The notes under the pieces were generated by a model that was given only the letters and a program-made list of their open reading frames with translations, did no database searches and was not told the origin of the DNA. A program made the position numbers and the translations under genes. A DNA stretch of 64,000 bases from an uncultured Planctomycetota bacterium (lineage in GTDB: Bacteria > Planctomycetota > Planctomycetia > Gemmatales > Gemmataceae). Where the stretch lies: assembly GCA_963849325.1 (NCBI GenBank), contig CAWKHF010000010.1:416001-480000 (forward strand), read 5' to 3'. How positions within the stretch are numbered: position 1 is the stretch's first letter; each line of letters opens with the position of its first letter. This document shows, piece after piece, positions 1 through 64,000 of the stretch.

Positions 1-105
1 CTCGTCGTCGCCCTGTATCCCTGGATGCGCGCCCTGAAACGTCGCCTGTCCCGATCGGCGGACACGCCTCCGCCGGCTTCCGATGAGTTGGAGATGACGA
101 CATGA
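1..105 (+). CDS. 3' end of an upstream gene (partial), product unknown
   Basis: Open frame from base 1 (LVVALYPWMRALKRRL...ELEMTT) ends in a TGA that overlaps the next ATG (ATGA at 102-105). Confidence 0.5.
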   Translation, partial: LVVALYPWMRALKRRLSRSADTPPPASDELEMTT

Positions 106-1041
106 ACCTGACTGCCGCTGTTGCCGAACCGTGTCCGCCGCCCGTCGCCGCGCCCATTCCGGGCCGGGCCGGCGAACGTGTGATGCGGATTGAACCCGAC
201 GTTTTCCGCGACAAGTTCAATCGACTGCCCTTCCTGGTCCCTCACCGGGTCACGCCCGAGCACCCGCTGTTCACCCTGCCGCGCCTCATCGAACTGGCTC
301 GTCGGCTGCCGGAGCAGTACGTCGAATACAACGCCGGCAACATCCCGGTCAGCATCGACTCGCGGCTGACGCCGCGCAACGGCCTGTCCATCGAGGAAAC
401 CATTCGCCGCATTGAGGAGCACTGCTCCTGGATGGTGCTCAAGCGCGTCGAGCAGGACCCCGAATACAAGGAGTTTCTCAATCAATGCCTCGATGACGTC
501 CAGGAGTATTCCGAGCCGCTCGATCCCGGCATGATGGACCGCGCCGGGGCGATCTTCATCTCCTCGCCCTCATCGGTGACGCCGTACCATCTCGACGCGG
601 AGTACAATTTCCTCTTGCAGGTCCGCGGCGTGAAGACGCTTCACGTCTTCGACGCGGCCGACCGCTCCATCCTCTCCGAAGAGGAGTTGGAGGAGCGCAG
701 CGCCGCCAAGGTCGTGCATCGCAACCTGGTCTTCAAGGACGAGTACCAGCAAAAGGCGATGGTCTTCGAGCTGAAACCGGGCTCGGCGCTGCACGTGCCG
801 TCGATGGACCCGCACTGGGTCCAGAACGGTCCCAACGTGTCCATCTCCTTCAGCGCCGGTTTCCTGACGCGGTCGGTATGAGCGCAAGAACGCGGTCCAT
901 TCGGTCAACCGCTGGCTGCGCAGTCTGGGTGTGTCGCCGGCCCCAGTCGGACGTTGCGGCCTGCGCGATTCGCTGAAGTATCAGGGCCACCGGGCCTGGC
1001 AGCGCGTCCATCGCCTTCTGGGCCGGGGTGACGAGGTATGA
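102..1041 (+). CDS. JmjC/cupin-like domain protein (putative Fe(II)/2-oxoglutarate oxygenase); frameshift near 878
   Basis: Metal motif TPYHLDAE...PHWVQNG. After one extra base the reading continues (YERKNAVHSVNRWLRSLG...) to a TGA at 1039-1041 that overlaps the next start. Confidence 0.75.
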
Positions 1042-2258
1042 TCGCTTCCGTAGACACCCTCGCCTCGGGACTCACCGCCTTCGTGCTGCGCGATGCCGCG
1101 ACCCTGGCCGAGCTGCGCGACGAATGGGCGGCGCTCCAACAGCGCAGCTCGGCCAACGAGCCGATGCTGAGTCCGACCTGGCTGTTGACCTGGTGGCGCG
1201 TCTTCGGGGGCCTGGACGGCCGGCAGTTGCGAGTCATCCTCTTCCGGCGCGGGGAGCGGCTGGTCGGATTGGCGCCGCTGCTGTTGCGGCGAGTGTGGCA
1301 TCACGGCCTGGTCCCCTTGCGTCGTCTCGAACCGCTCGGGACGGGAGAAGCGGAGGAGGACTCTATCTGCCCCGACTATCTGAATGTCATCGCGGAGCGT
1401 GGCGCCGAGGAAGCGATTGCCTCGGCGCTGGCCTACCTCCTTGCCGGCGGCACGGCGGGAGCCTGGGACGAACTGGTGATCCCGAAGATGGATGGCGAGG
1501 GCGTCCTGACGTCCCTGCTGGCCAGCGCCTTCACGCGCGCCGGTTGCCCCGCCGCCGTCACCGTTACGGACGCCGCTCCGTTCATCGCATTGCCGACGAC
1601 CTGGGAAGCGTACTTGAAAGCGCTGTCGCCATCGCGTCGCTATTACGTCAACCGCTCGCTGCGCGATTTCGACAAGTGGTGCGGAGGGTCCGTTGAGGTC
1701 CGCTGTGCGGCTTCGCCCGCGGAACTGGAGGAAGGTCGCCGCGTCCTGGTGGCGTTGCATCAAGAGCGCTGGACCAGCGCCGAGCGATCGGGGGTGTTCG
1801 CCTCGCCGCGCTTCGCCGCCTTCCACGAGACGATCCAGTCCGAATGGCTGGAGAACGGCAACCTCGAATTGTTATGGCTGTGTGCGCGGGGCGAGCCGGT
1901 CGCCGCGGTTTACAACATCATCTGGGAGGGGAAGGTTTATTTCTACCAGAGCGGGCGAAAGATGGATGTGCCCGACGGCGTTCGGCCGGGCGTGGTCCTG
2001 CATGCGCACGCCATCCGCCGAGCCATCGAGCGCGACCGGCGCGAGTATGATTTTCTGGCAGGCGCGACGCGGTACAAGACGCAGCTGGCCCTCGCCAGCC
2101 GGCCGCTCGTCCAGCTGCGGGCGGTGCGTCCGTCGCTGCGCGAATGGGCGCAGCGAGCCGTCGAGGGCGGCGTCGCCGGCGCCAGGATGGTCCGCAATCG
2201 CATCCGAGGCGCAATCGGGCCGAGTGTCCCGCCATACCCTCGACCGGCGGACGAGTGA
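1038..2258 (+). CDS. GNAT-family N-acetyltransferase (CelD/BcsL-like, Acetyltransf_6)
   Basis: 406-aa ORF with LSPTWLLTWW, VGLAPL, YFYQSG, RPGVVL and YDFLAGATRYK motifs; translationally coupled to the cupin gene. Confidence 0.85.
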   Translation: MIASVDTLASGLTAFVLRDAATLAELRDEWAALQQRSSANEPMLSPTWLLTWWRVFGGLDGRQLRVILFRRGERLVGLAPLLLRRVWHHGLVPLRRLEPLGTGEAEEDSICPDYLNVIAERGAEEAIASALAYLLAGGTAGAWDELVIPKMDGEGVLTSLLASAFTRAGCPAAVTVTDAAPFIALPTTWEAYLKALSPSRRYYVNRSLRDFDKWCGGSVEVRCAASPAELEEGRRVLVALHQERWTSAERSGVFASPRFAAFHETIQSEWLENGNLELLWLCARGEPVAAVYNIIWEGKVYFYQSGRKMDVPDGVRPGVVLHAHAIRRAIERDRREYDFLAGATRYKTQLALASRPLVQLRAVRPSLREWAQRAVEGGVAGARMVRNRIRGAIGPSVPPYPRPADE

Positions 2259-2377
2259 GTCGAGGGAGGAAGTTGCTCACCTCCAGCTGATCAATCCTTG
2301 ATCGGCTATTCATTCGGAGACTCGGCCGGCGGCAGATCCCAAAGGCGGATGGTGAAGTCCTCGCCCGCCTGGTTATT

Positions 2378-3329
2378 CTACTCGAACAACTTGCTGACCG
2401 ACTCGTTGAGGTGGATGCGCTTGATGGCGTCGGCCAGCAGCCGCGACACGCTCAGAATGGTCAGGTTGGCGAGCTGCTTGTTCGGCGGCACCGGAATGCT
2501 GTCGGTGACGACGATCTGGCGGATCGGCGCGTCGCGCAGTCGTTCGATCGCCGGGCCGCACAGCACGGCGTGCGTGGCGCAGGCGTAGACCTCGCGCGCC
2601 CCGTTGCGCTTGGCCACGTGGGCGGCGCCGACGACGCTGCCGGCCGTCGAGATCATGTCGTCGAAGATCACCGCCACCTTGCCTTCCAGCGAGCTGCCGA
2701 TCAGGTTGGCCTGCTTCGTCTCGGTGGCGCTGGCGCGGCGCTTATCGACGATGGCGATGGCGCCGCCGAGCTTCTTCTGGTGCAGCAGCGCCTTCTTGAT
2801 GCTGCCCTCGTCCGGGCTGAGGACGACGAGGTCGCTGGTCGGGATGTTCAGCGAGCGGATGTACTCGTTGATGACCGGGCCGGCGTGCAGGTGATCGACG
2901 GGGATGTCGAAGAAGCCCTGGATCTGGGCGGCGTGCAGGTCGAGGGCGAGCACGCGATCGGCGCCGGCGGAGGTGAGCAGGTCGGCGACCAGCTTGGCCG
3001 TGATCGGCACGCGGCCCACGTCCTTGCGGTCCTGGCGGGCGTAGCCGTAGTAGGGCAGCACGGCCGTGATGCGCGCGGCGCTGGCCCGCTTGAAGCTGTC
3101 GAGCATGACCAGCAGTTCCATCAGGTTCTCGTTGACCGGCGGGCAGGTCGGCTGCACGAGAAAGACGTCGCGGCCGCGCACGTCTTCGTCGATGCGCACC
3201 AGGTTCTCGCCGTCGGGGAAGTTGTCCAGGGTGATCCGGCCCGAGCGCGTCGCCGAGGTGGCGGGCGATCTTCTCGGCCAGGGCGATGTTGGCCCGGCCG
3301 CTGAAGACTTTCAATCGGTGGTTGTTCAT
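2378..3329 (-). CDS. prs: ribose-phosphate pyrophosphokinase; frameshift near 3240
   Basis: MNNHRLKVFSGRAN start, PYYGYARQDRK, DLHAAQIQGFFD and the PRPP-binding motif VIFDDMISTAGS. Confidence 0.95.
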
Positions 3330-3459
3330 GGTCCGTTGCACTTGAGTTGACCTCACCGGCCGCCGCACTCGGCGCTCCTCTCTGACAGGATACGCATTCG
3401 GAAGACGGAGGGAAGCGACGGTCCCCGGCAGCGGAAAACGAGACGCTTGCGGCCGGGCG

Positions 3460-4641
3460 TCACTCTTCCTTCGATTCGGCCATCTCGGTCCCGGGAGGAG
3501 GCGTCGCCTCCGCGAAACGGGCCAGTCCGAACGGCGTCAGTTCCAGGTCGCCCGCCGTGTTGTCCACGATCCATTGAGTCAGGACCTGGCCGGCCAGGGG
3601 CGACGAGCAGGAAGTTGTCGCCGCCGAAGCCGGCGGCGCAGTAGGCGCCCTCCAGGCCGGGCAGGCTGTCGAGAATGGGTCGGCCATCCGGCGTGAGGTC
3701 GGTCAAGAGAGCATAGCCGCCGCGACCGAAGCCGCAGTGCATGGCCGGATAGCGGCGGATCAGACGCTGGCGGATGGCCGACAGCCAATCGCCGTCGGCG
3801 GCCTCGTTGTAGGAGTCGGGATCGAGCAACGGCTCGGTCGGCGGCGTTGCCAGGTCGCCGGCGTGGATGAGATCGCCCTGGGCCGGCCGCAGATACAGCC
3901 CCTGCACGAAGTCGGCGATGACGACGCCGCGCCGGCCGCTGTCGGCGGGACGGCGAAACAGCGCCACACTGGCGCGGGCCGGCCGCACCGGCAGATCGAT
4001 CCGTACCGTAGCCGGCAGCCGCGCCGCCCAGGCGCCCGTGGCCAGCACCAGCCGGCCGCAGTCATATGGCCCTTCGTTGGTCTCGACGCCCACGACCCGT
4101 CCCTTGTCGGCGCGGACGCCGCGGACCTCGACGCCCTGGCGGAGGTCGGCGCCCTCGCGCGCGCCGCCTCGGCGAAGGACGCCACCACCTGTACCGCCTC
4201 GACGTAGCCCGCCGCTCGCTCGAACAACGCCGCCTCATCGTCGGCCAGGCGAGCGTTGGGGTCCACCTCCATCAGTTCCTGCGGCGAGATCAGCCGGACG
4301 TCGATGCCTATCTCGCGCTGCCGCTCCAGGTGGTCGCCCAGTTCGGCGCGCTCGGCCTGGGAGACCAGCTGGACCATGCCGGTACGCCAGAATACGGGCG
4401 GTCCACCGATCAGGTCGGCGAAATGCTCGAAGACGGGCATGCCGCGGCGGGCCAGGTTGGCCGTCAAGGGGTCGCGGTGGGCCTGGTGGATCAGGGCGGC
4501 CGACTTGCCGCTGCCGCCGGCGCCGAGGAAGGCTTTTTCGACCAGCACGACGCGGCCGGGCCGGCGCTGGGCCAGATGGAAGGCGATGCTGACGCCGAGA
4601 ACGCCACCACCGACAATGAGGATGTCACAGGTATGAGACAT
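3460..4641 (-). CDS. FAD-dependent oxidoreductase (DadA/sarcosine oxidase/glycine oxidase family); frameshifts near 4150 and 3600
   Basis: N-terminal Rossmann motif ILIVGGGVLG, GGSGKSAA, VLATGAWA, TPDGRPIL and AAGFGG spread over three frames. Confidence 0.85.
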
Positions 4642-4763
4642 CGCCGGCTCCTCACCCGTAGGCGGCCCTCGCCAGCGTCAAGGGGGAGCGAGGGCGTCCT
4701 GATAACGGTAGCAAATCCGCGGCCGGGACGGTAGCCGGATTGACGGGACACGAGACCGGAGCG

Positions 4764-5543
4764 TCAGGACGTGAAAAACTCCGCGAAGCGTTCCTTGAAG
4801 GCTTTCAAACCGAGGTGGAAGACCCAGGCGTCGATGCCGACGGACAACATGCGACAGCCCAGCTCGACGCAACGGCGCGCGTGGGCGGCATCGCGCGGCA
4901 GGATGGCCCAGGGGATGCGGTTGGCACGGCAGGCGCGGGCGACTCGCTCGACGGCCTGCCACATGCGCGGATGGTCCCACTCGCCGGGCAGGCCCATCGA
5001 TTGGCTGAGGTCCGCCGGGCCGATGAACAGGAAATCGAGGTCGGCGATGGCGGCGATCTTCTCGACCTCCTCGACGGCGTCCACGTGTTCGATCTGCACG
5101 CCGACGATGCTCTCGGCGTTGGCGCGGCGGAAATACTCGGCGGCGGGCATCAGGCCGTAATGGCCGTCGGCGCCGGTGCCGTTGACGCCGCGCAGGCCGC
5201 GCGGATGAAACTTGGCCCAGTTCATCAGTTCCTCGACCTGGCGCACGCTGCGCACCATGGCCGCCATGACGCCGCCGGCGCCCGCTTCGAGCGGGCGCAT
5301 GACGGTGGCGTAATCGGTTGCGGTCAGGCGGACGAAGTTGTCCAGGCCGCAGCCACGCGCGGCGCGAGCCGCCTCCTCGATCTGCGGCATCGTCAGGCCG
5401 ACGTGCTCCTGATCGAACCAAACCGCGTCGAAGCCCCCCTGCCAGGCGACCATCTCGACCAGCTTGGGATTGCAGAGCTGGCCCAGCGCGAAGACCTTGA
5501 TGACGCGCTCTCCAGCCAGCAACGATTTCAGATGGGCCCCCAT
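4764..5543 (-). CDS. HpcH/HpaI aldolase family protein
   Basis: FDAVWFDQEH, KFHPRGLRG, VQIEHVDAV and FIGPADLS motifs. Confidence 0.9.
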   Translation of the reverse strand: MGAHLKSLLAGERVIKVFALGQLCNPKLVEMVAWQGGFDAVWFDQEHVGLTMPQIEEAARAARGCGLDNFVRLTATDYATVMRPLEAGAGGVMAAMVRSVRQVEELMNWAKFHPRGLRGVNGTGADGHYGLMPAAEYFRRANAESIVGVQIEHVDAVEEVEKIAAIADLDFLFIGPADLSQSMGLPGEWDHPRMWQAVERVARACRANRIPWAILPRDAAHARRCVELGCRMLSVGIDAWVFHLGLKAFKERFAEFFTS

Positions 5544-5595
5544 GTTTATCCTTTCAACAAGCCGCTTGCGGCCTAGCGCGAAAGAGGAGTATTTG

Positions 5596-5650
5596 TCCGA
5601 GCCTGAAGCGTCAGCGAAGAGCATCCCTTCGCTTACGCTTCAGGCTCGGA
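5596..5650. repeat. REP-like palindrome, family A, copy 1
   Basis: TCCGAGCCTGAAGCGTCAGCGAAG-spacer-CTTCGCTTACGCTTCAGGCTCGGA inverted repeat; near-identical copies at 7937, 13058, 19993 and 43272. Confidence 0.9.
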
Positions 5651-7849
5651 GTCCGGCTGGATGAGCAAGCGTCGGAACTCGCGCACGCGCTCCACGTCCA
5701 GCCCCTCCGGTTGATGCTCCAGCAGCCAGTCCACGTCTTGCAGTGCTCCCGGACGATCGCCGGCCTGATAACGCAGCCCCGCCCTCAGTCCGCGTTCCGC
5801 CGCTGCCTCGGGGTCCACCGTGACGATGGCGTTGACGTAGCGGAGCATACCGTCGCTGTCTTTTTCGTCGCGGGCCACGTTGAGCAAGTTGTGCAGCATG
5901 CGGACGATGATGGCGCGTTTGCGGATCGCCGCCAGGTGCTCGTCGCGCAAACGGCGGCCGGTGATGTCGAGTACCTTCCGCGCCGCCTCGTCACGGCTAA
6001 GTGTTTGTCCGCCCTCGTACACATCGATCAGCCGCGCCTCCCCTTTGGCCGGAACTTGCCGGACGACGAAATGACCGGGCAGGCCCACGCCCTCCAGCCG
6101 CACGCCCAGCCGGCGTCCCAGCTCGCTATACAGCACCGACAGGGTGATGGGCAGACCTTCGCGGTCGTCGATCACCTCGGAGAGATAGCTGTTGGAGCGA
6201 TTGTAGTAATCGCCGCGGCTGCCGTGGAAGCCGCGCTCCTGGAACAAATACTTGTTCAAGGCGGCGAGACGGGCGGCATCGTCGGCGCCCTTCGGCAGAC
6301 GCGCGGCGATCGTGTCGGCCATGCGCTCGACCTCGTGGCGGTAGGCGTCCACGTCCACGTCCTCGTTGTCCAGGCGAGCGATCAGCAGCGCGGCGTATAG
6401 CAGATCGATGTTTTCTTCCTTGCCGTGCAGCACGCGCACCAACTCCGCCAGAACATTGTGCTGATGCACGGCCGCGGACAGCTGCCGCAAGCGAGCGGCT
6501 TGTTGCTCCAGCTCGCGCGCCCGTTCACGAAGCATCTTCATGCCAGCCGGCCCAGCCGGGGCCAGACGCTGAACCATCTCCGAACCAGGCTTTGTTGTCG
6601 CCGGTAAGGCGTCGAGCGTTTGGCCGATTCGGGCCACGTCCGCAGCGGAAGCCTTCAGAGAGGGAACCTCTTTCGCCATGCGGAACTGTTTGAATTCGGC
6701 GACGGTATCGCGGAACTTCGCCAGGCCGACGCGCCCCTTCGTGTAGACGTCGTCGGTCGATTCGAGGACAGGCTGGTCGTTGACAAAGCAGCGGATACGG
6801 TCTTTCTCTAGTCGCACCTTGAGCGTGTTCCACTCCCCGCGACGATAGTGCGGGCTGGCCTTTTCTTCCAGCACCTTCCAGGTGAACACGTCCGGCCCAT
6901 CGAAACGGGTCAGGCGCAGCCGGCCGTTGGAGGGGTAGAAACCGTAATGCGCATCGCCTCCGTCGGAGTGAAAGATCAGGCCGGCGGCGCCGCTCTCGTC
7001 GCCGAGTTTCACGGCGACGGCGATCTCGTAGGGCAGAGGAGGCGGTTCGCGGCGCGACAGGCAGAGCGTCCGACCGCCGAAGCCCGTTCCCATCCCCTCG
7101 GCGATGATGCGGCCGGCACGCTGCCGCCATCGGCCGCCGAGCTTCGGCTGCCAGTCCGCGCCATCGAGGGCGCCGATGGTGAGCCAGGCCGACATCGGCA
7201 CCGGGTTGGGCTTTTTCAGCAGCGGCTTGAGCGTATTGATGGCGACAGCGAAACCGAGGTTGGGCGTCACCAGCGATTTGATGGTGAGGATGCCGTGGAC
7301 GCGGCCGTGCATGTCGAGCAAGGGTCCGCCGCTGTTGCCCGGCTCGATGGGGATGGCGACCTGGATCATCGGCCGGCCGTCAATGCGGCGCTGTCCCGAC
7401 ACCACCCCAGCGACGACACTGTGGGTCAGCCCCTGCGGGTTACCTATCGCCAGCACGGCTTGCCCGTCCTTCAAAGTCGCCGAGTCGCCCAGCTCCAGCG
7501 GCGTTAGCCCCTTGGCGTCGATGCGAAGGATGGCGAGATCGAGCTTGCGGTCGGCAGCGTGAATGGCCGTCACGTCATGGCGCTTGCCGTCGGCGGTTTC
7601 GACGCGGAGGGGCCGGCCCTCGCCGATGACGTGGCGATTGGTGGCGATCAGGCCGTCGGCCGACACCACGAAGCCGGTCCCCAATCCCTCGCGCTTGCCG
7701 TCCCGGCCCTGCACCGTGATGACGACGACGGAGGGACGGACCTTTTTCGCTAGTTCCTCGATGCCCGCGGTTTTCGCCGTCTCGGCAGCCCGCGGGAGCG
7801 GAGCACCAAACACGGCGAGGACGAAAAGAGAGCAGAGCCAGCGCGACAT
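5633..7849 (-). CDS. secreted trypsin-like serine protease fused to a DUF1080-like beta domain and a SirB1/transglutaminase-like + TPR C-terminus
   Basis: Signal peptide; catalytic triad motifs ATNRHV, DLAILRI and GNSGGP; middle region with WNTLKV...GRVGL; SirB1-type YYNRSNSYL...REGLPITLSVLY...GLPGHF. Confidence 0.8.
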   Translation of the reverse strand: MSRWLCSLFVLAVFGAPLPRAAETAKTAGIEELAKKVRPSVVVITVQGRDGKREGLGTGFVVSADGLIATNRHVIGEGRPLRVETADGKRHDVTAIHAADRKLDLAILRIDAKGLTPLELGDSATLKDGQAVLAIGNPQGLTHSVVAGVVSGQRRIDGRPMIQVAIPIEPGNSGGPLLDMHGRVHGILTIKSLVTPNLGFAVAINTLKPLLKKPNPVPMSAWLTIGALDGADWQPKLGGRWRQRAGRIIAEGMGTGFGGRTLCLSRREPPPLPYEIAVAVKLGDESGAAGLIFHSDGGDAHYGFYPSNGRLRLTRFDGPDVFTWKVLEEKASPHYRRGEWNTLKVRLEKDRIRCFVNDQPVLESTDDVYTKGRVGLAKFRDTVAEFKQFRMAKEVPSLKASAADVARIGQTLDALPATTKPGSEMVQRLAPAGPAGMKMLRERARELEQQAARLRQLSAAVHQHNVLAELVRVLHGKEENIDLLYAALLIARLDNEDVDVDAYRHEVERMADTIAARLPKGADDAARLAALNKYLFQERGFHGSRGDYYNRSNSYLSEVIDDREGLPITLSVLYSELGRRLGVRLEGVGLPGHFVVRQVPAKGEARLIDVYEGGQTLSRDEAARKVLDITGRRLRDEHLAAIRKRAIIVRMLHNLLNVARDEKDSDGMLRYVNAIVTVDPEAAAERGLRAGLRYQAGDRPGALQDVDWLLEHQPEGLDVERVREFRRLLIQPDSEPEA

Positions 7850-7936
7850 GGGACGATTCCCCTGAGTTCCAGGTGAGCAATCCAGGTAGGCTACGTCTAT
7901 TGTGCGGGAACGGCGGGGAAAATGCCACTGTTGAAG

Positions 7937-8004
7937 GCTTCTTTCGGAGCCTGAAGCGTAAGCGAAGAGCACTCTTCGCTTACGCTTCAGGCTCCGAAAG
8001 AAGC
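7937..8004. repeat. REP-like palindrome, family A, copy 2
   Basis: GCTTCTTTCGGAGCCTGAAGCGTAAGCGAAGAG-CA-CTCTTCGCTTACGCTTCAGGCTCCGAAAGAAGC. Confidence 0.9.
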
Positions 8005-8019
8005 TCGCTTGTTCGGGCA

Positions 8020-9315
8020 CTAGCCCCGCGCCCAGGCCGGCGGCTCGCGGAGTCGGTAGAGCATCTCTCCCGCCTTGGGCACGAAGAGAATGCCTTCCTC
8101 CTCGCGGTCCTGGTAGTCCGCGACCCGGATAGACAAAGGATCGCGGTAGCCGAGGTTGACGGCCCGGCAGACGGTTTCGGGAATCTGTGTTGCCAGCGTC
8201 ACCTGAATGCGCGGCTGCTCGACGCCGTTGTCATAAGTGCCGATGCCGCGAACGTGCGTCGAATGCGCCAGGATGCCCCACGGCTCGCCCTGGAAGCGCT
8301 CCCACTGGCCCAGGAAGTAATCGCGCGTGTGGTAGCCGATGCGCTCGATGAGACGGCCATGCGTCCGGGAAATGTCGCGGATGTGCGGGGCGTAAATAAT
8401 CAATTCCCCGCCGTCGGCGACTACCGGCTCCAGCTTGTACATGCACTTGCCGCCCACCCAGACCTCGTCGTACATCGGCGGCGCACACGAGAGGACGGTG
8501 TGAAAAGGGCGGTCCTTGTAAACGACGTGTAGTTTGTCGCTGAGGTCGGCGGCCTTCGACCACGCCGACTCGGGCGTGCCGGCGTACAGGCCGGCCAGCT
8601 CTCCTTCGTGGACGACCATGCAGAAGGCGAGTTTCGGGACGGGCACTAGAGCGGCGGCGCGGTTCACGACGCGGCGCACCGGCGTATTCTTGTTGCCGAT
8701 GATCTTCGGATTGGTGATGACCGCCCCCAGCCAGTGAAAGAAGTTGAGGACTTCGGGTCCGCTGATGCCGGGGAAAAGGTACTTGTTCCCTCCGGAAAAT
8801 CCGACTACCTCATGGGGGAAGACGGGGCCGACAATGATGAGCTGATCGTAGTCCAGGATGGCGCGGTTGATGGAAACGTCCACGTTCATCTCGAACAGGC
8901 CGCCGGACAGCGCGGCGATCTCCGCCGCTGGGATGGTGCCGAGGTGGATCAGGGCGGCGCGGTCGTCCCAGTCGTGGTTGAGCATCCGCACTCGGCCGTA
9001 CCTGGCTGCCCGCTCCTCGGGAGTGATTTCCAGGCGCCGATTGATCGCTTCGTCGCTCATCGGCGGATGCGTGCCCAGGGCGATCAGCACGTCGAGGCTG
9101 CGGGTCTCCGCGCCGAGGAGGTCGTGCAAGACGCGGAAGAGCAGGCCGACCGGCGCCGTTCGCGTCGCATCGGGCACGATCAGCAGCACGCGCTTGCCGG
9201 CGAGGTTGCAGGAAGACAGCGCCTGCGCCGCGATGTCGCGCACTTGCCGCTCACTCAGGGGAGGAGCGGCGGCCCCGGTCGTCTCGCCGGGCCGCTTCGA
9301 GGTCATCACCGCCAT
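8020..9315 (-). CDS. LarA (lactate racemase)-superfamily epimerase/racemase
   Basis: LIVPDATRT, IALGTHPPM, VFPHEVVGFSGGNKYLFPG and GGKCMYK motifs. Confidence 0.85.
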   Translation of the reverse strand: MAVMTSKRPGETTGAAAPPLSERQVRDIAAQALSSCNLAGKRVLLIVPDATRTAPVGLLFRVLHDLLGAETRSLDVLIALGTHPPMSDEAINRRLEITPEERAARYGRVRMLNHDWDDRAALIHLGTIPAAEIAALSGGLFEMNVDVSINRAILDYDQLIIVGPVFPHEVVGFSGGNKYLFPGISGPEVLNFFHWLGAVITNPKIIGNKNTPVRRVVNRAAALVPVPKLAFCMVVHEGELAGLYAGTPESAWSKAADLSDKLHVVYKDRPFHTVLSCAPPMYDEVWVGGKCMYKLEPVVADGGELIIYAPHIRDISRTHGRLIERIGYHTRDYFLGQWERFQGEPWGILAHSTHVRGIGTYDNGVEQPRIQVTLATQIPETVCRAVNLGYRDPLSIRVADYQDREEEGILFVPKAGEMLYRLREPPAWARG

Positions 9316-9328
9316 CGCACTGCCCTCT

Positions 9329-10141
9329 CTAGATGGTCATGGACGAGAAGCCGCCGTCCACGACGATGTTCTGGCCGGTGACGAAGGAGGAGGCGCGGGG
9401 CGAGGCCAGCCAGATGACCGCGCCGGCCAATTCGTGCGCCTCGCCGAAGCGGGCCATCGGCGTATGGCCGACGATCTGCCGGCCGCGCTCGGTGTAGGTG
9501 CCGTCCGGCTGCATGAGCATGGCCCGGTTCTGCTCGGCGGGAAAGAAGCCGGGGCTGATAGCGTTGACGCGGACGCCTCGCGTCGCCCATTCGCGCGCCA
9601 GAAACTTTGTCAAGTTGAGCACTGCCGCTTTCGACGCCGAGTAAGCGACCACGCGCGACAGCGGCAGGATGGACGCCATGGAGGCGATGTTGATGATGCT
9701 GCCCCGTCCGGCCGCGACCATCCCTTCGCCGAAGACCTGCGACGGCAGTAGGGTGCCGCCCACGAGGTTCAGGTCGAAGACGCCCTGCCACGCCTCCAGC
9801 GGCAGCTTGCAGAAATCGCCTCCGGGCGGCAGCGTCGCTTCCGCCCGGTTGCCGCCGGCGCCGTTGATGAGCACTGTGACCTTGCCCCATTGGCCCAGGA
9901 TGGCGTCGCGGGCACGCATCAGGGAATCGCGGCTGCCGGCGTCGGCCGTCTGGAAGATGGCGCGGCCGCCGGCCGCCTCGATGCGGCGCACCCGTTCTCG
10001 CCCGCGCTCCTCATTGCGACCGACGACGGCCACGCGCGCGCCGGCGCCGGCCAGCGCCTCGGCCATCGCGCCGCCGAGGACGCCGGTGCCGCCAAGGACA
10101 ACCGCCGTCTCCTCCTCCAGATTAAAAAGATCGTTTTTCAT
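9329..10141 (-). CDS. SDR oxidoreductase, probable D-mannonate oxidoreductase (UxuB-like)
   Basis: GGTGVLG, INGAGGN, PLSRVVAYSASK and NAISPGFFPAEQNR motifs; adjacent to uxaE. Confidence 0.8.
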   Translation of the reverse strand: MKNDLFNLEEETAVVLGGTGVLGGAMAEALAGAGARVAVVGRNEERGRERVRRIEAAGGRAIFQTADAGSRDSLMRARDAILGQWGKVTVLINGAGGNRAEATLPPGGDFCKLPLEAWQGVFDLNLVGGTLLPSQVFGEGMVAAGRGSIINIASMASILPLSRVVAYSASKAAVLNLTKFLAREWATRGVRVNAISPGFFPAEQNRAMLMQPDGTYTERGRQIVGHTPMARFGEAHELAGAVIWLASPRASSFVTGQNIVVDGGFSSMTI

Positions 10142-10145
10142 GGAA

Positions 10146-11419
10146 TTAGTCTCTCCGGACGGCTCGGCGCCCCTGGACGAACAGCGGTTGCAGGTGACGG
10201 ACAAAGAGGTTCTCCGTGACGTTTTTCGTAATCGTGCCCTCGCAGGCCGCGAGCATCTTCCGATAGCGCTGGCCCATCTGGGCGGCGATCTTGTAGCCGA
10301 CGTGGATCAACTGGCGCAGATGGGGGTTGAAGGCTGGGCAGCGCGGATCGTGACGCAGCGCCGCTACGAACTGCTCGGCCGACCAGCCTCGGACCTCGCC
10401 CTCGGAAGGGAGCCGGGCTGGATCGATGTCGATCACCGCCGCGTAAGGCTCGCACAGGGCTTCGCGCTTTGTCAGCGCCTTGCCGTAAATCTCCTTGGCC
10501 AGCTCAAGCCCCTCGCCGCCCGCCTCGGCCAAGCCAATGACTTCTTCCAGCCAGGTCGTGCCGGCGGTCTTCAGATGGACACCCGCATCCAGATTGGCCA
10601 GCGTCCGCCGGATCGGCGCGTACAACGAGAACTTGTCGCTGCCGGAATGGACGCTCAACTTGAGGTTCTCCGGCAGCCCGTAACGGCGGACGGCGAAGGC
10701 GATGACCGCGACGTCCTGGCGAAACTCTTGCTCGAACTGGTCCAGGTCACCAACGTAGTCCACGCCCTTGTTGAACCGTCCGGTGAACTTCGGCGCGATC
10801 GTCTGAACGGGAATGCCCTCGTCGGCGAGAGCGGCGAGGATGACCAGCAGCTCCGGCGGCGTCTGCGGACTGTCGGTCTCATCCATCGAGACCTCGGTGA
10901 TGAAGCGACCCTCGCCCTTGGCCGCGGCGATCTTACGGTAAATGCGGCCGGCCTCCTGGACCGCCAGCAGATACTTCCCGGCGATCCGTTCGACATCCGC
11001 CCGCGTCGTCGCAAACGGCTTGTCGATCCTCGGCACCTCCAGGCGGCCGACGAGTTCCGGGTGCCGGTCGGCGAACGCCCTCACCGCGCCGGCGTCGGCG
11101 GACTGGCCGATCGCATCGGCAACGTCGAGGGTGTAGAAATCGCTGGAGGCAAGAAAACCGTCCACGGTGCCGAGGCGGATGTGGTCGGCGTCCACGTGGT
11201 AGGGCTTGTTCCATCCCAACTCGCGCACCGCCGTGTCCGCCGCCGCGCGGACGCTGCCCGGTTCCGAGCCGACGGTCGTGTGCTCCCGATGTGACTTGTT
11301 CCAGACCGGGATGACGTTCGCGCCCTGCTCGGCGGCGAGCATGCAGGCACGCAATTGCGCCGCGCCTGGTGGGCGAAGCGGTCCCCAACTCCAAAAGAGA
11401 ATTTCCCGAGTGTCAACAT
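10146..11419 (-). CDS. uxaE: tagaturonate/fructuronate epimerase (UxaE family); frameshift near 11363
   Basis: [55 protein letters not shown] and [11 protein letters not shown]. Confidence 0.85.
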
Positions 11420-11600
11420 GGTTGCGCTCAACCTCGATGGAGAAGGGTCTGTCCCGGATTGCCGGTGTTCTACGCACGCCGCCGAGGGAGACAAGGCTTT
11501 TCGCCGCCGGGTTACTTTTCCTTTTCCGTCTCGACCCGGCGTTGCTAGGATAACTTCGCACCGGCGCTTCATTTCATCCTGGCGAGGAAAGGGGGAGAAC

Positions 11601-13037
11601 ATGAAAAAGGGGAACCTGTCACGGCGCGGTTTCATGCAGCGCGCCCTGGGGGCGTTGACCGTCGCGGGACTGCCGGCCTGGTACGCTCGGGACGTACTGG
11701 CCGCGGAGGAAAAAGAGGGGAGCAAGAAGGCGTCCGCCAACGACCGTCTGACGATGGGCGTCGTCGGCATCGGCAGTCCGGCGAGCCGCAGCTTGCAGGT
11801 CATCAACGCCTCCGGCCCGAGCGTCAAATCCAAGCAGTTGACCTACGTGGTTGGCTGCGACGTCGATGCCCGTCACCGCGACCGCGCCACCGAGGAGATG
11901 CGCAAGAGGGGCTTCAAGGATTTCGCGGCCTCGTTCAAGGATTACCGCGAATTGCTCAACCACCAGGGCATCGACTGTGTCCTGGTTGCCACGCCCGACC
12001 ATTGGCACGCCCAGGTCGCCATCGACGCCATGAAGGCCGGCAAGGACGTCTACTGCGAGAAGCCGTTGACGCTGACCGTCGCCGAGTCCGTGGCGATCCA
12101 GAAGGTATCGAAGGATACGGGCAAAATCCTCCAGACCGGCAGCCAGCAGCGCAGCGAGTACGGCGGCATGTTCCGTCTCGCCGTCGAACTGGTCCGCTCC
12201 GGCCGCATCGGCAAGATCAAGACCATCGAATGTCGCATCGGCGGCAACCCGACCAGCGGCGCCATTCCGGCGGTGGCTCCTCCCGAGGGGCTGGACTGGG
12301 ACTTCTGGCTCGGCCCGACCGCCAAGGTGCCCTACCGCCAAAAGGGCAAGCAGACGAATTGCCACTACGAGTTCCGCTGGTGGTACGAATATTCCGGCGG
12401 CAAGATGACCGACTGGGGCGCTCATCACCTCGACATCGCCCAGTGGGCGATGGGCAAGGACGGCAGCGGCCCGGTGGCCGTGGAGGTCGTCAAGGCGGCC
12501 GAGCCTTACAAGGGGGGCGATGGCTACAATTGCCATCCCAATTTCCAGGTGCAATACACCTACGACAACGGTACGAAGGTGTTTGCCATGAGCGGCGGCG
12601 GCACCGATTTCGGCGACAAGCTGGTCAACAAGGACGGCGCTCCCAAGCGCAACGACGGCAAGCCCATGCGGGTCGGCCCGGACGAGAACGGCGTGCTAAT
12701 CCAGGGCGAGAGTGGCACCATCTTCGTTGGCCGCGGCGCCCTGCTGGCCAGCGACGCCAAGCTCCTGTCCGAACCGCTCAAGGAAGATCCGAAAGTCTAC
12801 GACGGCCGGCCGACCAACCACGTGCAAAATTTCGTGGATTGCGTCAAGAGCCGGAAACGACCGATCTGCAACGTCGTGGTGGGCGGCGGCTCGGTGATCG
12901 TCTGCCACATCGGCGTGATCGCCTTGCAGACGGGCAAGAAGCTGAAGTGGGATCCGCAGTCGCATCGCTTCGATGACGCCGAGGCGAACAAGCTGTTGTC
13001 CCGGCCGCGCCGCGAGCCGTGGAAGCTCAATGTCTAA
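11601..13037 (+). CDS. Tat-exported Gfo/Idh/MocA family oxidoreductase
   Basis: Twin-arginine signal [21 protein letters not shown] and [13 protein letters not shown] motifs. Confidence 0.92.
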
Positions 13038-13057
13038 GGACGAGCGGACAAAACCTC

Positions 13058-13107
13058 TCCGAGCCTGAAGCGTAAGCGAAGATCTTCGCTTACGCTTCAG
13101 GCTCGGA
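13058..13107. repeat. REP-like palindrome, family A, copy 3 (between convergent genes)
   Basis: Perfect palindrome TCCGAGCCTGAAGCGTAAGCGAAGATCTTCGCTTACGCTTCAGGCTCGGA. Confidence 0.9.
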
Positions 13108-13109
13108 CC

Positions 13110-13634
13110 TCACATCCGCACGCGCGCGAGGTCGGCGGCGCCGACCAGTACGCCCAGCGGTATCCAGATCCAGACGACCTCACTGACCAGGGCACGCAGT
13201 CCCCAGCGGCTGAAGACGCCCAGTCCAATGGGAGACACCCGCACCGGACGCCAGGGCAGGAAATAACGGCGGTTGTCGAAGGGAGCGAAGAAGGCGATGC
13301 CCATGCCGCCGTCGGTCAGCGCGTCGAGCAGACTGTGGACGACCACGACCATCCAAGAGAAACCAGCCAGCAGCCACCAGGGCACGGCGAAGCAGGCGTG
13401 GCCGAGGGCGGCCACGATCAGGCTCAAGAGCGCGGCACAAAAGAGCGAGTGCGACAAGCCACGGTGGCCGAAACGTGAGCCGTAAGGGATGCCGAAGCGG
13501 AAAGCTACCACGTCCAGGTCCGGGGCCAGCGACAGAGCGGCCGACAGGACGTAGAAGGCCGGCGGCATCGGTCGGGTTGCGAACACTTCGGCCAGGCCCA
13601 CGCCGACCAGGGCGTGCGTCAGGGTCGTGGGCAT
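13110..13634 (-). CDS. membrane-bound metal-dependent hydrolase (YdjM/YbcI family)
   Basis: MPTTLTH, PDLD, HRGLSHS, HSLLDALTDGG and PFDNRRYFLPWRP motifs. Confidence 0.9.
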   Translation of the reverse strand: MPTTLTHALVGVGLAEVFATRPMPPAFYVLSAALSLAPDLDVVAFRFGIPYGSRFGHRGLSHSLFCAALLSLIVAALGHACFAVPWWLLAGFSWMVVVVHSLLDALTDGGMGIAFFAPFDNRRYFLPWRPVRVSPIGLGVFSRWGLRALVSEVVWIWIPLGVLVGAADLARVRM

Positions 13635-13641
13635 TCGTTCC

Positions 13642-14506
13642 TCATCCTTGTAGGGAGCCTTCCATCCGCGACAGGTCGTCGCGGACCTTCTGGCCTTGCT
13701 GCAACATCGCTTCCAGGGCGGCGGCATCCTCTTGCGTCAGGATCTGGCGGAAGCGGTGCAATTGCGCTTCGAGCCGGTCCAGCGCTTCGAGCAGGTGCGT
13801 TCGGTTGGCGCGGAAGATCGCCGACCACAGGCCCGGCTGACCGGCGGCCAGCCGCGTCGTGTCGCGGAAGCCGGTCGCGGTAAGGTCGTACAGTTCCGGC
13901 GGCAGGATGCTCGCCAGGGCCGACGAGAGCAGGTGCGGCAGGTGGCTCGTGAGGGCGAGAGCGCGATCGTGCTCCTCGGCGTCCATCACGCTGCACGCAC
14001 GCGCCCAGGGCCGACCAGAAGTCGCGGATTCGTGACAGGGCGTTGTCACTGGTGTTCGCGTCCGGCGTGACGATCACCAGCCGGCCCTCCAGCAAACCGG
14101 CGTTGGCGTGAGCAAGTCCATGTTTCTCCGAACCGGCTAAGGGATGACTGCCGACGAACTCGACGCCAGCGGGCAGCTGGCCGCGCACGTCGCGGACGAT
14201 GGTCGCCTTGGTGCTGCCCACGTCGGTCAACAGCGCGCCGGGGCGGCAATGACCCGCCGCCTCGACGACGGCGGAGGCGATGACGTCCACCGGCGGACAG
14301 AAGACCACGAGGTCGGCATCCGCCACGGCGGCGGATGGTTGCGGATGCGCCTCGTCGAGCATTCCGTCGCGGAGCGCCTGCTCCAGCACGAGAGGTTGTG
14401 CATCGGCGCCGACGATGCGGGCGGCGACACCGCGACGCCGCGCGGCCAGGGCGATGGAGCCGCCCAGCAGACCGACGCCGACGATGGCCAGAGTGGGAAT
14501 GCGCAT
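13642..14506 (-). CDS. tyrA: prephenate/arogenate dehydrogenase; frameshift near 13990
   Basis: IVGVGLLGGS, TDVGSTK, FVGSHPLAGSE, EEHDRALALTSHLPH and GFRDTTRLA. Confidence 0.9.
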
Positions 14507-14521
14507 GTCCTACCTGAGAAG

Positions 14522-14606
14522 AGGGAATAGGGAATAGGGAATAAGGGAGTAGGGAAGAGAAGAAGACTCTTCCCTACTCCCTATTCCCTATTCCCTATTC
14601 CCTATT
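14522..14606. repeat. inverted short-tandem-repeat hairpin, 7-nt unit AGGGAAT / ATTCCCT
   Basis: About five forward units, a short spacer, then about five reverse-complement units. Confidence 0.85.
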
Positions 14607-16106
14607 TCCTGCTGCGTGCGCCGGAACCGTTCGGCCATCTCCCGTGCGATGCGGGCACGGATCGCCTGGTCGCGCAGTCCGTGGTCGCGGCCAGGGTGGA
14701 CCTCGACAACCGCGTCGCTGCCCAGCCGGGTCAGCGACTCCTTCCAGCGCATCACGGCGCCGTCGAGGTAGAACGTGTCGGCGCCGCCGGTCCATACGTG
14801 CAGTTTGCCGGCCAGCTTGGGGGCCGAGCGCTTTCCAGTTGCGTTCGAGCACCCGGCGGATGTCGTAACCCTCCCACGTCTTCGCCACCTCCGGGTCGAT
14901 GGTCCCGGTAGCGCGGTCCCAGAGCCGGCGCGGCCGGCCATCGGGACCGCGCGGGCTGAAGACCGCCTCGAACGAGCCGAGCTGTCCGCCGTGGCCCATC
15001 ACCTCTTCCATGTCCGAGAAGGGCTTGAAGAAGAGGACCGGCTTGCCGCCCTGGCGCGCGAGCGGCCGCTTCTCGCCGCGCCCGTCCACGAACAGGTTGG
15101 CGTCCGGCCTCGTCAGGTCGATGCGCTGGAAATCGCGGAAATCGACCGGGTCGGGCGACGTGGACCAAACACCGTTGAAGTGCTCGGGGTAGGTGATTTG
15201 CAACCATAGGCTGCTCCAGCCGCCGGACGAGTGGCCGGTGACGAAGCGCGCCTGGCCGCTGCCGATGGCCCGATACGTCGTCTCGATGTGGGGGATCAGC
15301 TCCTCGATAAGGGCGCGGCCGCACGGGCCGTTGTTGGCCGAGTCCGCGAAGACGTGATGGCCGAGGCGGCAACTCGGGTCGAGGACGACGTAGATCATTT
15401 CCACGCCCGCCACGTCGGTCGCGTCGCGCTGGGCGGCGGCAGGCGCGCCGAAGTGCGTGCCGCTGAATCCGGGAACTTCGTAAACGACGGGGTAGCGCCG
15501 GCGCGGGTCGGCGGCGTAGGAGCGCGGCAGAACGACGCCGGCGCGCAGGTGCGTCGAACGGCCGTGGAAGGCCGTCAGCAACTTGCTCTCGATGTCCACC
15601 AGCTTGACGCGCTCCGTCTGGGGGAACGGCCGCGTTTTGTGTACCTGGTCGATCTTCAATGCCACCGGCCCGCTCCCGGCGCCGTCCAGTTCACGGCGGA
15701 CGGTTGCGCTATGGCCGTTGCCGTCGGCGGTGCTGAAACTGCGGCCGCCTCGATCGAAGTCCATGACCGCCTGGATGGAGTAGGTCGCCTTGGGTACTTT
15801 CGCCATCGCCGCCGGGAAGGCGAGCGCGTCGCCGCCGAGGACGATTGTCTGCCCCGGCCGCCAGTCCTTGACGTCCTTGGCGAAGAACGGCTCGGGTCGG
15901 AACCAATCGGGTCCGGGGCGCAATTCCTTGACGTCCTGCCGGAAAAGCATGACGTAGACGCGGCCGGTGAACGGCTGCGCCGAAACGCCGCGCTCAAAGG
16001 TCAAGTGAAACTCCAGCGGACGTTGCTGGGCGTCGGCCCCGTTCGGGGCCAGCAGCAGCAACAGACCGGCGACGCGAACCGGGAGACGATTCGTTGTCAG
16101 CGACAT
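14588..16106 (-). CDS. secreted alpha/beta-hydrolase (esterase family); frameshift near 14820
   Basis: Signal peptide, nucleophile elbow TGHSSGGWS, and DTFYL...DHG in the C-terminal frame. Confidence 0.85.
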
Positions 16107-16224
16107 AAGCGGGATCCTCGCCTCACCGAAACGAGTCCTGGACTGCGGATAAAACAGCAGTGTAAAGGGACTCTCCCGTGCGGAGCAAGGCCGATCCATA
16201 TTCCCCCGGTAGGGAAGTTCCGCC

Positions 16225-16277
16225 TGGAGGACGGCCTTCCTAGGCCGTCCGGGACGGGCTGGGAAGACCGTCTTACA
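16225..16277. repeat. imperfect REP-like inverted repeat
   Basis: TGGAGGACGGCCTTCCTAGGCCGTCC...GGACGGGCTGGGAAGACCGTCTTACA; the two halves are near reverse complements. Confidence 0.55.
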
Positions 16278-16605
16278 GGATGCTCTTGCGGGCCGAGGGA
16301 ATAAGAATGGGAGAAAACCTGGGAAAACGATGAATCGGATATTGACATCCAGAAATCCCTTATTAGAGTGAAGGGTTATCGGCCCTCAGAAGATTTACTC
16401 CTTTACGGGTGCTTTCTCCGCGCACCCGCCGGCGCGTGCCGGGCCATCTGGGGGGATGGTCCCTCGACGTGATGTCCCGGAGAATGTCCGGCGATTGGCC
16501 AACCGCGTCTTCTCGCCCTTCCAGAGATCGCCGCATCGAATCCGTGTCCGGCAGGCAAAAGGCGGAGGGGACAGCTCTTCAATCGAGAAAGGCGGTGGGA
16601 CGATC

Positions 16606-18282
16606 ATGACTCGAAACATGCGCCTGGGCACAGCGATCGTTGGAGGGATGGCCGTCATCGCGGCTGTCGCCTGGCTCTCCTATTCCCTGGGCTCGCGGGC
16701 GGGGGAGAAGAAGTATCACGTCATCAGTGGCTTCGCCTGGGGCCGCGACGAATGGGCCGAACGCACCAAGGGAATTCGGACCAGCTACAACCCCGACGAC
16801 GATCTCAATGCCGACACGCTCACCCTCGTGCCCGGCGACGAGCGCTGGCTGGACTTCATGTACTGGTGCTACAACAACAAGATGATCGAGCATCAGGTCG
16901 AGGCCTACGGAGGGACGGAATGGGAGGGGCCCAAGGGCGGCGTGCTGTTTCACTGGGCCCCCGGCTCGCGCTGGGAGACGCATACGCTGGCCAGCTTCGG
17001 ATTCACCGTCGGCCACGTCATCGGCGAGCATCGCTGGACCGACACGATGTTCCCCGACTTCTTCGAGAAGTACGGCGGCGTCTATGGCATCAACGTCAAG
17101 GACCGCTTGACCGAGATCGACCCGTCCTCGCCGGCGGCCTGGGTGGAATTCCTCGACTTCGGCGGCGGCGCCAACAGCCCCCACTATCGCTATCTGTTTC
17201 ATCGCCCGGCGGTGATCGACCCCGTACACGAGCGCGTCTATCTGCTCGGCGGCCAGGGGGTGGGCTTCGAGTATACTTTCGAGCGCTTCTATCATGAGGT
17301 GCGCGAGGTGCTCACCGACGCCAAGGCGTTCCAGTTTTTCCAGCTCTACGATACCTACGGTCCCGGTTTCGCCAGCCGCGGCGGCTGGGCGCGGAACAAC
17401 TTGAGCCCGCATCTGCGTGACCTGTACGCGCTCAACGACGAGAGCCATTGGGCCACCCGGCCTGGCGTCGCCAAGTCGGTCAAGTATCAACCCAATCCGC
17501 CGGCGCCGGTCCTGCCCACCGAGTTGCCCGAGCCGGATGCGGTTCGACGTGGGCAGGCCATCTATCACAACCAATGCGCCGTCTGTCACGGCATCGGCGG
17601 CGACGGCAACGGCTTTCTCGCCTACGGCTTTGACGTGAAACCGCGCGATTTCCGCCAGGGTTGGTACAAGTTCCGCTCGACCCGGAACGGCGAACTGCCC
17701 ACCTTCGACGACGTCGAGCGTACCATCCGCCAGGGTGTGCCCAATAGCACGATGCCAGCGTGGGGACAGTTCCTTTCGCCGTCGGAGATTCACGACGTGG
17801 CCCGCTATCTGGCTACCTTCTCCGAGCGTTTCACGGACGCCTGGAGGGAGTCGCGGCAACCGCAAAAGTTGACGGTCCCCGAGGCGCCCGCGGACCTCGC
17901 CGTCCTCAGCGGTCGGGGCGCCGAACTGTACAAGTCGCTCAGTTGCAACAGTTGTCACGGCGACAAAGGCCAGGGCAATGGCTCCTCGGCCGCCACCTTG
18001 AAAGACAACTGGGAGATCCCCACGACGCCCACCGACCTCACCTACAAATGGCTGTTCAAAAATGGCCACGCGCCGGCCGACGTTTACCGCACTATCGTCG
18101 GCGGACTGGCGGGTACGCCGATGCCAGCGACGGAGGGGGCGGTCTCCGACGAGCGCGATCGGTGGGCGCTGGTGTCCTACGTCCTTTCCCTTTCCCCCGC
18201 CGAGCGTCCCGCCCTGCACTTGTCGGACTTCAAACGTCGCTTGCCGGCGGCGATTGACAAACGCGGGATCGTGAGGAGATAG
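16606..18282 (+). CDS. membrane-anchored/exported dihaem c-type cytochrome with an uncharacterised N-terminal domain
   Basis: N-terminal hydrophobic segment; two CxxCH motifs (CAVCH, CNSCH), each followed by a Met-ligand region (STMPAW, TPMPA). Confidence 0.85.
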   Translation: MTRNMRLGTAIVGGMAVIAAVAWLSYSLGSRAGEKKYHVISGFAWGRDEWAERTKGIRTSYNPDDDLNADTLTLVPGDERWLDFMYWCYNNKMIEHQVEAYGGTEWEGPKGGVLFHWAPGSRWETHTLASFGFTVGHVIGEHRWTDTMFPDFFEKYGGVYGINVKDRLTEIDPSSPAAWVEFLDFGGGANSPHYRYLFHRPAVIDPVHERVYLLGGQGVGFEYTFERFYHEVREVLTDAKAFQFFQLYDTYGPGFASRGGWARNNLSPHLRDLYALNDESHWATRPGVAKSVKYQPNPPAPVLPTELPEPDAVRRGQAIYHNQCAVCHGIGGDGNGFLAYGFDVKPRDFRQGWYKFRSTRNGELPTFDDVERTIRQGVPNSTMPAWGQFLSPSEIHDVARYLATFSERFTDAWRESRQPQKLTVPEAPADLAVLSGRGAELYKSLSCNSCHGDKGQGNGSSAATLKDNWEIPTTPTDLTYKWLFKNGHAPADVYRTIVGGLAGTPMPATEGAVSDERDRWALVSYVLSLSPAERPALHLSDFKRRLPAAIDKRGIVRR

Positions 18283-18285
18283 CGT

Positions 18286-18453
18286 ATGCGTTGGACCTAT
18301 TCCCGAGTGATTTTGTGCGTTGTGCTGCTCGCGGCGGTCGTGACGACCACCGTCCTCGCCGTTGGGACCGGCCGCCGCGACCGTCCCCAACGGCTCATGA
18401 ACGTCGGCGGCTCGACCAATCCGTGTACCTGCACGCAGCGCCTCGAACGGTGA
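18286..18453 (+). CDS. small membrane/secreted peptide (55 aa, not in the ORF track)
   Basis: ATG 3 nt after the cytochrome stop; MRWTYSRVILCVVLLAAVVTTTVLAVG...NPCTCTQRLER*. Confidence 0.5.
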   Translation: MRWTYSRVILCVVLLAAVVTTTVLAVGTGRRDRPQRLMNVGGSTNPCTCTQRLER

Positions 18454-18627
18454 CGGTCTCCGCCATCGAGGTCCGAAGCGTGAGCGCGGGAAAGGTCTTC
18501 TCGTGCGCACCTTTCGGACTCCGACGTTTGGCCTCGTTTTTCCTCCGGACCTGGTATACACTTTGCAATGAGTAACCTGCCTCACCCGCCCTCCCGCCGC
18601 CGACCTCACCACCCGGGGGACTTGACG

Positions 18628-19989
18628 ATGTTGAACCTGTCCATGAACGAACGTCATCGTTATTGTGATGGCCTCAGCCGCCGCGGCTTTCTCCAGGCCG
18701 GCGTCCTCGGCGCGGCTGGACTGGCCCTGCCCGACTGGCTCCGCCTGAAGGCCCGCGCTTCCGAGAGCGGACAGGCCGCCCGCGACACCGCCGTCATTCT
18801 CATCTGGCTGGATGGCGGGCCGACGCACCTCGATACGTATGACCTCAAGCCGGAGGCTCCGGCCGAGTATCGCGGCGAGTTGAAGCCGATCCGCACCAAC
18901 GTGCCCGGTATCGACATCTGCGAATACTTCCCCGAGCAGGCGAAGGTCATGGACAAACTGGCCATCGTCCGCTCGCTGCACCACACGACGGGCGACCACT
19001 TCGCGGCCGCCCACTGGATGCTGACCGGCTACTTCGGCTCGACGGCGGTCAAGCTCGATGCCATGTATCCGTCTGCCGGCTCCATCACGGCCAAGCTGCG
19101 CGGCGCCAATCGGCCGGGACTGCCGGCCTACGTCGCCGTACCCAACGCCGCCAGCGTCGGCCTGGTCCCCGGCTACAACGGCGGTGCGTACCTCGGCACC
19201 TCATACAACCCCTTCCAGACCGGCAGCGATCCCAACGCGGCGAACTTCTCGGTGCGCAACCTGACACTGCCCGGCGGCCTGACGCTGGGTCAACTGGAAG
19301 ACCGCAAACGACTGCTCGGCAGCTTCGACACCCTTCGCCGCGACGTCGACCGCAGCGGCACGCTGGACAGCCTCGACAAGTTTCAGCGCGACGCCTACGA
19401 GATGATCTCCGGGCCGGCCGCCCGGCGCGCCTTCGACATCGGCGCCGAGGATCCGCGCCTGCGCGATCGCTACGGCCGGCACACCTGGGGGCAGAGCTGT
19501 CTGCTGGCCCGACGCCTCGTCGAGTCCGGTGTGACATTCGTGACCGTCCCCATGGCCGGGTGGGACCATCACGCCAACATTTTCCCGGGCATGAAGAACT
19601 TGCTGCCCCGCGTCGATCGCGCCGTCGCCGCCCTGGTGCGCGATCTCAGCGAGCGCGGCCTGTACGAGCGGGTGGCCGTGTGCCTGTGCGGCGAGTTCGG
19701 CCGAGCGCCGCGGTTGACCAATTTTCCGGGCCAGCCCGGCGTCGGCCGCGATCACTGGGGCGAGGCCGGCTTCGTGCTCCTGGGTGGCGGCGGACTCAAG
19801 ACCGGCGTCACGGTCGGCGCCACGACCGCCAAGGGCGAGCGGCCGAAGGAGCACCCCGTCAGCCCCGCCGACATGCTGGCGACGCTCTATCACGTCCTGG
19901 GCATCGATACCAAGCAAACCTTCCTCGACCGCTCCGGCCGACCGCACCCGATCCTCAACGGCGGCGAGGCGATCGCCGAATTGGTGTAA
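18628..19989 (+). CDS. DUF1501 domain-containing protein (Tat signal)
   Basis: SRRGFLQAG, WLDGGPTHLDTYDLKP, LLARRLVESGV, GEFGR and GRDHW motifs; family expanded in Planctomycetes. Confidence 0.92.
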   Translation: MLNLSMNERHRYCDGLSRRGFLQAGVLGAAGLALPDWLRLKARASESGQAARDTAVILIWLDGGPTHLDTYDLKPEAPAEYRGELKPIRTNVPGIDICEYFPEQAKVMDKLAIVRSLHHTTGDHFAAAHWMLTGYFGSTAVKLDAMYPSAGSITAKLRGANRPGLPAYVAVPNAASVGLVPGYNGGAYLGTSYNPFQTGSDPNAANFSVRNLTLPGGLTLGQLEDRKRLLGSFDTLRRDVDRSGTLDSLDKFQRDAYEMISGPAARRAFDIGAEDPRLRDRYGRHTWGQSCLLARRLVESGVTFVTVPMAGWDHHANIFPGMKNLLPRVDRAVAALVRDLSERGLYERVAVCLCGEFGRAPRLTNFPGQPGVGRDHWGEAGFVLLGGGGLKTGVTVGATTAKGERPKEHPVSPADMLATLYHVLGIDTKQTFLDRSGRPHPILNGGEAIAELV

Positions 19990-19992
19990 GCC

Positions 19993-20047
19993 TCCGAGCC
20001 TGAAGCGTAAGCGAAGAGTCTTCCTTCGCTTACGCTTCAGGCTCGGA
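19993..20047. repeat. REP-like palindrome, family A, copy 4
   Basis: TCCGAGCCTGAAGCGTAAGCGAAG...CTTCGCTTACGCTTCAGGCTCGGA. Confidence 0.9.
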
Positions 20048-20251
20048 AGGGTTTGTCTCCTTGCCGTTCAATTTCGCCTGTTCGCGCATCATGGCGTCGG
20101 CGAACAGGTACGCCTCCTCGGCGACGCGCAGGGCGTATTGGTCCGGCGATTCGGCCCCCGATTTCTTCGGCGCGTTGGGTCCGCCCAGAAGTCCCTGCAA
20201 GGCGTGCCCAGCGAACCAGTCGCGCAAATCCATTTGTTGCTCTTCCGTCAT
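20030..20251 (-). CDS. small hypothetical protein (LRDWFA...AY..ADAM motif, common in phage genomes)
   Basis: MTEEQQMDLRDWFAGHALQGLL...AEEAYLFADAMMRE; GGAG-type RBS upstream. Confidence 0.7.
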   Translation of the reverse strand: MTEEQQMDLRDWFAGHALQGLLGGPNAPKKSGAESPDQYALRVAEEAYLFADAMMREQAKLNGKETNPSEPEA

Positions 20252-20353
20252 GGCGCTTTCTCCGCGTGGCAAGAATGGGCGGCGAGACTCGCCACCATGC
20301 AGCGTAAGGCTCGGCGTTCCGCTTGTCTATGGGGACGGTGCGCCGCCTCCGCC

Positions 20354-20383
20354 TTGACGGCGCGCGATAAAAAAACCTACGAT
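20354..20383 (+). promoter_or_regulatory. putative sigma70 promoter for ispG
   Basis: TTGACG-N18-TACGAT, about 60 nt upstream of the start. Confidence 0.4.
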
Positions 20384-20445
20384 TACAAGGCAAGGATGCT
20401 CGCCGTCGAGACTTTCTCACGGCGTCCCTCACAAGGACCCGAGTT

Positions 20446-21603
20446 ATGATGTATCAGCACAAGCTCGTTCGCCACAAGACCCGCGAAGTCGCGGTCGGCG
20501 ACAAGGTCGTCGGCGGCGACAACCCCATCTGGGTGCAGTCGATGACGGTCCCGGACACCCACCTCGTCGAGGAGGTGATCGCCCAGATTCACCGGCTGGA
20601 GGAGGCCGGCTGCGAGATGGTGCGCGTCACCGTGCCCAAGGCCGAGGACGCCGCCGTCCTGGGCGAGATCAAGCGACGCATCCACATCCCGCTGATCTGC
20701 GACATCCACTTCGACTACAAGATGGCGCTGGCCGCCCTCGACCACCCCATCGACAAGATCCGCATCAACCCCGGCAACATCGGCGGCTACGACCGCTATC
20801 GCCAGGTCATCCGCAAGGCCAAGGACAAGGGCCTGCCCATGCGCATCGGCGTCAACGCCGGCAGCCTGGAGCGCGAGATGGCCATGAAGTACGGCTTCCC
20901 CTGTCCGCCGGCCATGGTCGACAGCGCCCTGCGCTACATCGAGATCGCCGAGTCCGAGGGCTATCACGACCTGATCGTATCGCTCAAGTCCAGTGACGTG
21001 ATCATGGCCGTGGAAGCGTATCGCCTGTACGCCAAGCAGGCCAATTACCCGACGCACATCGGCATCACCGAGGCGGGCAAGGCGCCTTACGCCGTGACCA
21101 AATCGGCGTGCGGCCTGGCCCCGATCCTGCTGGACGGCATCGGCGACACCATCCGCATCAGCCTGCTGGGCGATCCGGTGCCGGAGATCGCCGCCGCCTT
21201 CGACATCCTGCAGGCGACGCAGCGGCGCGTGCGCAAGCCGGAGCTGATCGCCTGTCCGACCTGCGGCCGGCTGGAGATCGACCTGGAGGGGATCATCGCC
21301 AAGGTCGAGCAGCGGCTGGCGGGCCGCAAGACGCCGGTGAAGATCAGCATTCTCGGCTGCGTGGTCAACGGGCCCGGCGAGGCGCGCGAGGCGGACCTGG
21401 GCATCGCGGCCGGCAAGGGCAAGGGCGTCATCTTCAAGCGCGGCGAGATCATCCGCCACGTCCTGGAAAACGAGATGGTCGATGCCCTGCTCGAAGAGAT
21501 CGACAAGTGGGAAGAGGAAGAAACCGCCCAGGGCACGCTGCCCCGCGAGAAGCGGGCGGAGACGGACCACGGCCGCGTGCGCCTGCCGCTGCGCTCCTCG
21601 TGA
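20446..21603 (+). CDS. ispG: (E)-4-hydroxy-3-methylbut-2-enyl-diphosphate synthase
   Basis: PIWVQSMT, DIHFDY, RINPGNIG, RIGVNAGSL, GIGDTIRISL, CPTCGR and GCVVNGPGEA. Confidence 0.97.
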   Translation: MMYQHKLVRHKTREVAVGDKVVGGDNPIWVQSMTVPDTHLVEEVIAQIHRLEEAGCEMVRVTVPKAEDAAVLGEIKRRIHIPLICDIHFDYKMALAALDHPIDKIRINPGNIGGYDRYRQVIRKAKDKGLPMRIGVNAGSLEREMAMKYGFPCPPAMVDSALRYIEIAESEGYHDLIVSLKSSDVIMAVEAYRLYAKQANYPTHIGITEAGKAPYAVTKSACGLAPILLDGIGDTIRISLLGDPVPEIAAAFDILQATQRRVRKPELIACPTCGRLEIDLEGIIAKVEQRLAGRKTPVKISILGCVVNGPGEAREADLGIAAGKGKGVIFKRGEIIRHVLENEMVDALLEEIDKWEEEETAQGTLPREKRAETDHGRVRLPLRSS

Positions 21604-21604
21604 C

Positions 21605-21660
21605 TCGTGGATCGTGATTCGTGGATCGTCTCTTCTCGATCCACGAATCACGATCCACGA
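21605..21660. repeat. inverted short-tandem-repeat hairpin, 7-nt unit TCGTGGA/TCGTGAT
   Basis: TCGTGGATCGTGATTCGTGGATCG...CGATCCACGAATCACGATCCACGA, directly after the ispG stop. Confidence 0.85.
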
Positions 21661-21744
21661 CCGCGACCGTAGCCTTCTCCTCCGCATTCGTGGTAGAATC
21701 CCATCTCCAGACGATCCCGAACTGGGCCACGGACTTCGCGGACT

Positions 21745-23724
21745 ATGCCGATCAAATTCTCGTGCCCTCACTGCAAGCAGGTCATCGCCGTCCGCGACCA
21801 ACTGGCGGGGCGGAAAGGCGCCTGTCCCGGCTGCAAACAGATGTTGACCGTCCCGCAGCCCGACGGCGCTGCCTCGGCGGCGAAACCCGGCCCTGCCGAA
21901 CAACCCAAGCCGAGCCGTCCGCCCGCGCCCGCCTCGGCGCCGCCGAACACTGCCCCAACTCCGCCCTCGAAGGCCGTCCGACCACCTACGCCCGCCGCCA
22001 AGGTCGAACCGTCCCCCTCTCCCCCCCCTGCCCCGGCCGACGTCGAGGCCGAAGCCGCCGCCCTGTTCGCCGACGAGCCGAAGCCGGCCGAGCAGATCGA
22101 GGTCAAGAAAATCGAACTGAACTGCCCTTTTTGCGATGAGGCCATTCAGTTCCCCGCGAACCTGGCCGGCAAGCGCGAGCCTTGTCCGGAATGCAAGCGC
22201 ATCATCAAGGTGCCCGAGCTGGTCAAGAACGAACCCAAGGATTGGCGCAAGGTCGATCCGCGCGGACCGTCCGGCGCGCGCCTGCCCGACCAGCCAGTCC
22301 CGGAGGGAGCCTGGAGTTCGACGGCGAGCAGCAGCGTCGGCAAGAAATCGCTCGAAGAGGCCGGCGTCCTGCCCACGGCAGTCGAACCACGCACCCTGCG
22401 GCAAAAGATCCAGTGGCCGCTGCTGGGCGTGACGGCCGCCGTCCTGCTCGGCGTCGGCGGTTGGATGGGCTATCAATGGTGGGGCCGACGCGCGTGCTGA
22501 TCGCGCCGAGCAGGCAGCCGTCGCGTTCGCCGCCTCGGAGCAGGGCGCCAAGGAAGCCCAGGCGACCGGCCAGGCCGCCCTCTTCCTCGGCGCCGGCGAA
22601 TTCGATTTGCGCAAGCAGACGGAGGACAGCGCGGAGAAGGCGGGCAAGTTGTTCGGCCAGGCTTTGAACACGCTGCGGACGGCCCCGACCGGCAGCGAGC
22701 GCGACGCCCTGCTGGCCGACTTGGCTCTGGCCCTGGTCGAGTTGGGCGGCTCCGAACCGGACACGGGAAAGGGGCTGCGGCTGCCCTGGGAGGGCAAGAC
22801 ACAACCGCTTCTGCTCGCCGCCCTCCGCGACATCCAGAATCCGGATGGACGCCGTCAGGCCGTCCGCGCCGTCAGCCAACGACTCCTTGGCCGCGAACAG
22901 ACGGCCCTCGTGCTGACCCTGGTCCATCAGGTGTACGCGACGCCGGACGCCGAAAAGGCCGCCGCCCTGTCGGTTGTCGGCCTGGAATTGCTCAAGGCCA
23001 ACGATCGCCCATCGGCCGAGAAGGCCGCGGACGAGGCGCTGCGACTCTATGACAGCAAGGGCAAGCCGCCGCCCGTCCGCGCCGAGGTGGTGGCCCTGGC
23101 CCTGGTCCTGGAAAAGAAGAAGCCGCCGATTGGCGAGGGGGCGGACGAGAAGGACAACAAGGACAACGAACACGTCGGCCAGGTCGAGGGGCTGGCGCGG
23201 CTGGGAAAATGGGACGAGGCCCGCCGCAAGGCCGCCTCCATGGACTTCGGCGAGGACGTTCGCTTCCGGGCCTTGCTGGCCCTCGGCGCCGTCGCCGTGG
23301 ACAGCAACAAAGGCGACCCCACCGACGTGGAAGCCGCCGTCAAGATGGTCGAGACCCGCTTCCGCGACCGACCGGAACTCTCCTGGTCTCTTCTTCGTCT
23401 AACCGAAATAGCCCTGCCGCCGGCTTGCCGGACGAGCGGGTCCAGGCGTTGGCCGATCGCGTCGCCGATCGCTCTCTGCGTGGGCGGGCGAAACTGGCCG
23501 TCTTCCGCGCTCGTCTGGAAGCCGCGAAGCAGGGCGTCGAGGACAGCGCCGCCGACAAGATTGAGTCCCGGAGCCTGGCTCGTCTGCTGGCCGGTCAGGC
23601 GCTGGCCCGGCACAACACCCGTCTGAACAAGAGTTGGGCCGCGACCGTACAGGGCTGGCCGCAGCCGCTCCAGGCGTTCGGCTCACTGGGCGTCGCCCTG
23701 GGTTTGCAGGATCGTGGCCAATGA
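21745..23724 (+). CDS. zinc-ribbon, single-TM, helical-repeat protein; frameshifts near 22495 and 23415
   Basis: CPHC/CPGC and CPFC/CPEC pairs, a Pro-rich linker, TM segment LLGVTAAVLLGVGG and a helical C-terminus. Confidence 0.7.
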
Positions 23725-23740
23725 CAAGGAGCTTTTTGGT

Positions 23741-23792
23741 CGGACCCGCAGCGCCAGCGAGGGCTTTCCCTCGCTGACGCTGCGGGCTCCGA
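23741..23792. repeat. REP-like palindrome related to family A
   Basis: CGGACCCGCAGCGCCAGCGAGGG...CCCTCGCTGACGCTGCGGGCTCCG. Confidence 0.7.
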
Positions 23793-23829
23793 CGAGCCAT
23801 TCGATCATCTCCTTGCGGGAGTATTGGAC

Positions 23830-26800
23830 ATGATAAGGAAACTCATTCCCTTTCTGGCAGTCCTCGTCACCTTGTCAGCTTGTCACCTTGTCACCTTGTC
23901 ATCTGCCGCCGCCGAAGCGCCCTACGCCGAGGACATGCGTTTCGTCCAGGAACTGCGGACGCACGGCTACAGCGATTTGGCCCGCGAATATCTGCAAAAG
24001 TTGGCCCAGAAGGCTCCCCCAGCCCTCAAGAAAGAGCTGCCGCTGGAGGTCGCCCTGACCAACATGGAGGCGGCCAACGACGAGCCGGACAGTAGCAAGC
24101 GGCTGACGCTGTACGCCCAGGCCCGCGCCGATTTCGAGAAGTTCCTCAAGGACAACCCCGGCCATCCCCGCGCCGCCGACGCCCGCTTCGACATCGCTCG
24201 CGCCACCACCTTGCAGGGCAAAACGCAACTGAGCCGCGCCTTGCTCGAAGACGATTTGACGATGCGCATCGCCGACGGCGTCAAGGCCCGCGCCACGCTG
24301 GTCGAAGCGTTCAACCAGCTCAAACGGCTACCGGCCAATGCGCAGACCGAATTGGCGATGGGCCTCAACCTGCTCGATCAGGCCCAGACGTACCTGAATA
24401 CCGGCAGCGACAAGGAGATGGCCGCTCGCGCCAAGCCGGTCCAGGAGGCGCAGAAGATCCTCGACAAGCTCGCCGGCGGCGATCCCGGCGACAAGATCAC
24501 CTGGCTAGCGCGGGCGTGGGTGGGCCGCTGCATCCACGAGCTGGGAGTGCCGGAAAAGGCGCGGGACAAGTACCTGGAAATCGAGTCGGCGACCGGCTCG
24601 GCCGTCCAGGACGGCAAGCGCCTGGCCCGTTACTTCATTCTGCTGGTCGCCAAGGAAAAGAACGAGGCGCCCAATAAAGAACCCGTCAATACCTACCTCA
24701 TCCGCCGCTGCTCGGACTGGATTCGCGACTATCCCACCTACGCGCGCACTCCCGAGGGTCATGGGGTCCGCTATCTGCTGGCGGAAACCTTGCTGGCCGA
24801 GTCCGACAACCCCAAGCACAGCAAGCCGGAACGCGACGCCATGGTCGTTGCGCCCGCAGATACCTGCGCGACATCGAGCAGACCGAGAACGACTACACCG
24901 ACCGGGCCAAGCGGCTGAAGATCGCCGCCATGAACAAGCAGGGGTTGTTCAAGGAGCCGATCGACAAACTGAAGACCTTCGAGGAGTGTTACGTCCGCGC
25001 CCAGTTCGAGGTCATGGAGATCGGCGCGGACGCCAAGAAGTACAAGGACAACAAGGACCAACTGGAGGGGTCGCGCAAGGCCCGCATCGCCGAGGCCATC
25101 AAGGCGCTCCAGGCCGGATTGGCGAAACCGGACGCCAAGGGCGCCTCCCCGGAGTTGAGCAACGCCCGCGCCATGCTGGCTTATTACCTCATGAACGAGG
25201 GCAAGTATCGAGAAGCCATCCAGGTCGGCGAAACCTTCGCTCGCAACAACCCGCGCCCCAGCCAGGCCGCCATGTCCGCCGTCTACGCCCTCCTCTCCTA
25301 TGGGCAGCTCCTGTTTCAGCGCGAGCGCAACGCCGCCGACCTCAAGGCGCTGCAGGACGACAAGGCGTACCAGGACGACAAGGCGCACATGCTCGACCTG
25401 GCGAAATACATGATCGGCCGCTGGCCCAAGGAACGGGCCGGCGACGTGGCGCGGCACCAGATCGCCCTGCGCCTGCTGCGCGAGGAGAAGTATCTCGAAG
25501 CCGTCCAGACGCTCAGCGCCATCACGCCGGCGTACCCGTCGTACATCCGCGCGCAGTTCGCCCTGGCCCGCGCCGCCCTGCAGCAAGCCGCCCAGGACAA
25601 GGACAAGGGCGATCCGCAACACTATCACCAGCGTGCCCTCGCCGCCCTCGCCAAGCTTCCCCAACCCGACCCCGGCGCCGACAGCGACACCAACCGCGAC
25701 TACGTCCAGGCCAAGGTCATGCTCGCGTCGGAGCTGGCCAGGGACAAGAAATTCAAGGAGTTGGACGCTCTCATCCAGGCGGTATCGCCCAGGGCGGCAT
25801 CGCTACGGCTGGTCGATGATCCAACCAAGGACAAGGAGCTGCGCGGCAAGTTCGAGGATACGTTGGTCCAGTTGTCGCTCTACTCGACGGCGGCCCAGGC
25901 CGAGGTCGAATTCAAGGCGGCCCAGTATGCCGCGGTGGCCAAGCGGCTCGACCCGATCGTGGACGACTTCAACGCCAACAAGCTGCCGCAGCTCAAGGAC
26001 GGCGGCATGGCGCCGGCCGTGTTCGGCCTGGCCCTCAAGGCGAACGTGCAACTCAATAAACTCGACCGGGCCAAGGGGGTCATCAAGGCGCTGCAGCGCT
26101 TGCAGTCCGACAAGGGCGGCGACAACGCCACCACGGCCATCCTCGCCCAACTCGTCAACCTCATCACTCAGCAGGACGAAGAACTGCGCAAGAAGGGCGA
26201 CAAGGAGAGTCTGCAAAAAGCGCGGGACGGCTTCACGAGCATCCTCAACGAAGTCGCCGCCGGTCAGAAGACGCCGACGCCCCGGTTGGCCTACCTGCTG
26301 GCCAAGTGCTACTCCGGCATGGACGAGCACAAGAAGGCGGCCGACCTCCTCCAGCCGTTCGCCAACCAGAACGTCGCCGAGGGCAGTCCCGATGCTCCCC
26401 TCCACCATGCGATTCAGCTGTTGCTCATCCAGGAGATGCGTCCACTCAAGGAAACGGACAAGGCCAAGGAACTGCTCGACGCGATCATCGGCGGCAAGGA
26501 CGGCAAACCGGGTTGGGGCGCTCGCAGCCTCGACGCCCAGAAGCTGCGCGTCATGCTGCTGGAGGACAAGGAGAATTACGCGGCGGCGGCCCAGCTGTCC
26601 GCTCGCTTCATCAAGCAGTTGCTGCCGCGCATCGAGGACAACAAGTATAAGGAACAGTATCTCGAGTTCTATTACCACCTGACCTACTGCATCCTCAAAA
26701 ATGGTCAGGGACTGAGCAGCCCAGAGTTGAAAGCGAAGGCCATCAAGGACGCCGCCCATCGCATCGTCAACCTGGAGAGGACGCAGAGCGGCTTCGGCAG

Positions 26801-26888
26801 CGACGAGTCGAAGAAACGCTTCACCGAGCTACTGGAAAAAGAAGCGGACCTGCGCGAGCAGTACAACGCGCTGAAGGGCGGTAAGTGA
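23830..26888 (+). CDS. large secreted TPR-like helical protein (~1000 aa); frameshift near 24855
   Basis: Signal peptide and Ala/Leu/Lys-rich helical repeats; two overlapping ORFs (364 and 652 aa) with continuous coding-like codon usage. Confidence 0.75.
23866..23904 (+). repeat. 8-nt tandem repeat (GTCACCTT) inside the signal-peptide coding region
   Basis: GTCACCTT GTCAGCTT GTCACCTT GTCACCTT GTCATCT encodes VTLSACHLVTLSS. Confidence 0.8.
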
Positions 26889-26891
26889 TCC

Positions 26892-27012
26892 TTAGGGTTT
26901 AGGGTTTAGGGTTTAGGGTAAAGACTATGCGGATTCGAGTGCCGCCCCCTTACGCCCGTGCCTGTGCCGGTTCCAAGCCGCAAACCCTAAACCCTAAACC
27001 CTAAACCCTAAA
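26892..27012. repeat. inverted short-tandem-repeat hairpin, 7-nt unit TTTAGGG / CCCTAAA
   Basis: (TTAGGGT)x4 at 26892-26919, a ~60-nt spacer, then (AAACCCT)x4 at 26982-27012. Confidence 0.9.
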
Positions 27013-27028
27013 AGCAGGAGCCATGATC

Positions 27029-28135
27029 ATGAAGCGTCTGGCATGGGCCGTCGCCGTCGTCTGTCTGTTCGTCGGCATCTCGGCGCTTGTCGCGGAGGAT
27101 ACCGTTTACTTCGTGGACCACGAGATGAAGAAGGAACAGAGTGTCCGCGGCGCCATCGAGCAAGAGACGCCGTCCGGCATCAAGCTCAAGACCAAGAGCG
27201 GCGTCAAGGACATTCCGGCCCGCAACGTCACGCAGATCGTCTACGACAACAAAATCGTGGCCGTCATCGACTTTCGCCGGCCGGACGCCAACCTGACCAA
27301 GGCCCGCAACGAGACGAATGCCGCCAAGCGCGCCGACCTGTTGAAAGAAGCCCTTGTCGGCTTTCAGGCGCTCGACACGCAGCTGCGCGGCGTGACCAAC
27401 ATTCACCGCTATCTGCTGTACCGGATCGCCCAGACGACGGCCCTACAAGCCAAGGATGATTCGAGCCGATTGGACGCGGCCATCGCGGCCCTGGTGGAGG
27501 CGAAAACCACCCTGTCGGACGGCTGGGAAATCGTGCCAGCCCTACAACTGCTGGCACGCTTGCAGGAAGAAAAGGGCGACGGCCACGGCGCCAGTCAGAC
27601 CTACTCCGACCTGGCCGAAGTGCCCGGCATTTCTCCGGAGATGAAGCTGCGGAGCCAATTGCTGGGCGCCCGTCTGTTGTTGCGCGTCAGCAAATTCCCC
27701 GAGGCGGAAGCGAAGCTCAAACAGTTGGCGTCCGCGCTGCCCAAGGACGACCCGCAACGCACGTTCGTCGATGTCTACCTGGCCCAGTCGCAGATGGCCC
27801 AGGGCAACGTCAACGGCGTCGAGGCCAAGCTGAAAGCCGCCATCCTTTCCAACCCCGACAGAAACCTGCGCGCCCTGGCCCACAACTTCCTCGGCGATTA
27901 CTACCGGCTCCAACGAGAGCCGGAGCAGGCGTTCTGGGAATACCTCAAGGTCGATACTCTGTACAGCGACGATAGGGAGGAACACGCCAAGGCGCTGTAC
28001 TATCTGTCGCAGCTGTTCGACAAGCCGAAGAACAACCCGGCCCGTGCCGAGGCGTGCCTGGCGAAGCTCAAATCCAAGGACTACGATGGCACGACCTATC
28101 AGCGCATGGCCCAGAGCGACAAGAAGACGCCGTAA
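27029..28135 (+). CDS. secreted TPR-like protein
   Basis: AGGAG RBS, signal peptide, and TPR-like C-terminus (AHNFLGDYY...AFWEYLKVDTLY...AKALYYL). Confidence 0.75.
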   Translation: MKRLAWAVAVVCLFVGISALVAEDTVYFVDHEMKKEQSVRGAIEQETPSGIKLKTKSGVKDIPARNVTQIVYDNKIVAVIDFRRPDANLTKARNETNAAKRADLLKEALVGFQALDTQLRGVTNIHRYLLYRIAQTTALQAKDDSSRLDAAIAALVEAKTTLSDGWEIVPALQLLARLQEEKGDGHGASQTYSDLAEVPGISPEMKLRSQLLGARLLLRVSKFPEAEAKLKQLASALPKDDPQRTFVDVYLAQSQMAQGNVNGVEAKLKAAILSNPDRNLRALAHNFLGDYYRLQREPEQAFWEYLKVDTLYSDDREEHAKALYYLSQLFDKPKNNPARAEACLAKLKSKDYDGTTYQRMAQSDKKTP

Positions 28136-28174
28136 CGGCGAGACGTTTGGCCGTTCTCGCGGGACATTCCGGTC

Positions 28175-28204
28175 TTGCTGGGAGTGTGCGCGGGTCTCTA
28201 TAAT
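28175..28204 (+). promoter_or_regulatory. sigma70 promoter of the tRNA-Ala locus
   Basis: TTGCTG-N18-TATAAT, ~20 nt upstream of the tRNA 5' fragment. Confidence 0.65.
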
Positions 28205-28225
28205 CCCTTCATTACTCCCGCGCAT

Positions 28226-28251
28226 GGGGCCGTAGCTCAACTGGGAGAGCG
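28226..28251 (+). pseudogene. 5' fragment (nt 1-26) of tRNA-Ala, a direct repeat of 28744-28769
   Basis: GGGGCCGTAGCTCAACTGGGAGAGCG is identical to the start of the intact tRNA; there is no anticodon arm, T arm or 3' acceptor strand. Confidence 0.9.
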
Positions 28252-28769
28252 CAGCGAAGGAGGCGCAGAATGCAGCCGCCACTGGACTGGATGGTGAGGG
28301 CGAATCCATCTTACGATTCCAACCGGATCGGAGCTCTCTCGCAGGCGAAAGTTCTGACTGCCCTAACCGCGGCTGGGAAAGCCGTCCTCGCGCCCTGCGT
28401 TTGCGTCAGGCCGTACGATTTCGTGATTGAAGAAGATGGATCTTTTTTTCGAATTCAGTGTAAGACAGGACGGTTGATGCGCGGCGCGATTGTTTTTCCC
28501 ACGCACCGGCAGCGTGCGGTGAAACGCGAAACGGGTTGGGAGCGCCGAATCGTGAGCTATGAGGGCGAGATCGAGTTCTTCGGAGTTTATTGTCCAGAGA
28601 ATGACAAAGTCTACCTTGTCCCGCTAAGTGAGGTTCACTCTGCATGGATGGGCATGCTGCGCGTCGAGCCGCCGAAAAACAACCAGAGAAAGCGGATACA
28701 ATGGGCGGATGACTACCTGTTGAAATGATTCCTTCCAGCAGCTGGGGCCGTAGCTCAACTGGGAGAGCG
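28252..28769 (+). mobile_element. putative intron-less homing-endonuclease element inserted in tRNA-Ala
   Basis: Removing 28252-28769 restores a single intact tRNA directly behind its promoter. The segment carries one nuclease ORF and is visibly more AT-rich than its flanks. Confidence 0.65.
28270..28728 (+). CDS. PD-(D/E)XK endonuclease of the group I intron-associated (I-Ssp6803I / PDDEXK_5) type
   Basis: AAGGAGG RBS 6 nt upstream; RIGALSQAKV...V..P...PYDFVIE...FFRIQCKTG...Y...IEFFGVYCP...VYLVP...LRVEPPKNNQ pattern; 152 aa. Confidence 0.85.
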   Translation: MQPPLDWMVRANPSYDSNRIGALSQAKVLTALTAAGKAVLAPCVCVRPYDFVIEEDGSFFRIQCKTGRLMRGAIVFPTHRQRAVKRETGWERRIVSYEGEIEFFGVYCPENDKVYLVPLSEVHSAWMGMLRVEPPKNNQRKRIQWADDYLLK

Positions 28770-28816
28770 TCGCGTTCGCAATGCGAAGGCTAGGGGTTCG
28801 AGCCCCCTCGGCTCCA
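28744..28816 (+). tRNA. tRNA-Ala (anticodon CGC)
   Basis: Cloverleaf: acceptor GGGGCCG/CGGCTCC with G3:U70, anticodon arm TCGCG-TTCGCAA-TGCGA, T loop GGTTCGAGCC; CCA not encoded. Confidence 0.95.
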
Positions 28817-28822
28817 CTTTCC

Positions 28823-28858
28823 AAGACCTTCCGAGCATTCGGAAGGTCTTTTTCTTTT
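28823..28858 (+). terminator. intrinsic terminator after tRNA-Ala
   Basis: AAGACCTTCCGA-loop-TCGGAAGGTCTT followed by a T-rich tract. Confidence 0.85.
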
Positions 28859-28872
28859 GTGTCCCAGCAACG

Positions 28873-29655
28873 TCAAAAATCGCGGTGATACCCGGCCGTC
28901 CAGCCGCCATCGACGGTGAGGATGTGGCCGTTGACGTAGCTGCTCTCGGGAGCGGCCAGGAACAGGGCGGCATGAGCGATCTCTTCCGGCGTGCCGGGGC
29001 GACCCAGCGGCACATGCGCCAGCATCTGCCGCACGGAATCCTTGAACAGGCCATCCTCGCCGTAAAAGAGCTTGCGTGTGCCCTCCGTCAGCGTCGAGCC
29101 GGGCGCGATACCGTTGACGAGGATGCCGTGCGGACCCAACTCCAGCGCCATGGCCCGGGTTAGATTGATGACGGCTGCCTTGGCCGCGACGAACGCACAC
29201 TGCAAGCGTAGCGGCACCAGCCCGGCGATGGAGGCGATGTTGAGGATGCGCCCGGATTTCTGTCGCCGCATCACCTGCGCGACGGCCCGGCAGACGAGGA
29301 ACACGCCTTGCAGGTCCACGGCGAGGATACGGTCCCACTCCTCTTGCGGAAACTGATCGATGGGGACGCGATGGGCCAATGTGTTGACGCCGGCGTTGTT
29401 GACCGCGATGTCGAGTCGGCCATGCCGCCGCACGATGTCGGCGACGACCGCCTCGACTTGCCCCGCGTCGGTCACGTTCAGGGCCATCGCCTCGCCGTTG
29501 GCCGAGGCGGCCGCCGATGCCGTCGCCCCCGGTAGGTCGACGTCGGTATAGACGACGCGGGCGCCGTTGACGGCGAAGAGGTCGGCGATCGCCTTGCCGA
29601 TGCCGCGCGCGGCACCTGTTACCAGGGCGACCTGGTTCGTGAGGTTCACCTTCAT
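28873..29655 (-). CDS. SDR family NAD(P)-dependent oxidoreductase
   Basis: VTGAARGIG, VNNAGVN, NIASIAG and VDGGW motifs; the catalytic YxxxK appears as FVAAK. Confidence 0.9.
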   Translation of the reverse strand: MKVNLTNQVALVTGAARGIGKAIADLFAVNGARVVYTDVDLPGATASAAASANGEAMALNVTDAGQVEAVVADIVRRHGRLDIAVNNAGVNTLAHRVPIDQFPQEEWDRILAVDLQGVFLVCRAVAQVMRRQKSGRILNIASIAGLVPLRLQCAFVAAKAAVINLTRAMALELGPHGILVNGIAPGSTLTEGTRKLFYGEDGLFKDSVRQMLAHVPLGRPGTPEEIAHAALFLAAPESSYVNGHILTVDGGWTAGYHRDF

Positions 29656-29808
29656 GGCCGGCACCACTCCGGGCAACAACGTGTCGGAAACAGGATTTCA
29701 GCGAACAATGTCGCAAGGTATGCGGGCGGGTGCGGCGTGTCAAAATGAAAATGTCGCCAAGCCGGGGGCATCTCCTTCCGGCGCGTGTTGCTGTGCGGCC
29801 GCAGGTGA

Positions 29809-29837
29809 TTTACAGCCCTTGCGACCCCTGGTAGACT
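29809..29837 (+). promoter_or_regulatory. putative sigma70 promoter of the WXG100/FtsK operon
   Basis: TTTACA-N17-TAGACT with an extended -10 TG, ~38 nt upstream of the ATG at 29875. Confidence 0.55.
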
Positions 29838-29874
29838 GGAAGGGAGAATCAACCCATTCGACGCGGGGGTGAGC

Positions 29875-30147
29875 ATGTCCAAGGCCATTGTTGATCCGGC
29901 GGAGCTGCGTCGCTTTGCTCAGAACCTGAAACACTTCAACAACGAATTGCAGCACCAGCTCGCCGTCCTCCAGGGACAGTTCTCGGGACTCGGCGATACC
30001 TGGCGCGATCAGGAGCAGGAGCGCTTCGCGCAGCAGTTCGCCGAGGCCGTTCAGGTCCTCAGTCGTTTCATGGAAACGTCGCAGCAGCAGATCCCGTATT
30101 TGCTTCGCAAGGCGGAGCGGATCGAAGAATACCTGCAACAGCGCTGA
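29875..30147 (+). CDS. WXG100/ESAT-6-like protein (W-x-D variant)
   Basis: 90 aa; AIVDPAELRRFAQNL N-terminus, central LGDTWRDQEQERF turn, two amphipathic helices, no signal peptide. Confidence 0.85.
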   Translation: MSKAIVDPAELRRFAQNLKHFNNELQHQLAVLQGQFSGLGDTWRDQEQERFAQQFAEAVQVLSRFMETSQQQIPYLLRKAERIEEYLQQR

Positions 30148-30156
30148 CATTCTCAT

Positions 30157-30704
30157 ATGAGCCAATCGGCACGAGTCGGTTCCATCGAGGCGCTCGAGGC
30201 GCTGCAAGCCGCGCTGGCTCGCTTCGGGCCGCAGGCGCGGGAAGCGCTCGGCGCCGCCGAGATCGAGGTTCGCCGCGTTTTCGACTACTTGCACGACCAA
30301 CTCGCTCATTGGCAGCGGCAGGTCGAGAAGCGGCACGAAGACGTCAACCGCGCGCGCGCCGACCTCGCTCACGCTCGCGCCATCCGCCAGGGCGAACGCA
30401 GCGGCTACGTCGAGCAGGAGATGGCCTTGCGCAAGGCGCAGCGCGGCTGCGCGAGGCCGAGGAGAAAGTGGTGGTCGTCAAGCGCTGGCTGCTGCACTTG
30501 CCGCAGACCGTCAACGAATACGAGGGACCGGCTCGCCGCCTGGCCGGTCTGCTCGACGCCGACCTCCAACAGGGCGTCGTCGTCCTGGAGAACAAAATCA
30601 AAATCCTCGAAGCCTACTCCGCCCTGGAAGTGCCTCCCTCCGCGTCGCCGGTCCCGGCCGCCCCGACGACGACTCCCCCACCCTCTCCGGGAGGACCATC
30701 ATGA
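30157..30704 (+). CDS. helical coiled-coil protein of the WXG100 operon (~180 aa); frameshift near 30445
   Basis: MSQSARVGSIEALEALQAALARF... continues in a second frame (RLREAEEKVVVVKRW...ILEAY); its stop overlaps the next ATG. Confidence 0.7.
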
Positions 30705-30913
30705 GTCTGTCCACCGCGTCGATCAGTCTGGCCGACGGGTTGAAGACAGTCGGAGTCCACTGGGATGAGGCCCGCGCGGGCTGGGACGATCCCGTCAGCC
30801 GCGACTTCGAGAATGACTACTGGATTCCCCTGCAAATCCAGGTCGAGACCACCTTGCAAGCCCTCGAACGCCTCGCCCCCATCCTGGAACGCGCCCGGCG
30901 AGAATGTTCTTAA
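30701..30913 (+). CDS. short WXG100-like protein (W-x-D variant)
   Basis: 70 aa, GGAGG RBS, HWDEARAGWDDPVSRDF motif, helical; ATGA-coupled to the upstream gene. Confidence 0.7.
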   Translation: MSLSTASISLADGLKTVGVHWDEARAGWDDPVSRDFENDYWIPLQIQVETTLQALERLAPILERARRECS

Positions 30914-30954
30914 CAATGCCGAAGCATTGTTGCTTGAAGAAGGTAGAACCCGTC

Positions 30955-33900
30955 ATGACGGAACCCTCCTTGATCGCCCGGCAACGAGTGTTGTTGCGAG
31001 AGCTGATTCAGCGAGCCGCCGAGCGCGCCCACGCCGAGCCGGCCATCGCGGCGGCGTTTCAGGAACAGGTGGATGCGGTCGAGAACGAGTTCGCCGATGG
31101 CCGCGATGCCGTCAACGGCCGTCTCCAGCGCGAGCAGGAAGAGAACGAACGTCAGTTCGAGCAGGCCCGCGCCAGCATCGAGGCACGTTACAATGTCGAA
31201 CAGGACACCGCCAACCGCGACTATAACGAGGCCCACGAGGAGATTGTCACACGCGAGAAGTTCGAGAAGAAAGCCGCCGAGGCCGCCTACAAGGAAGCGT
31301 GCTGGACCATCGGCGCCGTCCTGGAAGGGGCCATCAACGAGGCCGAGCAGGAGGTGCGCGAGAACAAGACGCGCCTGATGAACCGTCTCGACAACCTGCA
31401 CACCATCCACAAAGAGGCCCGAGCGCTGCTGGAGGAGTGGAAGCAGTCCGCCAAGGAATTGGAGGCGTCGGCCCGCGACTCCTCTCCGGCCGACCCGAGC
31501 ACCGCGCCGCCCAAGCTGTCCGAATGCGTGGTCGAGGCGCAACGTCTTCTCGAACAGCTGCAGGAACTGGTCGTGCCGCGCTATCTCAAGGCCCGTCGCT
31601 TCTTCGCCATGGTCGTGTTCGTGTGGCTGGCGTCGATCCTGCCGCTGGGGTTCCTGGCCGGACGCATCTGGGGAAAATCGGAGTTGTCGTGGACCCTCAT
31701 CCTGGGCCTTATCGCCAGCAGCTTGACCGTGCTCGCGATTGGCCCCTTTCTGCAAATGCTGCTCGCCGCCGTGGCGCGCAGCCAGATCCGCCACCATTAC
31801 GAACCGCTGTATCAAACCATCCTGGAGGCGGAGAGCACCCGGCAACTGCTGCTGGACCGCTACGAAAACGAAAGCCGGCAGCGCGTCCTGGAGTCCAAGA
31901 AACAACACAATGAGGAGGTCCGCCGCGCTCACACGGCCTACCGCCAACAGCGCGCCGCCAGCAAACGCCGCCTCGAGCAGGATCTGCCTCCCGTCGAGGA
32001 CCGTTATCGGGACCGTCAGCGCGAGAGCGAGCGGCAACGCGCCGCCGATCTCCACCGCGTCCGCGAGATGTACGAGCATCGCCTCCTCGAAATCCAGCAG
32101 CGCCACGACGAGGACATGCGGCAACTCCAGGCCCGCCGCGAGCAATTGCTCCAGGAAGTCCAGCAACACCGTGACGCCGACTGGAATACCCTGGTCGAGG
32201 ATTGGCGGCAAGCCATGAACGGGCTGCAAACGAGCGTCGCCGAGATCAACGAGACGACGCGCCGCTTGATGCCTGGCTGGGACGATCCCTCCTGGCAGCA
32301 GTGGCAACCGCCCGCGACCATTCCGCCGGTGTTGCGCCTCGGCCAGTATCACATCCGGCTCGACCAGGTTCCCAAGGGCGTCCCGGCTGACCCCGGCCTG
32401 CGGGCGTTGACTCCGGCCGCGTTCGAGCTGCCGGCCCTGTGCGACTTCCCCGCCCGTTCGTCGCTGCTGCTGCAAGCCGCGACGCGGGCCGAACCGTCGC
32501 CGTGCAGACGCTGCAGACCATCGTCTTCCGCCTGCTCACCTCGATGCCGGCCGGTAAGGTGCGCTTCGTCATCGTCGATCCGGTCGGCCTGGGCCAGAAC
32601 TTCGCCGCCTTCATGCACCTGGCCGACTACGACGAGATGCTGGTCGCCAGCCGTATCTGGACGGAGACGCCGCACATCGAGCAGCGCCTGGCCGACCTGA
32701 CGCTGCACATGGAGAACGTCATCCAGAAATACCTGCGCAACCAGTACGAAACCATCATGGATTACAACGCCCACGCCGGCGAGGTGGCCGAGCCGTTCCG
32801 CGTCCTCGTCGTCGCCAACTTCCCCGTCAACTTCAGCCCCGAGGCGATCCGCCGGCTGATCAGCATCACGCAGAGCGGGCCGCGCTGCGGCGTCTTGACG
32901 CTGCTCAGCGTGGACACGCAAGGTGCCGCTGCCCAAGGGCTTCGACCTCGCCGACCTCGAAGCCGAACAGCCTGAACTTCGCCTGGGACGGACAGCGCTT
33001 CCGCTGGAAGGACGCCGATTTCGCGGCCTATCCGCTGACGCTGGAGGCACCGCCGGACAACGACTTCGCCAACCGCATTCTGGGGCAGGTCGGCGAAGCG
33101 GCTCGGAACGCGCAGCGCGTCGAGGTGCCGTTCGAGTTCATCGCGCCGGCGGCGGAGGAGTGGTGGCACGCCGACAGCCGCCGCGGTCTGCGCGTGGCCC
33201 TGGGCCGCGCCGGGGCGACGCAGCGGCAGTGCCTCGATCTGGGCAAGGGCACGGCGCAGCACGCCCTCGTCGCCGGCAAGACCGGCTCCGGCAAATCGAC
33301 CCTGCTGCACGCCCTCATCACCAACCTCGCCCTGCTGTACAGTCCCGACGAGGTCGAGCTGTACCTGATCGACTTCAAGAAGGGCGTCGAATTCAAGACC
33401 TACGCCGTCCACGAATTGCCGCACGCCCGCGTCGTCGCCATCGAGAGCGAGCGCGAGTTCGGCCTGAGCGTCTTGCAGCGGCTGGACGCGGAACTGCGAC
33501 AGCCGCGGCGAACGCTTCCGCGATGCTCGCGCCCAGGACCTGAACGCCTACCGCCAGGCCGTGCCCGATGCGCGAATGCCGCGTATCCTGCTCATCGTCG
33601 ATGAGTTCCAGGAGTTCTTCACCGAGGACGACCGCATCTCGCAGGAGGCGGCCCAGCTGCTCGATCGCCTGGTCCGCCAGGGCCGAGCTTTCGGCATGCA
33701 CGTCCTGCTCGGCTCGCAGACGCTCGGCGGCGCTTACACGCTGGCCCGCAGCACCATCGATCAGATGGCCGTGCGCATCGCCTTGCAGTGCAGCGAGGCC
33801 GACGCCCACCTGATCCTCAGCGACGACAACTCGGCTGCTCGCCTGCTGTCGCGTCCCGGCGAGGCGATCTACAACGACGCCAACGGTCTGGTCGAGGGCA

Positions 33901-34919
33901 ACAATCCCTTCCAGGTGGTCTGGCTCGGCGACGATCGCCGCGAGCAATACCTGAACGCACATCCGGGAGCTGACGCGGCAGCGCCCGCCGAAGCTGCTGG
34001 AAGCGCCGGTCGTCTTCGAGGGCAACGCCCCGGCCGACGTCGGCCGCAATCATCTGCTCAACCAATGGCTGCGCGAGCCGGTGACCACCGAGGACGCGGG
34101 CCGGCAGGGTCAGCTCGCCTGGCTGGGCGAGGCGATGGCCATCAACGACCTGACCGCCGCTCCCTTTCGCCGCCATCACGGCAGCAATCTGCTCCTCATC
34201 GGCCAGCAGGAAGAGACCGCCCTGGGCATGTTGGCGACGGCCATCGTCAGCCTCGCCGCCCAGATGACGGCGAGCGAATCGACCCGCGCTTCTACCTCGT
34301 GGACGGCCGGCAAGCCGACGTTCCGACCGAGGGACCATTGGCTCGCTTGCCGGAGGTGCTGCCGCAGACGATCCGCCTGGCCGGCTGGCGCGACGCCCCG
34401 GCGATCATGGCCGAGCTGACCGCCGAGGTCGAGCGCCGGCAGAAGGAGGCCGGCAATCCGCCGTCGATCTACCTCGTCCTCTTCGGCGTGCAGCGCCTGC
34501 GCGACCTGCGACGCCAGGAGGATGATTTCAGCTTCATGCGCAAGGGCGAGGAAACGGCCAACCCCGCCCAGCAGTTCGCCACGCTGCTGCGCGAAGGCTC
34601 CGTCCTGGGCATCCACACCCTGATGTGGTGCGACACGCTCAACAACCTGCAGCGCACCCTCGACCGTCAGGCGATGCGCGAGTTGACCCTGCGCGTCGTC
34701 TTCCAGATGAACGTCGCCGATTCGAGCAACCTGATCGATAGCCCGCTGGCCAGCAAGCTCGGCCTGCACCGCGCCCTGTTCTTCAGCGAGGAGGACGGCC
34801 GGCTCGACAAGTTCCGGCCCTATGGCCTACCTTCGGAGACTTGGTTGAGGCACGTGCGGGAGCAATTGCAGCGCCGCGTCGAGACAAAGGAAGGCGTAAC
34901 GCTTGGCGCGAGCGATTGA
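30955..34919 (+). CDS. FtsK/SpoIIIE-family ATPase (EccC/EssC-like, ~1300 aa); about six frameshifts
   Basis: Coiled coil, two TM helices, coiled coil, degenerate RecA-like domain (VRFVIVDPVGLG), intact domain (HALVAGKTGSGKST; LIDFKKGVEF; ILLIVDEFQE; RQGRAFGMH), degenerate domain (NLLLIG...LREGSVLGIH). Confidence 0.88.
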
Positions 34920-34996
34920 GGCGTGGATGCTATACCGCCGACTTCTCTCCCGATACTTTCTCCTCTTTCCTTTCCTGTGAGGGGGTTATTAGGAAC

Positions 34997-35260
34997 ATGA
35001 TGCGAAAGCAAAGAAAAAACCTAGGACGCTACCTAGTCATTGATCCAACGATCTGTCATGGCAAGCCAACTTTCCTGGGCACGCGGATCATGGTGACGCA
35101 GGTACTGAAACAGGTCGGCCGGGGAATGCCCTGGGACGCGATTATGGCCGAGTGGCGCGGCAGCATTACCAAAAATGCGATTGCCGAAGCGATAGAGCTT
35201 GCCCAACGCACTTTTGAGGAACATGCGGCGGACTACGCCTACGAGTTCCAGCCGGCATGA
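34997..35260 (+). CDS. DUF433 domain protein (putative type II TA antitoxin)
   Basis: IDPTICHGKPTFLGTRIMVTQVL...GMPWDAIMAEW...ITKNAIAEAI. Confidence 0.88.
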   Translation: MMRKQRKNLGRYLVIDPTICHGKPTFLGTRIMVTQVLKQVGRGMPWDAIMAEWRGSITKNAIAEAIELAQRTFEEHAADYAYEFQPA

Positions 35261-35423
35261 ACATACTGGCGGCGGCCCACTCGCGCAATGGACAGCCGGA
35301 AGTTTGCTCCCTTCCTCCATATACTCTCTGCACCAGGGGGCGCGCCTCGCCAGGGAGCGGTGCGCAGACTTTTTCCATTCGCGGTCGGCGCGGAGACCCC
35401 GCAATCATCGGGAGGCGAACATC

Positions 35424-37703
35424 ATGACGAGCGCGTGGCGAAGGCGACAGGTAGGGGTATTCGGCGTTTTGGTCCTGCTCGGGTGGACGGCGGCCACGAC
35501 GGCGGCGGATTGGCAACCGGCCAAGGGGTCCCTGATGACGCGCTGGGCCAAGGACGTCAAAGCAGATAAGCCGCACCCTGAATATCCGCGCCCGCAGATG
35601 CAGCGCGAGAAATGGATGAACCTCAACGGACTGTGGCAACTCTCCTTCGCGGGCAAGGACGAAGCCGTCCCGACCGGCAAGGACTTGCCCGAGCGTATCC
35701 TCGTGCCCTTCCCGGTGGAATCCGCTCTGTCGGGGATGATGAAGCATGCGGATCGGTTGTGGTATCGCCGCTTCTTCACCGTCCCGAAGGAGTGGGCCGG
35801 CCAGCGCGTGCTGCTGCACTTCGGCGCCGTGGACTGGGAGGCGAAGGTGTGGGTCAACGACAAGGAGTTGGGCAGCCATCGCGGCGGCTACGACGCCTTC
35901 CATTTCGACATCACCGACGCCCTGAAAAAGGATGGCGAGCAGGAGGTGATCGTCGGCGTCTGGGACCCGACCGACGCCGGCAAGCAGCCGCGCGGCAAGC
36001 AGGTCCGCAAGCCGGGCGGCATCTTTTACACGCCGACGACCGGCATCTGGCAGACGGTGTGGCTGGAACCCGTGCCGCGCACCAGCATCGAGGGGCTCCA
36101 CATAATCCCGGACATCGACGCCAAGCAGGTCACCATCCATACCACCCTGCGCGGCGACAAGATCAAACACCGCCTCCAGGCGGTGGCGCGCGACGGCGGC
36201 AAGGTTATCGCCAAGCAGGCAGGCACCTCCGGCTCTACGCTCGTTCTGACGCTGCCGGAGCCGAAACTGTGGTCGCCCGACCAACCGTTCCTGTACGATT
36301 TGGCGATCGATCTCTACGGCGAAAACACGCAGCCGAACCAGAAAATCGATAGCGTCAAGAGTTACTTCGGCATGAGGAAGATCAGCGTCGGCCCGGACAA
36401 GGAGGGCGTCACGCGCCTGCTGCTCAACAATCAATTCGTCTTCCAGGTCGGCCCACTCGATCAGGGCTTTTGGCCCGACGGACTGTATACCTCTCCGACC
36501 GACGAAGCCCTCAAGTACGACATCGAGATCACCAAAAAGCTCGGCTTCAACATGACGCGCAAGCACGTCAAGGTCGAGCCGGAGCGCTGGTACTACTGGT
36601 GCGACAAGCTCGGCTTGCTGGTGTGGCAGGACATGCCCTCCGGCGACAAGAGCATACGCCCCTCCGACCCCGATTTGGAGCGCAGTCCCGAATCGGCCAA
36701 GCAATACGAACGAGAGTTACAACGCATGATCGACGGACTCCGCAATCATCCGTCGATTGTGACGTGGGTCGTCTTCAACGAAGGCTGGGGGCAGTTCGAC
36801 ACGGTGCGCATCACGGAATGGACCAAGAAATACAACCCTTCACGCCTGGTCGATTGCGCCAGCGGCTGGGCCGACCGTCCGGTCGGCGACATGCACGACA
36901 TCCACGTCTACCCCGGACCCGGCTCGCCACAACCGGAGCCGAAGCGAGCGGCAGTGCTCGGCGAATTCGGCGGTCTGGGCCTGGGCGTCGATGGCCACAC
37001 CTGGGAGAAAAAAACGTGGGGCTACCGCCCGGCCAAGGGCAAGGACGACCTCACCCGCAAGTACGAGAGGCTGCTGCAAGGCGCGTACAAGCTCAAGGAC
37101 AAGCCCGGCCTGAATGCGGCCGTCTATACGCAAATCACCGATGTGGAGACGGAGGCCAACGGGCTGCTGACCTACGATCGCGCGGTCATCAAGGTCGATC
37201 TCGAGCGCGTCGCCGCGGCGAACCGGGGCGACTTCGCGCGTGTGCCGCGGCAAGTCGTCGTCGTGCCGACCTCGAAGGAAAGGGGGTTGAGCTGGCGTTA
37301 CACGTTCGACAAGCCCGCCGAAGGTTGGTTCAAGACGGATTTCAAAGATACGAATTGGAAGGAAGGCGTCGGCGGCTTCGGCACGCACAAGACGCCGGGC
37401 GCCGTCGTCCGCACGGTTTGGGACACGCCGGACATCTGGTTGCGGCGGACGTTCGAGCTGCCCGCGAACGCTCCCAAGGAGTTGCACTTGCTGCTGCACC
37501 ACGACGAGGACGCGGAAATCTACGTCAACGGCATCCTGGCCGCCAAGGTTGGCGGCTTCGTCAGCGATTACGAGGAAGTGGAGATCCGTCCCGAGGCGCT
37601 GGCGGCACTGAAACCGGGCCAGAACACCCTCGCCATCCACTGCAAGCAGACCGGCGGCGGCCAGTACATCGACGCCGGCCTCATCGCCTACAAGAAGAAG
37701 TAA
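35424..37703 (+). CDS. secreted glycoside hydrolase family 2 with a C-terminal galactose-binding-like domain
   Basis: Signal peptide; HPEYPRPQ, LHFGAVDW, GPLDQGFWPDG, RKHVKVE, acid/base FNEGWGQ and nucleophile LGEFGG. Confidence 0.92.
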   Translation: MTSAWRRRQVGVFGVLVLLGWTAATTAADWQPAKGSLMTRWAKDVKADKPHPEYPRPQMQREKWMNLNGLWQLSFAGKDEAVPTGKDLPERILVPFPVESALSGMMKHADRLWYRRFFTVPKEWAGQRVLLHFGAVDWEAKVWVNDKELGSHRGGYDAFHFDITDALKKDGEQEVIVGVWDPTDAGKQPRGKQVRKPGGIFYTPTTGIWQTVWLEPVPRTSIEGLHIIPDIDAKQVTIHTTLRGDKIKHRLQAVARDGGKVIAKQAGTSGSTLVLTLPEPKLWSPDQPFLYDLAIDLYGENTQPNQKIDSVKSYFGMRKISVGPDKEGVTRLLLNNQFVFQVGPLDQGFWPDGLYTSPTDEALKYDIEITKKLGFNMTRKHVKVEPERWYYWCDKLGLLVWQDMPSGDKSIRPSDPDLERSPESAKQYERELQRMIDGLRNHPSIVTWVVFNEGWGQFDTVRITEWTKKYNPSRLVDCASGWADRPVGDMHDIHVYPGPGSPQPEPKRAAVLGEFGGLGLGVDGHTWEKKTWGYRPAKGKDDLTRKYERLLQGAYKLKDKPGLNAAVYTQITDVETEANGLLTYDRAVIKVDLERVAAANRGDFARVPRQVVVVPTSKERGLSWRYTFDKPAEGWFKTDFKDTNWKEGVGGFGTHKTPGAVVRTVWDTPDIWLRRTFELPANAPKELHLLLHHDEDAEIYVNGILAAKVGGFVSDYEEVEIRPEALAALKPGQNTLAIHCKQTGGGQYIDAGLIAYKKK

Positions 37704-37841
37704 AACCACGAATCACACGAATCACACGAATAAAAGACAAAAAGAATAGCAAAGGAGCTGACCGAGCGCAGTTCGGTCTCCCTTCTCCTTATTGTGCTTT
37801 TATTGTCTTCGATTCGTGTGATTCGTGTGATTCGTGGTTTT
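37702..37841. repeat. inverted short-tandem-repeat hairpin, 9-nt unit CACACGAAT / ATTCGTGTG
   Basis: AAAACCACGAATCACACGAATCACACGAAT...ATTCGTGTGATTCGTGTGATTCGTGGTTTT, between convergent genes. Confidence 0.9.
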
Positions 37842-40461
37842 GTTCCTGGATTTGGGCGCGGAGGAGCTTATAGTCGGTTTTGCCCGTGCCCAGGACGGGG
37901 ATGCGTTCGACCTGTCGCACTTCATCGAGCCGCATGACGCCGCGGAAACCCTCTTCGAGCAAGCGTGCATTGGCGTCGCGCAAATTCATCGGCTCCGTCG
38001 TGAACAGCACGATGCGCCGACCGGACTCGGTCTCGACGCCCTCGACGGCCACGCGCGGCCCGTCCTTGGTCGGCGGATAGATGCGGATGAACGGTTCTTC
38101 CAAGGCCGGCAGCGAGATCATTTCGCCGCCCGCCTTCAGGAAGCGCTTCAGCCGGCCACCGAAGTGGATAAAACCGTCGTCGTCGATGTGGACCAGATCG
38201 CCGGTGACGTACCAGCGTTTGCCGTCGCGCTGCTGAAACGGCGACGGGCCATCGTAAGCGATGTAGCCGGGGAAGACGGTCGGACCGCTGACAAGCAACA
38301 TGCCGAGTTGGTTGGCCGGCAGTTCCTTGTCCGATTCCAGATCGACCACGCACACCTCGACGCCAGGTAGCGGCTTGCCGAGCGTGCCCGGACGGTTGGC
38401 ATGGACCGTGTTGGCCGACACGACCGGCGAGCATTCCGTGATGCCGTAGCCCTCCAGCAACGTCGCTCCCGGCACCAGCCGGGCGCAGCGCTCGCGCACG
38501 CTCGGCGGACATTTCTCGGCGCCGACGATGACCAGACGCAAGGACGTCAACTGCTCCGGCTCCGCTCGTTCGAGGATGTAACTGACGAAGGTCGGTGTGC
38601 CGGCGACGATGGTCGGACGATATGCCCCGATCTTGCGCCAGGCCGGAAGCATCGGTCGGATCGGGGTGGTGGACCACGCGCATGCCGCCCAGCAGCGGCA
38701 GCACGCCGGTCACGGACATGCCGAAACTGTGAAAGGCCGGCAGGAAACCGAGAATCGAATCGCGGCGGGCCAGGCCGAGGAACGGGATGCCGTTGCGTTG
38801 ATTGGTGAGAATGTTTTGATGCGTCAGCGGGACCGCCTTGGGTGCTTTTTCCGAGCCGCTGGTGAAGAGCACCACGGCAGGCTGGTCCGGAGAGACATGG
38901 GGGACGTGCTTGCGGACGGAGCCAGGCAGCCAACGCACGCCCAGCAGCGTGCGGAGCAACTCGACCTTGCCCATGCCCTTGCGCAGCGTCTCCAGGTGCA
39001 GGTACTCGACACCCTCGATCTCAATACCGGTGCGGTCGATGAAGGCGCGCGAGGTAACGACATGGGTTAGTTCCATGATACGAGCGGCATGGGCCAGGTT
39101 CGCCGGGCCGGTCGTCCAGTTGAGGAGGACAGGCAGCTTGCCGGCCAGGTGCAGGGCCATGAAGGCCGTGTCGCAGGCCACCGAGGCGGGCAGCATCAGA
39201 CCGACGTTGGCTGACGGCAACTTGGCGAAACGCCGGCTCATCGCCAGCGCCCCCGTCAGCATTCGCTCGTAGGGGACGGCGCCGGCCATGTCGTCGGCGG
39301 TAGCCACGTCGCGCGGGTTGGCCAGGGCACGGGCGATGAAGGCTTCGGCGATGGTCTCGCCCAGGATCTCCATCGCCCCCTCCTGCGCGAGCGGAGCGAA
39401 CCAGCCGGCCGGCGGCGGTTTCGGAGGGCCCTTCTCGACCAAGCCCTGAGCCAGCGCCCACAACTGGCCCAGCGTCATCGGCACCTGGTCCGACGTGAAG
39501 CCATACTGCTGCTCAACGCGCAGGTTCAGCTCCATGCGATCCAGACTATCCAGCCCCAGTTGGTCGAAGGTGGTATCCGGTTTCTGTTCGTCCTCCGTCA
39601 GCGCCCGGCCGAGCTTGTCCGCAATCATGTGCGTGACGGCCTCGCGGACCTCCGGTTTGATCTGCCCCGGATCGGCCTCGGCCAGCCCCGTGATCTTGGG
39701 GAAGTCGAAGGTGCGCCGGCCGAAGGCGAAGTGATACGGCACATAGGTAGGCGCCTCGGGACCACCTTCGTTGTACCAACTCTCGAACCAGGGGTTGAGC
39801 GTCTCACGGCGCAGCTCGGGCAGCCGGGCACGATCGACCCGTTCGATGGTGAGTTCGACCCGGCGACGCGGCATGAGCACCATCAGGTTGGCTAGCAGCC
39901 AGCCGACGCCGGCGGCGTAACGACCGATGAGATGGGGGTGCTCGCCGGTCTGGGCGTAGCCGAACATGCTGCCCCAGAGGCCGCGCGTGCGCACCCGCAC
40001 GACCGTCGCCTCGGGCACCGCCTGCAAAATGTCGGCCAGGGCGCGGCGCCGCCGAGCCTTTCCACGCCGTCGCGCTGGGTGTGTCCCGATGGCCAAAGGA
40101 TGTAATTCTCGCCGTTGCGCAGGCCGGCGATGACCACCTCGACCGCCTTCTGCGCCCGCGAACGCGCCTTGGCGCTGGCCTGGTCCAAATCCGGGACACG
40201 CACCGCGTTGAGAAGCTTTACCAGCAGAGACAGGAAGGGGTTGTTGAAATGGCCCTCGAAGACCATCGGCCGCGGCTTCAGTGACGGCCACACGGCGGCG
40301 AGCACGAGCAGCGGATCGACCAGTCCCGGATGATTGGGCAGGACGAGGACCGGACCTTTCAGGTTGCGAACCTGCTCCAGCCCGTGAACGCGGACGCGGT
40401 AGCGCAGCGATACGAACAGTCGCGTCAAGATCCATAACAAGTAGCGCAATGGCAAGAGCAT
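37789..40461 (-). CDS. Aas-like fusion: PlsC acyltransferase + acyl carrier domain + AMP-dependent acyl ligase; frameshifts near 40045 and 38655
   Basis: NHPGLVD (HxxxxD), GLDSLD phosphopantetheine site, FTSGSEKAPKAV, EGYGITE, YVTGD and GTGKTDY. Confidence 0.85.
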
Positions 40462-40563
40462 CACATCCCCTCTCGAAAAACGGATCGTGCCGGCGCAGCG
40501 ATCCGTGCAGCACTGTATCTGAAAAAATCAGGCACGGCCAGAGGGGTGATGTCACGGCAGGCG

Positions 40564-40635
40564 CGTAGGGTGGGCCGAGCTTGCGAGGCCCACCAGGTCC
40601 GCTTGGTGGGCCTCGCAAGCTCGGCCCACCCTACG
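40564..40635. repeat. GTAG-type REP doublet (palindrome)
   Basis: CGTAGGGTGGGCCGAGCTTGCGAGGCCCACCA...TGGTGGGCCTCGCAAGCTCGGCCCACCCTACG. Confidence 0.85.
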
Positions 40636-40660
40636 GCAGACCCTTTCCGCGGAAGACGTG

Positions 40661-43103
40661 TCAGAAGAGAACGCCCGTCTCGAACCAGCCGTCGCTGCAG
40701 CGTTGCACGCGGACACAATGGCCGGACAGAGCCAACGCTTCGCTGCGTGAGGGTGTCAACAATTCCAGATGGACCTGTGAGCCGGCCGGGGCACGCGGCA
40801 GATACAGGCCCATGCCGCCCAGGGACAAGTCCTTGCCCCGACCCTCGATGGTCTCGCCGAGCTTGTCGTCGGCCAGCAGGAAGGCGGCGCGCACCGGATG
40901 CGGCCAGGCCACCCGCTCCTGGGTGCGCCGTTCCGGATAGGCTTCCAGCTGCGAGCGCAGGCTGTCCAGCAGCAGAGGGCCGACTTCCTTGACTAGAGGA
41001 TCGTCGGCCTTGTTCTTCTTGTCGGGGCAGCGGACGCGCACGGATACTTCGGGCAGGGTGTTGCTCGCCGGCCGTGGCCGACTCCAGCGAATGTCCACGA
41101 GCAGCCCTTGCGCCCCGCCCAGCCAGCGCTGCCAGAATCGGCCCGGCAGCGCCACCTGGAAGACCACGGAATGGTCTCCTTCGCGGACGACCTGGGCGTT
41201 CCACTGACGGCGAAAGGTCTCGAAGCTGGCGCGGGGGTTATTCGGGACCAACCGCGCCGGGAAACGGCCGTGCAGAATGCCGGTGCCTGCGGATGCGGAC
41301 GCCCAGTTGTCCGTCTCAGTGGTCGGCAACGCGCCCTTAGCCTCGACGATCAGTTCGGCGACGACGGCGCCGGCGCCCGCGCGTGTCACTTGCCATCGCG
41401 GCATCGCCGCTCGGCGATCGTCCGCCCTCCAGGGCGTCCATCAGTTCCGTGCAGGTGGCGAAGCGCTGGCCGGGATCGATGTCCAGTGCTCGGGCCAGAA
41501 CGGCGCGATCCTCGGACGACAGCGGTTCCAGGTTGGGCAGTCCCGAACGCCGACCACGCCACGGTGTCGTGCCCGTGAGCATCTCCTGGAAGATGACGGC
41601 CAGGCTGTAGGAATCGCAGGCGGGACCGACTTGACGCTCGAACAGTTCCGGCGCGGCGTAGCGGGCTTGCAGCTGTCCTTGCAGCTGTCCGGCCGGGTGC
41701 CATACCAGGGGCAGTAAACCGAAATCCGCGATGCGCAGCCGGTCGTCGTCGAACAGCAAGCTGCGCGGATGCAGACCCAGGTGTTGCATTCCGTGACGGC
41801 GCGACAGCTCGTCCAGCGACTCGGCGGCCCCGCGCAGCCAGTCGAGCAACGGACGGCGCGGGATGCCACGCTCGCCGCGGCCGCGATGTTCCTGGAAGCG
41901 ATCGCGCAGGCTGACCTCACAAAGCTCACTGTCCACGATGAGGCAGCCGCGACCGCCAGCGAGGATACGCCACTCCGGCAGGGCCGAGTGATGTAACGAC
42001 TGCAAACGCTCGATCGCCTCGCGCTCGCCGCCGGCATCGGTTCGGCTGACGCCGAACAATACCTTGACGAGTCGGCGTTTGCCGTCCGGTGTGCGCGCCT
42101 CCCACGTTTCACCGAAGGGAGTCCGCCCCAAGCAGCCGACAAATTGATAACCGGGCAGAAAGCGAGCCTGGGCCGGTTCACGCTCCGAGACCCGTCCCGC
42201 CGCGCTCGGCGCGACGGCCGATGCCACGGTTTCGCCCTCCGCGGCGGAGCGCGAATCGCCGGAGACCGTGTCATTCGCTTCCAGCGCCTCGACGAAGGCC
42301 ATGCACGTCGGGAAACGCTGGCGAGCGTCCTTGGACAGGGCACGGCCGACAGCGGCGCGGTCGCCTTCCGGCAAAGCCGACAGGTCCGGCTCGGCGGTGC
42401 TGTGCTGCATGAGCAACTGACGTAGGTTCTTGCCGTTGAAGGGACGGTTGCCGGTGAGCAACTCTTGATAGACGATTGCCAAACTGTATTGATCGCAGGA
42501 CGGGCTGATGGTGTTGTCGAACATCTCCGGGGCGGCGTACAGGGCCGTCAGGCCGCCCGAAAGCAGGGAGCCGTTCTCGGCGCCGCTCCGGTCAGACAGG
42601 CTGCGGACCAGGCCGAAATCCGCCACCTTGACGTGATTGCTGACCAGGAACAGATTGCCGGGCTTGATGTCCAGGTGTTGCAAGCCGTGGCGCAGGTTCA
42701 TCAGGTCCAGCACGTCCGCCGCCTCGCGCAGATAGTCCAGCAGTTCCTCGCGCGGGATGCCCGTCGCCCCGGCCGCCTGGTATTCGTTGAACACGTCCAT
42801 CAAGCTCTTGTCCGCCAACTCCATGACGATCACCAACTCGTCGTCGATCCGCTCGACGCGCTCCATGGACAGCAGGAAGGGATGGCGGAGCGACTTGATG
42901 TGCTGGATGGCCTTGAGTTCCTCGACGGCCGGCACGGATTCGCCGTGCAGGGCGTTCTGTTCGCCGGCCACGAACTTGATGGCCTTGAACAGACCGCCCG
43001 GCGCCTCGCACTTCCACACCTCGCCGAAGCCGCCGCGACCCAAAGGCTCGATCAGACGATAACCTGGAATCGGCTCCGGGTTGCGTTTGCGGGTCTTCAG
43101 CAT
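40661..43103 (-). CDS. Ser/Thr protein kinase + pseudokinase + C-terminal PilZ domain; frameshift near 41380
   Basis: Domain 1: GRGGFGEVW, AIK, HLDIKPGN, DFG, APE. Domain 2: HLGLHPRS, DFG, APE. PilZ motifs RTQER and DLSLGG. Confidence 0.85.
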
Positions 43104-43271
43104 TCCGATGGTCCTGACAGGGTGATACGGCGATCAAGCGGCCAACGCGGTACGCGCGGCCCTCCAGGCAATCCTAGGTTGCGAGGAGGGCCGATGCAAA
43201 TGACGGCGACACTTCTCTACTCAAAAGACATGAATTGGATTTTATCTACGGCCGGAACAAGCGAGTCCCTA

Positions 43272-43346
43272 TCCGAGCCTGAAGCGTGAGCGAAGAGAAC
43301 GGCAACCGAAGGTTGCCGTTCTCTTCGCTCACGCTTCAGGCTCCGA
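43272..43346. repeat. REP-like palindrome, family A, copy 5 (extended internal stem)
   Basis: GAGCCTGAAGCGTGAGCGAAGAGAACGGCAACC-GAA-GGTTGCCGTTCTCTTCGCTCACGCTTCAGGCTC. Confidence 0.9.
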
Positions 43347-45448
43347 AAGACGGTTCCTGGTCGCCGTCGCGTCCCATGAGCACGGCGCCGCGGAGCTGGA
43401 CGTGGAGGGCGGCCAATCGTTGCCGGGCGGCCTCGATGATCGGCACACGGCTGGCGCCGCTGCGGACGGACAGAAGTACCGCGTCGGCGTGCGTGCTCAG
43501 GAGGAGGGCGTCGGCGACGGGCAGCACCGGACAGGCATCGAGGATGACAAACTCAAACTGTTCCTTGAGACGATCGAAGAGTTGGCCGGCACCGTCCTGG
43601 GCGAGGGCCTGGATGGCGTGGGTGTCCCCGTGCCCGGCCGGGACGATCCACAGGCGGCTCAGGCCGGTCGGCTGGATGACGTCGGACGCCTCGGCCTCGC
43701 CGCGCAGCATCTCGCTCAGGCCCGGTTCCAGCGGCGTCTCAAACAGCGCGTGCGCCTCCGGCTTGCGCAGGTCGGCGTCGATGAGCAGCGTCTTGCGCCA
43801 GCCGCGCGCCAGGCTGGCGGCCAGGCGGACGGCCAGCGACGTCTTGCCCTCTCCCGCCACCGCGCTGGTAATCAAGAGCACGCGCGGGCCGCTAGCACCG
43901 TCACGCAGCAGCACTGTCCGCAGGGCGTCCATTGCTTCATGGACACGACCCTGTCCGTCCAGGTCGGCCCGCGTCATCTTCTGACGTCCCCGTACTTCCG
44001 GAATACACCCGATAACCGGCAAACCCAGCCCATGCACGAGGTCGCTGGCCGACGTGACGCGCCGCCGGCGGAACTCACGCCAACAGACGATCAGGACGAT
44101 CAGGGCACCGCTGCTCGAACCGGCGATCCCCGCTAACCGCGCCCGATGCTCCAGGTTGTCCTGCCGCAGCGTGATCGTCCCATCCCATCCGCCCGCTGCC
44201 GAGGCGTTGGCAGCGGTGTTCTCGGCGCGGCGGACCTCGTCGTCGAGCTTTCGCAGGCGTTCATCCCCGGCCGCTATTTCCCCTTGCAACGTCTTTAACT
44301 CTTCCGCGGCGGAAGTGCCGCCCAGTTTCTCGACTTCCTGTTCCAGTGATTTCACGAGGCGTTCGCAAAAGGCCACGCGCTCGCGCTGACGATCCAGCCG
44401 CGCTTGATACTCCTCCATCGCTCGGGCGCGGGTCTGCTGCTCGACGACGGGCCGAATCTCCTCGGCACGCCGTTTCATCCTCATGCTCGCCTCGTCGCGC
44501 CGCCGCTCGAAGGCCGGCAGACTCGGATCGCGTTCCTGCAGGGCTGAAACGCGAAGCACCTGCCGAATCTGCTCCTCCGCCGCCTCCAACTCCGCCAAGC
44601 ACCTCTGGCCGACGGGATCTCTGCTTCAGATACGACAGCACGGCCTCTTCGGGGACCGTCACTTGATTGACGCCCCCTTGCCGCCGCTCCTGGGCGGCGA
44701 GTTCGTTCCGTGCCAGCCGCAGGTCGGAACGTGCTTGCCGGCACTCCTTCTGGGCGTCCGCCAACCGGGTGTTCTCCAACTGGGCCAACCGTTGACGCTG
44801 GTGGCGCAGGCTGTCTTGCACCGGGGTCCGCGCCGCTTGCAACAGGTTCAAGTCGGCCTGGCGCTGGCGGGCGGTCTCGGCCAGATAGGTTTCCGCGACT
44901 GCCTGCGCGAGCACGGCCGTTTCGCCGGCACGGGGGCCGCTGACGCGAACTTGCAGGATGTCCGGGATCGAAGTGGCTTCGACGCGGAGATGGTTGCCGA
45001 GCCAGGCCAACGGGTCGTTTTCCCGGCGAATCGCCGGCAAGGTCGCCACGTCCGGCCGGCGCAGTACCGCCTCCAGCACGACCGAGGACGGAACCAGGGC
45101 CGTCTGCGTCCGCTGAAAGCGGGCGATCTCGTCTTCGCCGCCCTCCTGTCCCGAAGTCGCGGACCACGCGACCGGGATGCGCACACGGACTTCGGCGCTG
45201 TACTGCTCGGGCAGGAAACGCCACAACAGCGCGGCCGCCAATCCGCCGGCCAGCAAACCCAGGCTCGAAGCGAGCAGCCCGCACTGTCGAAATGCTTTGA
45301 AGAATCGGCTCGGGAGAGATGGCGGCGCGACGGACACAGGTTCGGATTTCAACTCGGAGGAGGCAGCGTCGCCCGAGGGCGAGAGGGGAGAGGCGGGTGG
45401 GTCGGAAAGGGCCGTTCGGGTGGCTGATCTGGGACCCTTACGTGCCAT
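43336..45448 (-). CDS. Wzc-like polysaccharide co-polymerase / BY-kinase; frameshift near 44620
   Basis: Two TM segments flanking a coiled-coil periplasmic region; Walker A AGEGKTS, A' LLIDADLR, B VILDACP. Confidence 0.85.
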
Positions 45449-45605
45449 GGCAAGCTCTCCGATGACAGGTTCCCCCTCCGGGATCGAGCCGGCCGGACAG
45501 ACGGGAATCTGAAGATTTATACGCCATAAATCACCTCCTGCCAAATGAAGGCGCCCCGAAGGAAGCACCCGGAAGCACCGACTCCCCGGCACATCCGGCT
45601 TTGTC

Positions 45606-47162
45606 TTACATTTCCCGCTCTCCCGACTCGTTCGAGATCGGCTCGAACAGAAGCACGTCCAGTCCCGTGAACTGCCGGCGGCTTGTCAGTCGCATGCCGA
45701 ACCCTCCCAGGAACTCGGGGATAGCTTGCCCGTATGGCCCTTGCCAAATTGTTTCCGGAGGCGTAATGACCCACAAACGCGCCCCCCGGACGCTGGTAAC
45801 GAGTTGGTTCGCGGGTGTGTAGGAACCCAGACAGGTCCGCCGCCCTCGGTAGTACACTTCAAACACTTCGGGGTGCGACACCCAGCACAGATCCTGCTCG
45901 TGTCGGTTCTGATCGACGTACACGAAGGCGTTGCGGAAATCGCTCTTCGTCCCGACGAGGACGAGATACTTGCATGCCCGGATGGACCCTGGCACCAGAA
46001 GAACGAGGGCGAGGAGCACGGCGACCGAGGCGCGGCGGGAACCGGCTCGGTTCGCCACCGCCTCGACACCGAGGAGAGCGAGCAGCCACACACAGGGGAC
46101 GGCGAAAAACACGGTACGATCGGCCATTGGATAGCGGCCGACGAGGGCCATCAGCCAACCCAGTCCGATCGGGCCGCTGAGTAACACGGCCAACGGCGGC
46201 GATCTTCGCCAACAGCAGGCCGCGCCGAGAAGTCCCAGGATCAGCAGGGGGATGCCGAGCGAGGTCGTGCCATAGTCGCCGATGCCGATCAGACAGCGAA
46301 TCGACCAATCCAGGATCGCACGCGGAGAATGTCCGTTAGGGAACCCCCCGCACTCGACCCAGAAGTCGTGCAGGCCCAGTGAATACAGATGGCGAGCGTG
46401 AAACCACCAGAGACTGAACCCCGACAGCAGCAGCAAGCCGTTGAGGAGTATCCAGTACAGCCAAGCGACGCGGTCCCCACGTCGGCCGACATCGAGGAGA
46501 AGAGCCAGACTCACGGCACCCAGGACGAGCGCGCTGGGGAAAGAGATCCAGGGAGCGAGGCCGGCCAGCAGCAGTAGTCCGATCCGACACCAGCCACGGG
46601 ACGAATCCGGCGACGAGGGGCGAAGAAGGATTATCCCCACGAGGAGGATCGCTTCGGTCAGGAGGAAATCGCTACTGTACGGATGCACCTCGTTGGCGTG
46701 TACCATGGCGTGATGGGAGAACGTACCTAGCCCCACGGCGAGCAATGCGCCCGGCGATCCGAGGATGCGCCGAGCCAGGAAGAACATCAGTCCGAGGGCG
46801 GCGAGGGATGCCGCCGTGGCGGGCAGCCGCATCACCCATTCCGCCCCGCCCAGCGCTGCGTACAATCCGCGCAGCAGGCACAGCAACAAGGGAGCCATCA
46901 CCTGCTGTGCCCGCAGAGGGCCGAACAATTCTCGACAAGGTTTGTCGTAAATGTTCACCAGGAGATACGCTTCGTCGTACCAGTACGAGGGGCAGGCGAA
47001 GAATTGCCGCAAACGGATCGCCGTGCCGAAAAGCAGAAGGAGGACCAAGAGAAGCGGCGACCAGCGGCGCCAGGCCGCGAAGGATGACGGGGGGACATCA
47101 AGGACCGCGGACTCCGCTGCCTCCTTTGCGGTTGTCGGAACCGCCGCGAATCGCCATGCCAT
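45606..47162 (-). CDS. GT-C fold membrane glycosyltransferase (PMT/ArnT-like)
   Basis: YWYDEA motif after the first TM, EWVMRLP, NEVHPYS, and many TM helices. Confidence 0.75.
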   Translation of the reverse strand: MAWRFAAVPTTAKEAAESAVLDVPPSSFAAWRRWSPLLLVLLLLFGTAIRLRQFFACPSYWYDEAYLLVNIYDKPCRELFGPLRAQQVMAPLLLCLLRGLYAALGGAEWVMRLPATAASLAALGLMFFLARRILGSPGALLAVGLGTFSHHAMVHANEVHPYSSDFLLTEAILLVGIILLRPSSPDSSRGWCRIGLLLLAGLAPWISFPSALVLGAVSLALLLDVGRRGDRVAWLYWILLNGLLLLSGFSLWWFHARHLYSLGLHDFWVECGGFPNGHSPRAILDWSIRCLIGIGDYGTTSLGIPLLILGLLGAACCWRRSPPLAVLLSGPIGLGWLMALVGRYPMADRTVFFAVPCVWLLALLGVEAVANRAGSRRASVAVLLALVLLVPGSIRACKYLVLVGTKSDFRNAFVYVDQNRHEQDLCWVSHPEVFEVYYRGRRTCLGSYTPANQLVTSVRGARLWVITPPETIWQGPYGQAIPEFLGGFGMRLTSRRQFTGLDVLLFEPISNESGEREM

Positions 47163-47825
47163 GAGAGAGTATCCTTTCCGGCGGCCGCGGCTCACCAGAA
47201 GGGGCTTGGGATCGCCGTGTTGTTGGCATCGGCTAGGCGTGAGGTTGACTTGAATCCGAGTCCCTTTGGCGGAAGAATGGACGACGTTCCTTATCGATGG
47301 GGGAATTTTCCACAGGACGCGAACCTTTGGTCCGGTGCGCGTGTCTTCTTCAAGTGAAACCCAACCACCCCTCGTTTCGCGCCCTTGACGGAGGAGGAAT
47401 CCGAACGCGACCTTGCGAGATCAACGCATCTTCGCATCCGTATCGAGAGTGGCGCGAGGGATTGGGCCCGATGACCGCCACGGCAAGACTGGTCCAGCCG
47501 CCAAGTTGCCAAGGCCTACCCCCCAAATGGGGGAACGATACGGCTCCACGGGAGCAACCAAGGGCGGATCGGCAAATCCTCGCTTGGAGGGTTTTCTTCT
47601 TCGCCAGGCTGCCGTCTCTCTCGGCCTCGGGTCGGCGGAGGTGGACCAAGCCTCTATCCGCGAAAACTCCCTTTTGTTCCTCGTGATGCCTTGAAGCGGC
47701 GTTGCGATTCGTCCCCGCGCGACGCCTCCCATTGCAACGACCTCGCTTCTGTCCACGGAAGCCTTGGCTGACGATCTCTTTGCACCTCGCAACGCACGGG
47801 AGTCCCAGAGAAGGAGGACGGCAAC

Positions 47826-48425
47826 ATGGTGGCCCAAGTAGGATCCATTGCGGAAATGGCGGACATGCCCGAAGAGCGCGAGAGTACGATTGACCGGGCC
47901 CGGGCCGGAGACCGAACGGCCTACGGGGAGTTGGTGAGGTGGTTCCGTCCGGCCATTTACAGCGTGCTGCTGGCCTGGCTGCGCGACCCGGCCGAGGCCG
48001 ACGACGTGGCCCAGGAGGTGTTTCTGCACAGCATGCGCAAGATCGGCCAGCTGCGCGATACACGCTGCTTCGCCTCCTGGCTGCGGCAGATCGCCGTGCG
48101 ACTGGCGCTCAACCGCCTCAGTCGCCGCCGTTCCGTGAGCAACTTGACCCACCTCCGCCAGTCGTCGCTGCCCGACGGCGGCGCCGACCCCCTCGACGAG
48201 ATGGTACGGGCCGAGGAGCAGGGACAGGTCCGCGAAGGGCTGAGCCATCTGAAGCCGCTGGACCGCGCCATGCTGGAGGCGTTCTATCTCCGCAGCCGCT
48301 CCTTGCGAGAGATCAGCGAGGAATTCGACGCCCCGCTCGGCACGATCAAGCGCCGCTTGCACATCGCCCGACAGCGTCTGCGCCGGCTTCTCGAGGGGGG
48401 GCAGGACTCTTCTGCCGTCGAATAA
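47826..48425 (+). CDS. ECF RNA polymerase sigma factor
   Basis: AAGGAGG RBS; region 2 EADDVAQEVF...FASWLRQIA and region 4 SLREISEEFDAPLGTIKRRLHIAR. Confidence 0.92.
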   Translation: MVAQVGSIAEMADMPEERESTIDRARAGDRTAYGELVRWFRPAIYSVLLAWLRDPAEADDVAQEVFLHSMRKIGQLRDTRCFASWLRQIAVRLALNRLSRRRSVSNLTHLRQSSLPDGGADPLDEMVRAEEQGQVREGLSHLKPLDRAMLEAFYLRSRSLREISEEFDAPLGTIKRRLHIARQRLRRLLEGGQDSSAVE

Positions 48426-48604
48426 ACGGCCTTCTACATCCCGCGCGGCACCGGTGCCACGCGGGTCTGCTTTTTGTCCACGCTACACGGTTGCTCTTGG
48501 GCCGACGCTGTGGTCCAATGGGGCACCGAGACCGCGCCGGCGACAGGGAGTCTCCGCACTGACGGTCTCGCCAGGCCGCACGAGGTGCGAGGGAGCAGCC
48601 GACG

Positions 48605-49892
48605 ATGGGATGCGACATGCTGGTGGCCTTGTCCCAGGCGACCCAGGACGGCGGGACGCTCTTCGGTCACAACTGCAACCGGCCCGAGGGGGAAGAGGTG
48701 TCTCTGCTCCGCGTGGCGGGGCGGGCCTTCGCACCAGGCGAAAGCATCCAGGCCGGCGACGTCGTCTTGCCGCAGGTGCGGCGAACGTGGACGGTGCTCG
48801 CCAGCCGTGGCCCCGGTCAGTGGGGCTACGCGCACGGCCTCAACGAACACGGCGTCTCCATCGGCCTGACCACCATCCGTACCCGGCGGCGCGAAGCGGC
48901 CCCTGCCCTGAGAGGGCCGGACCTGGTTCGTCTGGGCCTGGAGCGGGCGACCGGGGCCCGCCAAGCCGTCGATGGGATCACGGACCTGGTCGGCCGTCAC
49001 GGCCAGGGTGTGACCGACGCCGGGCTTGATTCCGCTTTCCTCATCGCCGACAACCGCGAGGCGTTCGTCGTCGAGACGTTCGGGTCGCACTGGGCGGTAC
49101 AGCACGTCGGCGCGGTTCGCGCCGTCAGCGACGTTTGCCATCTGCGCCGGGACTGGGACCAGTTGTCGTCCGGCCTGTCCGAACTGGCGATCGCGCGGGG
49201 GTGGTGGCCGGCCGACGGCAGCAAGCTCGACTTCGCCGGGGCCGTCGCCGCCGAAGGCGGTGACAACGCCGCGTCCTTGCGGCGCTGGGGGCGGGCCACA
49301 CTGATGCTGGAGCAGTCCAACGGACAGATCAACCTGGCCATGCTGCGGCGCGTGCTGAGCGATCACTTCGAGGATGGTAGCGACGAAGCCCATCTCGCCG
49401 GGTCGTCCCTTTCCATCGCACGCGGCGGGATGAGCCTGTGCCGGCACGCGATTGCAACGTCCACGTCGCGCACGGCGGCCAGCCTCCTCACGCAAACCGG
49501 CTCGGATGCCGTGCTGCCGATCGCCTGGTACAGTTTCGGTCCGCCATGCCTATCGGTGTACTTCCCGCTCCCGCTCGTGGGCGAACTGCCAGCCGAATGG
49601 CAGTCCACCGGGGACGGCTCAAGCAAACGTCTGGGCGATTGGCTGCGGCGCCGGCCGGGTGAACCCGAGCAGTTCGTCGCGCTGCGCCGCCCTGACGGAG
49701 TTACAGGAACGCTTCGATCAGGAGACGCGCGCGTTTGTCGCCGAGGCCGCCGAACTATGCCACCGCGGCGAGAGCGAGCGGCTGCCGCGTTTGGCGGAAC
49801 TATTCATGCGGCACAACCTGGAATCCTTTGAAACTCTGTACGAGGACTTTCCGCCAGCACGCACAAGTACGGCAGCTCCCGCGCGAACCTAA
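48605..49892 (+). CDS. C69 family (dipeptidase/secernin-like) Ntn-hydrolase; frameshift near 49690
   Basis: N-terminal Cys nucleophile MGCDMLVAL, FGHNCNR, GLNEHGVSIG, DLVRLGLERA and FLIAD. Confidence 0.8.
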
Positions 49893-49923
49893 AGCGCCTT
49901 CCATCCTTGAGGGAGCGTATCGC

Positions 49924-51349
49924 TCACTTCTTCGCTTTCTCCTTCTCCGCCACGCTGGCGACATAGGCGCGGACCTGCTTCATCCAATCCAGGGGATAGT
50001 GAGGGGAACCGACCACGAAGTTGCCGAGGAGCTTGAATTGCCGATCGGACTCGAGCAAGAGTCCGCATGTGTAGCAGAGGGCGGCGTAGCGGCTTCGATC
50101 GACGTAGTAGTCGGGGTAGTGCCGCAGATACTCGTCGTAGGCCGTTTGAAGATCGTGACGTACCTCCTCCGAGTGGTAGTATTTCGTGCGCTCCTCCTTG
50201 GAGAGGTGCTGCCCGGCCCGGAAGTGGGCATCGGGCAGTAGCAGCGTAATGCCGGCACGCCAGTTCCCCGTGTCACGGCAAGCGCGTCCGAAGGCCAGCA
50301 TGTCCTTGAGGCTGCCATGCCACTTTGGGTCCAGCCAGTCCAGCTTGGCCACGCACGCCAGCTTGAAGTCGCCGTCCGCCTTCATGGCTCGCTCGAACCA
50401 TTTTTCCATCTCGTCTCGATCACCGCCGATACCCTTCTCGACCATGAGCATCAGGGTCGCTGTGCGCGGGTCGTTCGGCTTCAGCGCCCAGGACCGCTCG
50501 ATGGCTTCGCGGGCCTCCTCCAATCGTTCGCGGAATTTCTTCCAGCCTTCCTCCGCTACGGTGTTGGCGAAACCGTTGCCCCGCGCCTCCCAGGCGTAGT
50601 TGATGAGAAATTGCGCGCGTACCTGCAAGCGGATCCCTTTCAGGGCCGAGATGCGAGCCAACACGGCATCGACGCGCTGGAACGCGGCCTCCGCCTCCAT
50701 GCCCAGGCGGCGGTGGCCGGCGAGCACGATCAAGGGTGTATCGAACCAGGTTTGCTCCACGTTGGTGTTGCGCTCGTCCTCCTTGACGCTTTGGGACAGG
50801 AGGGCCAGCGCCGCGTCGTACAGGCGGGCCGCTTCCTTGCGCCTCGGAGGTCAGATCCTGTTTGCGACAGATCACGTCGGCGGCCGCGCGGAGGGCGACT
50901 ATCCGCCGGAAGGGAGAGTAGGCGCTGCCCTCCAGGGCGGTGGCGGCGGCCGTGTAACGGCGTTCCAAATCGGCTGGGCTGGAAATATTCCCATCGTACG
51001 ACCCACGCGCCAAGAGATAGAGGATAAGCGGGTCGTCGCATCCGGCGTCAATGGCCCGCTTGGCCGGTTCGTAGAACTGATCGACCTTGACCCAAGGATC
51101 CACCTGACGGCTGAAGTGGCGGGCGGCTGCCTCCAGCGCTTGATGCGCCGCCTCGTCCCAGCGATGGTCTCTCTTGCCGACCTTGTCGTAGGCGCCGGCG
51201 AGGGTGCGCCGGTTCCACGCCAGCGTATCGGCGAGGCGTTTCTCCTGCCGCTGTGGATCTTGAGGGATAGGTTGGTCGTACTCGCCGGCCGAGGCCGAGG
51301 GAGCGGCGAAGCACAGGCCGGCCAGGGAGGTCAGAAGGAGGCGTCGCAT
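49924..51349 (-). CDS. secreted helical protein with a DUF4034-like region; frameshift near 50840
   Basis: Signal peptide MRRLLLTSLAG; YAWEARGNGFANTV...KFRERL and LDPKWHGS motifs. Confidence 0.65.
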
Positions 51350-51620
51350 GGGGTAACTCCTTGGGTGGAGGAACGGCGGCGAGTCGATCCAGTCGTCGGC
51401 GCCGGGAGGTCGCGCCGGCGGCGCGATGGTCCTGCGGCAAAGCCGATGAGCGTTAGAATACCGCAGGCGGGCGCTCGAAGGAAGGGGGCGGCTCGCGGAG
51501 CGATGGCAATGGCTCCGCGACCAACGCAAGCCTTTCGCAACCCGAGCGCGGGTGCGAGTCGCCGAACCGCTTGGAGAGCCGGAAAGCTCTTGCTCCCGAT
51601 GCTCTGGTGGCCCATCATGA

Positions 51621-52640
51621 GTGCTGAATCCTCCTATTCGTCAACGGATCCTCATTGTGTTCCCTCTTGCCTTCCCGCAACGCTGGTGGCCGGCGCGACG
51701 CCCTCCGGCGGAGACATCGGCACCTTACGAAGTCGCCTGCTCCTGTGGCCGCTCGCTGCGCGGCCAGCGGCAGCGCCATCACCAGATGGTGTCGTGTCCA
51801 GGCTGCGGGCAAAGTCATTTGGTTTTCCCCAGCAGTCCCTGGCCCGGCGTCGGCAAAGCCGTCGTCTCGACGTCCGGCCTCGCGGGACCGCCCCATGCAT
51901 CGCACGCGAACTTGTGGCGACTAGTGCTGGTCATCCTCGCCGGCGGTGCGGCAACGGCGGCACTGCTCGTCCTGCTCGTTAAGCCGTATCTGCGACGCGC
52001 AACCGTCCCCGCTCCGCGAACGGACACGGCGGACATCCACGCCCGCATGGAGTCCGGTCGGCGCCACCTCCGAGGCGGAGAAGTCCGTCTCGCCCGCAAC
52101 GAACTGGATGCGGCCCTCCAGCAACACCAACGGAATCCCGATTCCCTTAGCCGCGAGGAGTCCCGTCGCCTCCATCAGCTCCTCCGCGAAAGCGACCTGC
52201 TGGCCCGCCTTCTCGACGATCCTCTGGAGCAGGTCCTTCGCCAGGCTCTGTCCCACCGCAACGACGAAGAATGGCGCGAGAAGTTCGCGGACTATCGCGG
52301 CCGTGCGGTCGTGTTCGATGATGTGCTCCGCCGCGACCCGATGGGCCGGCCGACACTGGGCTTTTACGTCGTGCGTATGGCGGATGTCGAAGCGCGGGTC
52401 GCCCTCGAAGACCTGCCGTTGCTGCGGCAGTTGCCGCTCGATCCGCCGCAACGTTGGTTGTTCGGCGCTCGGCTGGCGGACTGCCGCCGCGAAGAGGGTG
52501 GCACGTGGGCCTTCCATTTCGAGCCGGACAGTGCCGTATTGCTGACGGACGAGGATGCCGCGGCGGCCTGCTGTCCCGGTCCACTGGACGCGGAGCTGCG
52601 CGCCGCCTTACGGCGCCAGGACGACTGGTTGCAACGATGA
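51621..52640 (+). CDS. hypothetical zinc-ribbon membrane protein (start uncertain)
   Basis: CSCG...CPGCG, TM segment LVLVILAGGAATAALLVLLV, and a soluble C-terminal domain. Confidence 0.65.
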   Translation: MLNPPIRQRILIVFPLAFPQRWWPARRPPAETSAPYEVACSCGRSLRGQRQRHHQMVSCPGCGQSHLVFPSSPWPGVGKAVVSTSGLAGPPHASHANLWRLVLVILAGGAATAALLVLLVKPYLRRATVPAPRTDTADIHARMESGRRHLRGGEVRLARNELDAALQQHQRNPDSLSREESRRLHQLLRESDLLARLLDDPLEQVLRQALSHRNDEEWREKFADYRGRAVVFDDVLRRDPMGRPTLGFYVVRMADVEARVALEDLPLLRQLPLDPPQRWLFGARLADCRREEGGTWAFHFEPDSAVLLTDEDAAAACCPGPLDAELRAALRRQDDWLQR

Positions 52641-52722
52641 AAAAACCCGCTGCTAGCTCTCCCAGTGGTGCCGGCACTGGCAGGGCCGCATGGCGGGTCC
52701 AAGGGAGCTTTTGGGAAAACGA

Positions 52723-64000: not shown

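What the first reader, a model, noticed from the sequence alone, without database searches (positions are those of the whole stretch)
28175..28858. Intron-less homing-endonuclease element that splits and rebuilds a tRNA-Ala gene
Seen: promoter (TTGCTG-N18-TATAAT), then the first 26 nt of tRNA-Ala, a strong RBS, a 152-aa PD-(D/E)XK nuclease ORF, 15 nt, the complete tRNA-Ala(CGC) and a terminator. The direct repeat is 27 bp including the preceding T (28225-28251 = 28743-28769), and deleting 518 bp restores an ordinary tRNA locus. Known: this nuclease family is typified by I-Ssp6803I, encoded in a group I intron of a cyanobacterial tRNA gene; integrase-type islands usually duplicate the tRNA 3' end. 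Here there is no room for a ribozyme (18 nt upstream and 15 nt downstream of the ORF), no integrase, and the 5' end is duplicated. Inference: a minimal selfish element that captures the tRNA promoter and stays harmless by carrying a replacement 5' tRNA segment instead of splicing.
Basis: partly seen in the sequence, partly recalled or inferred. Interest (0 to 1): 0.82.

Follow-up and report, generated by a model that had tools for sequence, protein, structure and literature searches.

The report
Nuclease gene that overwrote tRNA-Ala
A small selfish gene for a DNA-cutting enzyme has landed inside an alanine tRNA gene of a planctomycete, left the first 31 bases of the old gene stranded upstream and brought a working replacement tRNA with it, so no intron is needed; relatives of this enzyme sit beside tRNA genes in many bacteria.

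Summary
A 27-bp exact repeat lies at 28225-28251 and 28743-28769. Between the copies are a Shine-Dalgarno site and a 152-aa ORF. After them come a complete tRNA-Ala(CGC) and a terminator.

The ORF matches Pfam PF11645 at E 3.8e-28. Its predicted fold is closest to I-Ssp6803I (PDB 2OST).

All 10 same-genus genomes carry the empty allele: the same promoter followed directly by the tRNA.

The stranded piece is really tRNA positions 1-31. It matches the genus consensus 31 of 31. The intact tRNA differs from that consensus at 8 positions, so nearly the whole working tRNA looks imported.

No group I intron is detected here. The same scan found one next to 11 homologs.

Of 160 homolog loci, 135 have a tRNA within 300 nt. 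Ten loci, at five tRNA species, show the fragment/ORF/tRNA layout. Every break falls at tRNA positions 31-35, the 5' side of the anticodon loop.

My reading is an intron-less homing element, like fungal mitochondrial mobile ORFs, here with a PD-(D/E)XK nuclease at a bacterial tRNA gene. Cleavage, immunity and co-transcription are inferred, not shown.

This scan earlier noted the same layout with LAGLIDADG genes in other genomes. Nine literature searches found no description of it for this family.

Verdict: first reading supported; a new variant of a known kind.

The parts
28175..28204 (+). tRNA promoter-like site (TTGCTG, 18 nt, TATAAT) that now precedes the fragment, the ORF and the tRNA
   Evidence: Read. 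The consensus scan did not call it. Both hexamers are conserved in all 10 same-genus alleles.
28226..28256 (+). Stranded native 5' fragment of tRNA-Ala(CGC), positions 1-31, ending in the anticodon-stem strand CAGCG
   Evidence: Identical 31 of 31 to the tRNA of 7 of the 10 same-genus genomes, the genus consensus; an eighth (G001) shares the CAGCG stem but differs at one D-loop base. Homology stops at the first base of the anticodon loop.
28257..28263 (+). Shine-Dalgarno sequence AAGGAGG, 6 nt before the ATG
   Evidence: Read.
28270..28728 (+). 152-aa PD-(D/E)XK nuclease gene (PF11645, I-Ssp6803I-like)
   Evidence: Pfam E 3.8e-28. A profile hits only 2OST, E 8.6e-8. AF2 pLDDT 91.9; Foldseek top hit 2OST, TM 0.67/0.69. 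D50 and Q63 are invariant and K65 is conserved in at least 90% of 43 sequences.
28729..28743 (+). 15-nt spacer between the stop codon and the tRNA
   Evidence: Its last 10 nt resemble the native leader in 7 of 10 positions.
28744..28816 (+). Complete tRNA-Ala(CGC) with anticodon stem TCGCG/TGCGA; the working, probably imported copy
   Evidence: ARAGORN and Rfam at 64 bits. It is 64-67 of 73 identical to 9 genus alleles but 71 of 73 to a nuclease-linked tRNA in L115. This stem was seen in only 2 of 151 genomes of the order.
28823..28860 (+). Intrinsic terminator (12-bp stem, 4-nt loop, T run), native to the locus
   Evidence: It is similar to the terminator after the tRNA in relative G002.

Best explanation
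This is an intron-less homing element.

The 152-aa protein is a site-specific PD-(D/E)XK endonuclease of the I-Ssp6803I family. I propose that it cuts tRNA-Ala(CGC) genes of the common CAGCG-stem type in or next to the anticodon loop.

Repair of that break copied in the ribosome-binding site, the nuclease gene, a short spacer and the donor's own tRNA-Ala(CGC). The recipient's left end, tRNA positions 1-31, stayed behind as a dead stub. The right-hand crossover fell between tRNA position 64 and the trailer.

The cell therefore keeps a working tRNA without any splicing. The nuclease gene is now driven by the tRNA promoter. RNase P would release the tRNA from the joint transcript.

The new tRNA carries two compensated base-pair changes in the anticodon stem. 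These would alter both half-sites of a palindrome-like target and make the occupied allele immune. The stub can serve as the left homology arm for further homing.

Shown here: the insertion relative to empty alleles; family and fold; a native stub against a foreign-looking tRNA; recurrence of the layout; and break positions.

Inferred: cleavage site and specificity, immunity, co-transcription, and present-day activity.
For: 1. Empty alleles. Ten of 10 same-genus genomes have promoter then tRNA with no ORF at the syntenic place. Eight of the 10 have the CAGCG stem.

2. Native stub, foreign tRNA.
- The stub is 31 of 31 identical to the genus consensus.
- The intact tRNA differs from that consensus at positions 27, 28, 42, 43, 47, 50, 59 and 64.
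- An unconstrained stub should drift faster than a working tRNA. The differences are therefore better explained as imported.

3. Family membership: Pfam 3.8e-28; the only PDB profile hit is 2OST at 8.6e-8; fold TM 0.67/0.69.

4. Patchy distribution. In 151 genomes of the order, only 5 have any homolog at E<=1e-5. The window type is found only in this genome.

5. Link to tRNA genes.
- 135 of 160 homolog loci have a tRNA within 300 nt; 78 of these have it downstream on the same strand.
- All 12 nearest metagenome loci and L028-L030 have tRNA-Ala(CGC) downstream.
- 5 of the 17 aligned homologs end in ...GP, which I read as translation running into the tRNA's first bases up to its TAG at positions 8-10 (seen at the DNA level in L110, L114 and L115).

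6. Recurrent layout. Ten loci have a 5' tRNA fragment upstream of the ORF, at Ala-CGC, Gly-CCC, Lys-UUU, Asp-GUC and Arg-UCU. All breaks lie at positions 31-35.

7. Clades follow tRNAs. Neighbour-tRNA labels need 24 changes on the nuclease tree, against a shuffled mean of 76.4 (0 of 200 shuffles as low). The window lies in a 12-row clade that is entirely Ala-CGC, support 99.

8. The GC content of the ORF is 0.53-0.56, against 0.60-0.69 in the flanks.
Against: - No biochemical or expression evidence exists. No sequencing run was available.
- Most loci with a same-strand downstream tRNA show no fragment. That includes 6 evaluable loci of the Ala-CGC clade (L110, L112, L113, L117, L118/L030, L029). 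The fragment is therefore not a constant part of the family's layout.
- The immunity idea has a counter-example. In L159 the fragment and the intact tRNA share the same anticodon stem and differ in the D arm and acceptor instead.
- The tRNA most like the window's (L115, 71 of 73) belongs to a different sub-clade of nucleases than the window's nearest nucleases (L108, L110; tRNAs 61-62 of 73). The tRNA and the nuclease have therefore not simply travelled together.
- Clustering of tRNA labels on the tree would also arise from vertical inheritance.
- The nearest homolog is only about 70% identical, so no donor is known.
- The ORF lacks the 16-20-residue C-terminal tail of its closest homologs.
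Confidence: 0.75

Rival explanations
1. It is a relic. The insertion arose by homing, but the nuclease is now inactive or immobile and the locus is only a scar on its way to decay or deletion through the 27-bp repeat.
For: - The ORF lacks the C-terminal tail of its nearest homologs.
- One clade member, L117, has an internal stop, so decay does occur in this clade.
- No second copy of this type is present in the genome.
Against: - The ORF is open, with a strong Shine-Dalgarno site.
- The core domain is complete, as in the shorter family members.
- The conserved D50, Q63 and K65 are present, and the model is confident, pLDDT 91.9.
- The stub is undecayed, 31 of 31, which points to a recent event.
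Confidence: 0.15
2. The insertion did not arise by homing. The ORF and tRNA arrived through a recombinase acting in trans, a phage-borne tRNA cassette, or illegitimate recombination. The nuclease has a cellular role such as defence or DNA repair and sits by tRNA genes only because they are insertion hot spots.
For: - tRNA genes are classical integration sites.
- A 5' tRNA fragment beside a recombinase-bearing 1.8-kb element is described in Caldiarchaeum (PMC3293823, abstract).
- Distant homologs occur in phage genomes, and several loci lie in tRNA arrays.
- The fold also resembles the SPARDA defence nuclease domain and Hjc.
Against: - No integrase or transposase was found among the six neighbouring ORFs.
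- The insert is 518 bp with a single gene.
- Breaks at positions 31-35 in 10 loci at five tRNA species fit a nuclease cut site, not the 3'-end att sites of integrases.
- Nuclease clades follow tRNA identity.
Confidence: 0.07
3. It is a degenerate group I intron. The ORF was once intron-encoded, the ribozyme was lost, and the tRNA was rescued by duplication.
For: - The characterised member is intron-encoded.
- Eleven homologs lie 20-40 nt upstream of a group I intron.
- The break sits where tRNA introns sit.
Against: - Only 13 nt separate the stub from the ATG, and 15 nt separate the stop from the tRNA.
- There is no Rfam group I match at E<=1, while the same library finds the introns in the relatives.
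- In the two intron-linked relatives read, the ORF lies outside the intron, upstream of the whole split tRNA.
Confidence: 0.02
4. It is an assembly artefact or chimera.
For: The genome is a draft of 14 contigs at 84.7% completeness, and reads could not be inspected.
Against: - A 27-bp repeat is shorter than any read.
- The contig is long and both flanks are syntenic with relatives.
- Independent loci from other samples show the same layout (L109, L111, L114).
Confidence: 0.01

Closest known systems
I-Ssp6803I (PDB 2OST; Pfam PF11645), the PD-(D/E)XK homing endonuclease of the Synechocystis tRNA-fMet group I intron
   Same: - Same Pfam family, with 2OST the only PDB profile hit and the best fold match.
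- Conserved D...QxK columns.
- Its target is a pseudo-palindromic 23-bp site (PMC3384342 passages) in the anticodon region of a tRNA gene (title cited in PMC3984707). The breaks here lie in the same region.
   Different: - It is not intron-encoded, and there is no ribozyme.
- The tRNA differs (Ala-CGC) and so does the phylum (Planctomycetota).
- Sequence identity to 2OST is about 21%.
- Harmlessness comes from a replacement tRNA, not from splicing.
Fungal mitochondrial mobile ORFs (mORFs), for example in Allomyces atp6 and Glomus atp6, atp9, cox2 and nad3
   Same: - An endonuclease ORF enters a gene without an intron, carries a foreign copy of the displaced gene end, and leaves the native end as a stub.
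- The native piece matches close relatives while the inserted piece is divergent (PMC3630166 passages). The same logic and the same kind of evidence apply here.
   Different: - Mirror orientation: there the 3' end is replaced, here the 5' part is.
- Protein-coding organellar genes against a bacterial chromosomal tRNA gene.
- LAGLIDADG or GIY-YIG nucleases against a PD-(D/E)XK nuclease.
Phage T4 SegB and intron-less homing of free-standing endonucleases
   Same: - A free-standing endonuclease gene among tRNA genes.
- It recognises a tRNA gene motif and spreads itself together with the neighbouring tRNA genes by gene conversion (PMC2330249 abstract; PMC3984707 passages).
   Different: - GIY-YIG family.
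- Its target is the T-psi-C stem-loop.
- It acts in phage crosses.
- The abstract I read describes no stranded tRNA fragment.
[quoted passage not shown]
   Same: - Eleven homologs of this nuclease sit 20-40 nt upstream of a group I intron.
- In the two I read (L185, L067), the intron splits the anticodon loop of a tRNA that I parse by eye as tRNA-Asn(GUU).
- This fits the scheme described in PMC3984707.
   Different: In the window the neighbouring tRNA has no intron. The immunity the intron would give must come from elsewhere; I propose the variant anticodon stem.
Recombinase-borne insertion at tRNA-Thr(GGU) of Caldiarchaeum subterraneum (Sugahara et al. 2012)
   Same: A 5' tRNA fragment lies upstream of an inserted element, followed by an intact tRNA (PMC3293823 abstract).
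   Different: That element is 1.8 kb and encodes a DNA recombinase, is archaeal, and its intact tRNA gains introns. Here the insert is 518 bp, carries only a nuclease, and has no recombinase.
LAGLIDADG cassettes at tRNA genes of DPANN archaea and CPR bacteria, noted earlier in this scan
   Same: The same three-part layout of stub, nuclease ORF and intact tRNA, according to AI notes e1-4893121, e1-4893122, e1-820295 and e1-1579550. I did not check these here.
   Different: A different nuclease superfamily and different hosts, with tiny genomes. Here the host is a free-living planctomycete with a large genome.

Membership tests
PF11645 / I-Ssp6803I-like PD-(D/E)XK endonucleases | Match to the family HMM above the curated cut-off | tested here: met
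   98.7 bits against a cut-off of 26.1, E 3.8e-28, covering profile positions 2-136 of 138.
PF11645 / I-Ssp6803I-like PD-(D/E)XK endonucleases | Fold like the solved structure 2OST | tested here: met
   AF2 model with pLDDT 91.9. Foldseek ranks 1-4 are 2OST chains, E 1.2e-9, TM 0.67/0.69.
PF11645 / I-Ssp6803I-like PD-(D/E)XK endonucleases | Conserved acidic residue and Q/E-x-K of the nuclease motif | tested here: met
   D50 and Q63 are invariant and K65 is conserved in at least 90% of 43 sequences. The YD and QxK columns align with 2OST. The catalytic role of these residues is assumed from the family.
PF11645 / I-Ssp6803I-like PD-(D/E)XK endonucleases | Site-specific cleavage of a tRNA gene | not testable with these tools
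   Indirect only: fragment breaks at tRNA positions 31-35 in 10 loci.
Intron-encoded homing endonuclease (group I intron) | ORF embedded in, or flanked by, a group I ribozyme | tested here: not met
   No Rfam Intron_gpI match at E<=1 in 27500-29500. The same library finds introns beside 11 homologs. Only 13 and 15 non-coding nt flank the ORF.
Free-standing homing endonuclease gene (intron-less homing) | Precise presence/absence polymorphism at a conserved site | tested here: met
   Ten of 10 same-genus genomes have the empty allele.
Free-standing homing endonuclease gene (intron-less homing) | Patchy distribution among relatives | tested here: met
   Five of 151 genomes of the order have any homolog at E<=1e-5, and the window type is found in 1 of 151.
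Free-standing homing endonuclease gene (intron-less homing) | Co-conversion of flanking markers from the donor | tested here: met
   The intact tRNA differs from the genus consensus at 8 positions between 27 and 64, while the stub is 31 of 31 native.
Free-standing homing endonuclease gene (intron-less homing) | Nuclease-dependent transfer into empty alleles | not testable with these tools
   This needs a cleavage assay and a homing assay.
mORF-type element (carries a replacement gene segment) | Duplicated gene segment on both sides of the endonuclease ORF, with the native copy displaced and the inserted copy divergent | tested here: met
   The criteria are those described in PMC3630166.
Integrase-type tRNA-targeting genomic island | An integrase gene and duplication of the tRNA 3' end | tested here: not met
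   No integrase among the six neighbouring ORFs. The 5' part is the duplicated part.

The most novel reading that the evidence does not exclude
PF11645 nucleases form a large, undescribed class of tRNA-gene-specific homing elements in many bacterial phyla and in some viruses.
- Each clade is specialised on one tRNA.
- All cut at the anticodon loop.
- They overwrite the host's tRNA gene with the allele they carry, a gene drive for tRNA alleles.
- Immunity of the occupied allele is achieved in two interchangeable ways within one family: a cleavage-resistant replacement tRNA, as in this window, or a group I intron that splits the target, as in the tRNA-Asn clade.

This would make the family a natural system for studying how endonucleases and introns come to share a site.
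Probability: 0.5. Interest if true: 0.8.

Novelty: new variant of a known kind. Interest (0 to 1): 0.66.

Why it matters
Homing endonucleases are usually explained as tolerable because an intron or intein removes them from the gene product. Here a member of the family known from a single tRNA intron does without splicing. It brings a spare copy of the gene it breaks.

If the family-wide pattern holds, three things follow:
- Many bacterial tRNA genes are being replaced horizontally by nuclease-linked alleles.
- The variation seen in anticodon stems may in part be an arms race with these nucleases.
- One family offers both intron-less and intron-partnered forms at the same target region. That makes the proposed route from free-standing endonuclease to mobile intron directly testable.

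The nucleases would also be a set of natural long-site cutters whose targets can be predicted from their neighbouring tRNA.

Tried and rejected
- Sequencing runs: none was listed for window 28000-29000. I therefore made no read-level check of the assembly and have no expression data.
- NCBIfam: no model matched the window protein or its two paralogs.
- Promoter scan: it did not call the TTGCTG/TATAAT pair. I rely on conservation in relatives instead.
- Leader folding, 28212-28295: no structure beyond chance, z 0.76. I dropped the idea of a regulated or sequestered ribosome-binding site.
- Other gene orders: I searched the far side of the ORF for tRNA fragments in three arrangements (tRNA upstream on the same strand, convergent, divergent). 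The only hits at p<=0.01 were weak T-arm- or anticodon-arm-like stretches in L057/L148 and L173, and I did not count them as fragments.
- G016:C411: this contig carries the only other TCGCG-stem tRNA-Ala(CGC) in the order sample. I checked it as a possible donor-type allele. It is a different tRNA (other acceptor stem) on a low-GC contig with no nuclease, so it is uninformative.
- Flagged 'fragments' in L063, L074, L080, L158 and L167 turned out to be complete neighbouring tRNAs, and I dropped them.
- Papers: PMC1864971, the I-Ssp6803I structure paper, is not held. The enzyme's exact cut positions are therefore not cited.
- Literature: nine searches found no description of an intron-less PF11645 cassette at a tRNA gene. 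Supplements were not consulted.
Full report
**What is in the sequence**

Reading 27900-29100 gives the following order of features:
- a TPR-like gene ending at 28135;
- TTGCTG (28175-28180), 18 nt, then TATAAT (28199-28204);
- a short leader;
- the first bases of a tRNA-Ala (from 28226);
- AAGGAGG (28257-28263);
- an ATG ORF at 28270-28728 (152 aa);
- 15 nt of spacer;
- a complete tRNA-Ala(CGC) at 28744-28817 (ARAGORN; Rfam tRNA 64 bits);
- a 12-bp hairpin with a T run at 28823-28850.

The exact repeat is 27 bp (28225-28251 and 28743-28769). The repeat finder extends it to 41 nt at 85% identity with spacing 518. The 26-mer of tRNA positions 1-26 occurs only at these two places in the 8.16-Mb genome.

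The promoter was not called by the consensus scan, because the -35 matches only 3 of 6. Both hexamers are nevertheless conserved in all ten relatives' alleles.

**The protein**

- The ORF matches Pfam PF11645 (PDDEXK_5) at E 3.8e-28 over nearly the whole model.
- A profile of 18 homologs hits a single PDB sequence, 2OST (I-Ssp6803I), at E 8.6e-8.
- An AlphaFold model built on 43 sequences has pLDDT 91.9. Its four best Foldseek matches are the 2OST chains (E 1.2e-9, TM 0.67/0.69). SPARDA nuclease domains and Hjc resolvases follow.
- D50 and Q63 are invariant, and K65 is conserved in at least 90% of sequences.
- The protein lacks the poorly conserved 16-20-residue tail of its closest homologs but has the full core.
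- NCBIfam gave no match.

**Empty alleles**

The flanks were searched in 40 related genomes. In all ten genomes of the same genus, the upstream gene or promoter region abuts the tRNA directly. Nine of these are aligned, and the tenth (G005) was read.

Eight of the ten relatives have the anticodon stem CAGCG/TGCTG. The window's upstream fragment continues with exactly CAGCG before homology stops. The stub is therefore tRNA positions 1-31 (28226-28256), and the break lies at the first base of the anticodon loop.

The stub is identical to the genus consensus at 31 of 31 positions. The intact downstream tRNA has stem TCGCG/TGCGA. It differs from the consensus at positions 27, 28, 42, 43, 47, 50, 59 and 64, and is 64-67 of 73 identical to nine genus alleles. 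The leader upstream of the stub and the terminator downstream of the tRNA resemble those of relatives.

A dead stub should drift faster than a working tRNA. The simplest reading is a recent insertion in which the native 5' part was left behind and nearly the whole working tRNA came in with the nuclease gene.

Three further observations fit this:
- In a sample of 151 genomes of the order, the TCGCG stem was seen only here and on one unrelated-looking contig.
- The ORF's GC content (0.53-0.56) lies below the flanks (0.60-0.69).
- No integrase or transposase is among the six neighbouring ORFs.

**No intron**

A permissive Rfam scan of 27500-29500 finds only the tRNA. The same library finds group I introns beside eleven homologs, so the negative result is meaningful. 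Only 13 nt and 15 nt of non-coding DNA flank the ORF.

**The family at large**

The protein search returned 75 homologs, all PF11645. The nearest is about 70% identical. Five of the 17 aligned homologs end in ...GP. I read this as translation running into the tRNA's first bases up to its TAG at positions 8-10; it is seen at the DNA level in L110, L114 and L115.

I then took the best 80 loci from a scan of species-representative genomes and the best 80 from metagenome contigs.

ARAGORN places a tRNA within 300 nt of the nuclease match in 135 of these 160 loci:

| Position of the tRNA relative to the ORF | Loci |
|---|---|
| downstream, same strand | 78 |
| upstream, opposite strand | 25 |
| downstream, opposite strand | 16 |
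| upstream, same strand | 16 |

Of the other 25 loci:
- Eleven have a group I intron 20-40 nt downstream of the ORF.
- At least seven of the rest are cut by a contig end on the downstream side.

In the two intron-linked loci I read, the ORF stops 12 nt (L185) or 13 nt (L067) before a tRNA whose anticodon loop is split by the intron. My by-eye parse makes it tRNA-Asn(GUU). This is the arrangement called collaborative homing (PMC3984707 passages).

On a FastTree of 149 nucleases, the label 'neighbouring tRNA' needs 24 changes (the minimum possible is 17). Shuffled labels give a mean of 76.4, and 0 of 200 shuffles are as low. The window sits in a 12-row clade in which every member precedes tRNA-Ala(CGC), support 99. 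Before building the tree I dropped four rows with internal stops and ten duplicate rows. Shared descent alone would also cluster these labels, so the result shows specialisation, not mobility.

In the window's own order the family is rare. Five of 151 genomes have any homolog at E<=1e-5, and none but this genome has the Ala-CGC type.

The genome holds two paralogs, both next to tRNAs:
- One is 43% identical and convergent with tRNA-Ala(GGC), overlapping its 3' end.
- The other is 26% identical and sits upstream of tRNA-Arg(UCU).

Distant homologs occur in 23 phage records. In a haloarchaeal tailed virus the gene directly follows tRNA-Asn.

**Does the stub recur?**

For the loci with a same-strand downstream tRNA, I aligned the tRNA's first 40 nt to the 220 nt upstream of the ORF, with 300 shuffles each. 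Four such loci (L108, L114, L115, L116) had too little upstream sequence to test. I then inspected the hits. After removing hits that were complete neighbouring tRNAs, fragments remain in ten loci:

| Locus | tRNA | Last tRNA position retained | Note |
|---|---|---|---|
| window | Ala-CGC | 31 | |
| L111 | Ala-CGC | 34 | |
| L109 | Ala-CGC | 34 | degenerate, p 0.047 |
| L114 | Ala-CGC | 35 | at a contig edge, seen by eye |
| L031 | Gly-CCC | 32 | |
| L052 | Gly-CCC | 32 | |
| L163 (= L166) | Lys-UUU | 34 | |
| L155 | Asp-GUC | about 32 | |
| L159 | Ala-CGC | 31 | from a different nuclease clade |
| L003 (own genome) | Arg-UCU | 31 | p 0.01 |

Every break lies at positions 31-35. These represent at least six independent groups.

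In several loci (L163, L155, L159, L003) the stub has its own compensated stems. It therefore derives from a different functional tRNA than the intact copy.

The stub is not universal. Most tRNA-Thr(UGU) loci lack one, and so do six evaluable members of the Ala-CGC clade. No fragments were convincing in the other three gene orders.

**Mechanism**

The anatomy fits double-strand-break repair after a cut in the anticodon-loop region of an empty allele:
- The recipient's left end (positions 1 to about 31) is kept.
- The donor's ribosome-binding site, ORF, spacer and tRNA are copied in.
- The right crossover falls late in the tRNA.
- The stub then gives the element a left homology arm that does not depend on the host's flanking genes.

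The occupied allele must escape cutting, even though it contains a whole tRNA. I-Ssp6803I reads a pseudo-palindromic 23-bp site (PMC3384342). I therefore propose that the two compensated stem pairs (27-43 and 28-42) change both half-sites.

Evidence for this proposal:
- Three of the four Ala-CGC-clade stubs carry CAGCG.
- None of the 14 listed nuclease-linked intact tRNA-Ala(CGC) genes (the window and 13 loci of its clade) carries CAGCG.

Evidence against it:
- L159 keeps the same stem in the stub and the tRNA.
- The hosts of the metagenome loci are unknown.

Co-transcription from the tRNA promoter and release of the tRNA by RNase P are inferred from the layout. No other promoter-like site was found in 27900-29000.

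**Comparison with what is known**

- The closest mechanistic precedent is the fungal mitochondrial mobile ORF. There an endonuclease ORF enters atp6, atp9, cox2 or nad3 with a foreign C-terminal segment, and the native end is displaced. The native piece matches relatives and the inserted piece is divergent (PMC3630166 passages). The window shows the mirror image at a bacterial tRNA gene.
- T4 SegB is a free-standing endonuclease among tRNA genes. It recognises a tRNA motif and spreads with its neighbours (PMC2330249 abstract).
- A recombinase-borne element with a 5' tRNA stub is known from Caldiarchaeum (PMC3293823 abstract).
- Earlier notes of this scan report the same three-part layout with LAGLIDADG genes in DPANN and CPR genomes. 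They also report a free-standing PF11645 gene beside an intron-bearing tRNA-fMet. I did not check those notes.
- Nine literature searches found no description of an intron-less PF11645 cassette at tRNA genes. One survey only notes a patchy distribution of the family (PMC3424549 table). Supplements were not consulted, and the I-Ssp6803I structure paper was not held.

**Verdict**

- The stub ends at position 31.
- Nearly the whole tRNA was replaced.
- The principle has an organellar precedent.

I rate it a new variant of a known kind, and the family-wide pattern makes it worth a bench test. Still untested: nuclease activity and its site, immunity of the resident tRNA, the transcript structure, and read-level confirmation of the assembly.

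Noticed in passing
L036, L043, L051, L054, L060, L067, L085, L172, L182, L184, L185 (e.g. L185:1201-1905): Eleven PF11645 homologs lie 20-40 nt upstream of a group I intron. In the two I read, L185 and L067, the ORF stops 12-13 nt before a tRNA whose anticodon loop the intron splits. I parse that tRNA by eye as tRNA-Asn(GUU). The nuclease is thus outside the intron, a collaborative-homing-like arrangement. The intron-linked rows form one clade with support 99.
   Followed up: partly
L002 (G000:C6:18429-18830, minus strand) and tRNA-Ala(GGC) at L002:1418-1491: A paralog 43% identical to the window protein is convergent with tRNA-Ala(GGC). Its open frame reads on into the antisense of the tRNA's 3' end. 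The same arrangement is seen in relatives G008 and G009, but no homolog was found in G001 or G004.
   Followed up: partly
L003 (G000:C12:642282-642626, minus strand): A third, distant paralog (26% identity) precedes tRNA-Arg(UCU). It is itself preceded by a 31-nt tRNA 5' half that has its own compensated D stem. This is the same stub/ORF/tRNA layout at another tRNA in the same genome.
   Followed up: partly
L190 (MZ334501.1 53257-55109) and related haloarchaeal virus records: In haloarchaeal tailed viruses, an annotated PD-(D/E)XK nuclease gene (about 29% identity to the window protein) starts 3 nt after tRNA-Asn(GTT). Distant homologs also occur in large Enterobacteria, Enterococcus and Synechococcus phages.
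   Followed up: no
L155, L159, L153, L167, L163 (metagenome loci): Several homologs lie inside dense arrays of 5-11 tRNA genes, possibly phage or array-type loci. L155, L159 and L163 have a stub directly before the ORF.
   Followed up: partly
window 28216-28225 and 28734-28743: The 10 nt before the stub and the 10 nt before the intact tRNA are alike in 7 of 10 positions. The imported segment may carry a piece of a related tRNA leader, or this may be chance.
   Followed up: no
window 29869-30147 and downstream to about 32700: A WXG100-family protein (Pfam E 7.5e-9) is followed by ORFs with no Pfam match, next to the SDR gene. This may be a small WXG100-linked gene cluster in a planctomycete.
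   Followed up: no
L117:1201-1644: One member of the Ala-CGC nuclease clade has an internal stop codon at 1453. This is consistent with decay of some copies.
   Followed up: no

Follow-up and report, generated by a model that had tools for sequence, protein, structure and literature searches.

What is a compact operon that joins WXG100-type proteins to a membrane-anchored FtsK/SpoIIIE ATPase doing in a planctomycete? One such locus lies in a 64,000-nucleotide stretch of DNA from an uncultured member of the Gemmataceae (the window, meaning here the whole stretch analysed). It was initially annotated, from its letters and open reading frames, as a stripped-down type VII secretion variant that had not been characterised before, and the roles proposed for it (periplasmic export alone, membrane remodelling or defence) were guesses. 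The four genes, called here g1, g2, g3 and the ATPase gene, do lie tightly packed on one strand in the order and at the positions first given for them (Table 1).

Table 1. Features of the operon, in window coordinates
Feature	Position	Strand	Basis or remark
Promoter-like site	29809..29837	+	TTTACA, 17 nt, TAGACT; TG ahead of the second hexamer
g1, 90 aa, by sequence a WXG100 protein of the HP0062 type	29875..30147	+	Pfam PF06013 match
g2, ~182 aa when read through, helical, Pro-rich tail	30157..30704	+	Frame broken near 30441; intact in relatives
g3, 70 aa, predicted helix-turn-helix hairpin, W28-D29-D30 at the bend	30701..30913	+	AlphaFold2 model
EccC/EssC-like FtsK/SpoIIIE ATPase, ~1319 aa when read through	30955..34919	+	PDB and NCBIfam profiles; frame broken
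Membrane hairpin of the ATPase, two hydrophobic helices	31597..31780 (approximate)	+	Hydropathy scan, four orthologues
Walker A GKTGSGKS, middle P-loop module	33275..33298	+	Window translation; sole Walker A
Walker B LLIVDEFQEF, middle P-loop module	near 33585-33605	+

The stop codon of g1 and the start of g2 are 9 nt apart, and in the corrected frame g2 ends on a stop that overlaps the start of g3 (ATGA). The g1 ATG at 29875 follows a conserved GGGGG/GGAGG stretch; a GTG at 29869 is an alternative start. The single promoter first proposed corresponds to a promoter-like site, with both hexamers kept in six of seven close relatives whose upstream DNA is otherwise unalignable, although the pattern occurs once against 0.7 times expected from shuffles and is not significant alone. 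No signal-peptide-like N-terminus was found among 81 g1, 76 g3 and 73 g2 sequences in a rough hydropathy scan (maximum 12-mer Kyte-Doolittle value, 1.7), in agreement with the view that the small proteins lack signal peptides.

The initial annotation overlooked that g2 and the ATPase gene are not open reading frames as assembled. Seven small indels in all fall within 5 kb: a 1-nt deletion near 30441 in g2 and, in the ATPase gene, a 1-nt deletion near 32479, 1-nt insertions near 32917, 32963, 33503 and 33957, and a frame change near 34283 whose size is ambiguous because the site lies within a length-variable linker. Since broken frames are widespread in the genome (11 of 29 further conserved genes, taken as controls; 0.49 frame changes per kb, one gene with 6 in 1.9 kb), those of the operon are probably assembly or sequencing errors. 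That the operon is instead a decaying pseudogene in this genome, its indels real mutations, is improbable. Such decay would fit the density of the breaks, counted as 6 HSP frame changes in 5.05 kb where the genome's own rate predicts 2.5 (Poisson P ~0.04), and the fact that the intact genes, g1 and g3, are the short ones. Yet the canonical ftsK of the same genome is likewise split into two frames, the assembly is just 84.7% complete in 14 contigs, and a same-genus assembly of 5 contigs has splitting of the same kind. The broken operon genes, moreover, contain neither in-frame stops nor large deletions, and the ATPase pieces are 65-97% identical to an intact orthologue.

The evidence for a type VII affiliation begins with g1, whose sequence assigns it to the HP0062 type of WXG100 proteins. 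Its score against Pfam PF06013 (WXG100), 36.2 bits, exceeds the gathering threshold of 27.3, which bears out the WXG100-like label, and orthologues reach 36.2 and 42.3 bits. In the PDB the g1 profile matches HP0062 (3fx7/2gts) over its full length (residues 1-88, E 3.8e-11) and B. anthracis EsxB (E 2e-8). Helicobacter pylori HP0062, as summarised in part of a 2012 review (PMC3397514), has a solved structure with a W-R-D turn; the protein folds as a hairpin, pairs into an antiparallel dimer and carries no signal peptide, and its gene is clustered with one for an FtsK/SpoIIIE protein. The g1 alignment sets tWRDqehekF opposite sWRDarrdkF with the W-R-D turns in register, so that homology implies a hairpin for g1 too, with the motif (within GDTWRDQE) at its bend; an FtsK/SpoIIIE gene likewise sits in the same operon. 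The W-x-G bend motif of WXG100 proteins is absent from both g1 and g3. The W-x-D seen in its place by the initial annotation is real and conserved, its W and D being invariant in g1 (W43 and D45, 81/81 sequences) and in g3 (W28 and D30, 76/76). The C-terminal helix of g1 is also highly conserved: across the 81 sequences, conservation reaches at least 90% at 13 of the last 17 positions, compared with 23 among the first 73.

For g3, first described as WXG-like, the shape stands: the AlphaFold2 model (pLDDT 93.8; helices 3-27 and 31-69) confidently predicts a short helical hairpin with the W-D-D of AGWDD at the bend. A sequence relation to WXG100 proteins is not significant, however, as g3 has no Pfam match, its profile reaches PDB entries only at E 0.2-0.6, and hhalign links it to g1 with E 0.002 and a probability of 14%. 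For g2 a long helical hairpin is confidently predicted by AlphaFold2, modelled on an orthologue from the same genus (pLDDT 92.8; helices 10-76 and 85-157; tail disordered). By sequence g2 matches nothing in Pfam, its LXG family included, in NCBIfam or in the PDB, and a fold search returns generic coiled-coil hairpins only (best E 0.03). Planctomycete g2 has no toxin domain, and the planctomycete operon contains no toxin-immunity pair, as had been remarked. Both g2 and g3 are single-copy in five of five genomes.

The fourth gene answers to its description as a membrane-anchored FtsK/SpoIIIE ATPase of about 1300 aa; relatives have intact open reading frames of 1293-1370 aa. Its two membrane helices are bracketed by coiled coils, an N-terminal one of ~210 aa and a second of ~170 aa. 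Three FtsK-like or P-loop-like modules make up the protein, of which the first and middle match Pfam FtsK_SpoIIIE; in 18 of 18 orthologues the one Walker A lies in the middle module, and the first and third have neither Walker A (GKTGSGKS) nor Walker B (DEFQEF). By profile comparison the nearest solved relatives are the type VII motors EccC and YukB: Thermomonospora curvata EccC (4nh0) matches at 4.5e-34, EccC5 at 8e-28 and YukB at 2e-24, against 3e-6 for FtsK. The best NCBIfam matches are EccCa (3e-34), EssC (2e-29) and EccCb, against 3e-5 for FtsK, these three type VII matches falling far below their equivalog cut-offs (EccCa, 118.8 bits vs 509; EssC, 101.7-112.7 vs 778; EccCb, 98.6 vs 347). 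Since the PADLOC models of the defence protein SspH (3.2e-31) and of mad8 (1.4e-21), found together with HerA models, score almost level with EccC on the P-loop module, the type VII assignment leans on the WXG100 linkage and the multi-module architecture.

The T7SSa (ESX) systems of Actinomycetota combine EsxA/EsxB with EccB, EccC, EccD, EccE and MycP. With these the locus shares a WXG100 substrate-type protein and a membrane-anchored, multi-module FtsK-like ATPase, which finds there its best solved match (4nh0, 7np7) and whose active module aligns to EccC D1. Unlike the ESX motor, which has a DUF plus three modules, the planctomycete ATPase has three P-loop-like modules and carries long coiled coils on both sides of its membrane hairpin, and the small proteins have W-x-D in place of W-x-G. 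The T7SSb (Ess/Yuk) systems of Bacillota comprise EsxA, EssC/YukB, EsaA, EssA, EssB/YukC and EsaB/YukD, with LXG toxins and their Lap partners. Here the likeness lies in YukB being among the best PDB matches, in g2, whose place between two small hairpin proteins may recall an LXG domain and the two small partners that target it, and in plasmid relatives with a toxin-immunity pair in the g2 slot; the planctomycete ATPase differs in having no FHA domains. Searches for partners took in EccB, EccD, YukC, YukD, EssA and LXG. EccB (PF05108), YukC (PF10140) and YukD (PF08817) exceeded the cut-off in 0 of 41 relatives' genomes, and none of 21 genomes yielded EccD (TIGR03920), EssA (PF10661) or LXG, with positive controls in C. 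glutamicum (EccB, EccD), B. subtilis (YukC, YukD, EssA) and a control genome (LXG). The partners searched for were not found, as first reported, and the locus is a reduced type VII kind of module in which WXG100-type proteins are combined with an EccC/EssC-like ATPase.

It is not a new one. A solo WXG protein with a distinct YueA-like ATPase, three HerA/FtsK domains with just the middle one being active, was already recorded by Zhang et al. (2012, Biol Direct 7:18, Table 1 footnote 6; PMC3482391), and the W-R-D turn was known from HP0062 (PMC3397514). The excerpt of Zhang et al. considered here places the class in planctomycetes, verrucomicrobia, cyanobacteria, bacteroidetes and some proteobacteria and calls such modules 'mobile versions of T7SS'. 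On its solo WXG protein, its planctomycete host and an ATPase that by motif is active in the middle module alone, the locus belongs to this class. The additional hairpin genes g2 and g3 are not described in that excerpt, and the term mobile may not suit the module of the planctomycetes examined, which is chromosomal, single-copy and mostly order-following, though patchy. Pairs of the WXG/FtsK type are known from Gram-negative bacteria and are functionally unconfirmed, according to a 2023 review (PMC10765036).

Gene-order conservation, proposed at the outset as a check, holds: all 18 relatives fetched keep the four-gene order, as do 62 of the 67 loci having at least 2.5 kb downstream, and where no ATPase gene is adjacent (5 genomes) one is present elsewhere in every case. 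The module occurs in 61 of 401 genomes sampled across the phylum and is patchy within families (genus g25, 5/5; genus g26, 0/7), and the ATPase tree largely follows orders. In the planctomycetes examined it is chromosomal and single-copy, and its flanks are not conserved. Viral contigs gave 13 pattern matches, none confirmed as a relative.

Two proteobacterial plasmids carry copies of the module with larger proteins in the g2 slot. The HP0062-related module on a Helicobacter sp. plasmid runs from a WXG-like gene through a 340-aa protein, SMI1_KNR4 and a 77-aa protein to an FtsK/SpoIIIE protein, which at 823 aa is shorter than the planctomycete ATPase; the 340-aa protein ends in a WHH/colicin-DNase domain (1e-11) and is followed by the SUKH immunity gene, which gives a nuclease-immunity pair where the planctomycetes have g2. 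The 340-aa protein does not match the g2 profile. The 436-aa protein in the same slot of a Caballeronia plasmid does (probability 74%, E 2.8e-5), and VWA, CARF, PP2C and Ser/Thr kinase genes lie on the flanks of that copy. The small gene of neither plasmid matches g3. Because the plasmid relatives have larger proteins there, one of them with a nuclease and an immunity gene, the position of g2 suggests a cargo slot.

The locus is a chromosomal copy of the solo-WXG plus three-module EccC/YueA-like ATPase module already described. We consider it likely, reasoning by analogy, that it serves as a pared-down exporter of the type VII-like sort, which would carry the three helical-hairpin proteins it encodes over the cytoplasmic membrane. 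If EccC/EssC are a guide, the ATPase would form oligomers in the inner membrane, its membrane hairpins would line or gate a channel, and the middle module would be the energy source. The nearly invariant helix at the C-terminus of g1 would find its docking site on the degenerate C-terminal module, and g1, alone or with g3, would leave together with g2 as a folded helical bundle, for which the periplasm is a guess at the destination.

A more ambitious version, less likely and likewise built on analogy, would make the locus a self-sufficient, toxin-free type VII machine. In it the ATPase, anchored by two helices, would by itself form the inner-membrane channel and export a fixed g1/g2/g3 bundle, in which g2 would correspond to an LXG-type cargo stalk and have its targeting partners in g1 and g3; the nuclease-carrying plasmid versions from proteobacteria would be the weaponised form of the same machine. 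Were this so, type VII transport would have in the locus its simplest working model, and its first from bacteria whose outer membrane is of Gram-negative type.

A conflict- or defence-type or DNA-handling machine, in which small helical adaptors regulate a membrane-anchored FtsK/HerA-type ATPase and nothing is exported, seems unlikely. The SspH, mad8 and HerA matches of the middle module speak for it, as do the patchiness within families, the neighbours of the Caballeronia copy and the word 'mobile' in the excerpt of Zhang et al. (PMC3482391). But g1, g2 and g3 have no PADLOC match, the best solved relatives of the ATPase are type VII motors, with FtsK and TcpA-type DNA translocases far lower, the viral contigs contain no confirmed relative, and the ATPase tree largely follows orders; a toxin exporter would be expected to show just such linkage to WXG100, with a nuclease-immunity pair occupying the g2 slot. 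A membrane-remodelling or envelope-stress device, in which the ATPase would assemble or disassemble g2 as a PspA/Vipp1-type hairpin on the membrane, is very improbable: long amphipathic coiled coils do lie on either side of the ATPase membrane hairpin, and the weak structural matches found for g2 include Vipp1/PspA hairpins (E 0.16-0.4), but these hairpins match no better than many unrelated coiled coils, g2 has no sequence similarity to PspA, and the WXG100 partner and EccC-like motor would be left unexplained.

Four plus-strand genes lie within positions 29809-34919 of the window: three small genes (g1, g2 and g3) and a gene for an EccC/EssC-like FtsK/SpoIIIE ATPase, the motor. We call this set of four, here and in relatives, the module. 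The source assembly consists of 8.16 Mb in 14 contigs, with a marker completeness of 84.7%. g2 starts 9 nt past g1, its stop overlaps the g3 start once its frame is corrected, and the gap between g3 and the ATPase gene is 41 nt, measured to the ATPase start supported by alignment with relatives. The four genes reported in the initial annotation are real, but it did not mention that g2 and the ATPase gene are broken in frame. Its promoter also needs qualification: the count of promoter-like sites is not significant (1 found, 0.7 expected), but both hexamers are retained in 6/7 close relatives amid upstream DNA that is otherwise unalignable, which supports reading the site as a real promoter.

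Features of the four-gene operon and its frame breaks (window positions)
Feature	Position	Strand	Description
Promoter-like site	29809-29837	+	TTTACA, 17 nt, TAGACT; sole such site in region
g1	29875-30147	+	90 aa, WXG100
g2	30157-30704	+	predicted helical hairpin, frame-broken as assembled
g2 break	near 30441	+	1-nt deletion
g3	30701-30913	+	70 aa, predicted helix-turn-helix
ATPase	30955-34919	+	large, frame-broken as assembled
ATPase break	near 32479	+	1-nt deletion
ATPase breaks	near 32917, 32963, 33503, 33957	+	1-nt insertions
ATPase break	near 34283	+	further frame change in length-variable linker

Pfam places g1 in the WXG100 family (36.2 bits; cut-off, 27.3), and it is the only such protein over cut-off in the source genome; a second, weak hit (contig 12; E 0.35) was rejected as a chance match inside an FHA-GAF-histidine kinase ORF. 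The best solved relative of a g1 profile built from 81 orthologues is Helicobacter pylori HP0062 (3fx7, 2gts), matched over its full length (E 4e-11) with the W-R-D turn in register, and Bacillus anthracis EsxB is the next. Among the orthologues W43 and D45 are invariant, and 13 of the 17 last positions are at least 90% conserved. A review of H. pylori structures describes HP0062 as a hairpin dimer resembling ESAT-6, in which WRD replaces WXG, and its gene as clustered with an FtsK/SpoIIIE gene (PMC3397514); turn and linkage are both like those of g1 and its operon ATPase. One small genome of the phylum sample has, besides its standard copy, two extra weaker tandem g1-like genes (G306:C3:236149-236685; E 4e-10 and 4e-12), possibly a WXG pair of another type.

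Intact orthologues of the ATPase begin with a coiled coil of about 210 aa, then two hydrophobic helices, then a second coiled coil; the three-module layout of the ATPase was checked and holds. Its best solved relatives are, in order, Thermomonospora curvata EccC (4.5e-34), EccC5 (8e-28) and Bacillus subtilis YukB (2e-24), whereas FtsK reaches only 3e-6. The top NCBIfam matches are EccCa, EssC and EccCb, all far under their cut-offs, and the PADLOC models SspH and mad8 score almost as high on the same P-loop module.

Neither g2 nor g3 has a family match, and pairwise hhalign comparisons among g1, g2 and g3 gave nothing significant. The AlphaFold2 model of g2 (73 orthologues; pLDDT 92.8) is a long hairpin with helices at 10-76 and 85-157 and a disordered proline-rich tail; Foldseek searches with it returned generic coiled-coil hairpins only, and a protein atlas placed proteins resembling g2 in Verrucomicrobiota and Planctomycetota, as a lead only (score 0.95). 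g3 is modelled (pLDDT 93.8) as a helix-turn-helix whose bend carries an invariant W28-x-D30; the register suggests a sequence link to WXG100, but this link is not significant. Both genes are single-copy in 5/5 genomes.

The initial annotation proposed a minimal type VII-like system that was new. The first part is a fair description; the second fails, since the class was already published as 'mobile versions of T7SS' by Zhang et al. (PMC3482391), beyond which our literature search found no study on the planctomycete module. Such Gram-negative pairs are noted as functionally unconfirmed in a 2023 review (PMC10765036), and the passages of a 2024 survey of T7SS variants (PMC11217815) retrieved by term do not mention planctomycetes, chloroflexi or diderms. 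With the class in print and this copy frame-broken in the assembly, this window by itself is of limited value. New here are the phylum-wide count, which finds the module patchy and not universal, the co-occurrence of motor and small genes when unlinked, the single-copy state of g2 and g3, and the lead that, on a Helicobacter plasmid, the g2 slot (the place of g2 in the gene order) holds a nuclease toxin together with an immunity gene.

To our knowledge, an understanding of type VII secretion is confined to Actinomycetota and Bacillota, whose ATPase requires several partner membrane proteins. Our partner search took in EccB, YukD, YukC, EccD, EssA and LXG. The first three were over cut-off in 0/41 genomes and the last three were found in 0/21, with positive controls detected each time; the lack of recognisable canonical partners noted earlier is supported for EccB, YukD, YukC, EccD and EssA. 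By homology and gene linkage, the ATPase would power the transport of all three hairpin proteins into the periplasm. If it does so as the sole membrane component, this would be the simplest system for studying the passage of folded helical bundles across a membrane, and would bring planctomycetes and other bacteria of the Gram-negative type within the reach of the type VII mechanism.

The breaks in g2 and the ATPase gene, placed by alignment to four same-genus orthologues, could reflect assembly error, decay or programmed frameshifting. As a control, 128 long ORFs from related loci were aligned to the whole genome, retaining 29 distinct non-operon genes of at least 60% identity. Frame breaks were found in 11 of these (19 frame changes per 38.7 kb, or 0.49 per kb), for example at C10:51684-52293 of the source genome (outside the window) and C5:940020-941925. 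In the source genome, canonical ftsK is likewise split between two frames, and comparable gene splitting is seen in a same-genus 5-contig assembly. Over its 5.05 kb the operon has 6 HSP-level frame changes, somewhat above the 2.5 expected (Poisson P about 0.04); frame errors in this genome are clearly clustered, and the worst control gene has 6 in 1.9 kb. Because control genes and ftsK are broken as well, and because the ATPase pieces retain 65-97% identity to an intact orthologue and contain no in-frame stop codons, we consider it highly probable that the breaks are assembly errors rather than decay. Programmed frameshifting was considered and dropped, as the sites have no slippery motif in common, relatives are in frame at each, and breaks occur genome-wide. 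None of the public sequencing runs contained this stretch (best share, 0.07); four gave short fragments from relatives only (88-99% likeness), and two of these fragments do no more than repeat the relatives' state, without the indels at 30441 and 33503. Frame breaks being common in conserved genes of this genome, its gene calls need to be read across frames. At window positions 37789-40618 on the minus strand, overlapping ORFs of 287 aa and 898 aa in different frames both resemble parts of one AMP-binding/acyl-carrier-type enzyme, and are probably another assembly frameshift.

The ATPase N-terminal part was matched in 34/41 relatives. As for the gene-neighbourhood check named in the initial annotation, g2, g3 and the ATPase gene keep the same order at every one of 18 loci retrieved, which come from this genus, its family and another family of the order; 17 of these loci also have g1 by BLAST. 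No flanks are conserved among the 18, and the genes flanking the module here (SDR, tRNA-Ala, PD-(D/E)XK, DUF433 and GH2-like) are not conserved beside it in relatives. The PD-(D/E)XK endonuclease gene (PF11645, E 4e-28; window 28270-28817) is immediately upstream of the tRNA-Ala (CGC) gene.

Scanning a single genome per species yielded at least 566 g1 relatives; the best 80 are all labelled Planctomycetota (Gemmataceae, Isosphaeraceae, Pirellulales, Planctomycetaceae, Phycisphaerales, Limnoglobus roseus PX52 and Gemmata sp. IIL30), except one MAG labelled Alcaligenaceae. The cultured planctomycete Limnoglobus roseus PX52 (L098) carries all four genes intact. Of 67 loci that have 2.5 kb or more of downstream sequence, 62 have all four genes in order, and each of the other five genomes encodes the ATPase elsewhere, evidence that motor and small genes co-occur even when unlinked. 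Four of these five loci (L060, L073, L076 and L088) have g1-g2-g3 with no adjoining ATPase and one (L106) has g1 alone, mostly in Phycisphaerales-labelled MAGs; in one of the five genomes the ATPase gene is about 9 kb off on the opposite strand. In an even phylum sample the module was present in 61/401 genomes (49/280 genera), so it is widespread but patchy, and a universal housekeeping role in the phylum was rejected. Within one family, entire genera are either positive or negative. In a FastTree phylogeny of 46 ATPases, order labels require 8 changes (minimum, 4; shuffled mean, 12.6; 0/200 shuffles as low), a grouping far beyond chance and consistent with largely vertical descent plus losses, possibly alongside label errors and some transfer. 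No relative was found among viral contigs.

Outside Planctomycetota, g1 finds two plasmid copies. The Helicobacter sp. NHP19-012 plasmid (L119, 8001-12403) has, in this order, a gene for a WXG-like protein, one for a 340-aa protein with a WHH/colicin-DNase nuclease at its C-terminus, an immunity-type gene of the SMI1_KNR4 (SUKH) kind, a small gene of 77 aa and an FtsK/SpoIIIE gene of 823 aa; the nuclease and SUKH gene in the g2 slot are a predicted toxin-immunity pair. Caballeronia sp. SBC2 plasmid pSBC2-5 (L118, 7267-16264) encodes, in order, a WXG100 protein, proteins of 436, 113 and 76 aa, and a 927-aa FtsK/SpoIIIE protein. The Caballeronia 436-aa protein matches the g2 profile (probability 74%, E 2.8e-5), the Helicobacter 340-aa protein does not, and the small gene of neither plasmid matches g3. 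These two loci give a lead that the g2 slot may be a cargo slot able to carry a toxin. The Caballeronia copy is surrounded by VWA-domain, DUF1887 CARF, PP2C phosphatase and Ser/Thr kinase genes, suggesting regulation by phosphorylation or a conflict-system context. The cytoplasmic part of the ATPase also matches FtsK/SpoIIIE genes on a Rhodococcus plasmid (L120, 34% identity) and a Deinococcus plasmid (L121, 28%), where two or three small genes (73-94 aa) come after the FtsK/SpoIIIE gene, not before it.
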